Shown piece by piece: positions 1-64,000 of a stretch of 64,000 bases of DNA; positions within the stretch are counted from its first letter, which is position 1, and every line of letters starts with the position of its first letter. Below the pieces are notes generated by a model. It was not told where the DNA came from and did not search any database. It saw only the letters and a program-made list of their open reading frames with translations. The stretch comes from Dictyostelium discoideum. Its lineage: Eukaryota. A program made the position numbers and the translations under genes. The DNA lies in assembly GCA_000004695.1 (NCBI GenBank), contig CM000152.2, positions 672,001-736,000 of the forward strand, given 5' to 3'.

Positions 1-365
1 TTTTGGACACAAAAGTGATTGATTTTTTTTTTTTTTTTTTAAGTTTCCTAAAACCAAAAATTAAAATAAAAAAAAAATAAAAAAAATAAAAAAAATTCAA
101 AAAAAAAATTCAAAAAAAAATTAATTAAAATAATCAACCAACTGGTAGTATTGATGCGTTTGCATTTGATTACATCATAAAAAAAAAAAAAAAAATAAAA
201 TAAAATAAAATATAATATTATATTTTTTATAATAAAAAAAAAAAATGATAAAATATAATTTTGTTACTCTCAGCAATGAGAGAAATAAAAAATAATTAAA
301 AGAAAATAAATTTTATTATTTTTGTAAATTTGATATTTGTGTATTTAGGGGGTGTGGTTATTTTT

Positions 366-404
<39 letters not shown>

Positions 405-610
405 TTTTTTTATTTTTTTATTTATTACTATAATTATAATTATTTTTTATTATTATTATAATAATAAAAATAAATAAATAAAATAAATAAAAATATTATT
501 TTTTAAAAAAAAACAATAGTATTATTTTTTTTTAATTTTTTTTTTTTATTATTTAAACTTTTTTTTATTTTATTATATTTTATTTTATAATTTAAAAAAT
601 AATAATAATT

Positions 611-1477
611 ATGGCAGATATTGGAGGAAAAGTTTATTTTGTAAGTGGAGCTAGTGGAGGGATTGGGTTAGAGATGGTTATTCAATTATTAGGACAAGGT
701 ATGAGGGTTGCAGCAACTAGTAGAGATAAAAAGAAATTAATTCAAGTTTTAAAAGAGAGGGATAATAGTTTGATTAGAGATGATAATTTCATTGCAGTTG
801 AAATGGATTTAAGTTCAGAACATTCAATAAAGAAAGCAATCTCTGAATGTATTGAAAAATTTAAGACAATTTATTGTGTTATCAATAACAGTGGATATGC
901 AATCAAAGGTACAATTGAAGAACTAAGTTTAAAAGAGATTCAAGAGAATTTCAACATCAATTGTTTCGGACCAATGATGGTGATTCATCATTTCATGCCA
1001 CATCTTAAATGTAAACCATATAGTGATCCAAGAATCATCAATGTATCATCAGTAGTTGGATTTAACGGTGATTTAATGAACCGATTTCCATGTTATGTCT
1101 CAAGTAAATTTGCATTGGACGGATTCACTGAATCAATTTCAAATGACTTGAAAAAGTATGATATCAAATGTACAACGGTCAAACCTGGTTATTTTATAAC
1201 ACCATTCAATGATCATATCATTCATTCAAAGGGTGAACAACCATTAACAGATCATGAAAAAGAAATTCTTGAAAAATATAATGCAACAAAACCAAAAAAT
1301 AATGGTAGTGACCCAATTAAAGGTGCAAGAGCTATCGTTGAAATATCTTTAAATCCAGAACCACCATTACATTTATTCTTAGGAAGTGATTCATTAAGAC
1401 ATGCTGATTCAAAAATTCAAAAAGTTCAATCTGATATTAATAAATGGATTGAATTAACAAAATCAACTGATAATTAA
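611..1477 (+). CDS. Short-chain dehydrogenase/reductase (SDR) family oxidoreductase, single exon, 288 aa
   Basis: Complete ATG..TAA ORF. N-terminal Rossmann glycine motif VSGASGGIGLEM (TGxxxGxG). NNSG motif. Catalytic YxxxK (YVSSKFAL). The upstream 600 nt is AT-rich promoter-like sequence. Confidence 0.85.
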   Translation: MADIGGKVYFVSGASGGIGLEMVIQLLGQGMRVAATSRDKKKLIQVLKERDNSLIRDDNFIAVEMDLSSEHSIKKAISECIEKFKTIYCVINNSGYAIKGTIEELSLKEIQENFNINCFGPMMVIHHFMPHLKCKPYSDPRIINVSSVVGFNGDLMNRFPCYVSSKFALDGFTESISNDLKKYDIKCTTVKPGYFITPFNDHIIHSKGEQPLTDHEKEILEKYNATKPKNNGSDPIKGARAIVEISLNPEPPLHLFLGSDSLRHADSKIQKVQSDINKWIELTKSTDN

Positions 1478-1735
1478 AAATTGTTTTTTTTTTAAATTTA
1501 AAAAAAAAAAAAAAAAATAAAAAAATAAAAAAAAAAAAAAATATCTCCCTAAACCACCTTTTCTTTTAAAAGTGACTTTTGGATAGATATTTTTTTATTG
1601 ATTATAATAAACACAATAATTTTTTTTTTTTTTTTTTTTGTTTTTTTTTTTTTTGATCATTTTTTTATTTTTTTTTATTTTTTATTTTTATTTTTTTTTA
1701 TAAATTTTGTCAAAATAATAATAATAATAACAAAA

Positions 1736-3487
1736 ATGTTAAAAAAATCATTATTTATTTATTTATTTATTTTTTTTAATTTTATAATTAAAATAACGAC
1801 AGCAGCAACAAGTGTAACATATTATGTTAGTGTTAATAATGGTAATGATAATATACCATGTGGAGAGAGTTTAGAAAAGTCATGTCAATCAATTCAATAT
1901 GTATTTAATCAATATAATTCAACCTATTTAAATAGTCAAGATATTATTGAAGTTATGATATTATTAGATGATGGTGAATATATTGGTGAAAATAATGTGA
2001 ATTTTAATATTTACAATATGACAATCACTATTCAACCAATTAATAATTCAAAAACACCGTCACCAGTAACATTCAATGGTATTAACAGTGCCGGTGATAG
2101 AGTTTTTAATATCACTGAACCATATTTAATTAAAACCAATGAAACAACGATTCAATATGGCATAAATTCAACATCATTAACATTAAATAATTTAAATTTC
2201 ATTAATTTCAATCCAACTATTGGTAATGGTAATGGTACCATTGGAAATGGTGCAATCATATTCATTGATATATTCAACTCATCATTATCTTTATCAATTA
2301 ATAAATGTAATTTTAATAATAATCAAGGTAATAAAGGTGGTGTGATTTATATGGAGTCTGAATTTTATAGTGATGGCAATAACCTTGTTGAAATTAGTAT
2401 AAAGAGTTCACAATTTACAAATAACAATGCAACTATATCAGGTGGTGTTGCTTATTTGGATGGATTTAATGATATTTATATTGACACTTGTTTATTTGAT
2501 AATTCATATTCACCAGTGTCTGGTACCTCAACATTATTCATATCAAATGGTGAATTTATTGAAATTAGAAGATCAAATTTCACAAGAAATCAAATTGCAT
2601 CAACTGTTGAATTATTTGGAATTCAATATAAGAATGGATCAATGGTAAAGGATTGCTTGTTTGATGGTAATGTTGTCAATGGTAAAGGTGGTGCAATTTC
2701 AATGTACCTAAGTTGGTTATCTGTTGATGGCACATTATTTAATAATAACTATGCTGGTGCAATTGGTGGTGCGATCTTTGCTACTGGCGTATCAAGTTAT
2801 TTACTTGTTGCAAATTCAAAATTCATTGATAATAAATCAAGTGGTGCTGGTGGCGCTATTGCAACTCAAGGTAGTGTTTACACGAGTTTAAACAATTGTG
2901 AATTCATTTCAAATTCTGCAAATGCCGGTGGTTCATTATCTTTTGAATATTCAAATCAAATTCATTTAAGAAATTGTACAATCAGTGGAAATGTTGGTGT
3001 TGGTCAAGGTGGTGCAATCTATTCATCCTATTCAACGATTTCAATGGATGATACTAAAATTAGTGCCAATCAAGCTTACCAAGGTGGTGCTGTCTATTGC
3101 TCCGCTTCAACTTTAAATATTACCAGTTCAAATATCCCATTGAATGGTAATACCGATCTTGGCAATGGTACAGACTCTTATGAATGGAAAGGTGAGGATG
3201 GTATAAAAGTCAATGATTATGGTATTTATTGTGCTCTAACTCCAACCTATACCTATTGTACTGTCAATGGTGATACACCTTATAGTAAACTTTGCGGTGA
3301 ATCCGATGTCACTGAACTTTCAGGTTTAACAGCTGGTCAAATCGCTGGTATTGTCATTGGTTGTACTATTGGTGCTGGTATTTTAGCTTTTGGTTTAGCC
3401 TGGGTTATCTCAAAAACAACTATTAAAGAACATTTCATTAGACTAAGAAGCTCTTCAACTTCTAATACATCTTATTCACTAAATTAA
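1736..3487 (+). CDS. Secreted/type I membrane protein with GGAI-type parallel beta-helix repeats (PMP-like), about 583 aa
   Basis: The track ORF 1598..3487 begins in a poly(T) tract read as poly-Phe. The likely real start is the ATG at 1736 (MLKKSLFIYLFIFF, a signal peptide). There are at least 8 repeats of a G-G-(A/V)-(I/V/L) motif spaced about 20-25 aa apart (NKGGVIYM, SGGVAYL, GKGGAISM, GAIGGAIFA, GAGGAIAT, NAGGSLSF, GQGGAIYS, YQGGAVYC). Many NxS/T sequons. A C-terminal TM helix (IAGIVIGCTIGAGILAFGLAWVI) is followed by a short cytoplasmic tail. Confidence 0.75.
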   Translation: MLKKSLFIYLFIFFNFIIKITTAATSVTYYVSVNNGNDNIPCGESLEKSCQSIQYVFNQYNSTYLNSQDIIEVMILLDDGEYIGENNVNFNIYNMTITIQPINNSKTPSPVTFNGINSAGDRVFNITEPYLIKTNETTIQYGINSTSLTLNNLNFINFNPTIGNGNGTIGNGAIIFIDIFNSSLSLSINKCNFNNNQGNKGGVIYMESEFYSDGNNLVEISIKSSQFTNNNATISGGVAYLDGFNDIYIDTCLFDNSYSPVSGTSTLFISNGEFIEIRRSNFTRNQIASTVELFGIQYKNGSMVKDCLFDGNVVNGKGGAISMYLSWLSVDGTLFNNNYAGAIGGAIFATGVSSYLLVANSKFIDNKSSGAGGAIATQGSVYTSLNNCEFISNSANAGGSLSFEYSNQIHLRNCTISGNVGVGQGGAIYSSYSTISMDDTKISANQAYQGGAVYCSASTLNITSSNIPLNGNTDLGNGTDSYEWKGEDGIKVNDYGIYCALTPTYTYCTVNGDTPYSKLCGESDVTELSGLTAGQIAGIVIGCTIGAGILAFGLAWVISKTTIKEHFIRLRSSSTSNTSYSLN

Positions 3488-3496
3488 TTCATTAAA

Positions 3497-3497
3497 T

Positions 3498-3546
<49 letters not shown>
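3497..3546. repeat. (TTTA)n about 12 copies immediately 3' of the beta-helix gene stop, followed by A29
   Basis: tttatttattta... A similar (TTTA)n of about 11 copies lies at 364-408, upstream of the SDR gene. Confidence 0.9.
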
Positions 3547-3574
<28 letters not shown>

Positions 3575-3815
3575 TAAACCATTTCTTTAAAGAAATAATT
3601 TTCCCAAGATTTTTTTTTTTTTTTTACTTTTTTTTTTATTTTATATTTTTTCAAATTAAAACAGTGGTGTTTTTGATATTCCCACATCAGGTGATAATAA
3701 ATAAAATCAAAAAAAAAAAAAAAATCAAAAAAAAAAAAAAATAAATTACTTTCTTTGTTGGTGCCCTAAAATTAACCAAATAAAAAATAAACCAAAGAAA
3801 AAAAAAAAAATATGC

Positions 3816-3846
<31 letters not shown>

Positions 3847-4129
3847 TATTCTCAATAATCCAAATTTACAAATTATGATCAAAAAAAAATCAAATAAATA
3901 TCTCACCACAAAAACAAAAAAATCATTAAAAGGTAAAAAATAAAAATAAAATTAAAAAAAAATTAAATAAATATCTGATTTTTGGTTAAACTCAACACAA
4001 AAAAGTCTGATTTTTATATTTTTATTTTTCAGTTTGCAGTTTTAATTTTTTTTTTTTTTTTTTATTTTTATTTCACACAAAATTTAAACAAAACAAAAAC
4101 AAATTCAAACACAAATACAATACTTCAAA

Positions 4130-4296
4130 ATGGGTCAAAAGAGTTCAAAACCAGGTATGTAAAAAAAAAGGTATCTTCCATTTAAAAAAAATAAAGTGGG
4201 TTTTAACCAAATCTCCATTTATTATTCATAGATTTAATTGCACAAGGAGGAAATAAATCTGGAACAACTTCAATCCGTACTACTTTTACTGCTTAA
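4130..4296 (+). CDS. Candidate tiny 2-exon ORF (29 aa: MGQKSSKP|DLIAQGGNKSGTTSIRTTFTA) with an N-myristoylation-type N-terminus
   Basis: ATG GGT CAA AAG AGT TCA AAA CCA G is followed directly by a canonical GTATGT donor (4155). A 77-nt AT-rich intron ends in ...ATAG (4231). The frame is restored and reaches TAA at 4294-4296. MGxxxS/K is the N-myristoylation consensus. Very short, so it could be chance or an upstream ORF. Confidence 0.2.
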
Positions 4297-4359
4297 ATAA
4301 ATAAATTCTAATTTCTAAAATATCAAATAATTAATAAATGTATTTTAAAATTCAATTCC

Positions 4360-4395
<36 letters not shown>

Positions 4396-4611
4396 AAAAA
4401 ATAATAATTATAATTTTTATTATTAATTTGATTAACTTTTCATAAAAAAAAAAAAAATAAAAATAAAAAATTTGTAATTGAATTGAAAAAATAAATGAAT
4501 ATTTGAAAATATGACACCACAAAAAACAATTTAATTAAAACACTGAAATAATTTGTAATTTTGTGGGAGTGGCAAACAAATAAAAAAATAAAATCATTTA
4601 TTATTTTCTAA

Positions 4612-4651
<40 letters not shown>

Positions 4652-4728
4652 AAATTATTAAAAAATATGTGGTTGGAAAAAAAAAAAATCAGTTTTTGTT
4701 TGTCTTAGGAATACAAAAAATAATAACA

Positions 4729-7700
4729 ATGAAGAAATATAATTTTTTATTTTTAATTTTTATTTTAATACATATATCACAAAAAACTTATTCCCAATCA
4801 AGTAAGTGGAAAAAAAAAAATAAAAAAAAAATAAAAAAAAATAAAAAATAATAATAATCAACCAACAAATTTTTTTATTTTAAAATTAAGCTATTAAATT
4901 GAGTTTTTTGGTGTACGATCACACTCCATCAAGAAATCCAGATTTCGAAGCTGCAAATAGTGGAAGGGTTGAAAAGGGTTTAGTAAAAACAGATTTAGGA
5001 GCTGATGGAACACCAGTTTATTGTTGTGGCAGAACCAAGAAAGCATCAATAACAAGTGAAACAACTTTTTATTCTTGGTTTCATAATAAACCTGGTACAA
5101 ATTTACCAATTAATAAAGAAATTACATTGACTCAAAGTACAACAAATCCAAACATTTATTCTTATACCAATGGATCATTTTTTATTATTGACGGAGAAGG
5201 TTTTGATGATAAAGTAATTTTTTTAAATTTATAATATTTTTATTTATAAAATTTAATTTTAATTTTAATTTTTTTTTTTTTTTTTAATTATTAAAATGAT
5301 AAAAAGACAAAATATCCCAACGAAAAGTTATATTATGATCCTGCTAAAAAAGCAAGAAATTTTCATTATTGTATGTAAATCTTATTTTCATTTGAAAAAA
5401 AAAAAAGCTAATAACATTCAATTCAATAGGTGCTCAGGCTCATACACAATTCCAATATAAAACAGGTGATATTTTTTCATTTACTGTATGTTAAAATAAT
5501 TTTTTAAACAAAAATTTATAAATTTAATATTAAATATTTTAAAAAACAATTTAAAGGGCGACGACGATGTTTGGGTTTTTATAAATAATAAACTTGCTGT
5601 TGATTTAGGTGGAATGCATCCACTCTTCATCATCAATTAATCTAGATCAATTAGGGTTGACAAATGGCGCAAATTATAACTTTGATTTTTTTTATTGTGA
5701 AAGACACACTGATGGCTCAACAATACAAATTACAACATCATTAAAATTTGTTTGTCCGTAAGTTTTAGATTTTAAATTAACAAAATAAGAGAAAAAGAAA
5801 AAAAAACAAAAATTAATAAAGTATAATTTAATTATTAGATTTTATGATGGATGTGGAGTTTGCCAAGGTGATAACTCAAGTTGTTGTTTGCCAAGTAATT
5901 GTGACCAAAATCCAAAATATACTGCAAGTTGCCTCCAAGCAAAATGTGTTAATGGTCTTTGCAATGTTCCAGTAACTAGTTGTTCATCTGCAACTCCTTG
6001 TTTTGACAGCGTTTGTACACCATTTGTTGGATGTTCATTGGTACCAAAAAATTGTTCATCTGCCGACTATTGTAGATTGGATTACTGCAATCCAACCATT
6101 AATGCTTGTCAACATGATCCTATTCCTGATTGTATTAGTGTAAATATTTTTTAAATTTTTTAAAAAAAAAATTTTAAAAATTATATAGATTTTAATTTAT
6201 CATTTTATAGTGTTCAAATATAGGTTGTTTAACAACAGATAAATGCTTCCCAAAATCGTATGTTCATTAATGATTTTATTTTAATTTTTAAAAAAGCTAA
6301 AAGTGCTCTAACTTTGATTATATTTTTTATAACCTTCTAAAATATAGATGCAGTCCAGATGGAAAAAGTTGCATTACCAATACAAAATCATGTGATGATA
6401 ATAACCCTTGCACTACAGATACTGTAATATTATATTAAAAATAATTATATTTTTTATTTATTTATTAATTTTAGTTAACCATTTTCCCCCTAAATCACAG
6501 TGTTCAAATGGTAATTGCTTTTACCAAATTATTCCAGATTGTATAAATTGTGGTGGTAACCAATGTTTCAATACTGATAAATGTAATCCAACATCGTAAG
6601 TAAAACAATTTATTTTTGTTTATATTTAATTATCTGGATAATTAACAATATAAAAAATTAAATTATAGATGCGCTTCTGATGGTAAATCATGTGCTCAAG
6701 TCCATGTACTTTGTGATGATCAAAATCACTGTACAGATGATAGTGTATGTAAATAATTGTATTGCTTTTTTTTTTTCTTTTTTTTTGGACATGTGGAAAA
6801 TAAAAAAATCACACCCCACATTCCAACAACTTTGTTAACAAAATTTTTTATTTTCCTCAACTTACAATTTAAAAAATAAATAAATAATTTATAGTGTTCA
6901 AATGGATATTGTATTTCAAATCCTATACCAAATTGTATTGATTGTCCAGACACTGCTTGTATAACAACAGATTTTTGTAATGTTCAAGTGTAGGTTTAAA
7001 ATTAATCTAAAAAATTTAATTAACCAAATTATTAACAATACAAATGATTTTTATTATATTTTATACTAAATAGATGTAGCCCAGATGGAAAAAGTTGTGT
7101 TTCATCTCCAAAAAATTGTAATGATACCAGTTTTTGTACTATTGATAGGTAAATACAAATATTTTATTTGTTTAAAATTTAAAATTTGGATTTTCTAATT
7201 TTAATTATTTATATTTATTAGTTGTAATTCACCAAATGGAACGTGTTCACATTCATTTCCAGATCCTAAATGTGTATCTTGTGCATCCACATCATGTACT
7301 ACAACTGATGATTGCTTAGTTCAAGTTTGTAGTGATGATGGAGCCAGTTGTAATTCAATACCAAAAAATTGTGATGACAAAAACCCTTGTACACAAGATA
7401 GGTAAATATATTTTTATTTCATTAAAATAAAAACAAAAAGAATCAAAATTTTCAATTTTTTAATTATTATTTTAAATAAATAGTTGCTCAAATAATGGAG
7501 TTTGTGCATACACTCCCATTCCAAATTGTTCAATTTGTAACAGTACTTTCGGCTGCATTACCACCGATTTATGTCAACCAATGGTTTGTACAGATCCAGA
7601 TCTTAAATGTGAGATAGATCAAACTCTATGTAATGATGATAACTTTTGTACCACTGATAGTTGCTCAGGAAATGGTATTTGTGCACACACTCCTGTTGAT

Positions 7701-10700
7701 AGTTGTTTAACCTGTTCAAAAAATATTGGTTGTATTACTGTAGATAAATGTAATCCTCAGATGTATGTAATCATTATACCACTAATTAAAATAAATTTAA
7801 TTTTCCATCCCAATTAACTTTTTTTTTAAAAAAAAAAGCTGTTCAAATGATAATAAATCATGTATCACCGGAGATAATGGGTGTGATAAAGGTGATAAAT
7901 GTTCAATAGCTTCATGTGAATCGCCAGCAGGTAATTGTAAATCAACTCCAGTAGTTTGTGATGATAATGATCCTTGTACAATTGATAGGTAAATATAATT
8001 ATTAATAAAATATCATGATTTTAATTATAAACCTCTAACATCCTCTTTTAATTATTTTAATAGTTGTAACCCAGCAGATGGAACTTGTGTACATCAAGAT
8101 ATTAATAACTGTGCTGAATGTGGTAAACTTGGATGTATTACAAGCAATCCTTGTCAGCCAGTTTCTTGTTCAATCACTGGCACAGAATGTAATAAAACAA
8201 AAATTTCATGCGATGATAAAAATCATTGCACTCAAGATGCGTAAGTAAAAAAAAAAGAAAAAAAAACTTGTTAAAAGATAAACTATATTAATATTTTAAA
8301 ATAATTCTTTTTTTAGATGTTCGATAAAAGATGGCTCTTGTTATCATGCAACAATTAATAATTGTATTGATTGCGCAAATCAAGCGTGTATTGTAAGTTT
8401 AAAAACATTTTTTGATAATATGTTTTTAAAAAATACTAATTACTATTTAAATTTGGAACAATAGACATTTGACGCTTGTAAACCAAAAAAATGTGGAGCT
8501 GATGGTAATTGCTATGAAGATCCAGTAACCTGCGATGATGGAAATGGGTGTACAATTGATAGTTGTTCAAGAAATGGTACTTGTTCAAACAAATTAATTG
8601 AAAACTGTGTTAGTTGTAATAGTAGTTTTAATTGTATAACAACCGATTTTTGTGATCCACAAATTTGTTCAGGTGACCCATTAAATCTTAGCTGTATTAA
8701 AAATATGTCAATGTGTGATGATGGAAATTATTGCACAACGGATATATGTTCTGGTAATGGAGTTTGCTCTCACTCATCACCCGATCCTTTATGTAGATCA
8801 TGTAAATCAACAAACTGTACAACAACTGATTTATGTCAACTTCAAATATGTAGTGCGGATGGTAGTGGTTGTGAAACTGATCAAAAAGGTCTTTGTGATG
8901 ATAAAGGTAAAATACAATTATATTCAATTTTAATTCAATTAATTCTAATTCAAATTCTTTTTTTTTTTTTTTAGATCCATGTACAACCGATCTTTGTGAT
9001 AAAGGAGTTTGTACTCACCCAAAAATTACTGATTGTATGGCATGTAATGAAACATTTGCTTGTATTGTAAGTTTTTTAATAATATTTGAAAAAAGTATTA
9101 CTATTACTAATTATTTTTAAAATTATAATTATGATATAGACAACAGTATTTTGTGAATATCAGATATGTAGTAGTGATAAAACCCATTGTATTCAAACAG
9201 AAAGAAATTGTGATGATCAAAATGAATGCAGTACTGATTTTTGTCAAAGTAAATATTAATATATGTTTATTTTTACTATTTTATAATTTTTAATTTTAAA
9301 ATCTAATTTTATAAAATTCTTTTTTAGACGATCAATGTTCTCATTATTTTCCTAAAGATTGTTTCTTGTGTGGAAATCAAACCTGCCATGATTATGACAT
9401 ATGCTACCCAGCCTATTGTGATATCAGCACTTCCACTTGTGCCAACACTACTTTGACTTGTGACGATAAGGACCCATGTACAAAAGATATTTGTTTTTCA
9501 GGAACGGGTTGTGGATTTGTAACTATAGATAGGTGTACAAAATGTAATGAAACTGTAGCATGCATTGAAAAGGATTTATGTAAATCATTGCAATGTCCTG
9601 CCGATGGGTCTGATGAATGTATTTCCTCTGATAAGAATTGTGATGATGGTAATCCATGTACATATTCAGAGTGTGATCCTGAAACTGGTTCATGTATAGA
9701 TTCATTCATTGAAGGTTGTTCACTTTGTTCAAAGCCAGGTGTATATTGTTATTCACAAGATAAATGTTCACCATTAATTTGTAATGATGCTGGAGATGGT
9801 TGTGTTCAAATAAGTCCAAATTGTTCAGATCACCAACGTTGTACGAATGATACTTGCTCAGATGGCCACTGTATAAATACTCCAATCGAAAATTGTATGG
9901 AATGTATTAAAAATTTTCAACCAGTTTTTTCATTCATGGATGTTTCATTATTCTCGGATAATCCCTCAAATGATTCTTTTGGCTGCTACTCCTCAGATAA
10001 ATGCGTTCATGTTGACTGTTTAACTGATCATAGCTGCAATTATACTAAAATCGTATGTGAACCAGACAATTCATGTCATGATAGTTATTGTGATCAAGGA
10101 ATTTGTTATTCTATACCAAAAGAAAATTGTGAAGTTTGCTCAAAAACTTTATATTGTATAACTGATAACCCATGTGAGCCTAGTGTCTGTTCAGATAATA
10201 AAGATTCATGTATCACCAAACCTTTAAATTGTGATGATGATGATAGTTGTACAATAGATTCTTGTAGTCCTGATACCAATTGTACTCATACCCGTATTGC
10301 AGGTTGTCGAGCAGTTCCAACAACAACTGGAATAGCACCTCACACTCACTATTGTGACTATTGTCATGATACTGAAATATGTATTCTAATTGGTGATGTT
10401 CCTACTTGTGTACCAACATCAACAACATCATCAATACCATTAACAACAGTAACAACAGATATTGAATTAGTTGTTACATCTGGTATATATTCCACTGGCC
10501 ATTTCACTGAAAGTGGAACCACTTTTGGAGATAAACCCAGTACAACCACGTCAGAATTAGTATCAACAACCTCCTCTACACCTCCTTATTACAATCTTTG
10601 CGATAGAGTAAGATGCGGTAAAGGTTTAGAATGTTATATGATTGATAATAAACCTGAATGTCTACCATCAAATTACCAATGTATGGACTGTTGGGATTTA

Positions 10701-10811
10701 CTTTGTCATCTTCAAGATTTATCTTGTAAAATGGTTTTAAATCCCCATTTCATTACTGATAAATATGGTCAAGTTTGTTGTAAATTCATACCAACGTGCA
10801 TACCAAGATAA
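4729..10811 (+). CDS. PA14-domain + Dicty_CTDC cysteine-rich repeat protein (psi/prespore-type extracellular protein), 21 exons, about 1489 codons; reading frame broken by a +1 frameshift in exon 5 (possible pseudogene or sequence error)
   Basis: Exons (all GT..AG; phases checked across every junction): 4729..4801, 4891..5213, 5307..5370, 5430..5485, 5557..5757, 5839..6139, 6211..6257, 6348..6423, 6501..6595, 6669..6744, 6895..6989, 7074..7148, 7222..7401, 7484..7762, 7839..7988, 8064..8240, 8317..8392, 8465..8906, 8975..9066, 9140..9248, 9328..10811. Exon 1 is a signal peptide (MKKYNFLFLIFILIHISQKTYSQS). Exons 2-5 encode a PA14 domain (DHTPSRNPDFE...[41 protein letters not shown]...). Exons 6-21 encode more than 25 repeats of C-x-D-D-x-N-x-C-T-x-D-x-C-S-x-N-G-x-C-x-H-x-P (the Dicty_CTDC pattern). 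The last exon adds a Ser/Thr-rich mucin-like linker and a Cys-rich C-terminal domain. Summed exon length is 4471 nt (3n+1). Confidence 0.8.
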
Positions 10812-11078
10812 ATTAAATTCTAAAACTATAGAAATGCATAATTAGGAGAAAAAAAAAAAAAAATTTTGAAAAAAATAAAAAAAAATTGGATAAAAAATGA
10901 CAACATCTGCTATAAATAAAAAATTAAAAATAAACATTACAAAAAAAAAAAAATTTATTATTTTTTATAATACCAACACTGACTCAACAAAGATATTTTT
11001 TTTTTTTTTTTTTTGATTGTTTTTTCATTTTCACTTGCCCAATTTTTTTTTTTTTTTTTTTTTTTTAATTTTACAAAA

Positions 11079-13187
<2,109 letters not shown>

Positions 13188-13279
13188 ATTGGCTTTATTA
13201 AATTGGTGTCACTGTGTAAATTTATTAATCAATTAAATACCTCTGGGTGTTTTTTATCTTTTTTTTTTTTGTGTGTGGT

Positions 13280-13316
<37 letters not shown>

Positions 13317-14465
13317 TTAATTAATTATTTATTTTAATGTAAAAGAGACACCCACACACTTTTTATCACAATTAACACAAACCAAATTAATTAACTGAAA
13401 AAATAATTTTTTGGAAAAAAAAAATAAAAAAACAAGCAAGAAAAGATAGAGGTATTTATTCAATTTAAAAATAGATTTTACTACAATGGTTGTTTTTTAA
13501 GTAGAACATTTTTGTAGGTTATACACATCATTTAAAAAAAAAAAAATAAAATAAAATAAATAAAATAAATTAAAATAAAAATTTAATAATGATAATAAAT
13601 TAACTTTTTAATATTTTATTATTAATTTTTTTTTTTTTTTAATAATGTGTATAAATATTTTTTTTTTTTTTTTTTTTTTTATTATTTCTAATTATTAATT
13701 TAAACGATTTTTAAAAAATATATCATTTTGTTTTCCATTTCACATATTATTTACATATTTTATTTTTAATTTTTTTTTTTTTTTTATTTTTATTATTATT
13801 TTTTTAATATTATATTTTTATTTTATTTTATTTTATTTTTTATTTTATTTTGTTTTTGGTTTTTTTATTATTATTATTTTTTTGTTATCAAATTAATAAT
13901 TTTTTTTTTTTTTTTTTTTATAATTTATTATTATTATTTATTATTAAAAATAAATTTTTTTTTTTTTTTTTCATTATTGTTATTTTTTTTTTTTTTTTTT
14001 ATTCAATTAATATTTTTTTTTTTTTTGGTTATATATTTAATTATTTTTTTTTTAATTTTTTTTTTTTAAATTTTCTTTTTTTTTTTTTTTAAAAAATATA
14101 TTTATTTTTAATTTTTTTTTTTTTTTTTTATACAAAAATCAACATCCATATCTATTTTAATTTTTTTTTTTTTTTTTTTTATTTTTTTTTAATTATTAAA
14201 TTTTTTCATATTTTTTTTTTTCGTATTTTTTTAAAAATTTATTTTATTTTAAATTTATATTTAAATTACGTTCGTTTTTCGCTTCACGAAAAAAAAAAAA
14301 AAATAAAAAATAAAAAAAAAAAAACAAAAAAAAAAAAAAAAAAAAATTTTACTGCAAACTTGATACGTCCAAAAACATATCCAACAATAAAAATATCATC
14401 GTTTATATATACTTAAATAATATAACACAATAATATATAATATTAAAGTTGTAATAACAAAAAAA

Positions 14466-14503
14466 ATAATAATAATAATAATAATAATAAAAATAATAAT
14501 AAT

Positions 14504-14538
<35 letters not shown>
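14466..14538. repeat. (AAT)n about 23 copies (imperfect), intergenic upstream of the Myb gene
   Basis: An aataataat run with two interruptions. Part of the ORF-track artefacts 14443..14661(-). Confidence 0.9.
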
Positions 14539-14927
14539 TATCTTTTTTTTTTTTTTTTTTTTTACAAATAAATTATTAATTAATAATTTCATAATTATTA
14601 AAACCACCACTTCACCCACACACAACCAAACCAAACCCCACTTAAAAAAAAATATCACCATTAAATTATAATTATTATTACTTTTTTTTTTAACAAATTA
14701 GAAAATATTTTTAAAATAAAAATAATTAAAAATAAATAATTTTTTTTTAAAAAAAATAAAATAAAAAGTTAAAAATAAATTATAATAAAAAAAATTTTAT
14801 AATTTAATAATTTACAATTTTATTAATATTAATAATAAAAAAATAAAAATAATAAAAACAAATAAATATATAATAATCCATTTTTTTTTTTAAAAAAAAA
14901 AAAAAGAAAAAAAAAAAAAAAAAAAAA

Positions 14928-15072
14928 ATGAAATCTATGCAATACCATCCACCAACAACCACATTGGTTAGTGAGTTTAATAAAGAAAAATATAATAATA
15001 GTAACCATTATAATGATAATAATGATAATAATAATAATAATAACAATAATAATAATGATAATAATAATAATG

Positions 15073-15105
<33 letters not shown>

Positions 15106-15971
15106 GTATTATTAATAATGAAAGCGATAACGAATCTAATGGCACCAGTAACAACTATAACGATGAAGCCAATGATAACCACCACCACCACCAAGATGAC
15201 GAACACCATGGTAATGGTAACGACAATGATAATGAAAATTACAACAATCAAAACGTGAACCACGAAAAATTGGCAAGCATTAAAAACAAAAACTACAACA
15301 ACAATGAAAGCGACAATGAATCAATCGAAGAAATTAATTCAAATCATAATAATGATAATAACAATAACACAAACAATAATGACAACAGCAGCAATAATAA
15401 TAATAATAATAATAATAGTAATAATAATAATAATAATAATAGTAAAGAAATAAATGAAGATAAAGAAAACTATAACAACTGTGACCAACACCACCACAAT
15501 CATAATAATAATAACAACAACAAATACAATGGTGGTAGTAGTTATAATTACAATAGTAAAAATTGTAAAGAATATATTAACAATCTTGAAAACTTATTAA
15601 AACTATCAAATAAAGAAAATAAAGAACTCTATGAGAAAATCATTAGTTTGGGTAGTATTTTAAATGAAAAGAAAACACTTCTTTCAAAGTATCGTAATGT
15701 TTTAATCGACTATCTTGAAGATGTCCACATTTACGATGAAAACGGTAATGCTAATCCAAACTATGACAATTATAATAACACACAACAAAAATCAATTAAA
15801 GATTTCGATGTTGGTAAAGATTTAGTTAAATCAAATTTAAATTTACAATTTCATAATTATAATAATAAAGATTATAATAAAGAATATAATAATAACAACA
15901 ACGGCAACAATAATAAAGATTATAATAATAATAAGGAATATAACAATATTAATAATAATAATATCAGTAGT

Positions 15972-16010
<39 letters not shown>

Positions 16011-16410
16011 AGTAGTAATAAAGAATATAAAGAAAAAGAATATAAAGAAAAAGAATATAAAGAAAAAGAATTTAAAGAAAGTAAAGATTCATCATTAAAA
16101 AGAAAAAGTAGTAGCGATGACGATGGTGATGATTCTGGAAGAGATACTAAAAAATATAAACCTGGAAGAACCGTTTGGACATTAGAAGAAGAAGAACTCT
16201 ACAAAGAAGTATTCAATCATTATGGAAAGAATTGGAAAAAGATTAAAACTCATTTCCCTGATAAATCAAAATCTCAAGTAACAAGTCATGGTCAATATTT
16301 AATTAAAATTAATAAATTACAAGATTTACAAAAAGTTAAATCACCTCCAACTTTAAATATAACTTTAAATGATATAATTGAACAATTAAAACAACAACAG
16401 CAACAACAGC

Positions 16411-16466
<56 letters not shown>

Positions 16467-16622
16467 AATAATATTGTTATTAACAACGAAAATACTAACG
16501 ATAACAATAATCATAATAATAATAATTATAATGACAATAACAATAACAGTAACAACAATAATAATTTTAATAATAGTAATAATAATAATACCAATAAATT
16601 TATTGATGAAGATGATGACTAA
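14928..16622 (+). CDS. Myb-like (SHAQKYF-class, single-repeat) DNA-binding protein, Asn/Gln-rich, 564 aa, intronless
   Basis: Complete ORF. C-terminal Myb/SANT repeat KPGRTVWTLEEEELYKEVFNHYGKNWKKIKTHFPDKSKSQVTSHGQYLIKINKL (W..EE..F....G..W..I, then the SHAQKY-like TSHGQYLIK). Long poly-N (AAT/AAC) and poly-Q (CAA, 16391-16466) tracts, a His-run, and a KEYKEKEY x4 repeat. Confidence 0.8.
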
Positions 16623-17223
16623 TAAAATTTTTATTTATTTATAAAAAAAAAAAAAAAAATGTTGCTTTTACGAAAATGCATACACACAAAAAATCTGATT
16701 TTTTTTTTTATTTCACACATTTTTAAAAATCGATTTCCCAAAATTTGGTCCATATTTTTTTTTCTTTCGTTTTTTTTTTTTTTTTTTTTTTTTATTTTAA
16801 GTGGGAAAAAAATAAAAAAATAAAACAGATATATTTATTTTCTTTAAAAAAGGAATAAAAAACTAATTAATCATTTATTAATTAATTTATACCTTTTTTT
16901 TATTTTTTATTTTTTAATTCTAACAATTACAATAGTTTTATTTTGATGAAACTTTTTTTTTTAGTTTCTTTATTTATTTATTTATTTATTTTATTTTATT
17001 TTATTTATTCATTTTTTTTTTTTTAAATTTATTTATTTATTTTCTATTTATAGTTTTATTATTAAACATGAAGTTGGAATTTTTTTTTTTTTTTTAGTCA
17101 TTTTTTATTTTTTTTTTAGTCACTTTTTAATTTATTTTTTATATTTTTCGAATTTTTTTTTTTTTTTTTTCATTTTTGTTTGTTTTTCAAAGTCATAAAA
17201 ACAAATAGAAAAAAAAAAAAAAA

Positions 17224-20200
17224 ATGACAACAGAAAAAAGTAAAGATTTAAAAGGACTTTTAAATGAAAATGATGATGATGATGAAATGCCTTTCAATAT
17301 TGAAGAGATTGGTATCAAGATTCATGATATTTTAGTTAATATACCACCACCATCAAAAGAAACTAGTTCTCTAAATTTTCAAGAGAACCTTTCCGAAGTA
17401 GAAGAATCATCAGATTCAGAGGATGATAAAGAAGAAAGTGATGATGATGAAGAAGATGATGATGAAGAAGATGATGATGATGATGAGGGTGGTATTTCAA
17501 AAGAAGAAATATTAAGACAAAGTAAAAATATAGCATTTCCAGAACAAAAAGCAAAGAAAAGACCAGCAACACCAAAGATAGTTTCAGTTTTATCACAAAA
17601 AAAAGTAGTTGATAAAGCTGATAAATTCGATATGGATACATTTAAAACAACAATATCAGGTAGTACTTCAAAGAAAAAGAAATCATTATTACCAACTGAA
17701 CAAGATAAAGAAGAAGAAAGAAAAAGAAGAGAAAGAGATAGTGATGATGATGGTAATGCTGATGATGATGATGATGATAATGACAAAATGAATATTGATA
17801 GTAATAATAACAATAAAACCACAACTACAACTACTACAACTACAAATAAAATACCAAAGAAAAAGAAAAAGAAAAGATTTTATTCACAACAAGAGATTAG
17901 AATTCCAAAAGAAGTTAGAAAATTATTAGTTGGAGGTAATGAACAATATACAAAGGGTAATTTTGATCTTGCATTTTCAACTTATGCAGAAGTTGTTAGA
18001 ATGTTACCACGTTTATCGATACCCTATAATATTTTAGGTAAAATTAAAGAAAGTCAAGGTGAAATGGAGGCAGCATTAGGTTTCTATGTTTATGGTGCAC
18101 AAATGCAAGGTTCAAATGGTGATTGGTCAAGTATTGGTGTAAGAGCAAAAGAGGCGGGTCAAATGGAGACAGCATTATATTGTTTTTCACGTGCTTGTAG
18201 AAATGATGAAACCGATTTAGATTCATTTTGGGAGAAAAGTTTAATACTCATTCAAAAAGGTTTCTACAAGAGAGCATTGAAAATCCTAACCAAATTAAGT
18301 AAATACACCAATGGTTCACCACAGGTACTTCAAGAGTTGGCTAGAGTGTATTCTCATCTCTCTCAATATCATGATGCTTCTGCAATGATTTCAGAGGTAG
18401 TAGACGAACAACTATTGTCAAATAAATCATTGGATGATGTCTCTTTGGATAGTGTTAATTTAATGATGGAATTAAAGAATAAAACTAGAAACTATCAAGA
18501 TACCATCACCATTTTCAATAAAATCACAGCAAAGTATGGTAATGACTCTGAAGTTCCTTTTGATTTGGTTTTCAATGCTTGTCAAGCCTATTATTCACTT
18601 GGTACTGATTTCGGTAATGAACGTGGTTCAAAATTATTACACTTAAGATTGTTACCATTGGATCCATCAGAATATGGTGATCTATTCACTTCATTAGCCG
18701 ATGAATTATTTGCTTTAGGTAAATATCAAGATGCATTGGTTGTTTATTTACATCTAAAGGATACAGACTTTGATATTCCTTCAAATTGGGTAAAAATCGC
18801 AGATATTCATAGATCCACTAAAAATTATGAAGTTGCCATTGAATACTTTTCAAAAGCAAATGAAAGAGTACCTGGTAATGTTCATACAACCTTAGCAATG
18901 AGTGAAATTTATAAAGAAATGGGTGATGATGAAAAAGCATTACAAATTTTAAATCAATCTTCAACAATTTCAAATAGAAATGATCAAAGTGAAAAAGAAT
19001 TATTTGAAAGTACTTTAAATGAGTTAAATTCAAAAAGAAATGCTTATTTAAATTCAATTAAAAATAATTCATCAACAGCAGCAGCAGCAGCAGCAGCAGC
19101 AGGAGGAGCAACCAATACAACATCAACAAGTGGTGCAAAAGAAAGTAATCCAGTTGGACTTGATGTTACAAAAGAAGATGTTAAATTATTTTATAGACAT
19201 GCTCAAGCATTTTTAAATTTATCAAAGTATTCTCAATATTTAGGTATTGCAACAGCATTATTACATGGTTCAACCGATAGATATATTTATCGTAGAAAAG
19301 TTGGTGTTGGTAAATTTAAAAAGAGAAAGCGTGTAAAGAGATCAAAGAATCCATACTCTATAGAGATGTATAAACATCAATCAGAACATCCATACGCAGA
19401 GTTATTAGATGAAGAAGATTATTTCAATCTCCTTTTAGATAGTTCAAAAATATTTGTACATTTAAATCGTCAACAAGAAGCAAGTCAATATCTTCGTTAT
19501 GCATTACGTAATATCCATTTTGAAAATGGTTTATTCTCTCATCAATTAAAATTCCTTACTGTGGCAGTTGCTTTCAATGATAAAAATTATTATTTAGCTT
19601 ATAAACATGTTAAATATGTTTGTTCAAAGAAACCATATAGTAATAGAGTTTGGAATCTTTTTAATAAAATCATTGTAAAGTAAGTATATAATATTAATAT
19701 ATATGTGAAAAAAAAAAAAAAAAAAAAAAAAAACATATGTTTACATTTTATAAATTATTAATAATTTTTTTTTTTTTTTTTTTTTTCCTCTTCTCTCTCT
19801 TTTTAGTTATGGTAATAGATCAACAGTACAAAATAGATTTTTAACAAAAATTAATGAAAAATATTCAGATAGTATACCAGTTTTAATTATGTTGGGAAAT
19901 CAAAATAAACAAACTGATAATGCAAGAGGTGCATTGTTTGAATATATTAAAGCCTATAGATTATGTCCAGATGATCCTTTGATTAATTTATTGATTTCAG
20001 TTTTAATTCTCTCACAAGTTATGGGTAGAAAACAAGCAAATAGACATCGTATAGCAATTACATCATACTCATTCTTATATAAATATTATAATCTTAGAGG
20101 TAAATCTCAAGAATCTTTATATAATCTTGGTAGAGGTTATCATCAATTAGGTATATACAATATGGCAATTAATTATTATGATATGGTTTTAAATTATGAA

Positions 20201-20344
20201 GATGAAATCGATGAAGAAACTGGTGAAATCAATAAAAATGATTCTTTGAAATGTGAAGCAGCTTTTAATCTTTCTTTAATCTATAAATCAAAAGGTAATA
20301 CTAGTCTTGCTAATGAAATCTTAAAAAAATATATTGTTGTGTAA
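17224..20344 (+). CDS. gtf3c3: General transcription factor IIIC subunit 3 (TFIIIC tau131 / Tfc4 / GTF3C3 homolog), TPR protein, 2 exons, about 997 aa
   Basis: Exons 17224..19679 (donor GTAAGT at 19680, phase 2) and 19807..20344 (acceptor after a polypyrimidine tract, ...CCTCTTCTCTCTCTTTTTAG). Acidic N-terminus (DDDDE, EEDDDEEDDDDDEGG). TPR array with the GTF3C3 signature YTKGNFDLAFSTYAEVVRMLPRLSIPYNILGKIKESQGEMEAALGFYVYGAQMQGSNGDWSSIGVRAKEAGQMETALYCFSRACRNDETDLDSFWEKSLIL, compared with human ...AMIYEDQGDMEKSLQFELIAAHLNPSDTEEWVRLAEMSLEQDNIKQAIFCYTKALKYEPTNVRYLWERSSLY. The C-terminal exon carries YNLGRGYHQLGIYNMAINYYDMVL. Confidence 0.8.
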
Positions 20345-20442
20345 ATAATTTCAAAAAATAAATAAACAAAAAATAAATAATAAATAAATAAATAATATTA
20401 CCATTAAAAAAAAGATTTACTTTATTTATTTTATTTATTTAT

Positions 20443-21113
20443 TTATTTTATTTTATCATAACATAATAAAAAATTATTTTCATTTTCTTGATAGAGAACC
20501 CTTGATTTTAAAATTGAATATAAGAAAATAGAAAGTGATAAATGACCATTCTCCAATGCCCTTTCAACGATTGATGTATGAAATCTGGATTTATCATGGT
20601 TATTTTCAGAATTTTCAAAAAGGAATGGATGGTTTTTATAACAATATTTAATCAAATGCAAATTTCCCATTTCAATTGCTCTTTTTAATATTATTGTTGT
20701 TGGAAAACAAGCATGATTATTTCCAGAAATTGAATTTTCGAAAAAAAATGGTACTCCAGAATTTTGAAAGGTTTCAATTATATTTGAAAGGAATGATAAA
20801 TTACTTTCGCATGACCTTTCACCAATTTGATTTAGGACGGTTAAAGGCATATTTAGAAAATCTTTTGGATCATTTAGAAATATACCTTTATTATATTTAA
20901 AAAGTTTAAAGATTGCTGAGCCTAAATACTCTACTTTGAAATCTTCATTCTTATTCAAATAAATCCAATTTATTGCATCAACCCATTGTTTTGATAAATT
21001 CTTTTCCATTAATTGAATAATAGTAGTTTCTGAAAATCTTTCATTACTTCTTTGATCAATTATAGTTTTAAGTTGTTCAAGTGTACTTAAATCGTTATCA
21101 TCATTATTCAAAC

Positions 21114-21209
<96 letters not shown>

Positions 21210-22161
21210 TATTATTATTATCTTCATCTTCAATTCCATCTGAACCATTATAATATTTTTTAAAATAATGATTTAAAACTGATTTTGGAGCACAATTCTT
21301 TATTAAAAAATTGAAATTAATTTTAAATTCTGGTTGACTTTTAAAATAATCTAATATATCACAATTCCAATATTTTAATTCAGGTAATAAATGAAATCTA
21401 TTCGTATCTTTTTCTAATAAATTATAAACCAATTTAATAGAATCTAAATCATTTAAATAACATAATCTTGAAGTTGTTTTTAAAATCTTTATTTGATGAG
21501 AAAAAGGTTTTCCAGTTTTATCTCTCATCAAATGAATATTTTTAATGAGTGAACTAATGTATTGTTTTCTTTTTTCTTTATCAACTTGAAACTGAAATAA
21601 AACATCAATAGGTGTAATATGACTTAAACAATCTGAATTGTAAAATCCATATTTGAATTGAAGATTCGTTAGGTTTTCTGCAGATATTGATGGAAAGTGT
21701 TTTTTCAATAAATTTGGATTTGGAAATGATTTATTGTAACAAATCAAGTATTGCAAACTATCTTCGAACCAACTAATACTCGTTTCACTTGAATCATCTA
21801 ATGCACGTAAACTTATGAATGGTAAAACCATTTTTAATAATTTTTCAATGATTAAATTTGATTTTTGAAGTTGATATACTGGTAGATTATTCATTGATTC
21901 ACCAAATTCCACAATTAATAAATCTTTCATATTTTTTAACTCTGATTCTGATAATAAAAGATCACTGATATTATTAATTTTTAATGAATTTAAAAATAGT
22001 GAAAATGCTTTACTATGTGCTAATAAATCAAGTTGTAATGATTTCATATAATTTTCTAGATTTACTTTAATATTATTTAGACAAATACAACAATTTAAAA
22101 GTTCCATTAATGTTGTAGTTTCATAAAATGAAAATTTAAATGTAATATTACTAATTTGATA

Positions 22162-22260
<99 letters not shown>

Positions 22261-23001
22261 TGATGATTTTAAAAATGGTAAAATATCTTGTTGAAAAAAT
22301 TCTAATTTTTTAATTAAATTTTTTGTTTCATCATTTTTGACAATTGAATTTATTATTTCTTTTTCAGAAAATTTAAAAAGGTGATTAAAATTTTTGAATA
22401 AGAAATTTGCAATTTTAAAAGAACTTGAATTTATTGAAATGAATAATAAATCTTTATGAACCCAAAAACTATGACCAACTTTTTCTTGTTCTTGTTTACC
22501 AATTATTGATAAAACGTTAAAACCTGATAAACAATCATACTTTACTAAGACTGATAATGTATTTTGAAAAGAATTTAAAAATATATCACTATAATTTTTA
22601 AATAGAGCATAATAAAAAGTTTCTTGATCTTGAATGTCATCCTTTTCAAAGCAATTGAAAATTGTTTTTTTAAATTGTGCTCCACTGCAACTAATACTAG
22701 CGTTATTACCACTTTTTATATGTAAATTAATATTATCTTTATCAATAACACCATAATTGAATGTAAGGTATTCTTTTCTATTGACTTTATCTTTTAGTAA
22801 GCCAAGATGATTATTCAATATCATCCATTCACTTGAATAAATCTCTTCATATTTGTATGTATAAAATGGTATTTCATAATTTTGAAAGCTTTTAGGTAAT
22901 AAAGATATAATTTCTTTCCTTAATATATTATTTTTCCAAATTTTCCAAAATAAAAATTCCATATCTCTATCTAGTTTTATCTTTTTATTCATTTTGTCCA
23001 T
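20443..23001 (-). CDS. Hypothetical Asn-rich protein, 852 aa, single exon (function unknown)
   Basis: Complete minus-strand ORF from MDKMNKKIKLDR to the stop at 20443-20445. Two in-frame (AAT)n tracts (about 22150-22262 and 21108-21233 on the plus strand) give poly-N runs of 34 and 41. No recognisable catalytic motif. The C-terminal region has weak ankyrin-like periodicity (GNNHACFPTTIILKRAIEMGNLHLI...HTSIVERALENGHLSL). Convergent with gtf3c3; the stops are about 98 bp apart. Confidence 0.6.
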
Positions 23002-23731
23002 TTTTTTTTTTTTTTTTTTTTTTATAAATTTGTAAAATAAAAATGAAAATAAAAAAAAAAAATGTGTGGGTTTTTTTATTTTTTTTTTTTTTTATTTTCA
23101 TTTTTATTTTTTTATTTTTTTATTTTTTTTTTAACTTTTGGTACTTTTTTTGAATTTTTTTTATTGGTTTTTGGTCACAATAATTAAATAATTGGAGTAG
23201 CCCATTGGGAAAAGGTTAAAAAACCCACTGGTTGAAAAATAGAACCTTTTGCTAAAAAATGGGATACATTGCACTGAAAAAGATAATTGTCCTCTTGAAC
23301 CCTGATAAAACCGATTTTAAATGCGGAACCTGTAATAAATAATACTTAATCAAACCATAGATTTGATCAATTATTGATATATGTGAAATTATTATAATTA
23401 TTATTTTTTTATTGTGCAATATGATGTGAAAAAAAAAAATTAGTGTGGTGTGACTTTGAAAAAAAAAATTAATATGGGAAAATTTAATTTAATTTTTTAA
23501 TATATTTTAAAACTTTTTTTTTTTTTTTGTGAATATCTATTTTGAATGATATTATCAAAACATAAAAAAAATAAAAATAAAACTATTTTAACAAAAAAAA
23601 AATTTTTTTTAATCACCATATTTTCCAAAAAAAAATCAATCCCAAAACATAAAAAAAAAAAAAAAAAAAAACATATAACCTTTTTTATTTCTTTCAATTT
23701 TTTTTTTTTATTAATTTTTTTTTCCATGATT

Positions 23732-23772
<41 letters not shown>

Positions 23773-23787
23773 AATTTTTATATAATT

Positions 23788-26250
23788 TTAAGAAGATAAG
23801 GTTGTAGTTGGAGTTGGAGTTGAAGATAATTGAGTATCATTTAAATCAGCAATATCAGAACCAGTATTTGAGGTTATATCTTGATCTAAATTTGAATCAT
23901 TATCAGTTACGGTGATATTTGTTAGAGAAGAATTATCATTATGCTGTAGTGAGGCAGGAACAGTCATAACCAATTTTCTATCTTCTTCATTTTCACTATC
24001 GACATCGGCATCAGCACCAGAGTCAGAGTCATCATCAGAGTCATCATCGAATAGCTCTTGATTATCGGTATTGAATTTTGAAGAGTCAAAAGTGGTAGAG
24101 GTAGTTCTAATATTTTCAATTGAGGGTGAACGACGTAATGTTGTAGTTGAAGACATATGGGATTTAGTTGATAAACGATTGGCAACCAAAGACATTAGAG
24201 TACGAGGAGGAGTGATTGCAACGGAATGTTTAAAATCTTCAGGTGGCCAGCTTTCTTCAGGAGGACGTAATAGTTTATGTTTTCCACCATTCAAAGAGGC
24301 ACTTGCACCACTAAATGGTAAAGAGATTGGATAATATCTTTGAATTGAATTTAAATTGATTGGGGAGAGATAATCCAAACCCGATTTCATACTAACATTG
24401 GTTGTGGCTGTTGGATCCCATGGTAAAATCTTTACAACTGGTGGATTGACTTTATTGATTGATTTATTTTGTTTATTCAAATATTTATCACAAGCAGCGA
24501 GTAAAACATGATCATCACCTCTTAGCTCTGCATCTCTTTTGATTGCGATGACAGAGTCTCTATCATTTAAGAGTATTGATATTTGTAAGAGATAGATATG
24601 TTCGGATAGTTTTTGGAAACAATCCTTTGCTAGTAAATAATGACCAGCATTCATGCATTCTCTACCGAAATCACGCATATTCTCTTTCAATTTATTGAAT
24701 TGTCTCTTTTCAGTATCGTTTGGATTCTTTATGATTGAGATTCTATTGAATTCAATCGAGAGATGACGATTAGCAGCTTCATATTGTTTTGAAATCCAAG
24801 CCATTCTAAATTTCTCTAGTGAACTTTGTTTACTTTGTGATATTTTCATATCATTGGATAAGGAATAAGCCAAATCTGTGAAAGAACGTTCCCTTAATTT
24901 ATCTAAAACATGTTTACTAATTCTAGTGTAATCTAATTTTTGTACGATATTTTGTAAACAACTACTTAAATATTTCTTTTCATATTGAATAAAAGGTGGT
25001 AAAGAGAGTAAACCAATGATTAAACATTCTAAAATACCAATGGCTTGACAACGAACGGTGGTTTCATTCTTTCCAGGTACTTGTAAACCTTGGTAACCGA
25101 AAATCATACGATCAGGTAAGATAGTTGATAAGATAATTGGTGAAATTGATAGAGTTGAGATTGGCTTTGGTGCTTGATTATTTTGTAAGGTCATATACAT
25201 TAAATGGGTTGATGTTGTATAGAGTAATGTCCATTCTAACCAAAAGATACTTTGAAAATAGGAAGAAGTTGATTGATGATGATTTGGTGGTGAATGAATT
25301 TGATTTATAATTCTAAGACGTGAATTTGTTATGATAATTCTTTGATTGGTGAGGATAGCACAAATGTGTTGAGATGATTTTGGATCTGATTGCCACTCGA
25401 TTTGGAATACCTTTTCATTTGGTTGCAATTGTAAGATACCATTGTCGCCATCGATATCGACCATATAGTTGTCTTTGCATGATGGATCACTTTGGTTGAC
25501 ATTCTTTGAGAATACCAAACACGATTTCTCTTGACAAAAGTATAAAACAACCTTGTTACCACCCAAAGGTGTCGAATGAACTGATGTAATTCTTGGTACC
25601 AATGTGAAATTCTTGAATGAGCTAACGCCTTGTTTCGATAAGGTTGCAACTTTTGCCAATTTACCATCTAAACCTAAAATTAGAATTTGTTGATTATTAC
25701 CAATGAAAACACAATCTGAACCATCACCTTGTTGATTAACCAATCCTTGTAAATCCATAATGAGATATTTACTAAGTTGAGCTTGAGCTGCCACTGAAAA
25801 ACTATCATAAATTAACGCAAATAATTGAAATTCATTATTGAATAAGAATTTCTTACCTTTTGATATATCTTCACCACCACCACTACCCATTCCACTAGCA
25901 CTATTTACCATTATTGGTGTATCGATCAATTTCTTTGTAATACCATTCAATGGTAAATAACTCTTTACATAGGTACCATCAAAGAATGTAATCTCTGATG
26001 GATAATTAAATGTATTCTCTGGTTCAAAAAAGAAACCCATTGGTAATGGTAATTTACTAACCAATGGGAATGAATGATTCAAATGATCATATGAATTAAT
26101 TGAATATATATTTTGATTTATATGTCTAATCGATGAAAATGGTTGACTATTTATATTTGATGGATATGGTGATATTGTTGAAGATATATTTGATGATGCT
26201 TCTAACTTTAAAAAATTAATTAAAAAAAAAAAGTAATTAATAATTAATAT

Positions 26251-26306
<56 letters not shown>

Positions 26307-28246
26307 ACAACTTACTTGTAATGAAAAATAATTTTTAGTTGGATGAATAACTATAGAGACAGGGTTAAACTTTGGTATTGTTAATGGTTTTGAATATTTT
26401 GAAAGATAAGATAAAGAATCATTAATCTCTGGTATAAATGTTGGGATCAATGGTGATTGTACAATGGTCTTGTATTGATTATTAATTTCCCATGATGATA
26501 ATTCTTCATAGCCTGATGGTCCAATTGATAATACAAAAAACAATGGTAATTGTGGATGATGAACAATTGATAATATATTTTGACCTTTACAAATAAATCC
26601 ACTAATAAAAAAAAAAAAAAAAAAAAAATTTTTATGTTACTATGAGTATACATTTGTTGTTTTCTCTATCTATCTATCCATCTATCTGTCTTTCTTTCAT
26701 TTATATAAAGCCTATAATTCTTAATTATGTATATACATACTTTGCAATTACTTCTTGTGGATTTTGAGAAGTTAAATCACCATAAACTAAAGTTAAACCT
26801 GAAGAACCTGTCATTACTAAATATTTACCAGTTGGTTCAAATACTAAAAAGTAATGATTTGAATGTTCAATATTTCTAGTATTCTCATAGGATGAAAACT
26901 CTTCAAAATTTAAAAATGACATATTATTTCTTGTATCCCAAATCTTTAATTGACCATCAGTACTACATGATGCTAAAATGGTTTTTGCTGGATGATGTGC
27001 AATTGCTGAAATTGGTTTTTTATGTCCTTTTAATTTAAATGGTGATGATCCTTTATTATGAAAATCAACAACTAAAAATAATAATAAAGGTATGATTAAT
27101 ATTGTTTTTTTTTTTTTTGTTTTTTTTTTATAAATTTTTATTATGATGATTTTAACTTACCAACAATATCTTTAGATTCATTTTTTGAAAAAAAGATAAC
27201 AGGTTTATTTGGTGCAGCAGATTTACATGTAATTGGTCTTTTATCATCCAATTTTAATTGATGTACAATGGTTTGAAGTTTATGGGTTTCTGGATCCCAC
27301 AAATAAATAACACCCTCTTGTGTAAAAGCTAATAAAAAGGTTGGTGTTTGTATACTATTACCTGGTAATGTTATTAAATGTCTAATGGTTTCTGTTGGGT
27401 CAATAAATAATTTACCAATTACACTTTTTGTTATAATATCATAAACTATTTTTTTTTTTAAAAAAAAAAATAAATAAATAAAAAAATGAAAAAAAAATGG
27501 TTAGAAAATTATTATTACTATAGTGTTTATTAATTGTACATACAATGAACTTCATTTCTAATAGCAGCATATAATATTGGTGATTTTGGATGAAAACATA
27601 AACAATTGAATAGAATTTGATTTACCATATAACTTTGATTTGGTAATGTTGAAGAGAATGGATTTGAAATGATTGGTGATAATAAGGATAAAGAAGAGGG
27701 TGAGCCAATAGTTGAAGATAATGAATTATATTGTAATGATACACCAGTTGAATTAATGGAAACAGTTGAGCCAATTGAATCGGTTGATTTAATCGTTGGT
27801 ATATTTTGATTAATTAATAGCATATTACTACCATTCATACCATTCATACCCAATTGACCGCCACCGCCACCACCACCTATATTACTATTGCTACCGCTAC
27901 CACCACCACCACTACCTGAACCTATATTAACACCGCCACCACTGCCTCCACCACCGCCTATATTATTATTATTACCACCACCACCACCACCTATACCTAT
28001 ATTACTACCTGCATTATTACCACCACCACTACCACCACCTATATTACCATCGTTTGAATTTGGTGATGTTTGACTCTGATTTAAACTATCATATTGATAT
28101 TGTAATTGTTGTTGTACATATTGTTGTTGTTGTTGCTGTTGTTGTAATTGATTTCCTACTACAACTGTAGATGTTGATGGTGAATGATACGAATTAGAGA
28201 TTGAATTACTAATTGTAATTGATGAACAAATGCCAATCTTTAACAT
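23788..28246 (-). CDS. Large WD40-repeat protein (about 1340 aa), 5 exons, Gln/Gly-rich N-terminus and acidic Ser/Thr-rich C-terminus; family not assigned
   Basis: Minus-strand exons 28246..27544, 27445..27161, 27071..26741, 26601..26316, 26205..23788. Donors GTATGT, GTAAGT, GTATGT, GTAAGT. Total 4023 nt = 1341 codons, with phases consistent. WD40-type blocks: EGVIYLWDPETHKLQTI, GHKKPISAIAHHPAKTILASCSTDGQLKIWDTRNN, KYLVMTGSSGLTLVYGD, ILSIVHHPQLPLFFV. The N-terminus has Q9 and Gly/Asn-rich runs (GGGGGGNNNNIGGGGGSGGG). The C-terminus carries DDDSDDDSDSGADADVDSENEED and a TPTPTTT tail. Confidence 0.7.
26250..26305. repeat. (TTTA)n microsatellite, about 14 copies, inside intron 4 of the WD40 gene
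   Basis: A direct tandem tttatttattta... run on the plus strand. Confidence 0.9.
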
Positions 28247-28283
28247 TTTATTGTGGTGTATATTTTATTATTATTTTATTTAA

Positions 28284-28286
<3 letters not shown>

Positions 28287-28355
<69 letters not shown>

Positions 28356-28367
28356 TTATTATTATTA
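28287..28367. repeat. (ATT)n microsatellite, about 26 copies, intergenic (upstream of the WD40 gene)
   Basis: attattattatt... run 28287-28367, followed by (tttga)3. Confidence 0.9.
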
Positions 28368-28977
28368 TGGTTTGATTTGATTTGATTTGATTTTCTATAA
28401 ATATTAATTTTACAACAAAAACTATTTTTTTATTTTTTTATTTTTTTATTTTTTTTTTTTATTATTACAAGATATTAAACCTTAATCGGCTAATGGATAT
28501 ATGTTTATTATTATTATTTTTTATTTATTTTTTTTGTTGGGAGTGCGTTTATTATTATTTTTATTATTTGCTATTAAAACAATTTATTGTTATTTTTATT
28601 AATTTTCAGTTATCTTTTCCCCCAACACTTGTGATCACACTGTTAGTTTTTTTTTTTTTTATTTTTTGATATATAAAAAAAAAAAAAAATTAAAAATAAA
28701 AAAAAATAAAAATTTTGAAAAAAAAATCTTTTTTTTTTTTTTTTTTTATTTTTTTTTATTTTTTTTTTTTTTTGATTTTAATTTTCTTTTTTTTTTTTTT
28801 TTTTTGATTATTTTATGATAACTCTAAAATGGGTTTGAAAAATGTTAATAAAATAAATAAAAATAAAATATGTCATATTTTTTTCATTTGATTAATTGAA
28901 GAAAAAAAAAGTGAAAAAAAAAAATAAAAAAATAAATAAAAAAATAAATAAAATTATAAAAGATGTAGAAAAATTTT

Positions 28978-29025
<48 letters not shown>

Positions 29026-29368
29026 ATAGTTTAGTTTATTCAAACAGAAATTTCCATAATTATCTTTAAAAAAAATAAAAAAATAAATTTAGAAATTATT
29101 AAAAATTTAGGTCCAAATAAAGAATCCCATAAAAAGAAAAATGGTCACATAAATTAAAATAAATTAAAAAAATACAAATAAAAGAAATAATAAATTTTAA
29201 AAAAAACAATTGTTTTTAAATTATTTTGGCTTAAATTAAACTTTTTGAATAATATATTATGGAATTATATAAAGCTATATTTTTTTTATTTTAATTCTTT
29301 TTTTTTTTTTTTCAGAACTTTTTTTTGGTGAACTGGATTTTTTTTTTAAAGAAGTTTAATTGGTATTG

Positions 29369-29400
<32 letters not shown>

Positions 29401-29605
29401 CTTTTAATATTTATTTTGAAAAAATTACTAAAAACCACAATCAAATTGGATTAACAGTGATTGTTGCTGTTTTACTTTTTATTATTTTTTTATTTTTATT
29501 TTTATTTTTATTTATTTTTTTAATTTTATTTCATATTATTATTATTATATTTTTTTTTATAAATAAAAAAAGATCGATCGATGATTTATTTATTTATTTA
29601 TTTTT

Positions 29606-30308
29606 TTATTGACAAAGATATTTTTGCAATAAATCAACATTTTCTTTTGGTAAATATTGATTAAGATTAATATTACCATCACAAAACATTTGTCTGGAAT
29701 AATAACTTCCAACGATTACTAATGGTACCATTACTAAATATGTTAAGTTTCTTAATAAATGACTTGGTTTAAGCGTTTGAATTACGCTCTGAAAAGTGAG
29801 AGAGAAGATAAAAAAAAAAAAAAAAAAAATTAATATTTTTGATTTATTGAAACAACAATACATATAATAATACTTACATCACAAGTTATATTACAAAGAT
29901 TAACATCATCAACTTCAAAAGTACTCTTTTGTGGTTTCTTTAATTGTTTTCCTTGTTGTTGTAAAAGTTGTTGTTGTTGTTGATGTTGTTGAATTTGTAA
30001 TTGTCTTTTTAATAATAAACTATTATTTTCTTCTCTACAGAATAATGCTAATTCATAAACTGATTGTTTGGTTAAGGTTGGTTGATGTTGATGTTGATGT
30101 TGTTTATTACCATCCTTTTTCTCTGATGATTTCCATTGTAATAAAACATAGAGTAATAAATTATTGATTTGAGCGATAAATTCAACATATCTACTCTTCA
30201 AATAATGAAAACAATTATTATCTATATTTAAACATTCAATTACCTTATTTAAAAACTGCATATAAATATAAAAAATTATTAGTATTTATTATATTATTTT
30301 ACTATTAA

Positions 30309-30377
<69 letters not shown>

Positions 30378-31841
30378 TTACTCTTTCTCTTAAAGCTTCA
30401 TCTGGCATAGCACTATAATTTAATAATACATAAAAGTATGATGATGGTATTTTATTATTTGAAAATAATTTTTTCAAATCAAATAAGATATCAGAATATT
30501 TCATACCAATTGGTTGAACAGTTTGTAAAATCAATGCATTAAGAAATTCATCCAATGAATTTGCTAAAACAGTATCTTCAATTTCAATACCATTCTTTTG
30601 AACTCTCCTAATAAATAAAAAACATATATATAAAGAAATAAATAAATTAGCTAATTAATTAAATTGAAATATAACAATAAAAATTATTATTTAAAAACTT
30701 ACTTTAATTCTAATAATTGAATAGTAAACTTTTCAAATAATTCTAAATTTGAATGATTTGAAACTTTTGCTTTATATAAGATTGGGAAAACGATTTGTAA
30801 CCAAATTGAAGCAGTTATAGAATGTAAATTATTTTGAATTGGTTGTGAAAAGAACCAAAGATATAGAGAGACAACATTTGGTTTCAAAGTTTGTAAACTT
30901 AGTGATTTGAAATATTGTAAATTCATTAATAAAGAGTCTGGGAAATATCTAAAAATCAATTGAAGTAGTATCTCCAAACCTACACCACTACTTGAAATTG
31001 CATCTTTATCCTTTCTTAAAATTGATATAATATTATTAGCTAAAAATACAACTGTTGGTAATATATTTGACATTGGTCTACTTGAAAAGAATTTAGTCGT
31101 TTCTTTTCTAAATTTATCATCAAATTTTGATAAATAATCTATAATATTATATTATTATTATTATTATTATTATTAAATAAATTTTTTATTAATAATTGAC
31201 TATTTTTTTTTTAAAAAAAAAAAAAAAATTATAATTACCAATTCTTTGATAAAATGGAGATTGATCAGATGGAATTGAACCAAAATGTTCCTCTAAACAT
31301 TCTGCAACACATTTAATTTGAACATCAACTACCTTTGGAAATTTCTTTTCGATATTTTTTAATAAATCATAATATTTTTCAAAATTAAACTAATAATATA
31401 ATAATAAATATGTTAGTAAATGATGATTACCTATTATTATGATTATTATTATGATTATGATTATTAGATAATTACAGATTGAATTGCATTTGATAAAGAT
31501 TGTTTAGAATCTGATGGTGATTGTGGTTGTGGTTGTTGTTGAATTTGTTTCTTTTTCTTTTTTAATTTATCATTTGAATTTGATAATCTATCACTACCAG
31601 GATAATGGAAACCATTGTTTGGATTTTCAGAGGTTTGTTTTGCACCATTTCTTTTTTGATGTTCTTGAGTATGAGTGATATCATCTTCATCTTCGTCTAA
31701 TATATCCCATGGATTATATCCTGCTGGTCTATTTTTAATATTGAATGCTTTTGATGAGTCTGAAAATAATTCTGCAATTTTCTTTTGTTTTTCCTATAAT
31801 AAAAAATTAATGTTAAAAATAAATAAATAAATAAAATAAAT

Positions 31842-31872
<31 letters not shown>

Positions 31873-32045
31873 TGTATGATCATACATTATGTTCAATAAT
31901 TTCTTGTTGTCTTTTCTTCTCTTTTTCTAATTTTCTCTTTTCTCTTTTTTCATTCATTTCTTTATTTCTTTGTTCTTTTGTTGGTACTTCCTCCCATCCT
32001 TCTTCATCACTATCAATGATCTCTTCTTCTATAATGATTTTATTA

Positions 32046-32085
<40 letters not shown>

Positions 32086-32101
32086 TCTTTTTTTTTGCCA
32101 T
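29606..32101 (-). CDS. Hypothetical conserved-looking protein, 7 exons, about 635 aa (N-terminal Lys/Glu-rich charged region, helical core, short C-terminal hydrophobic segment)
   Basis: Minus-strand exons 32101..31886, 31793..31476, 31389..31239, 31138..30703, 30607..30382, 30255..29878, 29788..29606. Donors GTATGA, GTAATT, GTAATT, GTAAGT, GTAAGT, GTAAGT. Total 1908 nt = 636 codons, with every junction in phase. Begins MAKKKS-N14-KIIIEEEIIDSDEEGWEEVPTKEQRNKEMNEKREKRKLEKEKKRQQE. Later NRPAGYNPWDILDEDEDD, LQLIFRYFPDSLLMNLQYFKSL, AMPDEALRER and a Q/H-rich stretch. Ends ...LTYLVMVPLVIVGSYYSRQMFCDGNINLNQYLPKENVDLLQKYLCQ. No confident family assignment. Confidence 0.55.
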
Positions 32102-32750
32102 GGCTTTTTATCTTTATTTATCTGTTTTTTAAAATAAAAAAAAAATGAAAATAAAAAAAATAAAAAATAAAAAATTCAGAAAAAAAAATGTTTTTAATTT
32201 TGTGGGTCTCTTCAAAGAAATTTTATTGTGGTGAAAAAAAGAAAAGTGTGTTTAAAAAATGGTTTTTTTTTAAAAGTCAAAAAAATATTAATAAAAAAAT
32301 ATTCAAATTTGGGAAATAAATTATTTTCTTTATTTTTTTTTTATTTTTTTTTTTTTATTAAAGATTTAATTGTGTTTATTTTTAAAATTGATTTAGTGTA
32401 GATAAATAGTGCACCCAAATATACACAAAATGATACAAAAAATAAAAAAAAATGAATGTAATCATTCATATTTTTTTTTTTTTTCTTCATTTCTTTTTTA
32501 AGTAATTTTTTTTTTTTTTATTAAGGTAAAGGATGTATCTTTCATCAGTAACTCAAAATTTCATATCGATGTGATCATATCAAGTCGTAATGAAGGAAAT
32601 CATTCTAGGCAACCTCTTAAAGTCATCAGAACAAAGAAAAATAAATTTCAACCTGCTTGACTAACAAAATTGCACATCATTGTTAAACTTTATAAAATCA
32701 TACAAAAAATTTTATTATACTCAATTAAAAATAATTAAAATTATGGGAGA

Positions 32751-32783
<33 letters not shown>

Positions 32784-33713
32784 CAGAATTTTTTTTTTTT
32801 TTTTTTTTTTTGATTATTTTTATCTCTTTAAAATCACCAAAATCATCAACAATTATACCAAATAAAGATAAATTATCTCTTTCTAAAAAAATAAAAATAA
32901 AAAAATAAAAATAAAAATAAAAATAAAAAAGATAATAAAAGATTACACACATTTTTTTTTTTTATTTATTTTTTTATTTCAAATTAAGAATAAAAATTAT
33001 GTTCCCCGTTTAACAAGAAAATCGTTCTTAAAATTCAAAAAAAAAAAAAAAAAATTAAAGATTGAAATAAAAAGGAATATTGTAAAAATTGTAATATATT
33101 TTAAAACCTGACGATGATGGTAATTCTCAAGAAAATTTTTATTATTCTAGTTTATTAGGTGAAGATAACTTGGAATGGATAACATTGAAAAATATTATTT
33201 AGTACATTGTAAAATAATTACTTGGAAGTAGTTGGAGAAATAAAATCAAAATAATTTTTATTATAAATTTAAAGCTCTATATAAATATATATATTCAAGT
33301 CATTATTATTTTATTATTGTTTTAATTTATATTCTTCAGATTTTGGGAATTATTAAAAAAAAAAAAAAAATAAAAAATAAAAAAAAAAAAAAACAAAGAA
33401 GAAAAGAAAAACAAACACACACACCACAACCAGTGGGTGTGATTGTAACACCATTATTGGTTTTGTTTTTTTTTTTTTATTTTTTAATTATTTAATTATA
33501 TTTTTTTAATAATTAAATTTAAATCCTCTTTTTATTTTTTATTTAAAAATTGTAATTATGTATTTTTTTTTTTTAATTATTTTTTATTTTTTTTTTGAAT
33601 TAATTTATTAATATTATTATAATTTTTTATTTATTATTAAATTTTGATTCTATTTTTATTTTTTTATTTTTTTTTATTTATATATTATTAAAATAAATAT
33701 TTTATTATTATAA

Positions 33714-35567
33714 ATGGATAAAATAATAATATTAATAATTAATTTATTAATTATTGTTATTATAAAAATTAATAAATGTAATTCATTGGATATTACATTT
33801 TTAATTGATTTTAATTCGAGATTTCATTATGATAAATCTGAATGTGGTGGATCAATTGAAGTAGATACATCAAGATTAGATAATTTTTTTCAAGAAAATT
33901 ATCTAATCTATCCACCATGTAAATCATTTGATGATGTTGGAGATAGAATTAGACAACTCTCATTAAAATCATATGAAAATGTATCATTATTTATAAATAT
34001 TAAACCATATGATTGGAAAAATCAAGAAATTACCTCAAATGGAATTAAAATTATACCTTCATTTTGTCATTTTTCAATTTCAATGACAGATGATCAAAAT
34101 AATAAAAATAATAACAATGAAGATTATTTAATAACAATCCAAGGTAGATCAGAATTCATAGGTTATAATTTTACAAATGATATGATATGTTATGATAATA
34201 AAAATAATAATAAGAATCCAAATAGAATGATATTAAAAAATTTAAAATTTAAAAAATGGGGATACCCAATAATTGTTATTTATCAAGATTTAAAGAAATT
34301 AAAGAAACCAACAATTAATATTGAATTTAGTAATATTAAAACTGATGAATCAAATGTATTTTTAGTTAGTGTTAATGGTAATAAAAATCAAGCTATTAAT
34401 TTCATAATTGAGAATTGTACATTTTCAAATATTTTAAATGAAAATCATACAACATTAATATGGGTTCAAGATAATAATAATATTTGGATTGATAAATGTA
34501 AATTTGATAATATTAATATATCAATGGCATTAATAGTTAATTTGAATGGAATATTGTCAATTAAAAACACAGATTTCAATATGATTACAATTAAAAACCA
34601 AGATCCTATACTATTTAATCAAAATCAGTATATTGAATTAAATAATATTAATGTTAATGGTAGTTCATTCAGATCATTTTGTGTACAAGGCTATAGAGAA
34701 TCACAAACAATTAATAATATAAATAAAACTAATATAATTAGAAATATTAATTTCATAAAGAATACAAATACAATATTGAAACCGATTTTGGACCAGGATG
34801 ATATTCTAACTGGTTTAATAATAATAAATGGTGATGTAGCTTCTGATAGTGGTAGTGGTAGTGGTGCACCACCAACTAATAAATCAATAAATAATTTAAA
34901 AGTTGAAATTACAAATGTTTCAATTGAAAATTTCAATCAAATCAATGATAATACTAAAAATTTAATTGTAACTTTTAATATTCATACTCTAACAATTAAT
35001 AATATTAAAATTTCAAAACCAAATCAATTTAAATCATCAATATTCACAAATGATACAATAATAATTATTAATAATAGTAATAGTATTTTATCATCAAATA
35101 TATTTTGTGAAGGTATTAATAATTTAATAAATATTGAAATTAATGAAAATTATAGTATTAATAGTGGTGAAAATAATAATAATAATAATAATAATTATTT
35201 AAATAATAATTTAAAAAAGTATTGTAAAAATTGTACTTTAAATTATATAACAATATTAAATAAAAATAATAAAAGCAATAATAATAATTATAAAAATAAT
35301 AATAATAATAATAATAAAAAAAATAATAGTGATGATGATTTTAAGAAAATATTAATTATTCCAATTGTATTGGGTGGAATGGTATTTTTATCATTATTTA
35401 TTGGTATTATAATTTTTAGAAAAAGAGTTGCAAAAAGATTTGGTAAAAATGATAATTATGATGGTGGTAATAGTAACAATTATAATGATATAGATAGATT
35501 GGATTTTGGAAATATTGATAATTTTGGAAAATTGGAAAATGAATCTTACCACCACCAGTTATATTAA
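33714..35567 (+). CDS. Type I membrane glycoprotein, Asn-rich, 617 aa, intronless (function unknown)
   Basis: Complete ORF. N-terminal hydrophobic signal (MDKIIILIINLLIIVIIKINKCNSL). More than 25 NxS/T sequons. A GSGSGA linker. A single TM helix near the C-terminus (IIPIVLGGMVFLSLFIGIIIF) followed by a basic stop-transfer (RKRVAKRFGK) and a short tail. Confidence 0.7.
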   Translation: MDKIIILIINLLIIVIIKINKCNSLDITFLIDFNSRFHYDKSECGGSIEVDTSRLDNFFQENYLIYPPCKSFDDVGDRIRQLSLKSYENVSLFINIKPYDWKNQEITSNGIKIIPSFCHFSISMTDDQNNKNNNNEDYLITIQGRSEFIGYNFTNDMICYDNKNNNKNPNRMILKNLKFKKWGYPIIVIYQDLKKLKKPTINIEFSNIKTDESNVFLVSVNGNKNQAINFIIENCTFSNILNENHTTLIWVQDNNNIWIDKCKFDNINISMALIVNLNGILSIKNTDFNMITIKNQDPILFNQNQYIELNNINVNGSSFRSFCVQGYRESQTINNINKTNIIRNINFIKNTNTILKPILDQDDILTGLIIINGDVASDSGSGSGAPPTNKSINNLKVEITNVSIENFNQINDNTKNLIVTFNIHTLTINNIKISKPNQFKSSIFTNDTIIIINNSNSILSSNIFCEGINNLINIEINENYSINSGENNNNNNNNYLNNNLKKYCKNCTLNYITILNKNNKSNNNNYKNNNNNNNKKNNSDDDFKKILIIPIVLGGMVFLSLFIGIIIFRKRVAKRFGKNDNYDGGNSNNYNDIDRLDFGNIDNFGKLENESYHHQLY

Positions 35568-35797
35568 TTTCAACAAAACAAGAATAATTATTAAATTAAT
35601 AAATTTTTCATAAAGGTTGATATTAAAAAAAATTGTCATTTAAAATAAAAAAAAAAAAAAAAATAAAAATAAAAAAAAAAAAAAAAAATAAAAATTTGTC
35701 GTTTTTACAAGATGGTTTTGTTTTTAGAAAAAAAAAAAAAAAAAAAAAAAACTTTTTCATTTTTGATTTACACACCACAAAAAAAAAAAAAAAAAAA

Positions 35798-37485
35798 ATG
35801 ATTCCAAATTTATTAAAATCATCAAAAAATCATTTAAAAAATATTTCTAAAATTAGAAATAATTTTAATTTAACAAATCAAAGACATCAAATTATTTTAA
35901 TTTCATCAAATAATAATAATATTAATAATAATAATATTATTAAATCATTAAATAGTAGTATTTTATTTTCAAATCAAAACAAAAACAACAACAATATTTG
36001 TTTCAATAATAATAATAAAAGATATTATAGTATAAAACCAACACATAACGAAAATTTAATTAGTAAAGCATCAGAATTAATTAATGAATCAAGATTTGAA
36101 GAAGCAATTAAATTGTTGAATACAGCAATTGAAATTCAACCATTAGATGCTAATGCATATGCATTACGTGCTGACACTTTAGAATTCTTGGGTAGATATG
36201 ATGAAGCAATTTTAGATTATGAAAAGATACTTGGATTTCTACCACAAAGTATTCCATGTTATTCATCATTAGCATCATGTTTTTATAATAAAGGTGAAAT
36301 TGATCGTGCAATTAGATATTTTGAACAAATTTTAATTATTGATCCAAATGTAAGTTATAAATATTTATATATATGTACTTTAGTAAAAATCATTAATTTA
36401 TAAATAAATTATAGTATATACCAGCAAATGGATTTTTAGGTGATATTTATTTAAAAAAAGGTGATTTAAGTAAATCATTAGAATATTATAAAAATGTATT
36501 AAGGATTCAACCAGAGAGTGTTATTGGTTTAGTTGGGTTAGGATGTTTGGCATTGAAACAAAATAATAAAAAAGATGCAACAAAGATCTTTCGTCAAGTT
36601 ATAAAATTAGGTGAAGGTAAACCAATTTCATTTTTCCAAACATCAGTATCAACTAGTGGTGGTAGTAGTGATAATAATAATAGTGGCAATTATTATCAAA
36701 ATGATGTAAAATTTAAAGGATCAATTGATAGTAATCCAATCTATATTGCACATGTATCATTGGCACATATATATTATAATGAATTGAATGCAGTTGAAGC
36801 ATTGAAACAGTTTAATAAAGTTATAGAATACAATCCAAACAATTCCAATGCATTAGCATTAGCATCGACATTGAAGCAACAAGATGGTCAGCTTGGGGAA
36901 GCATTGGAAACCATTGATAAATCACTTGAACTAGACCCATCCTCAGAGTTCAGTAAATCGATAAAGGCTGATATTTTATATGATTTAGAACGTTTTGAAG
37001 AGGCTGTACCCTTGTTTAAGGAATTGCTAGCTGGCTTCCTTCAAGGCGAGAACCCAGACCCAGAGAAGGCATTACCTCGTCTATCGGTTTTACATAACTT
37101 AATATTATCATATGCCCATCTTTCCGCCCAATTCCCACAAATCATCGATTTCAATGAAATCTCTCAAAAGATTGAGCCAATAACAGAGATGGAACAACTT
37201 TCAAAAACTCCTGAAACCCTTTTCGAACTAAATGCTTCTTGTAGACATTGGGTTAAATTCTTTCAAAGATTATCACAATCAGTTTATATTAGTGGTACCG
37301 TTCAAAGAGAATTCTCTGATTTAATGTTAGAATTCTTCCAATCAATAGCTTTAGCTGCAAGTGAAATCGTTCAAATTAATCATCGTGAAATGCAAAATCA
37401 ATCTGAAAATCCAATCTTATCAAAAGATGATGAAATGGAAAAAATGTTATTTGAATATTATACTGATTTAACTTTTTCAATTTTA

Positions 37486-37520
<35 letters not shown>

Positions 37521-37539
37521 TAATAATAATGATAATTAG
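35798..37539 (+). CDS. TPR-repeat protein, 2 exons, about 558 aa; the N-terminus looks like a mitochondrial presequence
   Basis: Exons 35798..36349 (donor GTAAGT at 36350) and 36415..37539 (acceptor ...TTATAG). The N-terminus MIPNLLKSSKNHLKNISKIRNNFNLTNQRHQ is basic and hydroxylated with no acidic residues. TPR units: EAIKLLNTAIEIQPLDANAYALRADTLEFLGRYDEAILDYEKIL, SLASCFYNKGEIDRAIRYFEQILIIDPN|YIPANGFLGDIYLKKGDLSKSLEYYKNVLRIQPE, LALKQNNKKDATKIFRQVIKL, AHIYYNELNAVEALKQFNKVIEYNPNN. Confidence 0.75.
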
Positions 37540-37647
37540 AAATAATAAAAAAAAATATATAACCCTCTTATTTTGTTTAAAAAAAAAAAAAAAAATTGTA
37601 TATATAAATAAATATATATTTTTTATTTTTTTTTATTTTTTTTATTT

Positions 37648-37957
37648 TTAAAAATCAATTAAAATTTCAATATTTTGATCAGGATGATAAGATTCAATAG
37701 CTTGTTTACAATGTTCTAATAATTCTTTTAAATGATGTAAACTATATGATGCTTTTATTCTTTCTTGTTCATCCCAATCATATTGAAGTGTATCTCTTTT
37801 AATTTTAAATGGTTTTTGTCTATAATAAATTGAAATAATTGGTACACCTGCTATATCACCAGGGAATTTTTCTTTATATTCCATAGTAGATTGATCTATA
37901 AAATAATATAATACATTTTTATCTTTTGAAAATAATTGTTCAATATTTGATGCTCTA

Positions 37958-38010
<53 letters not shown>

Positions 38011-38709
38011 TGATGATGTTAGTGCATGTTTATTTATCTCAGTGTACGTATGTGTGTATAAATGAAATGAAATATTTGAAAATAAAGAATAATATTAAAA
38101 CACAACATACAAATTTCTAGATTGAAAATACCAATCAACACAATGAACCATAAAAATAATATGAGAAGGATCATCATATGCAAACTGCATTGCTTGTTCT
38201 AATGGAGTGAATTGAATTGATTTTGAAAATTTAATTCTTTGTTTATTTACAACACTATTATATAACTCTTTTGGTGTTAATGCAATTGAAGTTGCCATTG
38301 AAGCTGATGAGAATTCATCATCATCACTTGAATCATCATCATCATCATAATCTTCATCGTCATCATCACTGTAATCTGTTGAACTTAATTTTGTTGAAGC
38401 TTTTTGGTTACTGATTTGTTGTGCTAATGCAGCTTGTTGTTGTGCTAATGTTTTCTCTTGTTGTTGTTTCTCTTGTTGTTGCTGTTGTTGCTGTTGTTGT
38501 AATAATGCTAATTTCTTTTTTGATAATTTCTTTGTTTTTTTAGATTTATCTTTTTCTGAAAGTTCACTCTCTTTAGTGATTATACCACTTCCTAAATTAC
38601 CAGAAGATGGTTCATCTGAAAGAAACTTCTTTAATGTATTTTTATGTAACTTTTTTAAATTTGTTTTTTTTTCTTTTTCAATCTCTTTTTCACTTTTTTT
38701 TGAACCCAT
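37648..38709 (-). CDS. Hypothetical protein, 2 exons, about 301 aa (Lys-rich N-terminus, Q-run, acidic DDDDEDYDDDDD block, conserved-looking C-terminal domain)
   Basis: Minus-strand exons 38709..38111 (donor GTATGT) and 37954..37648 (acceptor TTATTTAG). Total 906 nt = 302 codons. The 156-nt intron contains (ATT)17. C-terminal region: ...FTPLEQAMQFAYDDPSHIIFMVHCVDWYFQSRNL|LASNIEQLFSKDKNVLYYFIDQSTMEYKEKFPGDIAGVPIISIYYRQKPFKIKRDTLQYDWDEQERIKASYSLHHLKELLEHCKQAIESYHPDQNIEILIDF. Confidence 0.6.
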
Positions 38710-38804
38710 TATTTTTTAATATTATTACAAATAATAATTTTTAATGAAAAATGGATTTTTTAATTTAAAAAAAAAAAAAAAAAAAAAAACCAATTTAAAT
38801 TTTC

Positions 38805-38841
<37 letters not shown>

Positions 38842-39060
38842 AAAAATATATATATTTACCAGTTTGGTATTTTAAAACAATAAAGAAATCCAAAACAAAT
38901 ATTAAGAAATTTAAAAATTAATTGATGTAAAAATCAAGTAAAAACTTTTTTTATTTATTTATTTATTTATTTTTTATTTTTTTTTTGTTTTTTTTTTTTA
39001 ATTTTATTTTATTTTTATTTTTTATTTTTTTAATTTTTTTTTTTTTTTTTTTTTTTTTTT

Positions 39061-39072
39061 TCGAGAATCGTT
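39061..39072 (+). promoter_or_regulatory. CG-containing 12-mer TCGAGAATCGTT directly 3' of a 30-nt poly(T), 129 bp upstream of the tsr1 ATG; the identical 12-mer recurs at 58832-58843 upstream of the Tra2-like gene
   Basis: Exact 12/12 match between 39061-39072 and 58832-58843. Both are on the plus strand, both sit downstream of long poly(T), and both are upstream of plus-strand genes. Confidence 0.4.
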
Positions 39073-39078
39073 CGGTTT

Positions 39079-39120
<42 letters not shown>

Positions 39121-39189
39121 ATTCTTTCTTTTTTTAAACCCTATTTTTATTTTTCCTTAAAATAAAATAAAATAAAATCAAAAAATAGG

Positions 39190-41754
39190 ATGTCAGAACA
39201 TAGACATAGATCAGGTGATTTACATCAACAAAATAAAGGATTCAAAGGAGGTAAACATGATAGTAAAGGCGCTATCAAGAGAAGAGCACAAGGTAAAATT
39301 GAAACCAATGGAGCAAGACAATCAATCAAAAATTTAGCAATTGTAAACAATAAAGATGCAATGAGACAAAAACATCAAAAATTGGTTAAATCTAAAAAGA
39401 ATGAATTATTAGAAAGAAAAAGATTAGGTTTACCAGATCAAGTTGCACCACGTGTTGTTGTAAGTTTTTTTGTTTTTTTACTTTTTTTGTTTTTTATTAT
39501 TATAATAATATTAATATATTTTTTAAAAATTTATTTTTTTTAGACAATTATTAAATTATCAGAATCATGTAATACCAAAAAAGTAAAAGAAATGTTATTA
39601 CAAAAATTTAAATTAAATATAAATACTGGTGAAATGGAAATGGATAATGAGGAAACATTAAATAATAAAAACAATAATAATGATAATTTTACAACTATTT
39701 CATTAACAAGTAAAGTTAGAATGATGTTATTAGAATGTCAAACAATGGCATACGATCAAGTTATTGAATTTTGTAAACTTTCAGATATTATATTATTTGT
39801 AATTGATGCAAATCAAGCCAAATTAAATTCTGAAGCAGAACGTATTTTCACGATTGTTAAAGCACAATCAGTGCCAACCGTGATTGAAATCATTCAAAAT
39901 TTAGATCAAACACCAATAAAGAAAAGAAATGAGTTAAAGAAATCGATTCAATCAGTTTTTCATTTTCATTTCCCAAATGAACCAAAAGTATTACCAATGG
40001 ATACAAATGATGAATGTTCTCAAGTTTTAAGATATATTGAAAATATACATGTAAATGAAATCATTTGGAGAAAAGTTCGTCCATATATGTTAATTGAGAA
40101 ATCTTCATATATTCCAGAGACTAAGGTCGTAACAATCGATGGTTTCATTAGAGGTAATAATTTAAGTGCAAAACAAATCATTCATATTCCAGATTATGGT
40201 GATTTTCAAATTGAAAAAATTGAATTAATTGATGATCCACATATTCGTAAGAAATCTTATTATACAAACAACAACAACAACAATAGCAACAATAACAATA
40301 CTGGTGGTGGTGAAATGGAACAAGATAAAAAAATTAATATTTTAGATAAGGTTGATCAAAAAGATAAAGATACACTTCAAACTTGGAATGTTCCTGATCC
40401 AATGGATAATGAACAAGCATTACCAACCGCTGAAGAAATGAAAGAAATTGAAGCAAATAAAAAAAAGAAATTAGTACCAAAAGGTACCTCAGGTTATCAA
40501 TCATCTTGGTATTTAGATAATGAATCTGATGAAGAAGAAGAAAATTTTGAAAATGAAGATTTAGATATGAATCAAGAAGAAATGGGTCAAGATAAAGAAG
40601 AAGAAATGGGTGAAGAAGAAGAAATGGGTGAAGAAGAAGAGGAAGAAGAAGAAGGACAAGAAGAATTAGAAGAAGTTAAAGAAAGTAATAAATGGAAAGG
40701 TATTAAACATAAATCACAAATTACAGATGAGTTATTAAAAGATAGTGATGATGAGGATGATGATGAAAATAAAGAAGAACAATCAGAAGATGAAGATGAA
40801 GATGAACGTAAACAATTACAACAAGATGAAATTTTATATCCAGATGAAGTTGATACACCCGGTAATGTACCATCACGTATTAGATTTTCAAAATTCAGAG
40901 GATTGAAATCATTCCGTTCTTCACCATGGGATGTTAAAGAGAATTTACCAATTGATTATGCAAAGATTTTCCAATTCCATTCATTCAATCAATCAATGAG
41001 AGCATCGATTGCTATTCTTGATAATGCACCAGCCAAACCAGATATGTATGTTAGAATTCATTTAGTTAATGGTCCAAAACAATTGGTTGAGCGTAATACC
41101 ACCGCGATCACCACCAAGCCAGAGGTTGCCGTCGGTCTTTACCGTTATGAAAATAAGATTTCATTATTACATTTCTCTGTTGAAAAACATAAATCCTATG
41201 AAGAGACTGTTAGATCTAAAGAAGAGGTTTACTTTCACTTTGGTTGGAGAAAATTCTCAACTTCACCAATCTATTCAATTAGTTCACCAAATTGTGATAA
41301 ACAAAAGTTTGAAAAGTTTTTATTACCTGCTAGAAATACAATGGCAACAATCTATGGTCCAATCACTTATCCACCAGCTCCATTATTAATTTTCAATGGT
41401 AAGGATTGTAATGAATTGGTTGCAACTGGTTATCTCTCAAGTGTAAATCCTGATCGTATCATTTGTAAACGTATCATTCTCACTGGTGTTATTGCTAAAT
41501 CAATCTCAAAGAAATTCGTAACCGTTAAAGATATGTTTTATTATCCAGAAGATATTAATTGGTTTAAAAAAGTTGAACTTTATACAAAGATGGGTCGTGT
41601 TGGTCATATAAAAGAACCTTTAGGTACTCATGGTCGTATGAAATGTCAATTCGATGGTACTATGAATCAACAAGATACAGTTTGTATGAATCTTTATAAA
41701 AGAGTTTATCCAAAATGGATTAAAGATGATTCATCTTTATTAAAATTAGAATAA
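39190..41754 (+). CDS. tsr1: Pre-rRNA-processing / 40S ribosome biogenesis protein TSR1 homolog (Bms1/Tsr1 family), 2 exons, about 826 aa
   Basis: Exons 39190..39459 (donor GTAAGT at 39460) and 39544..41754 (acceptor ...TTTTTTTAG). N-terminus MSEHRHRSGDLHQQNKGFKGGKHDSKGAIKRRAQGKIE, compared with human TSR1 MAAHRPGPLKQQNKAHKGGRHRGRGSAQRDGKGRL. A central acidic insert (EEEMGEEEEMGEEEEEEEEGQEE). C-terminal AARP2CN/DUF663-type region (...RFSKFRGLKSFRSSPWDVKENLP...GWRKFSTSPIYS...). Confidence 0.8.
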
Positions 41755-41813
41755 ACAAATAAAAAAAAAAAATAAAAAAAAATAATTAAATAAAATAAAT
41801 AATTTTAAAAAAA

Positions 41814-41844
<31 letters not shown>

Positions 41845-41906
41845 TATTTTTATATATACTTATAATTTATTTTAAATTTTATTTAAATTTTTATTTTAAA
41901 AAAATT

Positions 41907-43329
41907 TTAAAAAGATGAAGAAATTAATGAAGATTGATTCATTGATAAGATATTACTATTTTTTTGATTATTAATTAAAGTATTTGCAATTGAAGAGATT
42001 GAATTATTTGGTAAAAGAATTAATTTTGTAAGTGTTGAAAATTTGGTAAAGATTGATGTTGAAACACCAACAGAATGAGTGATTGAAGCTTGAGCTGGAG
42101 TGCCACGTCTTTCAAGGTCTTGAGAATTGTTTGCACTAGAGGCAACCAATTGTGATAAAACTGTTTCCTTTGGATAGGTGACAACATGTGGTTGAACATT
42201 TGATGCGATACCAACCAATTCTTTGGCAACTTCAATTGCCTCTTTCAAGCCACCCAATTTATCAACGAGTGAGAGTTTTAATGCTTGAGCACCAGTCCAA
42301 ACACGACCACGAGCAATCTCTTCAACTTGATCACGAGTTAATCTACGACCTTTACTAACTTTACTAGTGAAATCTTCATAAATGAAATCCATATAACTAT
42401 TGACCTCGGCCAATTGCTTTTCTGTGTAATTGTGTAATGAGGAGAAGTAAGTTGAATTGTCAGTGGCACCATCTGGATTCAAATGGAGGGCATCAAATTT
42501 GACATGAACCTTCTCTTCCCACATTCCTTTCAAATTGAATTTAGCAGTTAAAACACCAATTGAACCAGTTAGTGTTGCACCCAATGCAACGATTTTATCG
42601 GCATTACAAGCGAAGAAATAACCACCACTTGCGCAATAGGTACCCATTGAAATTACGATCTTCTTGCCTGCTTTCTTTGATGCTTCAATCTCATGATGAA
42701 CCATATCCGATGCGATATAAGAACCACCTCCACTATTGACTCTAATTACGATTGCTTTTACATCTTTATCCAAAGTGGCTGAACGAATTGCCAATACTAA
42801 ACTATCACTACCAATTGATGGGCCACCATTGTATTTATTGGCACTTGTACCTTGATGAATTGTACCCTCTGCATTAATCAATGCAATAACACCTTGTTGT
42901 GATCTACCAAACTTTTTACCATATAATGGTTTGGTTTTGGCATTATATTTATGGGCATATAAAAGATTTGAATTCTTTTTAGTGGTTTCCAACTTTTCAT
43001 AGGTTGTAGTATAAACTTCATCACCATACAATGTTGAATCAACCAATTTATTTACCAATGCTTTATCAGATGAAAATGGTCCACTTTCAAATAATTCATT
43101 TACTCTTTCTTTAGTTAATGATCTATCCTTTGCAATATCTTCAATAATTTGTTCATAAAGACTTTTAAAAATTGCATTCATTGATTCCTTTTCTGGTTCT
43201 GTTAAATGTTCATTAACTAATCCACTTAAAGCATTCTTTATTTATAAAAAAAAATAAATAAATAAAAAAATAAAAAATTAAAAAATATATATATTAATAA
43301 ATTAAATTTATTTTAAAATAAATAGAATA

Positions 43330-43380
<51 letters not shown>

Positions 43381-43796
43381 CTTACTTTATATTCTTTTCT
43401 TGTAATTGTATCTGGTACAATATTTAATTTTTCAAGAGTTTTCTTAATGAAAGCGAAATCATATTGAGTATTAATTAAATTTAAAGTACCTGATGGTGCC
43501 ATATAGACATCATGGAAAATTGAAGCCATATAGTATCTACCAATACCACTACCAGCCTCACAGAATGAATCAGTGAAAGCAACGGTTCTCTTACCTTTAC
43601 TCTTAAAGAATGAAATTGCATTTCTAAATTCTTGAATATTTGCTAATGAAAATTGATTTTCACCACTTAATCTAACAATTAAACCAATCACCCTCTTATC
43701 ATTTGCTGCTTTTTCAATTGCATCTAAAAGTGATCTAAATGAAATAATATTTGGATCAAGTAATTTTTCAATTGGACTAATATCAACCTAAAATTA

Positions 43797-43834
<38 letters not shown>

Positions 43835-43854
43835 TAAATAAATATAAAATTAAA

Positions 43855-43885
<31 letters not shown>

Positions 43886-44110
43886 TATTACATCAGATGT
43901 ATCAATTGTATTTGTAAAATCAATTTCTAAAATTGTATTATTTCTAATTCTATTTTTGATTAATTTAATTAATTTTGAGGTTACAATGAGACCAGTGGAA
44001 ATTAAAAATGATCTAAGCATTGGATGTTCATTTAAATATTTGGTAACTTCTCCAAGTTTTTTTAATGAGTCTAACTCTATGTTTTGTAAATTGTGAATGA
44101 TTTTACTCAT
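41907..44110 (-). CDS. Peptidase S49 family protein (signal peptide peptidase A / protease IV-like, ClpP/crotonase fold), 3 exons, about 649 aa
   Basis: Minus-strand exons 44110..43892, 43787..43386, 43235..41907. Donors GTAATA and GTAAGT. 73+134+443 codons. Motifs: IVIRVNSGGGSYIASD (S49 nucleophile region), MGTYCASGGYFFACNADKIVALGATLTGSIGV, and the first-domain repeat GLIVRLSGENQFSLANIQEFRNAI. Intron 2 contains (AAT)n. Confidence 0.8.
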
Positions 44111-44483
44111 TTTTTATGTTTATTATATTTATGTTTATGTTTATTTGGATTTTTTAATAAAGGTGAGAGGAAAAAAAAAAAAAAAATTGGGTTCTTCCAC
44201 AAAAAAAAAAAATTTAATTTAATTTAAAAAATAAAAAATAAAAAAAAAAAAAATAAAAAAAAAAAAAAAATAAAAAAAGTCGTGATGTTTTGTGTGCGTG
44301 TTTAATATCTTTGAAAATTATTCGCCAAATTAGGGTTATAATTATTATTATTATTTACATATTTATTTTTTTTGATTTTTCACTTTTTTTTTTTTTTAAT
44401 TTTTTTTTTTTCAAGATATTTCCATGAAAAAAAAAAAAAAGAAATAAAAAAAAAAATATTTTGGTTATAACTTTTATAACTTT

Positions 44484-44532
<49 letters not shown>

Positions 44533-44609
44533 CTACCATTATAATGTGGTATTATAGTATTTCATAATGTATTGTAATTTGTAATTTATTTGTTTAAAAA
44601 AAAACTTAT

Positions 44610-45246
44610 TTATAAACCAGGGATAGTAGGTTGATTATGCTGTTGTTGGTGTTGATGTTGATGTTGATGTTGTTGATGCTGTTGGTGTTGTTGGTGTGGA
44701 TGATGTTGGTGATGTGGAGGTTGGAAACTATGTTGTTGGTGTGGATTATTATTATTATTAAATTGATGTGGTTGCATCTTATGAATTGGCATTCCCGGTG
44801 AAAGGACCATACCTTGTTGTTGATGTGGTGGTGGTTGCATACCTTGAAATGGTAGTATTCCTTGTTGTTGTTGTTGTTGTTGTTGTTGTTGATACATTTG
44901 ACCTATTAATGATGATAAATAATAATAAAATGTTGTATAAATTAATAAATTAATAAATAAATAAATAAATTAATAAAAAAAGGGAGACTATTAATAGTAG
45001 TCTTTAAAACATACCATAAGGAGTAGGTATAATACCCATTGGTGGTTGATGAATTAATCTTCCTTTTGATTCTTCATATTCTTTTAATCTAGCTTCAATT
45101 AAACTTTGTGTGAATTCTGCTTCAAATTGTTGATAAAATAACTGAACTGCTAGTTTATGCTGTTTACCAACTGTATGTGATTTTCTAACTGAAGGACTAT
45201 CATGTGTTAAATATTTATCACAATAGTCACAATAATATTTTGGCAT
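44610..45246 (-). CDS. snrpC: U1 small nuclear ribonucleoprotein C (U1-C), 2 exons, about 174 aa, with a Gln/His/Pro-rich C-terminal tail
   Basis: Minus-strand exons 45246..45015 (donor GTATGT) and 44902..44610 (acceptor ...TTAATAG). N-terminal matrin/U1-C C2H2 zinc finger [41 protein letters not shown], compared with human [41 protein letters not shown]. Tail: Q10, [24 protein letters not shown], (HQ)n. Confidence 0.85.
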
Positions 45247-45548
45247 CTCTTTTAAATATTAATAATAAATAAATAAATATATATATACAATTGTTGGTAT
45301 TTATTTATTAAATTTTCATAAAACAAAAAATAAAAATAAAAAAAAAAATAAAAAAAAAAAAAAAAAAAAAACGGAGGTAAGTAAAAAATAAAAAATAAAA
45401 AAAAAAAAAAATTTGTGTTATTGTGGAAATTTTGTAAATAAATAAATTTTAAAAATAAAAATTCTGTTTTCAAAATTATTATTCTTATTATGTTTAATAA
45501 TTATATTGGTAGACACTTTCTTTCTTTTTTTTTTAAAATTTTTTTTTT

Positions 45549-45582
<34 letters not shown>

Positions 45583-45846
45583 TATTATTTTTTTTTTTTT
45601 TTTTTTATGAAAACTATTTTTATCCAATAATTTCCATTGATTCTTGTGTTTTTTTTGGATTTTTAAAAATTTGTTCATTTTAGGAAAAAGGGAAAGTAAA
45701 TACAATTTGAATAAACTTAATATTAATGAGGTAAAAATTTAATTAATAGTATTTTAAGATGTGTGATTTTAATTTGTTTTTGATTTTTTTTTTTTTTGAT
45801 TTTTTTTTTTTTTTTTTTTTTTCTTGTTTAAAAAATAATATTTTCT

Positions 45847-46532
<686 letters not shown>

Positions 46533-47214
46533 TGTATATGTATATGTGTGTGTTTATATCTTTAGATCAACAAATAAAGAAAAAAAAAATTAAAAAATTA
46601 AAAAATAAAAATAAAAATAAAAAAAAAAAAAGAAAAACGAAAAAAAACGACGTTTTTTGGATTTTAATATTTTTTTAATTTTTTTTTTTTTTTTTATTAT
46701 TTTTTTATTTTTATTATTTTATTTTTTATTATTTTTTTATTTTTTTTTTTTTATTTTTATTTTTTTTTTTTATTATTTTTTTTTTTTATTTTTTTTTTAT
46801 TTTTTTATTTTTTTTTTTTTTATTTTAATAATAAACCCACACAACCTCAAACAATAAATATATTTATTAGCCTGTCTTTAAAAAATTTTAATCCATTGTT
46901 TTTTTTGTTTTATTAAAATTTTTTTATTTTTCATTAAATTTATTATTATTTTATTTTGTGCATAATTTTTAAAAATTTTTTTATTTTTTTATTTTAATTT
47001 TATTTTGTTATATAATAATATAAGGAATATAAATTATAAATATAAATATTTTTGTTAGAAAAAAAAATAAAATAATAGAAAAAAAAAATAATAAAAAAAA
47101 AAAAAAGATAAAGAATAATTTAGATATCCACTTTTTTTGTATTGCATAATTCTTTTTTTTTTTTTTTTTTTTTTCTATTTCTTTCCATTACCAATAAACC
47201 AAAAAAAAAAAAAA

Positions 47215-47269
47215 AAAAATTTAATAATAATAAAATAACTGACCATTTAAGAATCAAATATAATTAACA

Positions 47270-47308
<39 letters not shown>

Positions 47309-47465
47309 AACTTATAATAATAAAATAACTGAACATTTAAGAATCAAATATAATTAACAAAAAAAAAAAAAAAAACCTAAAAATAATAATAATAACATAT
47401 ATATAATAATAAAATAATTGAACATTTAAGAATCTAATATAATAACAAAAAAAAAAAAAAAAAAA
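47215..47465 (+). repeat. Three tandem direct copies of an approximately 88-bp unit (core ATAATAATAAAATAACTGAMCATTTAAGAATCAAATATAATTAACAAAA), each followed by poly(A), 200-440 bp upstream of the SAC3/GANP gene start
   Basis: Copies at about 47221-47275, 47311-47362 and 47401-47446, with 2-4 substitutions between copies and a period of 88-90 bp. Confidence 0.8.
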
Positions 47466-47659
47466 CATTAACCAATTTTTCATATTTCATTTTTTCAATT
47501 GTTTTCAAATTTTTTATTTTTTTTTTTTTTTTTTGAATTTATTTTTGAATTTTTCTCCACTCTATTACACACCCCATTAAAAAAAAAAAAAAAACCCATA
47601 TACTTAAACAGTCACAAACAAAAACAAAAAAAAAAAAAAAAAAAAAAAAACAATTTAAA

Positions 47660-48320
47660 ATGAGTTTAAATTATAACGGTATGTATACAGCAGATAACAG
47701 TTGGGGTAATAAAGGTTCAGGTGCTGCTGTTGCTTATGGAGATAATACAAATATGAATAATGGTTATTGGTCTCAAGATAGCAATGTAGCAAATAATTTT
47801 TATGGTGATAATGGTTTTAATAATAGCAATAATTATGACCAATCACAAAATTATAATATTAATAATAATAATAGTAGTAATAATAATTGGAATCAACAAC
47901 AACAACTACAACAACCATCCTATGCACAAATCGTAGGTGGTAATTGGAGTCAAAATAATCAACAACAACAGCAACAACAGCAACAACAGCAACAACAAAT
48001 TTCACAACCAACTCAACTATCAACTGGATCATCACTAATTGTCCCTCCCCCAACCTTCAAAAAGAAAAAATCTCAAGCAACCACAGCATCAACAACATTG
48101 AATAAACAACCACAACAATCAATTATACAAAATACAGGTTCAATGAATAATATGAATAATACTATTAATAATATGAATAACATGAACATGAATACTACTA
48201 CTAATAATGGTAATAATATGAGTAATATGAATAATAATATTAATAATAATAATAGTATGAATAATATGAATTATAATTTGAATAATATAAATAGTAGCTG
48301 GAACCAACAATACCAACAGC

Positions 48321-48381
<61 letters not shown>

Positions 48382-49905
48382 GCAATATAATAATAATAAT
48401 CAATATAACCAATATAGTCAACAACCACCACCACCACCACAACAACAAATCCAACCACCAACACCACAACCAATTAAAAAAATCACTACACCAATTGCAC
48501 CTCTAACTCCCCCACCACAAACAGCAGCTAAAAAAGAAAAACCATCCAAAAGTTTAACATCTTATGTACAAAGAGCTTTTAAAGCAGCAGAGTCTCAAGA
48601 ACAATTAAAAGAAATGCAAGCATTAATTAAAGAAAAAATTAGTAAAGGTCATTCAAATATCGATTGGGATAATGAACCATTACCAACATTGTAAGTATAT
48701 AATTACAAATCGATATAATCATTTCTACAAATTAAATCTTTATTCTTTACTGACATTTTTTTTTTTTTTTTTTTAATATTAATTTTAGAATTAAAACGGT
48801 AAATATAAAAAGTAATGAAAAAATTTGGCAAGAAGATATGGTTCCACTTTCATTAAAAAATAAAAATAATAATAATAATAATATTAATAGTAAACAAGAT
48901 AAAAAAAGAAAAGCAAATGCACAATCAACAGTTTTTGATTCACCAAATAGTCAAAATAAAAGGTTACAAAGATTTGGAGGTAATAGTAATTGTCAGTATG
49001 CTCCAGGTACTGGTAGTTATTCAATTGAAAAATTTGGACAAGGTAAAGATTTACCACCATTCGATAGTAGTACAGAATTGGATTGGGACACATTGACAAT
49101 CAAAGGTACATGTACAGATTTAGAGAAACCATACCTTAGATTGACATCAGCACCAGATCCATCAACTGTAAGACCAGAGGAAGTTTTGAAAAAGACATTG
49201 GTATTCTTAAAAAAGAAATGGTTAGAGAAAGAGGATTACATCTATACTTGTGAACAATTTAGAAGTATTAGACAAGATCTCACCGTACAAAGAATAAAAA
49301 ATCGTTTCACCGTTGAAGTCTATGAAACTCATGCTCGTCTTGCATTGGAGAATCAAGACTTGGGTCAATTTAATCAATGTCAAACTCAATTGTTCCAACT
49401 CTACAAACAGCCAGGTCTTGCCTCATCAAGTATGAGTGAATTCTATGCCTATCGTCTATTGTATAACATCTACCAAGACAACAGTACCGATATCACTAAA
49501 ACCCTCACCGACATTGATAAGGATAAGTCGGGTGTTGGAAAGTTTGCCCATGTTCAACATGCACTCAAAGTTAGAACCGCCATTTACAATAACAACTATT
49601 GCTCCTACTTTAGACTTTGCAAAGATCCACCCAATATGGCCATATATTTGTTGGATAAGATCACACCACGTATACGTGTTCAAGCATTAAGAATGGTTTT
49701 GAAAGCCTATCGTCCAAACATTTTAATCTCTCAAATTATGGAATTAGGTTTCAAAAATGAAAAAGAGGCTCAAGAGTTTGTTGACAAAAACAAATTAATT
49801 TGGATCAATCCAAAACTTAAAAAAGAAATTGATGCAAAAGCCTCCTCTTCAATTCCTATTGAAATGCCAGTCGCTGTTGTTCATGCTGTTGATGGTCGTT
49901 GGTAA
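47660..49905 (+). CDS. SAC3/GANP-domain protein (LENG8 / Thp3-like), Gln/Asn-rich N-terminus, 2 exons, about 715 aa
   Basis: Exons 47660..48690 (donor GTAAGT at 48691, phase 2) and 48789..49905 (acceptor AATTTTAG). N-terminal prion-like Q/N region with two (CAA)n polyQ tracts. C-terminal SAC3/GANP-type PCI region: EKPYLRLTSAPDPSTVRPEEVLKKTLVFLKKKWLEKEDYIYTCEQFRSIRQDLTVQRIKNRFTVEVYETHARLALENQDLGQFNQCQTQLFQLY...VQALRMVLKAYRP. Confidence 0.75.
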
Positions 49906-50600
49906 ATCAATTTAAGAGACGACCTTTTTAATCATCTCTCTCTAAATTCTTCTCCAACCCCTTTCAACTGTGTGAGCAAACTTTTATGGCGTCTATAAAC
50001 AAACCAATTTCAAATCAAGCATATATTTATGCATACCAAATTATTAACATTACCAGTTCTCACACACCAAACACTAAACTCTTTTTTCCTCCCCCCTCAT
50101 CTCAACTAATTGTATAAATGAATAATACTACTAACCCCTTTCTCTCTTTTCTTTCTTTCTTTCTTTTTTTTTTTTTTTAATTTTTATTTTCTTTTAGCAT
50201 ATTTATTAAATATATTTCCTTTCGAACTAAATTTCAAATTCAATCAGAATTTTATTTACCAATTTGTAATTAAAAATAGTCAAAATAAATGAAGAATAAA
50301 AAAAAAAAAAAAATAATAATGACAATAATTAATAATAATAATAACATTTAAATTAAATAAAGAAAATAAACTCTTAGTTGGGTTTATAAAGTAATTTTTT
50401 TTTTTTGTTTTTTTTTAATTTTTTTATTCTTCATGTATAAGAAACTATGAATAGATTTTATTTTATTGTTAAAAAATAAAATAAATAAAAAAGGTAACAG
50501 CTATTAAATCTTAAAAAAAACCTTTTTATTTCTTTTTTTTTATTTTTTTTATTTCTTTTTTTTTATTTTTTTTTTTATTTCTTTTTTTTTTTTAAAATTT

Positions 50601-52035
50601 TTAATGAACACCATTTAAAGTTGGTGAAAAATTATTTGTTTGTGGTTTTAAAGGATTAACAATAGGTACATTAATATGTTGGATTGCCATTGCAACAATA
50701 CTTGTCATATTAACTTCAGGACCGAAAACTTTGATTGGGATATGTAATTTATGACCAATTTCTCTCATATGTTGTAAACCCGATTGATAATTTGGACCAC
50801 CTCTTCTAACGAAAATGGAAAGATTTGATTTAATGATATCATCATGATACTCTTTAATTGCTCTAATGATACCTTTGAAAGTGGCAGCCACATCAGTAAA
50901 ATTAGCAATACCACCACCAATTAATAATGCTCTTGGTCTAGAATCAGGATTTCTGGTTGCCAATGAAATTAAAGTGCATGCATATTTATGAGTATCCTCT
51001 TCATTTGGATCACCGGAATATTCACCATAATTTCCAAGCTCATTACCAAAACCTAAATCAGCAACAGTGTCAGCATAGATAACAGAGGCACCACCTCCGG
51101 CAACCATTGCCCATATTCTTCCTTTTGGATTTAATAAAGTTAATTTCAAGGATGCACCTGTTTTTTCATCAATTTCATTTACATAGGTTTCCTCTGGATA
51201 TAAACTTCTACCAAATGGTTGTGGAAATTGAACTGGTTCGCCATCAACTAACCAACGACCACCACATTTAAATGATGCACATTCATCAACTTCACCTCTT
51301 GCATCTAATGGATAAGGTTTACCTTCTGCATCTAATGTAAATGGATTCATTTCAATAAAATGGAATGATAAATCTATTATGAATTTTTAAAAAAATAAAA
51401 TAAAATAAATTAATAAATTATTAAAATATTAAAATATTAATTATTAATTATTTACCATTAAATAATTTATAAACATTTCTAATAAAATCAATAACATATT
51501 CTCTATTTTGTACAGAAGAATCAATTATTGTATGTAAATCAAATTTATCAATTGATTCACCATATGGAATTTCAATTGAGGAGACTTTATCCCAATTTTC
51601 TTCGATTTCCATACCACCACAATTTGAAAATGAAATTCTATTTGATTCTCTTTCTGCAGTGATTGAAAGGTAGTATTCTTCGGTATGTGGTAAAAATGGC
51701 TCAACAATGAAATGAGTAACCAATCCTGATTTACCTCCAATTTCAACTGGTTTATTTATTTTCTCTTTAATGAATTTATCGGCTTCTTCCAAAGTTGCAT
51801 TTAATAAAACTAAACCATTTTTACCTCTTTTTCCAAATAACATATCTGGTTTAACTACGAGTTTGGAATTGTTGACCCATATATTATCAATTGATTTCGA
51901 TAATTCAATAAGAGTTGGTGTTGTTGGTGAAACTTGAATCATCTTTAAATTTAATTTAGATCCATTGCATGATAATGCAAAATTATTTTTAATAATATAT
52001 TTTGTTGAATATTCTCTTAATTTCTTTCTTGCCAT
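50601..52035 (-). CDS. ATP-citrate lyase subunit A-like (ACLA/ACL small subunit; ATP-grasp + CoA-ligase N-terminal half), 2 exons, about 450 aa
   Basis: Minus-strand exons 52035..51456 (donor GTAAAT, phase 1) and 51373..50601 (acceptor ...CATAATAG). Near-colinear with plant [23 protein letters not shown], compared with Arabidopsis [33 protein letters not shown]...[19 protein letters not shown]...[16 protein letters not shown]...[28 protein letters not shown]...[33 protein letters not shown]...[28 protein letters not shown]...[14 protein letters not shown]. Confidence 0.9.
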
Positions 52036-52147
52036 TTTTTTTTTTTTTATTATTTTAAAAATTTGAAACTATTGAAATTAATTAAACAAAATTTACCACT
52101 AATAAAAATTATTTATATATATTTTATGTGTATACAAATATATATTT

Positions 52148-52192
<45 letters not shown>

Positions 52193-52462
52193 TATAAAAA
52201 ATATTAAAAAATAAATTAAATAAAAAAAAATAATTAAAATTAAAAAAAAAAAAAAAAAAAAGAAAAAGAAAAAATATAGTAATAATGGCGTTAATAATTA
52301 TGAAATTTAATTTTTAATTTTTTTTTGGATAAAAATAAAACAAAATAAAATAAAAAAAAATTATTATTTATTATTAATTATCTATGGAAGGGAATATAAA
52401 AATGATAAATTACTATCGTTTTTGTGTGTATGTTGTATTGTGGGAAAAAAAAATAAATAAAA

Positions 52463-52501
<39 letters not shown>

Positions 52502-52636
52502 AAAAGGTGGTAAATTGGTAGATTAAGAATTTAGATCCAATATAATTATATAATTTTATTATTACCTTTTTTCTTTAATTTTAAATTTTATATACTAATA
52601 ATAATATTATATTGGCCTTATGAATTTTAAAAAATA

Positions 52637-52671
<35 letters not shown>

Positions 52672-54195
52672 CAGGTTAATTGATTCGTTTGAGTTTAAAA
52701 AAAAAAAAATAAAAGTTGAAATTATCCATAATTTGACTATTATAAGTGAAGTTATTTAATGTGTTTTAAAATTGAAAAGGTATGGAGTTATATTTTTTTT
52801 AAATTTTTTTTTTTTTCCAACTTTCAATACCAAATTTGTAGGAAATTTTAAAAAAGGAAAGAAAAAATAAAATAAAAAAACCAAAAATTTGAAAAGAAAA
52901 AAAAAAAAAAAAAAAAAAGGTGTGGTTGTGTGTATTTTTGATTTTTTTTATTTTATTTTAATTATTTTTTTAATTTTTGTTTTTTTTTTTTTTTTTTTTT
53001 TTCCCTTATTAGATAAAAACTAATCCAAATTGATATCTTTATTTAATAAGCAAAACAAGTCATTTATTTGTGTGCAATAAAATAATTTTTTAAATAATTT
53101 TTAATTTAAATTTAAAAAAATAAACAGTTTTAAAATTTTTTATTTTTTTTTTTTTTTTATTTTTTTAATTTTAGAATTATATATTTTTTTTAAACACATT
53201 TAAATTATTTACAATTAAAAAAAATAGGTAAGTTTTATACATACAAAAATTTAATACTATGAAAAAAAAAAAAAAAAAAAAAAAACAATTTTATGTGTTT
53301 TTTTTTTTTTTTAAAAATTAAATTTACATACACACTTTTTTTTTTTTTTTTTTTTTTAATTAAATAACAGTCAACAATCTAAAATATTTTTTTATTTTCC
53401 CAAACATTTTTTTTATTTTTTTTTTTTTTATTTTTTTATTTTTTTTTTTTAAAAAATTTAAATTTTTTTTTTTTTCAATATCAAAAGTGTCTGTTCACAT
53501 AAAAAAAAAAGATTTTTTTAAACAAATTTGCAAATATTTTTAGGGGAAAAATTAAAATCACCAATTTCCCATCTAAATCAGAAAATAAAAAAAACTATTC
53601 CTCAATAATTTAATTTATTTTTTAAAAAAAAACCCTATGTATGTCATAGCAAAATTATATTAAAAAAAATAAAAAATTTAAAAAAAAAATGAATAATAAA
53701 ATTTTGGAATTAATAAGGCTCCCTTCTATTTTTTTTTATTTAATATTTTCATTTTTTTTATTTTTTTAAAACAAATATTTTTTTTTTATTATTTTTTTTT
53801 TTTTTTTTTATAAATCGCAGTCACTGTTTTATTTTAAAATTAATTTAAATTTATAAAAACAAATATTTTTATTTATTTATTTTAATCATTGATAACCTAA
53901 TAATTATTTAATTGTGAGTCATAACACAATAAAAATATCTATATAAAAATAAAATAAAAAAAAATATTCTCCATTCCTTTTTTTTTTTTTTATTATTTTT
54001 TATTTTTTTTTTTTTCAAAAATATTATCTGTACATAATATAATTATAAAATTCTAACAAATAATTTATTATTAAAAAAAAAAAAAAAAAAAAAATTAGTT
54101 TTTAATTTATTTAGAAAAAAAAAAATAATAAATTATTTGTTAAATAAATAATTTTATTATTTTAATAATATATAAAAAAATATATATATAAAGAA
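52036..54195. promoter_or_regulatory. 2.16-kb AT-rich intergenic region shared by the divergently transcribed ACL subunit A-like and subunit B-like genes (putative bidirectional promoter)
   Basis: Lies between the start codons of the minus-strand gene at 52035 and the plus-strand gene at 54196. No ORF of substance. Many poly(A)/poly(T) tracts. Confidence 0.5.
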
Positions 54196-56064
54196 ATGAC
54201 AAATAGTAATTTTAATCATGGTAATCATGGTAGTAATTTACCAGCAAGGTTATTTACAAAACAATCACAGGCATTAATTTATAATTATAAAGAAGCAGCA
54301 GTCCAAAGAATGTTAGATTTTGATAATGTTTCACAAAGGGATACACCATCAGTGGGTGGGTTAATTCATCCAGGATCCGATGGTGGTATGTATAAAGCAT
54401 TCTTTGGATTTAAAGAGTTGGTAATACCAGTTTATAATTCAGTATCAGAAGCATGTCAACAATGTCCAAATGCAGATGTATTTTTAAATTTTGCATCACA
54501 TCGTTCAGCTTACCAATCATCGTTATTGGCATTAAGAGAACCATCGATTCAAACCGTTGTTATCATTGCAGAGGGTGTACCAGAGAATGAAGCACGTTCA
54601 TTGATATCAATTGCAAAGAAATTGGGTAAGGTTATAATCGGACCTGCAACTGTTGGTGGCATTCAAGCTGGTTGTTTCAAAATTGGTAATACCGCAGGTA
54701 CAATCGTTTATATTATGGCTTGTAAATTGTATAGATCAGGTTCAGTTGGCTTCGTTTCAAAGAGTGGTGGTTTGTCCAATGAAATGTATAATGTACTCTC
54801 AAGATGTACCGATGGTATCTATGAAGGTATCGCAATTGGAGGTGATGCTTTCCCTGGCTCAACACTCACAGACCATGCCCTACGTTATGAGAAATTGCCA
54901 GAGGTTCAAATGATTGTTATATTGGGTGAGTTGGGTGGATGGGACGAGTATGGAATTGTGGAGGCATTGAAAAAGGGTGAAATTACAAAACCAATTTGTG
55001 CATGGGTATCTGGTACTGTTGCAAAGATTTTCCCAACCGAAGTACAATTTGGTCATGCAGGTGCAAAATCTGGTGGTGAAACTGAATCTGCCGATGCAAA
55101 GAATAAAGCTTTACGTGAGGCTGGTGCAGTTGTACCAACTTCTTTTGAAGATTTCTCAAATGTTATTGCCGCTACCTATGCCAAACTTCAATCAAAGGGT
55201 TTGGTTAAACCAGTTGAAGAACCAACACCACCTGAATTACCATTAGATTTCAAGACTGCAGTTAAGGCTGGTAAAGTTAGAAAGCCAACATCAATTATCT
55301 CTACAATTTGTGATGATCGTGGTGATGAACTTTCCTATGCAGGTGTACCAATTAGTGAAGTATGTAAAGAGCAATATAATATGGGTGATGTGATTGGCTT
55401 ACTTTGGTTCAAGAGAAAGTTACCACCATACGCTTCCAAGTTCTTTGAAATGTGTTTGAAACTAGTTGCCGATCATGGTCCATGTGTTAGTGGTGCTCAT
55501 AATACAATCGTTGCTGCTCGTGCTGGTAAGGATTTAGTATCAAGTCTTGTTTCAGGTTTATTAACAATTGGACCACGTTTTGGTGGTGCCATCGATGATA
55601 GTGCTCGTGTATTCCAAGATGCAGTCGATAACAATTTACAACCATCACAATTTGTTGAAGGTATGAAATCAAAGGGTAAAAGAATTCCAGGTATTGGTCA
55701 TTTAATTAAATCTGCCGATGAAATCGATAAAAGAGTAGTATTATTAAAAGATTATGCTTTCACTCATTTCTCATCAACAAAATATTTAGAATACGCATTG
55801 GAAGTTGAAAAATATACCCTTCAAAAAGCAAATAATTTAATTTTAAATGTTGATGGTTGTATTGGTGTATTATTTTTAGATTTATTACATTCATCCGGTT
55901 TATTCACTCAACATGAAATTAAAGAAATTATAGATGTTGGTTATTTAAATGGTTTCTTTATTGTTGGTAGAAGTGTTGGTTTAATCGGTCACGCATTAGA
56001 TCAACGTAGAAATAAACAAGGACTTTATAGACACCAAGCTGATGATGTTCATTATGCCCTTTAA
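54196..56064 (+). CDS. ATP-citrate lyase subunit B-like (ACLB/ACL large subunit; CoA-binding + citryl-CoA lyase/citrate-synthase-like half), 622 aa, intronless
   Basis: Complete ORF. Near-colinear with plant ACLB and with human ACLY residues about 480-1100. LFTKQSQALIYNYKEAAVQRMLDFD...IIAEGVPE...IGPATVGGIQAGCFKIGNTAGT...VSKSGGLSNEMYN...GIAIGGDAFPGSTL...VQFGHAGAK (catalytic-His region)...LLWFKRKLP...ADHGPCVSGAHNTIVAARAGKDLVSSLVSGLLTIGPRFGGAIDD...NVDGCIGVLFLDLL...GLYRH. Confidence 0.92.
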   Translation: MTNSNFNHGNHGSNLPARLFTKQSQALIYNYKEAAVQRMLDFDNVSQRDTPSVGGLIHPGSDGGMYKAFFGFKELVIPVYNSVSEACQQCPNADVFLNFASHRSAYQSSLLALREPSIQTVVIIAEGVPENEARSLISIAKKLGKVIIGPATVGGIQAGCFKIGNTAGTIVYIMACKLYRSGSVGFVSKSGGLSNEMYNVLSRCTDGIYEGIAIGGDAFPGSTLTDHALRYEKLPEVQMIVILGELGGWDEYGIVEALKKGEITKPICAWVSGTVAKIFPTEVQFGHAGAKSGGETESADAKNKALREAGAVVPTSFEDFSNVIAATYAKLQSKGLVKPVEEPTPPELPLDFKTAVKAGKVRKPTSIISTICDDRGDELSYAGVPISEVCKEQYNMGDVIGLLWFKRKLPPYASKFFEMCLKLVADHGPCVSGAHNTIVAARAGKDLVSSLVSGLLTIGPRFGGAIDDSARVFQDAVDNNLQPSQFVEGMKSKGKRIPGIGHLIKSADEIDKRVVLLKDYAFTHFSSTKYLEYALEVEKYTLQKANNLILNVDGCIGVLFLDLLHSSGLFTQHEIKEIIDVGYLNGFFIVGRSVGLIGHALDQRRNKQGLYRHQADDVHYAL

Positions 56065-57622
56065 AATTTTAATAAATATAAATATAAAAATAAAAATAAA
56101 ATAAAATAAAATAAAACCATTTTTTAATAATTTTATTTCATTTTATAATTATAATCCTTTTAAAAAGGTTTTTTTTTCATTTTATTAATTACAAAACTCA
56201 ACTATAAAATATGGAAGAGGCTCACCAAATTTCCAACAATTTATTTCCTCAAAACCATATCAATTTTCAAATCATTTTGTTTTTTTTTAACTTAAGTATA
56301 AATAAAATAAATATATAAATAAAGGAATAAATATATAAATAAAGGAATAATTATAAATATAAAAAAAAAAATAAAAAAAAAAATAAAAAAAAAAACCAAA
56401 ACAAAACGTAACCAAATTATATTATTTTTATTTTTATTTTTATTTTAATTTTTATTTTAAAATACTTTATTTCCTTTTTAGTAATTTTTTTGGTGGCTAT
56501 TTGGCTTGGTACCCACTAGTGTTTAATTAAAATAAACACAATCTTTAATTATATTGTTTTGTCAAATTGACTATCCATTTTTTAAATGATTTAATCTTTT
56601 TTTTTTTAAAGTATAAAAAAAAAACACAAAATGGTGATTGGGTTAAATCAAATTAAAAAAAAAAAAATTATACTAAATATATCTAATAATGGGGTAATTT
56701 TTAGTATTTATTGTATTTTAATTTGGGTGATTGTGGGTTTAGATTTATTTTAATTTTTTTTCTCATTTTATTTTATTTCATTTTATTTTATTTTATTTTA
56801 TTTTATTTTTTTCTAAACAATTAAAAACAAATTAATAAATTGCATACTTGAATAAAATACCTGGTAAAAATAAAAATGTAAATGACAAATTAAAATTTAT
56901 AATTAATTTTAAAATTTGTAAGTAAATCATAAATTCTTTAAGAAATGATTTTACCAATTAATATAGAATGGTCACGATGTAATCTATGGAGTGTAATTAT
57001 TAATATTTTTATTTTTTTTTTAAAAAAAAAATGCCAAATTAATTTACTAACTTGTTATTTGAAATTAAATTGTTATTATGAATTTTAGTGATTTTTATCC
57101 TTCTAATTTTTTTTATTTGGTGTTGACTGCTATATACCTAGTTTAATGAATACATCTAATAAACTTCCAAAATAGGTAATATCCAAATAAATAAAACTTA
57201 TTGGTATTGTTGTTGAATTTAACAATAATAACTATTAATTATTTCTGATCCTGTATACCTACTACCTATAGTATAAAAGTGGGGATAAAAATTGTGTTTA
57301 AAATATAAAGTATTTACATATTTATAAAAATATTTTAATAAATTAATAAGAGAAAATTTAAATCAATTATAAATTATTTGAATTTTCTTTAAAAGATATT
57401 TTTATTTTATAATTATTTTAAATCGTAATAATAATAATAAAAATAAAAAAATCTATTTAAGGGAAAAAAAAAAAAAAATATTTTTTTTATAATTCAATTA
57501 ATTATTAAATAAAAATAAAAAATAAAAAATAAAAAATAAAAATATATAAAATTATTTTATTATTTTTTTTTTTCTGTACTAATAATCAACTTTATTCAAT
57601 TAAAAAATAAATAAATAAAAAA

Positions 57623-58084
57623 ATGAAATTCTTAACTGTCTTATTAATTGTAATTGTTGTATTATCATGCTTATTTTCAACATCATTGGCAACCACCAAA
57701 GCTTCAATTGCAAGATGTGATGATTGTAAAAATGCATTAAGAACTGTTGATTCAAAATTACCAGGAAAAAGATCAAGAGAACAAATTGAAAATTATCTTC
57801 AAGGAGCTTGTCAACAAGCTACTGCAATTGTTCCACTTCCTGAATTACCTATTTCACTCCCAGTTCCAATAGTAAGTAATTTTTTTTTTCTTTTTTTTTC
57901 CTATTTAATAATAAATTTAATATTAATTAATTATTTTAATGAAAAAAAAAAAAAAATGAAAAAAAAAAAAATTATAATAATAATAAAGTGTTCATTAATT
58001 ACTGCCCATCGTAGTGAATTAGTTCAAGGATTAATTGAAAGAAAAGAATATACTTCCATTTGTAAAAATGCTAAATTATGTTAA
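57623..58084 (+). CDS. Saposin-like (SAPLIP / amoebapore-like) small secreted protein, 2 exons, about 114 aa
   Basis: Exons 57623..57871 (donor GTAAGT at 57872) and 57989..58084 (acceptor ...AATAAAG). Signal peptide MKFLTVLLIVIVVLSCLFSTSLA. The mature part has six Cys in saposin-B spacing: C-DD-C-KNALRTV...LQGAC...|C-SLITAHRSELVQGLIERKEYTSI-C-KNAKL-C. Confidence 0.7.
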   Translation: MKFLTVLLIVIVVLSCLFSTSLATTKASIARCDDCKNALRTVDSKLPGKRSREQIENYLQGACQQATAIVPLPELPISLPVPIVSNFFFLFFSYLIINLILINYFNEKKKKMKKKKIIIIIKCSLITAHRSELVQGLIERKEYTSICKNAKLC

Positions 58085-59118
58085 TTTTTATATAAACTAT
58101 ATATTTTATAATTATTATCCAATAAATTCTCAATTTTATTCCCTCCTGTTGTTCTTCAAAATAAAAAAACAATTGAAAAAAATAAATGATAAATAATTAA
58201 ATTCTAAAATAAAATTTTTGATTAAAAAAAAAAAAAAAAAAAAAAAATTCAACAAATAGAATGCATTTCATTTTTTTTATATGATTGGGTGCTCTCTATT
58301 TTTGTATACCAAATTCAAATTAAAAAAAAAATAAAAAAAAAAATAAAAAAAATGAAAATATTTTTTTTTTTTTTTTTATTTTTTTGTTTCAGATTTGGAT
58401 GTTTTTGTTAATATTTACGTCGCAATTAACCTAAAAAAAAAAAAAGTTAAGTGTTTTTTTGATCACTTTACTTTCACCTTTATAATTTTTATTAAATTGT
58501 AAAGTGTTGTGGAGTGAATTTTTATTTTTTTTATTTTTTTTTAATCTTTTTCCTTTTTTTCCTTCTTTTTTTTGATTACTAAAATAATTTAGTAAAAAAA
58601 AAAATAATAAATGGAATTTTGATACCAAAATAATTTCTAAAAAAAGGAATTGGAAATATCTTGCACTTGGCAATTAACTGAAAATTTTTTATTTTTTAAT
58701 TTTTTTTTTTTTTTTTTTTTTTTTCAATTTTTTTAATTTTTTTTAATTTTTTTTCTTTTTTTTTACTTAAAAAATTTTTCTAATTTTTTTAATTTTTTTT
58801 TTTTTTTTTTTTTTTTTTCATTTAATAACTCTCGAGAATCGTTAATATATTTATAATTATATTTATATATATATAAAATAAAAAAAAAAGATTTTTTTTT
58901 TTTTTTCTATTTTTTGTTATTTTAAAGTTTATTTATTCATTTTAATAATATTTGGATAAATTATTATTTTTTTGTTTTGTGTATTACTGTATTTTTTAAA
59001 GAGAAAAATAAAAAAAAAAAAATTTTGCATTCGCTCTTTTTTTTTTCGTTTTTATAAAAATAAAATATTAAAATCATTATAAATCATATATAAATATAAT
59101 AATAATAAATAGTATATT

Positions 59119-60534
<1,416 letters not shown>

Positions 60535-60838
60535 ATTGATAGAAAATAATTTCGAGATTAAAAAAAAAAAAAAAAAAAAGGTAATTAAAATTTTTAATAT
60601 ATTATTATTTTTTTTTTTCTTTTTTTGAAATTTACTAACATAACATCAGATTTCGTTTTTTTTTTTTTTTTCTTTAAATTCTCTTTTCAATCTCTCTATT
60701 TTTAATTATTAATTTCTTTTATTTTTAACAGCATCCTTTTTTTTTTTCAAACCAATACCAATTTGCTATCATTTAGCCCTGTTTCTATTATAATGTCCAC
60801 CCATGTTCCTTAATCCCTTTTTGCAACCTAAACAAAAA

Positions 60839-60893
60839 AAAAAAAACAAAAAAAAAAAAAACAAAAAAAAAAAACAAAAAAAAAAAAAAAAAC
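60839..60893. repeat. (A10-16 C)n, 5 copies, in the 3' flank of the Tra2-like gene
   Basis: caaaaaaaaaaaaaaacaaaaaaaaaaaaacaaaaaaaaaaaacaaaaaaaaaaaaaaaac. Confidence 0.85.
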
Positions 60894-62017
60894 TTAAAAT
60901 TTAAATACAAATACTTCAAAACAAAAGAACATTCAAGTCTTTTGAAACTTTTAATAAAAATCATTGAACAATAGTAGTTAGTTAGTTAAAGTTATTCACT
61001 TCAAGAGGAGGAAATTTAAGAAATTCATCTCGACGAAGGAAATTCAAATCTTTTTTTTTTTTATTTTTTTATTTTTTATTATTTTGAAAACTTAATATTA
61101 ATCCACTTTTTTTTTAATGGAGTTTATAAGAAAAAAAAAACAAAAAAACAAAGAAACATAAAAATAAAGAATAATAAAGAATAATAAATAATAGTGAAAA
61201 GATGAAGATATGAATAATTAAACCAACAAGATTATGAAATTTAGATGAATTTTTAAACGATCAAATCATCTCGTTAATTTGAAATGATGTCCCTTAGTGC
61301 CGATAATGAATTTTAAAAAAAAAAATAAAACAAAATAGTAATAATACAATTTAACAAATTTGTATATGTACCAAATCGAATTTTTACAAATTATAAAACC
61401 TTTTAACTGTATTCTTTTGGATCCAAGATTTTAAAGCTTTTTTTTTTTTTTTTTTTTTTTTCTTTTTTTTTTTTTTTGGTCCAAGATTTTATTTTAAAAA
61501 AATATTGGAAATAGATCTCGTTGGTAAACATAAAATATTACTAATTTGTAACCATAAAAATATATATATATATTTTTTTTTTTTATTTTTTTTTATTTAA
61601 TTATTTTTAAAATTTAAAAATAAAAAAAAAATTGGGTGTGGGTAGTAATAATTACAAATCCAAATCTCAGATCGAGTTATTATAGATTCAATGTCATTAT
61701 GATAATAGCAATTAAAAAAAAAAAAAAAAAAAAAAAACAGAACATAAAAAATAAAAAAAATAAAAATAAAATTTTTTTTTTTTCACACACAAACCATCAC
61801 ACCATGATGTCAATTTTATTTTTTTTATTTTGGAATTTAAAATTTTAATTTTAATTTTTTTTTATTTTTTTATTTTTTTATTTTTTTTTTACAACAGATA
61901 GATATAATTTTTTTTTTATTACCCCTTCACGAATCCATAAAATATTAAAAATAGTCTATATAAAAATAAATCAATATAAATAAATTCAAAACTTGGATAT
62001 CAATTTAAATTTCATTG

Positions 62018-62051
<34 letters not shown>

Positions 62052-62435
62052 TTTTTTTTAATTTTTTTATTTTTGATTGGCCAACGTCATTGTTTTATAG
62101 TTTTGTTTTTTTTTTTTTTATTTTGTTTTTTTTTTTACTGTAATCTTTCATCCTAAAATTATTTTTACATTTTATTAAATAAAAAAAAAAAAAAAAAACA
62201 AAACTACAAAAACTATTTTACTTGTTTTTTTTTTTTTTTGTTTCTTCTTGTAATTTATTTACTTTTGGTAATAGTTTATTTTTAATTTTTTTTTTTTTTT
62301 TTGGTTAACATTTTTCATTCATTCATTTTTTTTTTTGGTTTATCTAAACAAAAAAAAAAAAAAACTAAAAATAAAAATAAAGATAAAAATAGAAATAATA
62401 ATTAAAAAAATAATAATAAAAAAAATCAAAATCAA

Positions 62436-64000
62436 ATGATTAGTAGTGAAGATTTTAATTTATTACAAGAACAACTTATTTCACTTAAAAGGGATAAATA
62501 TGAATCAAGTGAAAAAGAAAAGAAACTTCAAAATGAGATCAAACAGTTAAAAGATCAACTTGAGGAGGGTTCAGGAAATAACAGTAATAATAATGATAGT
62601 GCAAAAAAGAAAGCAACTTCCTTTTTTTCAGATGTAGTTGCTAGAAAAGGTAAAATGAATGAAATTCAAGATGAAAATGAACATTTAAGAAAACAAATTC
62701 AACAAAATACAATTGTACATCAAGAACAATCTGATGCATTAAAACTTAATATAAAATCTTTATTTGAAACTAATAGTCAATTAGAAGATCAAATTTTATT
62801 ATTAAAAAAAGATTTAAATACATATGTATGTATATATTATTTACTCACCAAAAAAAAAAAAAAAAAAAAAAAGAAATATTTATATATTTATATTTATATT
62901 TATGTTATTATAATTATTTAATATATACATATATATATATAGATAATTAAAGGTGAAGATCAACAAAATTTAGTAAGAAAATTACAAGTTGATTTAGCAG
63001 AATCACATTGTACCAATGAAGAACTTGAAAATAAAATTAAAGAATTATCTTTAAATAATAGTATTAGTAATAATAATAGTGATATTGGTAGTGAAGTTGG
63101 TGATTGTAGTAGTGTAAATGGTGCAAACAATATTAATAGTGGTGTTGTAACATTAGAATCAATCATCCAAGTTTTAGATAGTTTATCAAGTGAAGAGGAT
63201 GTAAAAGAAAAGATTACTGAACTTTTTAATTTAAAACAACAAGAACAACAACAACAACAACAACAGCAACAGTCAATTAATAATACTACTACAACACCAC
63301 CATCACCTGTAACACCAAAAGAAATTATATTTCATCCATTAGGTGAACCAGAATATAATCCAGATAATGAAAAAGAAAAACAAAAATTAAGAGATACAAT
63401 AAAAAATTTAATGGAACAAATTAGAGAGAATGATAGTAAATCAATAAAGACTGTAAATGATATAAAGGAGTCACAACAAATCAATGAACAATTATCACAA
63501 CAAGTTACACAATGGCAAGATAAACATAGACAATCCGAGATTAATCGTGTTAAAATCGAAGAGAGATTAGAGAATGAATTAAAGAGATTAAAAGAGGAGC
63601 AAACATTAATGGAACAACAAAAACAACAATTAATTCAAGAGAATCAAGATATTCATCAAGCATTACAAACCTCTTCAAAGAAATTTGAAAAATCAATTGA
63701 ATCAGTAGATGAAGCATTACATCAACAAAAAGAGAAATTTGAAAAACTATTACAAGAGAAACAGCAAGAATTGTCACAACAAAAGTTACATTTTGAACGA
63801 TCCCTAAGTGATTTAAATGATAAATCTGATATTTTCAAACAATCAAGAGATGAATATTTGACAAACTATAATCAATCAATTGATGAAATTAAAATTAAAG
63901 ATCAAGTGATAGCTTCAAAGGTGATGGAAGTCGATCAATTGAATCAAAGAATCAAAGAATTTGAAAGTACTTCAATCGATGAAAGAAATCAATCAATTGA
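62436..64000 (+). CDS. Coiled-coil protein (heptad-rich, Gln/Glu/Lys-rich), 2 exons, 3' partial (runs off the window end)
   Basis: Exon 1 62436..62825 (donor GTATGT at 62826). Exon 2 62943..>64000 (acceptor ...TATATATAG), open to the window edge. Sequence such as LKRDKYESSEKEKKLQNEIKQLKDQLEE ... ELKRLKEEQTLMEQQKQQLIQENQDIHQALQ is typical of a long alpha-helical coiled coil. (CAA)n polyQ at 63241-63270. Confidence 0.65.

Follow-up and report, generated by a model that had tools for sequence, protein, structure and literature searches.

A probable polymorphic pseudogene in Dictyostelium discoideum: a 2-bp deletion interrupts a Psi-like PA14/Dicty_CTDC gene in the laboratory lineage and is absent from wild strains

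The gene content of the reference laboratory strain of Dictyostelium discoideum does not always reflect that of wild isolates. Some members of the tgr family are pseudogenes in AX4, yet their frames are open in certain wild strains of the species (bioRxiv 10.1101/2025.10.22.684067). Another family of D. discoideum, the prespore-cell-inducing (Psi) factors PsiA-PsiR, consists of exported PA14-domain proteins (PMC12821622). We report here a gene of the PA14/Dicty_CTDC type on chromosome 3 of AX4 that resembles both families in different respects. The gene is most likely a polymorphic pseudogene or null allele of recent origin, confined to one lineage: it would have been produced by a 2-bp deletion in the NC4-derived laboratory lineage and is intact in wild strains. 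We assign to this reading a probability of about 0.9. No earlier report of the locus was found in the literature.

We analyzed a window of 64,000 nucleotides of AX4 chromosome 3 (contig CM000152.2, positions 672,001 to 736,000), and all coordinates given below refer to it. The gene lies on the forward strand (4729..10811, +), is composed of 21 exons and appears disabled in AX4. Its model was built from open stretches, splice sites and alignments with homologues. Exons supported by homology were preferred to those of a GC-based dynamic-programming model, which, when forced to remain in frame, skipped exon 3, used the acceptor at 5608 or a 34-nt intron, and distorted the PA14 exons. Exon 1 (4729..4801) contains the ATG and the signal peptide MKKYNFLFLIFILIHISQKTYSQS, and exon 2 (4891..5213), whose definition relies in part on the homologue alignment, encodes the N-terminal part of the PA14 region. 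Exons 3 (5307..5370) and 4 (5430..5485) are followed by exon 5 (5557..5757), which encodes the core of the fibro-slime/PA14 domain and is 201 nt long here, versus 203 nt in all intact alleles. The rest of the gene, all on the same strand, comprises exons 6-9 (5839-6139, 6211-6257, 6348-6423, 6501-6595), 10-13 (6669-6744, 6895-6989, 7074-7148, 7222-7401), 14-17 (7484-7762, 7839-7988, 8064-8240, 8317-8392) and 18-21 (8465-8906, 8975-9066, 9140-9248, 9328-10811), with the TAA stop at 10809-10811. All 20 introns are of the GT..AG type, start with GTA, and have lengths between 59 and 150 nt and a GC content between 3% and 21%.

Five other alleles were used for comparison, three of which come from NCBI genomes of wild or cryptic-species isolates (L002-L004) and two from the Logan assemblies of SRR26869258 and SRR28564541 (L005 and L006, respectively). 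When the 21-exon coordinates of AX4 were projected onto L002, L003 and L004, they returned the annotated proteins P0122, P0124 and P0123 residue for residue. Because these three proteins were annotated independently, this result validates the exon model. It also agrees with an earlier note on this DNA, made from the window alone, which had counted 21 exons and 20 introns with a summed exon length of 4471 nt.

The genes around the locus allowed us to assign the window to a strain. Upstream lie a gene at 611-1477, corresponding to XP_642281.1 of AX4, and a single-exon gene at 1736-3487, whose translation is exactly that of XP_642282.1/Q54YC0 of AX4. Downstream, a DUF647 gene of three exons (11079-11762, 11838-12262, 12593-13187) corresponds exactly to XP_642284.1/Q54YB8 of AX4, whereas the copy of this protein in the AX2-type assembly (P0141) differs from it in sequence. 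Since the flanking proteins match AX4 exactly and the AX2-type DUF647 copy does not, the window derives from AX4 and not from AX2.

From the N terminus, the encoded protein begins with the signal peptide and the fibro-slime/PA14 domain. Dicty_CTDC cysteine repeats then extend over approximately 1100 aa, and a linker rich in Thr and Ser leads to the Cys-rich C terminus. In the intact orthologue P0122, the Pfam PA14 domain (PF07691) is recognized with 46.5 bits (cutoff 24) at residues 115-249, covering profile positions 8-145 of 147, and the NCBIfam Fibro_Slime domain (TIGR02148) with 128 bits (cutoff 45) at residues 149-236, covering positions 2-89 of 90. Residue 195, where the deletion is located, belongs to the TIGR02148 domain. 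Dicty_CTDC (PF00526) is also above threshold, with 106.4 bits and 10 matched stretches. The intact orthologue also has a hydrophobic leader, and no transmembrane segment was detected; the window protein, after repair of the frame, has 13.5% Cys. Altogether the gene is predicted to encode a secreted, Psi-like product of approximately 1490 aa. The best dictyostelid relatives among the matches listed are hypothetical proteins, with 41-58% identity over the aligning parts. Word-indexed protein searches returned no named Psi paralogue, and these searches also missed the near-identical proteins P0121-P0124.

Exon 5 changes frame internally. The frame that starts at 5557 reads GDDDVWVFINNKLAVDLGGMHPLFIIN and ends at a premature TAA (5638-5640, +). 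The frame that starts at 5558 meets a TAG (5606-5608, +), which shuts the exit frame upstream and so sets the 5' limit of the interval in which the frame can change, and then reads VECIHSSSSINLDQLGLTNGANYNFDFFYCERHTDGSTIQITTSLKFVC (...SSSSINLDQLGLTNGANYNFDFFYCERHTDGSTIQITTSLKFVC) as far as the GTAAGT donor at 5758. The two frames are open together only over the 29 nt between 5609 and 5637, and the exit frame remains open throughout exons 6-21 (5839..10811). On either side of the frame change, exon 5 has strong matches among homologues, far above chance, with best E-values of 1e-89 and 2e-84 in the protein search. Furthermore, GDDD, G190 and H193 are invariant in an alignment of 124 sequences, and ERHT is 96-100% conserved. 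The stops at 5606-5608 and 5638-5640 bear out both the frameshift and the position in exon 5 that the earlier note had proposed, and the change of frame in an otherwise recognizable gene is confirmed.

To define the lesion, we relied on the alleles of the other strains. Exon 5 is 203 nt long in all of them (5 out of 5, L002-L006), and the two additional bases lie at the same site. Intact alleles read CAT CCA CCC TCT TCA (HPPS), with CCACCCTCT at the site, and the cryptic species reads CAT CCT CCT GCT TCA, while CAT CCA C-- TCT TCA is found in AX4 and in the AX2-type assembly alike. The deletion maps to 5623..5624 (+), where CCA CCC TCT of the intact alleles is replaced by CCA C TCT in the window, and a gap-free alignment with the homologues is obtained only when CC is added. 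Three intact proteins are available at full length, namely P0122 and P0123 of D. discoideum (1492 aa) and P0124 of D. cf. discoideum (1494 aa), P0125 being a Logan open reading frame. All three read G[GN]MHPP[SA]SSSVNLD across the site. Repair with CC leads to a protein of 1490 aa that aligns without gaps to 123 homologues over residues 173-235. Six residues separate the invariant His (H193) from [VI]N[LI]D in each of these 123 homologues, a spacing that is recovered by no repair other than that with CC. Because the five intact alleles have a 203-nt exon 5 with CCACCCTCT, we read the lesion as a 2-bp deletion. Judged from the aligned alleles, it is the loss of two C's from the CCC proline codon at 5623/5624, and C5623 is the remainder of the second proline codon.

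The same deletion is found in a second assembly. Contig CM142509.1 (GCA_054883475.1), recovered with the protein encoded upstream as an exact query, shares 99.6% identity with the window and shows zero differences from it over 4661-10995, which includes the whole gene (6.1 kb), so that its exon 5 is also 201 nt long. The differences between the two sequences are due to the length of homopolymers and simple repeats and to a few intergenic SNPs. Since these homopolymer lengths and SNPs differ outside the gene, CM142509.1 is not a copy of the reference. De novo assemblies of AX2-214 and of nine wild isolates have been published, built from Nanopore and Illumina reads with 79x coverage for AX2-214 (Holland et al., PNAS 2025; PMC12745789). 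The BioProject locus tags ACTFIR...ACTFIZ, which cover D. discoideum, D. cf. discoideum and D. citrinum, fit this set (PMC12745789). Using species names and the strain list to link accessions to strains, we infer that GCA_054883475.1 is AX2-214, because no other strain of the set derives from NC4. The other assemblies probably correspond to CR116C, OT3A, and S6B or M4B. AX2 and AX3/AX4 are separate derivations from NC4, and a deletion that they share would therefore date to NC4, to its early stocks or to an earlier time. As a second de novo assembly is identical, at the assembly level the deletion is present in the organism and not in one assembly alone. Both assemblies that bear it come from one lineage and hence represent a single independent sample of the allele. 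A search of Logan contigs through the open reading frame of the last exon (with L or M as first residue) found no allele of the AX4 type.

These data bear on the nature of the lesion and on whether it is real. The earlier note had explained the frame change by one extra base within 5609-5637 and had indicated C5623 as the inserted base, which would imply an ancestrally shorter exon. Removing one base also reopens the frame, giving GGMHPSSSSINLD, and the summed exon length of 4471 nt, which the note had correctly given as 3n+1, fits such an insertion. That sum does not imply it, however, as 4471 is also 3(n+1)-2, the length expected after the loss of two bases. The comparison with other strains, which the note had itself suggested, contradicts the insertion, since the exon has two bases more in each of the five intact alleles and one base fewer in none. 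Moreover, the one-base repair leaves five residues between the His and [VI]N[LI]D instead of the six present in 123 out of 123 homologues, and the resulting model (1489 aa) had no match in an exact look-up of database protein records. C5623 is better explained as what the deletion left of a CCC codon for proline, and an insertion is extremely unlikely. Another option of the earlier note was an error; in this case the AX4 reference would be wrong, through sequencing or assembly, and the strain would truly carry CCACCCTCT and an intact gene. The short C-rich context of the site speaks for it, as does the modest Sanger coverage of the original reference (8x in Table 1 of PMC12745789). Yet an exon of 201 nt is also present in the separate Nanopore and Illumina assembly of the sister laboratory strain, which is identical over 4661-10995 although it differs at intergenic homopolymers, and the dropping of two out of three C's is atypical for Sanger or Illumina-supported assemblies. 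Given that an independent de novo assembly is identical across the gene, an error in the reference is very unlikely. Of the options listed in the earlier note, strain polymorphism or pseudogene is the one that agrees with the intact alleles of wild strains.

A real deletion could still be bypassed at the level of RNA or translation. Splicing would restore the frame either by removal of a 37-nt intron, GTGGAA...TCTAG (5609..5645, +), or through an alternative acceptor at 5607-5608 (intron 5486-5608). Both options have GT..AG ends, and the 37-nt intron is the annotation deposited for the AX2-type assembly. Its length is nonetheless far below the 59-150 nt of the 20 real introns, its GC content is 38% as compared to 3-21%, and its donor is GTGGAA, while 20 out of 20 real donors start with GTA. 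It would also remove the invariant G190 and H193, and the same annotation project left the equivalent 39 nt unspliced in the intact strains. On length, composition and donor, 5609-5645 does not look like a real spliceosomal intron. The earlier note had dismissed it as too short and as deleting the GGxH part of the PA14 domain, and both objections stand, since the shortest real intron is 59 nt and G190 and H193 are invariant in the 124-sequence alignment. The alternative acceptor, for its part, would remove the invariant GDDDxWVF, and rescue by either splicing route is highly improbable. Skipping of exon 5 was also considered and discarded, as the exon phases would leave exon 6 out of frame. 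As for programmed recoding, either by insertional RNA editing or by a +1 shift of the ribosome, at the TAA or inside 5609-5637, the 29-nt overlap of the two frames makes a shift geometrically possible and is all that speaks for it. Recoding sites are conserved among relatives, but all five other alleles read continuously, with flanks that are otherwise near-identical in the closest relatives, and no known +1 shift motif was recognized by eye in the overlap. Insertional editing is known in myxomycete mitochondria, and we know of no case in dictyostelid nuclear genes. We give recoding next to no credence. That the frame change reflects neither an error of sequencing nor a base insertion, a very short intron or a recoding signal is part of the pseudogene reading and is held with the same high confidence.

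The lesion has left traces in the databases. When 5609-5645 (+; 38% GC) is taken out of the model, the resulting protein of 1477 aa matches exactly GenBank KAM9948825.1 (ACTFIT_010025), which uses this artefactual intron. The record lacks 13 residues of the intact allele (GGMHPPSSSSINL), including the invariant Gly and His of the GGxH motif. As read from the sequence, KAM9948825.1 is a frame-forced model that hides the lesion behind a putative intron, and thus an instance of the frame-preserving annotation artefacts in which a short intron is placed over a frameshift. The 90%-identity cluster of the protein, into which P0122-P0125 also fall, contains no AX4 accession, though both neighbouring genes have RefSeq and UniProt entries from AX4. 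This fits the possibility that the AX4 annotators assigned no protein to the locus. Similarly, no AX4 protein for the locus was returned by the word-indexed searches, which missed P0121-P0124 as well. The series of accessions skips XP_642283 and Q54YB9 between the two flanking genes, which may mean that the AX4 annotators withdrew a model and classed the locus as a pseudogene.

Outside the laboratory lineage, the gene has remained open. The intact allele is found at the syntenic locus in two wild strains of D. discoideum (L002 and L004) and in D. cf. discoideum (L003), with the same flanking genes in all three. L002, L003 and L004 contain single open frames of 1492, 1494 and 1492 aa, respectively, and keep all 20 GT..AG pairs. 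The Logan contigs L005 and L006 are genomic and cover 5261-10881 of the window with 98.9% identity; their frame is uninterrupted between exon 3 and the stop. Pairwise dN/dS among the orthologues ranges between 0.36 and 0.49, a sign of only moderate constraint. This indicates that purifying selection of moderate strength acts on the intact allele, which wild D. discoideum and its cryptic sister species have kept. On the AX4 branch, as compared to L005 and polarized with more distant strains, we counted one synonymous, two nonsynonymous and one ambiguous change. No further stop, start-codon or splice-site defect was found in any of the 21 exons and 20 introns of the AX4 gene. Because AX4 has no second disabling change and only few changes on its branch, the inactivation looks recent.

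The sequence of events that we propose starts with the loss of two C's from the CCC codon of exon 5, at 5623/5624, which would have occurred in the NC4-derived lineage (AX4 and presumably AX2-214). The deletion may either have segregated in the wild source population of NC4 or have arisen in early laboratory culture. Translation would proceed out of frame after GGMHP and terminate at the TAA at 5638-5640. The predicted AX4 product would be a fragment of 199 aa ending midway in the fibro-slime/PA14 domain and covering only positions 7-88 out of 147 in the PA14 profile (26.3 bits). The premature TAA lies 117 nt before the junction between exons 5 and 6, and 16 exon junctions follow it. Since so many junctions lie downstream of the stop, the transcript would be expected to undergo nonsense-mediated decay, and AX4 would probably have lost the full-length protein and its function.

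Whether such a loss is felt by the organism is a separate matter. By removing a secreted PA14 protein of the Psi-like type, with a role in signalling or in the matrix, the deletion could act as a natural knockout with phenotypic consequences. If so, AX2, AX3 and AX4 would differ from wild strains in cell-type proportioning, matrix or social behaviour, and putting CC back would alter development. We consider this unlikely, and still less likely its variant in which recoding rescues an expressed allele. A recent polymorphic pseudogene, which we favour, is an ordinary kind of event; it raises no new biological question and its main use is one of correction. For users of the AX4 and AX2 genomes, it means that a Psi-like gene is predicted to be null in the laboratory lineage and intact in wild isolates. 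It also adds one more loss-of-function allele by which a reference laboratory strain is unrepresentative of its species, and this matters to comparative and social-evolution studies that use AX4 as the baseline for gene content.

Compared to known systems, the locus has its closest parallel in the polymorphic pseudogenes of the tgr family. In both cases the lesion is in the reference laboratory strain, conspecific wild isolates have intact open reading frames, and the genes belong to multigene families of secreted or cell-surface proteins. The present gene differs from them in belonging to the PA14/Dicty_CTDC family and in having been disabled, as it appears, by a single 2-bp deletion with no other decay. 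The likeness to the Psi family is one of architecture alone and includes the signal peptide, the PA14/fibro-slime domain, the cysteine-rich Dictyostelium repeats and the predicted secretion; here, however, the repeat array is very long and the protein reaches approximately 1490 aa. Fibro-slime proteins with the TIGR02148 domain occur in bacteria as well as in slime moulds; over the domain, identity with the bacterial members is 37-48%. The bacterial proteins are short (approximately 250-360 aa) and often have a PEP-CTERM sorting signal (PF07589), whereas the D. discoideum gene encodes in addition some 1200 aa of Cys-rich repeats of eukaryotic type.

The protein deposited for the PA14 gene in the AX2-type assembly (KAM9948825.1, ACTFIT_010025, GCA_054883475.1) matches exactly a gene model from which 37 nt at 5609-5645 of the window have been removed as an intron (13852-13888 of L001, the orthologous locus in that assembly). 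As a result, it lacks 13 residues that are present in the intact allele (GGMHPPSSSSINL). This splice is an artefact of annotation that forces the reading frame and conceals the frameshift in exon 5. A possible alternative acceptor, the AG at 5607-5608, could also put the gene back in frame through a 123-nt intron (5486-5608). This acceptor emerged only from a gene model forced to remain in frame, and its use would delete the invariant GDDDxWVF motif.

In AX4, the two neighbors of the PA14 gene have the accessions XP_642282/Q54YC0 (single-exon gene upstream, 1736-3487) and XP_642284/Q54YB8 (DUF647 gene downstream, 11079-13187). The numbers between them, XP_642283/Q54YB9, were not found in the protein collection that we searched, and may correspond to a withdrawn protein model of the PA14 gene. 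The word-indexed protein search missed the near-identical proteins of this gene (P0121-P0124), which are in the collection and 90-100% identical to the queries. Negative results of this type of search are therefore weak.

Within the first 12.4 kb, the indels between AX4 and the AX2-type assembly (179, 1638-1640, 3547-3552, 3816-3818, 4364-4369, 4616-4622 and 10996-10997) all lie in A/T homopolymers or simple repeats, either intergenic or intronic. If the (AAAAG)n repeat is set aside, the two differ by only three SNPs (3691, 4652 and 4660), and none of these indels and SNPs lies in coding sequence. The repeat follows a long A-run in intron 2 of the DUF647 gene (12263-12592), chiefly at 12300-12380. 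Its composition differs between the two assemblies by A/G changes with a 5-nt period, which stem either from variation of the microsatellite itself or from the way the two sequences were assembled.

When the PA14 region (4891-5757) was used as query in the protein search, most of the best 120 matches were bacterial 'fibro-slime domain' proteins (37-48% identity), many of them with PEP-CTERM. Among the matches listed, these rank above any D. discoideum AX4 paralog. The bacterial matches reflect the known distribution of TIGR02148 in bacteria and slime moulds.

Follow-up and report, generated by a model that had tools for sequence, protein, structure and literature searches.

The tsr1 and Tra2-like promoters of Dictyostelium discoideum share a 12-nucleotide sequence within two conserved islands that may be separate elements

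What does it mean when two promoters of an extremely A/T-rich genome carry the same 12 nucleotides, and with them two CpG dinucleotides each? The question is raised by TCGAGAATCGTT, which occurs exactly twice, both times on the plus strand (Table 1), in a 64-kb window of D. discoideum AX4 (by the window we mean the whole stretch of DNA that was analysed, 64,000 nucleotides). No further match is found anywhere in the window when one mismatch is allowed. The first copy is 129 bp upstream of the ATG of tsr1, a gene recognized by the Pfam domains RIBIOP_C, AARP2CN and Tsr1_G-like. The second is 287 bp upstream of the ATG of a gene for an RRM protein with RS and RGG-like tails, whose best matches outside the dictyostelids are transformer-2 homologues and which we refer to as Tra2-like (tra2). 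Each copy is oriented as the gene that follows it. A preliminary description of this DNA had reported the match, its sense orientation and its distances from the two ATGs (39190 and 59119), and had taken both genes to be RNA-related; all of this is borne out here. Its description of the promoters as unlinked is loose, since the two genes lie 19.8 kb apart on one chromosome.

The window has a G+C content of 22.7% and contains 416 CpG dinucleotides (observed/expected about 0.5), and the proteins of its acly and saposin-like genes are exact matches to DDB_G0278345 and DDB_G0278347. CpG is rare in intergenic DNA, as had been supposed: the non-ORF sequence, 16.7 kb in all, has 55. Only five places in the noncoding DNA of the 64 kb form islands that hold two CpGs inside 12 nt, two of these islands sharing the 12-mer, and TCGAGAATCGTT is the sole 12-mer with at least two CpGs that is repeated in the window. 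The shared sequence is exactly 12 nt long, and both flanks are mismatched between the copies, the site-specific flank being TCGTTCGG at tsr1 and AACTCTCGAG at tra2. A dispersed repeat or transposon fragment is ruled out by these mismatched flanks, by the count of two copies at up to one mismatch and by the number of near-copies in the window at up to three mismatches (37 observed, 38.1 expected, and hence no excess); there is neither extended homology nor any set of diverged copies beyond chance.

Table 1. Features of the two promoters and their genes, in window coordinates
Feature	Position	Strand	Remarks
12-mer copy 1 (TCGAGAATCGTT)	39061..39072	+	tsr1 / divergent-gene intergenic region
T28 run	39034..39061	+	last base is the first base of copy 1
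Conserved CpG-containing island CG..A.TCGTTCGGTTTT	39062..39079	+	flanked by two long T runs; five-species alignment
T36 run	39084..39119	+	3' end predicts main tsr1 start at about 39121 by the poly-T rule (PMC3371697)
AAACCCTA	39136..39143	+	within second conserved proximal stretch, GATTCTTTC...TTTTTTAAACCCTATTTTTATTT, 3' of T36
tsr1 coding region, 826 aa	39190..41754	+	exon 1 39190-39459, exon 2 39544-41754
Divergent 301-aa gene, 5' part (exon 1, intron, exon 2 start)	37955..38709	-	ATG 38709; exon 2 runs below 37955
12-mer copy 2 (TCGAGAATCGTT)	58832..58843	+	intergenic region 5' of Tra2-like gene
T26 run	58793..58818	+	13-nt spacer CATTTAATAACTC between run and copy 2
Conserved block TAACTCTCGAGAATCGTTAATAT	58826..58848	+	invariant save position 58838 and the D. 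citrinum GA insertion
TATAAAAT box (58872-58879), A10, T15 (58892-58906)	58872..58906	+	canonical Dictyostelium core promoter (PMC3371697)
Tra2-like gene	59119..60534	+	splice model exons 59119-59439, 59681-59890, 59977-60062, 60171-60534

The core promoter described for Dictyostelium (Chang et al. 2012, PMC3371697) has a long sense-strand poly-T tract whose 3' end falls about 2 bp before the start site, with or without a TATAAAWW box located about 29 bp 5' of that start. This architecture is present at the two loci, as T28 and T36 at tsr1 and as TATAAAAT followed by T15 at tra2, and the 12-mer itself lies outside it; as in the published promoters, non-homopolymer islands stand amid sense-strand poly-T upstream of the start. 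At tra2, where copy 2 is part of a 1034-bp intergenic region 3' of the saposin-like gene and sits 29-40 bp upstream of the TATA box, the likeness extends to a TATA box about 29 bp and a T-run end about 2 bp upstream of the predicted start. The tsr1 promoter differs in that no TATAAAWW is found in its 480-bp intergenic region. That region is shared with a divergent 301-aa gene, an arrangement that is syntenic in L001, L002, L010, L011 and L012 (see below for these loci); the divergent gene itself gave only a sub-threshold Nop14-like match, in its low-complexity region. With the tsr1 start predicted at about 39121 and the Tra2-like start at about 58908, copy 1 would be at about -60 to -49 and copy 2 at about -76 to -65. 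Both copies are thus likely to be upstream of the most probable transcription start sites, at similar predicted distances (about 50-75 bp) and in the same gene-relative orientation.

The copies had been described as following runs of T30 and T28 directly. The runs are in fact T28, which includes the first T of the motif, and T26, and direct adjacency holds at tsr1 but not at tra2, where a 13-nt spacer intervenes. Because long T runs adjoin any promoter motif in this genome, the association with poly(T) carries little information. It does bear on one reading, in which the element acts in RNA or as an initiator: T28 and T26 would define upstream starts, and the 12-mer, near the 5' end of a long leader, would influence initiation, stability or translation. 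The rule that sense poly-T 3' ends lie about 2 bp upstream of starts (PMC3371697), the presence of both copies on the sense strand and the position of the two runs (T28 stops on the motif's first base, T26 stops 13 nt short of it) are consistent with such a role. However, the T36 run nearer the tsr1 ATG and the TATA box with T15 at tra2 fit the canonical core better, and they would leave the motif upstream of the start; moreover, the motif abuts the upstream T run at one site (0 nt) and stands 13 nt from it at the other, there is no Rfam family match, and the motif forms only a trivial 3-bp stem. We consider this reading very improbable.

We compared the tsr1 loci of D. cf. discoideum (L001), D. 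dimigraforme (L002), D. firmibasis (L011), D. citrinum (L010), D. purpureum (L003) and Polysphondylium violaceum (L012), together with the acly-saposin-tra2 loci of the same species (L009, L005, L006, L007 plus L008, L004 and L013, respectively), which in the close species were located from cluster members of two adjacent genes, acly and the saposin-like one. The D. discoideum complex keeps synteny at both loci. Both sites read TCGAGAATCGTT in AX4 and in D. cf. discoideum. D. firmibasis has TCGCGAATCGTT at tsr1 and TCGAGAATCGTT at tra2, D. citrinum has TCGCCAATCGTT at tsr1 and TCGAGAGAATCGTT at tra2 (the 12-mer being interrupted by a 2-nt insertion, GA), and D. dimigraforme has CCGCGATTCGTT and TCGAGATTCGTT. 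Mean identity over the 12-mer between AX4 and D. firmibasis, D. citrinum and D. dimigraforme is 0.83 at tsr1 and 0.97 at tra2. In the same comparison the intergenic regions around the sites score 0.39 when G/C positions are counted and about 0.5 when non-homopolymer positions are. Across the four other species of the complex, each copy is among the best-conserved non-homopolymer stretches of its own intergenic region, and what surrounds it is fast-diverging T-rich DNA. Because the conserved islands stand out from such DNA, both sites are probably functional and make credible promoter-proximal footprints. They resemble phylogenetic footprints in general, in that islands are conserved in close species where the A/T-rich surroundings diverge.

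The same comparison indicates how the perfect match arose. Position 4 of the tsr1 site is C in all three outgroups (D. firmibasis, D. citrinum and D. dimigraforme), so that the ancestral pair would have matched at 11 of 12 positions (TCGCGAATCGTT at one site, TCGAGAATCGTT at the other), with a C-to-A change in the D. discoideum lineage completing the match. The 12/12 identity is derived and is confined to the D. discoideum lineage. Furthermore, the 12-mer does not coincide with what is conserved at either site. At tsr1, just one G/C-containing block of at least 6 nt is invariant throughout in the intergenic region, namely TCGTTCGGTTTT (39068-39079), and of the 12-mer it covers only the last five bases. 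At tra2 the invariant sequence consists of TAACTCTCGAGA and TCGTTAATAT, which are two of the nine invariant blocks in that promoter and lie in a conserved block (58826-58848) that contains the 8-bp palindrome TCTCGAGA; because the promoter has nine such blocks, the conserved block there is not unusual. The invariant blocks thus differ in the direction in which they reach, with TCGTTCGGTTTT at tsr1 as against TAACTCTCGAGA plus TCGTTAATAT at tra2. The only part that is both common and invariant is CGNNANTCGTT, with the D. citrinum insertion excepted: positions C2, G3, A6, T8, C9, G10, T11 and T12 do not vary at either site in five species, save that the insertion at tra2 in D. citrinum shifts C2 and G3.

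How improbable the match is depends on the null that is chosen. Markov simulation of the whole window (orders 1 and 3) gave P = 0.04-0.07 for at least one repeated double-CpG 12-mer. A noncoding-only null gave P = 0-0.0013 for an exact match, 0.004-0.013 at up to one mismatch and 0.02-0.06 at up to two; this null yields about fourfold fewer double-CpG windows than are observed, and rescaling for that raises the values to about 0.003-0.02, about 0.05-0.2 and more than 0.3, respectively. Because the noncoding null under-produces double-CpG windows, we take about 0.003-0.02 as the realistic exact-match P; over all choices of null the exact-match chance per window is about 0.003-0.07. Per 34-Mb genome, about 0.3-1.6 exact copies of the 12-mer are expected. 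The exact AX4 match is nominally unlikely for one window; it is not unlikely over a genome trawl of about 530 windows. We note also that the AX4 match is a biased sample because it was found by selection on AX4, and that the sister species are less biased in this respect. There the similarity between the sites is 11/12, 10/12 and, in D. citrinum, a gapped match that shares only AATCGTT, so that a perfect match chosen in one genome shrinks to 10-11/12 in its sister species. The earlier judgement that a chance double occurrence is improbable accordingly stands, nominally, for the exact match but not for the ancestral similarity, which at 11/12 or 10/12 is not unlikely by chance.

Could the whole pattern, then, be pure chance in non-functional DNA, with the conservation reflecting nothing but a short divergence time? 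A whole-window P of 0.04-0.07, the many such pairs to be expected over some 530 windows and near-copies at chance level are what this reading predicts for the match itself. What speaks against it is the conservation: identity is 0.39 at G/C positions of the surroundings, whose distal parts are barely alignable, and 0.83-0.97 at the sites, and rare, mutable CpGs have been kept at both sites in five species. We regard pure chance as very improbable.

The reading that we prefer, at a probability of roughly 0.55, is that each promoter has a conserved promoter-proximal element of its own, separate from the other, and that the perfect identity of the two in AX4 is largely, or at least partly, coincidental. 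Each would be a short cis-element under selective maintenance, most probably a transcription-factor binding site, that forms a small information island in the nucleosome-poor, poly(dT)-rich type of promoter typical of Dictyostelium. Island 1 would operate in the TATA-less bidirectional tsr1 promoter and island 2 about 30-40 bp upstream of the Tra2-like TATA box, and the single C-to-A change in the D. discoideum lineage would have completed a pair that was already similar in the ancestor. The islands would presumably be bound by protein, and the two sites need not be bound by the same factor. Of the shared cis element that the preliminary description had put forward, the cis-element part is sustained, inasmuch as the conserved islands behave as such elements; the shared part fares less well, given that the 12-mer is not the conserved unit, that its identity is derived and that the conserved blocks differ.

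A tentative alternative is that both islands are sites for one transcription factor, with a core of about CGNGAWTCGTT (minimally GAWTCGTT), that co-regulates tsr1, the Tra2-like gene and possibly more. The motif would act from the proximal promoter in a fixed orientation and might have further growth or RNA-metabolism targets in the D. discoideum species complex. The sites agree with each other fully in AX4 and in D. cf. discoideum (12/12), at all but one position in D. firmibasis (11/12) and at all but two in D. dimigraforme (10/12). This is consistent with a single factor, as are the eight motif positions that are invariant at both sites in five species (the D. citrinum insertion excepted), the common orientation and similar predicted distance from the start, the presence of the 12-mer in two of the five noncoding double-CpG islands and the RNA-related nature of both genes. 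Also suggestive is D. dimigraforme, which has A-to-T at motif position 7 in both sites, turning GAATCGTT into GATTCGTT (L002 3903-3914 and L005 11709-11720). This double change may be a hint of factor-site co-evolution or a coincidence; by a rough estimate its chance probability is about 0.15, and it is not significant.

Set against a single factor are, in the first place, the derived state of the 12/12 identity and the D. citrinum sites, TCGCCAATCGTT and TCGAGAGAATCGTT, which have only AATCGTT in common. The short core is frequent in the window (AATCGTT 17 times and GAWTCGTT 6 times, mostly within ORFs), near-copies show no excess there, and for the invariant shared part CGNNANTCGTT the chance that two double-CpG islands match is P of about 0.1-0.2 by analytic estimate, alongside the value of about 0.15 for the coincident A-to-T. 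No third promoter with the motif is found, since the 213 kb from 7 genomes hold no non-orthologous copy of CGNNAWTCGTT, and nothing is detectable in D. purpureum or P. violaceum. A narrower form of the idea, which we think unlikely, is a lineage-restricted factor motif of about CGNGAWTCGTT, held in fixed orientation 50-80 bp upstream of the starts of growth or RNA-metabolism genes, with the A7-to-T shift at several D. dimigraforme targets. If true, it would be a case of factor-site co-evolution in an extremely A/T-rich genome with very few known promoter motifs.

The preliminary description had suggested a comparison with the orthologous promoters of D. purpureum. The motif is not kept there: with a weight matrix from the group-4 sites, the tsr1 and tra2 promoters of D. 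purpureum and P. violaceum gave no significant match (P = 0.07-0.8 against shuffles). Three likenesses in these two species were noticed by eye and were set aside as the product of flexible post-hoc matching. The P. violaceum tsr1 promoter has CACGCGATACGAGAGTTATTG about 100 bp upstream of the ATG (L012 about 2900-2920), in which CGCGATACG on the plus strand resembles the firmibasis tsr1 core CGCGAATCG, the weight matrix being not significant, and AATAACTCTCG on the minus strand is an 11-mer that recurs exactly in the sequence 5' of the tra2 copy in AX4. D. purpureum has A24-CCGAACACCCTCGG-T5. A further observation is that at L013 1388-1412 (P. violaceum) and L003 about 3765-3805 (the D. purpureum tsr1 promoter), an A-run is followed by CCCGAACGA or CCGAAC... 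and then a T-run. The L013 stretch has a GRAM-domain gene on one side and, on the other, a 144-aa gene call that lies upstream of tra2; it contains AATCGTTCGG on its minus strand, 10 nt that are found unchanged in the tsr1 island. GTTCGG beside homopolymer runs may be a recurrent word.

Do the islands correspond to any known motif or RNA family? An RNA gene or tRNA-associated element is ruled out, as ARAGORN found 0 tRNA genes, Rfam gave 0 matches at the gathering threshold, and the B-box GGTTCGANNCC is absent from the 14 tsr1 and tra2 promoters. In yeast, the ribosome-biogenesis regulon, with genes such as TSR1, is marked by the PAC (GCGATGAGCT) and RRPE (AAAAATTTT) motifs. The regulon idea of the preliminary description follows the same concept, of short promoter motifs common to ribosome-biogenesis genes, but a PAC core (CGATGAG or GATGAGC) occurs in none of the 14 tsr1 and tra2 promoters from 7 genomes, and RRPE-like A/T strings are uninformative in intergenic DNA of 14% G+C. 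The E2F site (TTTSSCGC) is likewise missing from the 14 promoters.

The heat-shock element (nTTCnnGAAnnTTCn) takes three or more alternating nGAAn units in register. In three of the five species (AX4, D. cf. discoideum, D. firmibasis) the tsr1 copy, as TTCGAGAA or TTCGCGAA, forms a dyad, TTCnnGAA. It differs in having no third unit in register, the dyad is lost at this position in D. citrinum and D. dimigraforme, and tra2 has CTC rather than TTC; neither TTCNNGAANNTTC nor GAANNTTCNNGAA, the three-unit forms, occurs in the 14 promoters. The nearest analogy in the literature, and a resemblance only, is the vertebrate CGCG element or BANP motif, TCTCGCGAGA. The likeness lies in a CpG-containing, partly palindromic element (TCTCGAGA at tra2 and TTCGCGAA at the firmibasis tsr1 site), in the TATA-less bidirectional tsr1 promoter and in growth- or RNA-related target genes. 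The decamer itself, however, is missing from the window, where TCGCGA occurs 0 times, and the best promoter matches have 2 mismatches in 10. We found nothing on the 12-mer in the literature on Dictyostelium promoter-motif surveys.

To our knowledge, few cis-regulatory motifs have been described for Dictyostelium housekeeping and growth genes, and we know of no defined equivalent there of the yeast PAC/RRPE or animal E-box ribosome-biogenesis code. If the shared core were the site of one factor, it would provide an entry point to a regulon and a small case of site and factor co-evolution. On present evidence the gain is more modest: a pair of conserved islands, clearly delimited within their promoters, each of which would be a good target for mutagenesis in a reporter.

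Other features of the two promoters may be noted. The sequence AAACCCTA, 54 bp 5' of the tsr1 ATG, matches exactly the core of the telo-box of plants, which is known from the promoters of ribosomal-protein and translation genes; it persists unchanged in D. cf. discoideum and D. firmibasis, its place being taken by AAACCTA in D. citrinum and by AAACCCAA in D. dimigraforme. In the tra2 promoter, the invariant blocks TTTTTGATCACTT (58456-58468) and TTTTTTGATTACTAAAA (58568-58584) both contain TTTTTGAT(C/T)ACT, a repeated word that makes no weaker a cis-element candidate than the 12-mer does. The remaining named invariant blocks of this promoter are TTCACCTT, GTAAAGTGTTG, AAATATCTT, ATTAACTGAAA and TTGTGTATTACTGT.

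Upstream of the coiled-coil gene, three fragments (61021, 61270 and 61515) had been listed as related to the 12-mer. They have only ATCTCG or TCGTT(AAT) in common with it and are substrings at chance level, ATCTCG occurring 6 times in the window against roughly 5 expected by a composition-based estimate. Conservation of the CpG is lacking in D. firmibasis for fragments 1 and 2, in D. dimigraforme for fragment 2 and outside AX4 for fragment 3. Fragment 1 falls in a block of about 100 bp (60940-61040) whose identity to D. firmibasis, D. citrinum and D. dimigraforme is 95%, with weaker conservation up to about 61390, A-runs on its left and T-runs on its right. The intergenic region that holds it, from the Tra2-like gene to the coiled-coil gene, is unusually long at 1.9 kb. 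The block has no gene call in any of the related genomes and no Rfam match even at E<=1; candidates for its nature are a small gene that escaped annotation, a non-coding RNA and a strong regulatory module.

The exact sequence of the spliced Tra2-like model (326 aa) is absent from the protein collection searched, and the protein search likewise missed the orthologues of the close species (gene calls of 314-370 aa in L005-L009), whose RS and RGG repeat tails vary in length among species. Long (AAT)n microsatellites occupy 59467-59590, in intron 1 of the Tra2-like gene, and 37960-38010, in the intron of the gene divergent from tsr1. Lastly, ATP-citrate lyase is encoded in the window by two divergently oriented genes (50601-52035 on the minus strand and 54196-56064 on the plus strand), one with the N-terminal ATP-grasp and citrate-binding parts and the other with the C-terminal CoA-ligase and citrate-synthase parts, and this split arrangement is kept in all dictyostelid loci that cover both genes (L005-L008).

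Follow-up and report, generated by a model that had tools for sequence, protein, structure and literature searches.

Two adjacent head-to-head genes of Dictyostelium discoideum probably (at about 85%, in our judgement) each encode one subunit of a heteromeric ATP-citrate lyase (ACL), diverging from one gene-free spacer, in a layout kept in Dictyosteliales and with mRNAs that change together. They lie in a window of 64,000 nucleotides (assembly GCA_000004695.1, contig CM000152.2, positions 672,001 to 736,000), by whose numbering all positions are given here. Both genes are already annotated and the pair is already known; nothing is new in this respect. ATP-citrate lyase (EC 2.3.3.8) is the maker of cytosolic acetyl-CoA and the main route to it.

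Gene models and the predicted enzyme

The preliminary description had placed a two-exon gene on the minus strand and a single plus-strand gene at this locus, and both the listing of open reading frames and identity to strain AX4 agree with it. The listing holds minus-strand ORFs at 52035..51448 and 51350..50601 and a plus-strand ORF at 54196..56064. The minus-strand gene, ACLA (aclyA, DDB_G0278341), begins with an exon at 51456..52035 that carries codons 1-193 plus one nucleotide and the ATP-grasp domain. An 82-nt phase 1 intron follows (51374..51455, GTAAAT...TAATAG, with GT at 51455 and AG at 51374), and a second exon (50601..51373, ending in the stop codon TAA) supplies the end of the ATP-grasp domain, the citrate-binding domain and a 25-aa C-terminal tail. 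The spliced coding sequence of 1353 nt yields a 450-aa protein that exactly matches AX4 XP_642300.1/Q54YA2. The protein junction, ...KLFN/DLSFHF..., is continuous in the intronless gene of Tieghemostelium lacteum, while the intron position is common to five other dictyostelids. ACLB (acly/aclyB, DDB_G0278345; 54196..56064, plus strand) is a single exon of 622 codons, combining CoA-binding/CoA-ligase domains with a citryl-CoA-lyase (citrate-synthase-like) module; its product exactly matches AX4 XP_642302.1/Q54YA0, "Probable ATP-citrate synthase".

The domain content and alignments of the two products are those of a two-subunit ACL: a small subunit with ATP-grasp and citrate-binding domains, and a large one with a GHAGA-loop phospho-histidine and a His/His/Asp lyase module. 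ACLA matches the Pfam families Citrate_synth_N (PF24948, 1e-62) and then Citrate_bind (PF16114, 1e-84), each exceeding its gathering score, and ACLB matches Ligase_CoA (PF00549, 6e-16) and Citrate_synt (PF00285, 6e-24). Alignments to human ACLY and to the Methanothrix concilii ACLY-A/B structures are colinear, with E values of 1e-111 to 1e-230. As had been proposed, ACLA corresponds to the N-terminal part of animal ACLY (residues 19-444 against human 18-439), and it aligns to M. concilii ACLY-A over its full length. ACLB corresponds to the C-terminal part, catalytic histidine included: over residues 17-622 it matches human 490-1095 with no gap and 54% identity. The five catalytic positions that were checked are all conserved, with E126, H287, H427, H502 and D553 facing human E599, H760, H900, H975 and D1026. 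The codon for His287 (55054..55056, plus strand) lies in the motif VQFGHAGA, and the residue is aligned to the catalytic phospho-histidine of the human enzyme; that for Asp553 (55852..55854, plus strand) lies in LILNVDG, at the position of the Asp-to-Ala change in the M. concilii mutant structure 6znw.

From these similarities, enzyme activity, assembly into a heteromer and a cytosolic location can be predicted. The ATP-grasp and citrate-binding domains would come from ACLA; the CoA-binding domain, the loop with the phospho-histidine and, at the C-terminus, the citryl-CoA-lyase module would come from ACLB. Using ATP and CoA, the pair would split cytosolic citrate into acetyl-CoA and oxaloacetate, much as the fused human enzyme does, and the acetyl-CoA may feed lipid and fatty-acid metabolism as well as the very large polyketide metabolism of Dictyostelium.

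Two other identities for the locus can be weighed against this reading. The proteins might be superfamily paralogues (succinyl-CoA synthetase, or citryl-CoA synthetase plus citryl-CoA lyase), with which ACLA and ACLB do have domains in common, or the genes might be decaying pseudogenes. Either is very unlikely. ACL structures score 375-768 bits, against 23-115 for succinyl-CoA synthetase and 55-82 for citryl-CoA synthetase/lyase, and the citrate-binding domain found in ACLA is specific to ACL; the reading frames, for their part, are intact, show 98-99% identity among Dictyostelium species and yield detectable transcripts. That the layout arose in assembly, by inversion of part of a single fused ACLY gene, is scarcely credible. 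The two genes lie on opposite strands and each runs from an ATG to a TAA of its own, which makes for separate polypeptides from separate genes; the end of ACLA and the start of ACLB coincide with subunit boundaries in plants and archaea; and independent assemblies of D. discoideum, D. citrinum, D. purpureum and Polysphondylium violaceum share the divergent layout, with spacers of ~2.1-2.5 kb. The earlier claim of two distinct genes is upheld on these grounds. No point in support of an artefact was found.

Kinship with plant, archaeal, animal and fungal enzymes

The preliminary description called the enzyme "plant/fungal-type" and both halves plant-like. Plant-like they are: ACLA is ~55-56% identical to plant proteins and 45% to human, and ACLB ~65% and 54%, respectively. 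The label as a whole merges two separate origins. In a neighbour-joining tree of ACLA (a distance method, this subunit only; 428 columns, 100 bootstrap replicates), dictyostelids group together in 100/100 replicates, and dictyostelids, plants and Micrarchaeota in 87/100, or 100/100 with one metagenomic relative included. The other side of the split unites fused opisthokont enzymes with ascomycete subunits (100/100), the latter nesting inside fused fungal ACLY in 100/100 replicates. On sequence grounds the Dictyostelium enzyme is thus placed in the plant/DPANN two-subunit clade, in agreement with a study that places eukaryotic ACLA/B beside DPANN (PMC11976288).

Plant ACL, for example the "dsACL" type of Arabidopsis, has the same split point and the same Pfam domains as the Dictyostelium pair, but its proteins of 423 and 608 aa are without the 25-aa ACLA tail and the ~16-aa ACLB N-terminal extension. 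In plants, as in the Arabidopsis gene family, each subunit has several gene copies, and the genes for the two subunits are not linked. Archaeal ACL (Micrarchaeota/DPANN; M. concilii ACLY-A/B, PDB 6hxi) is likewise divided into two subunits at the same boundaries. Micrarchaeota are the most similar of the named non-dictyostelid relatives (ACLA 57-59%, ACLB 66-67%), and the best PDB matches of both Dictyostelium proteins are the M. concilii structures. The archaeal genes, however, are co-directional, with an 8-bp overlap, in an acn-icd-aclA-aclB operon, whereas the Dictyostelium pair is divergent across a long spacer. Human ACLY (PDB 6hxh, 6poe and others) is colinear with the pair in domain order and has the catalytic residues in common, but it is a single 1101-aa polypeptide whose linker at ~426-486 has no counterpart in Dictyostelium. 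Its bit scores are also lower than those of plant and archaeal proteins (375 against ~500-550 for ACLA, 745 against ~900-937 for ACLB).

An ascomycete-type split enzyme, derived by secondary fission of a fused ACLY, was considered and rejected. Ascomycete subunits are 63-64% identical to fused chytrid-like fungal ACLY and 38-40% to Dictyostelium ACLA, which points to a different origin, and they fall on the opposite side of the 100/100 split. Gawryluk et al. 2015, cited in PMC11976288 and PMC5851275, reportedly proposed such a fission, and the nesting of the ascomycete subunits agrees with it. The ascomycete layout is nonetheless familiar: in Talaromyces stipitatus the two subunit genes are head-to-head, as in Dictyostelium, with a spacer of ~1.9 kb. 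We take Sordaria acl1/acl2 and Aspergillus nidulans aclA/aclB (AN2435/AN2436) to be further ascomycete ACL pairs; divergent orientation in Sordaria and Aspergillus is said to have been described by Nowrousian et al. 2000 and Hynes and Murray 2010.

The spacer, gene order and the promoter question

The spacer (52036..54195) measures 2160 bp from ATG to ATG and has a GC content of 11.3%, against 27-36% in the exons. Two non-coding blocks within it are candidate regulatory sequences. The first (52760..53107) is 84-91% identical to D. citrinum, against a spacer background of 55-65%, and the second (53351..53800) is mostly 80-92% identical, with one 100-bp window at 74%. The share of 100-bp windows that are well conserved with D. 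citrinum is 20% in the spacer, the highest value among seven neighbouring non-coding segments, and 0-9% in the others. In D. purpureum, P. violaceum and T. lacteum neither block stands out from shuffled controls, and a search of the spacer for G/C-containing motifs that recur in either orientation gave none that is conserved in D. citrinum.

The two conserved blocks might instead belong to a further gene, either a small gene model or a non-coding RNA, in which case the spacer would not truly be shared. The AX4 numbering fits such a gene, as it skips one between the ACL genes (EAL68343/EAL68345, XP_642300/XP_642302, DDB_G0278341/DDB_G0278345). We nevertheless consider it quite unlikely, as the spacer holds no ORF longer than 45 aa, the longest being low-complexity and the one ATG-initiated 45-aa ORF being broken in D. 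citrinum. Moreover, GC stays at 7-19% all along the spacer; searches gave no tRNA and no Rfam match at E<=1; no structured RNA was seen, with fold z-scores of -1.8 to +1.2; and no gene is called there in three independent annotations (a second D. discoideum assembly, D. citrinum and D. purpureum).

The head-to-head arrangement occurs in D. discoideum (two assemblies), D. citrinum, D. purpureum, P. violaceum and T. lacteum, where the spacer is 630 bp; the layout is kept across Dictyosteliales (groups 3 and 4), in at least three genera. Chance adjacency of two subunits of the same enzyme among ~12,500 genes is unlikely, at ~1e-4 by our own estimate. In Cavenderia fasciculata, Acytostelium subglobosum and Heterostelium album, no ACLB lies within 10 kb of ACLA, and in the first two the ACLB protein is recorded on a contig that differs in length from that of ACLA. 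Adjacency is therefore dispensable rather than obligatory. In Klebsormidium, a streptophyte alga, the 5-10 kb around ACLB hold no ACLA.

The pair had further been described as a bidirectional co-regulation unit, a claim that survives in part. A 2008 microarray paper that names the genes aclyA and aclyB found both to be 16-20-fold down on bacteria in one set of conditions, and examined aclyB, with other genes, by Northern blot as well (PMC2443395). This joint change with food source supports co-regulation, but does not establish a shared promoter. The genes are divergent with no gene called between them, and both may be controlled by elements in the 2.16-kb spacer. Start sites of bidirectional promoters, however, are commonly less than 1 kb apart, and across a spacer of this length two independent promoters fit equally well as one shared control region. 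It is possible, if doubtful, that the proteins are true ACL subunits whose genes came to lie side by side by a neutral accident of history. Each gene would then have its own promoter within the 2.16-kb spacer, and trans-acting factors at separate sites would account for the co-regulation. The long spacer, its want of a shared or inverted motif and of deep conservation, and the sufficiency of unlinked genes in three dictyostelids and Klebsormidium all favour such an accident; the persistence of the layout in Dictyosteliales and the nearly equal shift of the two mRNAs speak against it. So does the same layout in the independently split lineage of Talaromyces, which hints at selection for linkage.

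Significance of the arrangement

The head-to-head pair is genuine and neat yet unremarkable, and apart from sound annotation little hangs on it. One bolder view holds that linkage in Dictyosteliales is what remains of the aclA-aclB adjacency in the ancestral archaeal operon, after inversion of one gene and growth of the spacer, or, in a weaker form, that Dictyosteliales and Ascomycota each evolved head-to-head linkage on their own through selection for balanced subunit dosage. We think this improbable. Were the operon remnant true, however, this would be a rare eukaryotic locus retaining prokaryotic operon linkage for an enzyme of central metabolism, with no secondary coming-together of the genes. 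More practically, so compact a divergent pair, with its strong response to nutrients, could be used as a natural promoter cassette with two outputs. For the evolution of gene order, one layout in two lineages whose split enzymes differ in origin, and which is missing from half of the dictyostelids, is a small observation, within reach of any user of a genome browser, that may interest specialists.

The two genes and their products

The genes for the two subunits of ATP-citrate lyase lie on opposite strands of a very AT-rich window, where exons have 27-36% GC and spacers 7-19%. The minus-strand gene, which encodes the small subunit, ACLA, appears in the ORF listing as two reading frames (52035..51448 and 51350..50601) separated by a phase 1, GT...AG intron of 82 nt (51455..51374, minus strand), removal of which leaves a coding sequence of 1353 nt and 450 aa. 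The large subunit, ACLB, is encoded on the plus strand by a single uninterrupted ORF of 622 aa (54196..56064). Both products are identical to annotated AX4 proteins: ACLA to XP_642300.1/EAL68343.1/Q54YA2 (DDB_G0278341), and ACLB to XP_642302.1/EAL68345.1/Q54YA0, annotated as "Probable ATP-citrate synthase." The AX4 contig bearing the two genes spans 6,357,299 bp. These exact matches, together with the ORFs and splicing, therefore establish that the coordinates, exon count and peptide motifs of the preliminary description are correct. Its head-to-head arrangement with a common 2.2-kb intergenic region is equally borne out, since the genes occupy opposite strands and their ATGs are 2160 bp apart. 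The pair is already present in databases and the literature, and the names aclyA and aclyB were used by Sillo et al. 2008 (PMC2443395).

Domain searches against Pfam place an ATP-citrate-synthase ATP-grasp domain (PF24948, 1e-62) and an ACL citrate-binding domain (PF16114, 1e-84) in ACLA, and CoA-ligase (PF00549) and citrate-synthase-like (PF00285) domains in ACLB. The proposed colinearity with the N- and C-terminal parts of the fused animal enzyme, ACLY, holds for both: ACLA 19-444 aligns with human 18-439 (375 bits) and ACLB 17-622 with human 490-1095, gap-free (745 bits, 54% identity). Matches to the two-subunit archaeal structures from Methanothrix concilii are comparably extensive, at 423 bits for ACLA 1-425 with ACLY-A and 768 bits for ACLB 19-621 with ACLY-B. 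In the alignment, ACLB residues E126, H287, H427, H502 and D553 correspond to human E599, H760, H900, H975 and D1026; H287 thus matches the human phospho-histidine, H760, as expected of the catalytic His region that had been assigned to this subunit. The Asp of the ACLB motif LILNVDG corresponds to the position mutated to Ala in structure 6znw of the M. concilii enzyme. Succinyl-CoA synthetase, citryl-CoA synthetase/lyase and citrate synthase were considered as alternative identities, and gave far weaker matches than the ACL structures. Judged by sequence, the assignment of ACLA and ACLB as ATP-citrate lyase subunits is secure; we infer the predicted activity, assembly as a heteromer and a cytosolic location.

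Several smaller features accompany these gene models. ACLA carries a C-terminal tail of 25 aa (residues 426-450, window 50601-50678) and ACLB an N-terminal extension of about 16 aa (residues 1-16, window 54196-54243), neither of which is found in the plant subunits; phmmer's alignment of ACLA to the human enzyme runs just into the inter-domain linker, as far as human residue 439. The corresponding tails in other dictyostelids are variable and N/S/G/H-rich, and, given this variability, may be without meaning. The ACLA intron falls after codon 193 in D. discoideum, D. citrinum, Polysphondylium violaceum, Cavenderia fasciculata and Acytostelium subglobosum, and matches to Heterostelium album ACLA are interrupted at approximately the same point; the Tieghemostelium lacteum gene lacks this intron, its alignment running unbroken. 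ACLB, intronless in D. discoideum, is interrupted by an intron near codon 518 in P. violaceum. Flanking the pair are a plus-strand gene (47660-49905), convergent with ACLA across a 695-bp gap and with a SAC3/GANP domain seen in its D. citrinum orthologue, and a small plus-strand gene (57623-58084), 1558 bp downstream of ACLB, whose orthologue shows a faint saposin-B match. Both are syntenic with D. citrinum.

Affinities with plant, archaeal and fungal enzymes

Both halves had been described as strikingly plant-like, and rightly so. Identity to plants is 55-56% for ACLA (about 495-508 bits) and about 65% for ACLB (about 900 bits), exceeding the values for human ACLY (45%, 375 bits, and 54%, 745 bits, respectively). 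Micrarchaeota, which are DPANN archaea, score at least as highly, with 57-59% for ACLA (up to 550 bits) and 66-67% for ACLB (up to 937 bits). Neighbour-joining trees were built from sequences of named plants, archaea and fungi together with PDB-derived ones, and support for ACLA is given as unrooted split counts, rooted clade counts being inconsistent near the root. On this basis the dictyostelid ACLA split was recovered in 100/100 replicates, and the grouping of dictyostelids with plants and Micrarchaeota in 87/100, rising to 100/100 with one metagenomic relative added. This placement matches a published phylogeny in which the eukaryotic ACLA/B branch with DPANN and fused ACLY lies elsewhere (PMC11976288).

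The broader label of a "plant/fungal-type" enzyme describes the gene structure correctly, but merges two origins. The split subunits of ascomycetes share 63-64% identity with a fused chytrid-like fungal ACLY but only 38-40% with Dictyostelium ACLA, and all neighbour-joining replicates (100/100) place them within the fused fungal clade. A secondary fission of the ascomycete enzyme was reportedly proposed by Gawryluk et al. in 2015, and the nesting observed here agrees.

The searches also returned ACLB-related proteins of about 1000-1040 aa (P0128-P0140 and P0143), encoded on metagenome, Logan and NCBI contigs of up to 102 kb, that are tandem ACLB-ACLB fusions. In P0128, residues 9-598 match ACLB 19-607 (56%) and residues 577-1020 match ACLB 159-622 (48%). 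In the first copy FGHAGA is preserved but the lyase module is degenerate (ADRDPQASGAANA, LNLDG); in the second the lyase module is intact but the His loop is degenerate (FGHMLVP).

The intergenic region and proposed co-regulation

The possibility of a hidden gene or RNA between the two ATGs found no support: a tRNA scan was negative, Rfam gave no match at E<=1, no ORF exceeded 45 aa in a list extending down to 25 aa (those present being low-complexity), and eight 150-nt segments, each folded on either strand, showed no unusual stability (z -1.8 to +1.2). Nor is a gene annotated in this interval in the second D. discoideum assembly, D. citrinum or D. purpureum. AX4 numbering of the pair skips one (EAL68343/EAL68345, XP_642300/XP_642302, DDB_G0278341/DDB_G0278345); the skipped entry may map between the two genes or elsewhere, though the interval holds no credible ORF, and a literature search for DDB_G0278343 or older DDB gene numbers found no paper.

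The preliminary description regarded the pair as a bidirectional co-regulation unit. Here, published expression data are informative: both aclyA and aclyB were 16-20-fold lower in bacteria-fed than in axenic-medium cells, with aclyB among the genes included in the Northern blot check (PMC2443395). Such a shared response genuinely supports co-regulation, though within a single type of comparison. The spacer also contains two blocks conserved in D. citrinum, one at 52760-53107 (84-91% identical) and the other at 53351-53800 (mostly 80-92%, with one window at 74%), while the remainder is 55-65% identical. Of the seven non-coding segments within the 18-kb neighbourhood, the spacer contains proportionally the most well-conserved 100-bp windows, at 20% versus 0-9% in the others.

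Control of both genes by the shared spacer is accordingly plausible, but that each gene possesses its own separate promoter within it is a live alternative. The conserved blocks and the similar drop of both mRNAs fit shared control; deeper comparison counts against it. Against D. purpureum, P. violaceum and T. lacteum, neither shared G/C-containing k-mers nor short-word BLAST revealed recognisable conservation, values being at or below shuffled controls, and a lone 12-mer (AAAAACCCTATG) that the spacer shares with P. violaceum roughly meets the chance expectation. Likewise, none of the repeated or inverted G/C-containing motifs is conserved in D. citrinum, and this includes the single 10-mer inverted pair of the spacer.

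Gene order in dictyostelids and other lineages

The head-to-head layout is present in D. discoideum (spacer 2160 bp in the window and 2146 bp in the second assembly), D. citrinum (2075 bp), D. purpureum (2309 bp), P. violaceum (about 2.5 kb) and T. lacteum (630 bp). ACLB is absent within about 10 kb upstream of ACLA (or 1.4 kb to the contig end) in C. fasciculata, and within 10 kb of ACLA in A. subglobosum and H. album; in Cavenderia and Acytostelium it is recorded on a contig differing in size from that of ACLA. The layout thus follows one of two major dictyostelid branches, which we take to be groups 3 and 4, and one gain or one loss suffices to explain its distribution. No outgroup amoebozoan could be identified to polarise gene order, as non-dictyostelid eukaryotic matches were transcript-length contigs. 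In P. violaceum (locus L001, 5576-8967 and 7506-10000) the spacer has 26% GC, against 11-15% in other species, and the annotated 636-aa ACLB model begins about 1.4 kb upstream of the start of homology at 7502; this may reflect an extra exon, mis-annotation or another feature.

Beyond dictyostelids, arrangements differ. In the closest archaeal relatives, aclA and aclB are co-directional with an 8-bp overlap, downstream of aconitase and isocitrate dehydrogenase, whereas the Dictyostelium pair is divergent. For example, all four genes are co-directional and tightly packed at 1843-8082 of a Micrarchaeota contig (L007, WJIU01000024.1), whose proteins are 57-67% identical to the Dictyostelium subunits. 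In the alga Klebsormidium, ACLB has no ACLA beside it. The ascomycete Talaromyces stipitatus, by contrast, has its subunit genes head-to-head as in Dictyostelium, across a 1854-bp spacer, so that a divergent pair is found in two lineages whose split enzymes arose independently. In Aspergillus nidulans, the two subunit genes, AN2435 and AN2436, drop together 22-fold on ethanol (PMC1794588).

The two-gene finding is accurate and its original interpretation essentially right. Recurrence of the layout in two lineages hints at some benefit of linkage, yet linkage is dispensable, as the unlinked genes of some dictyostelids attest. The head-to-head layout and its distribution amount to a minor comparative note.
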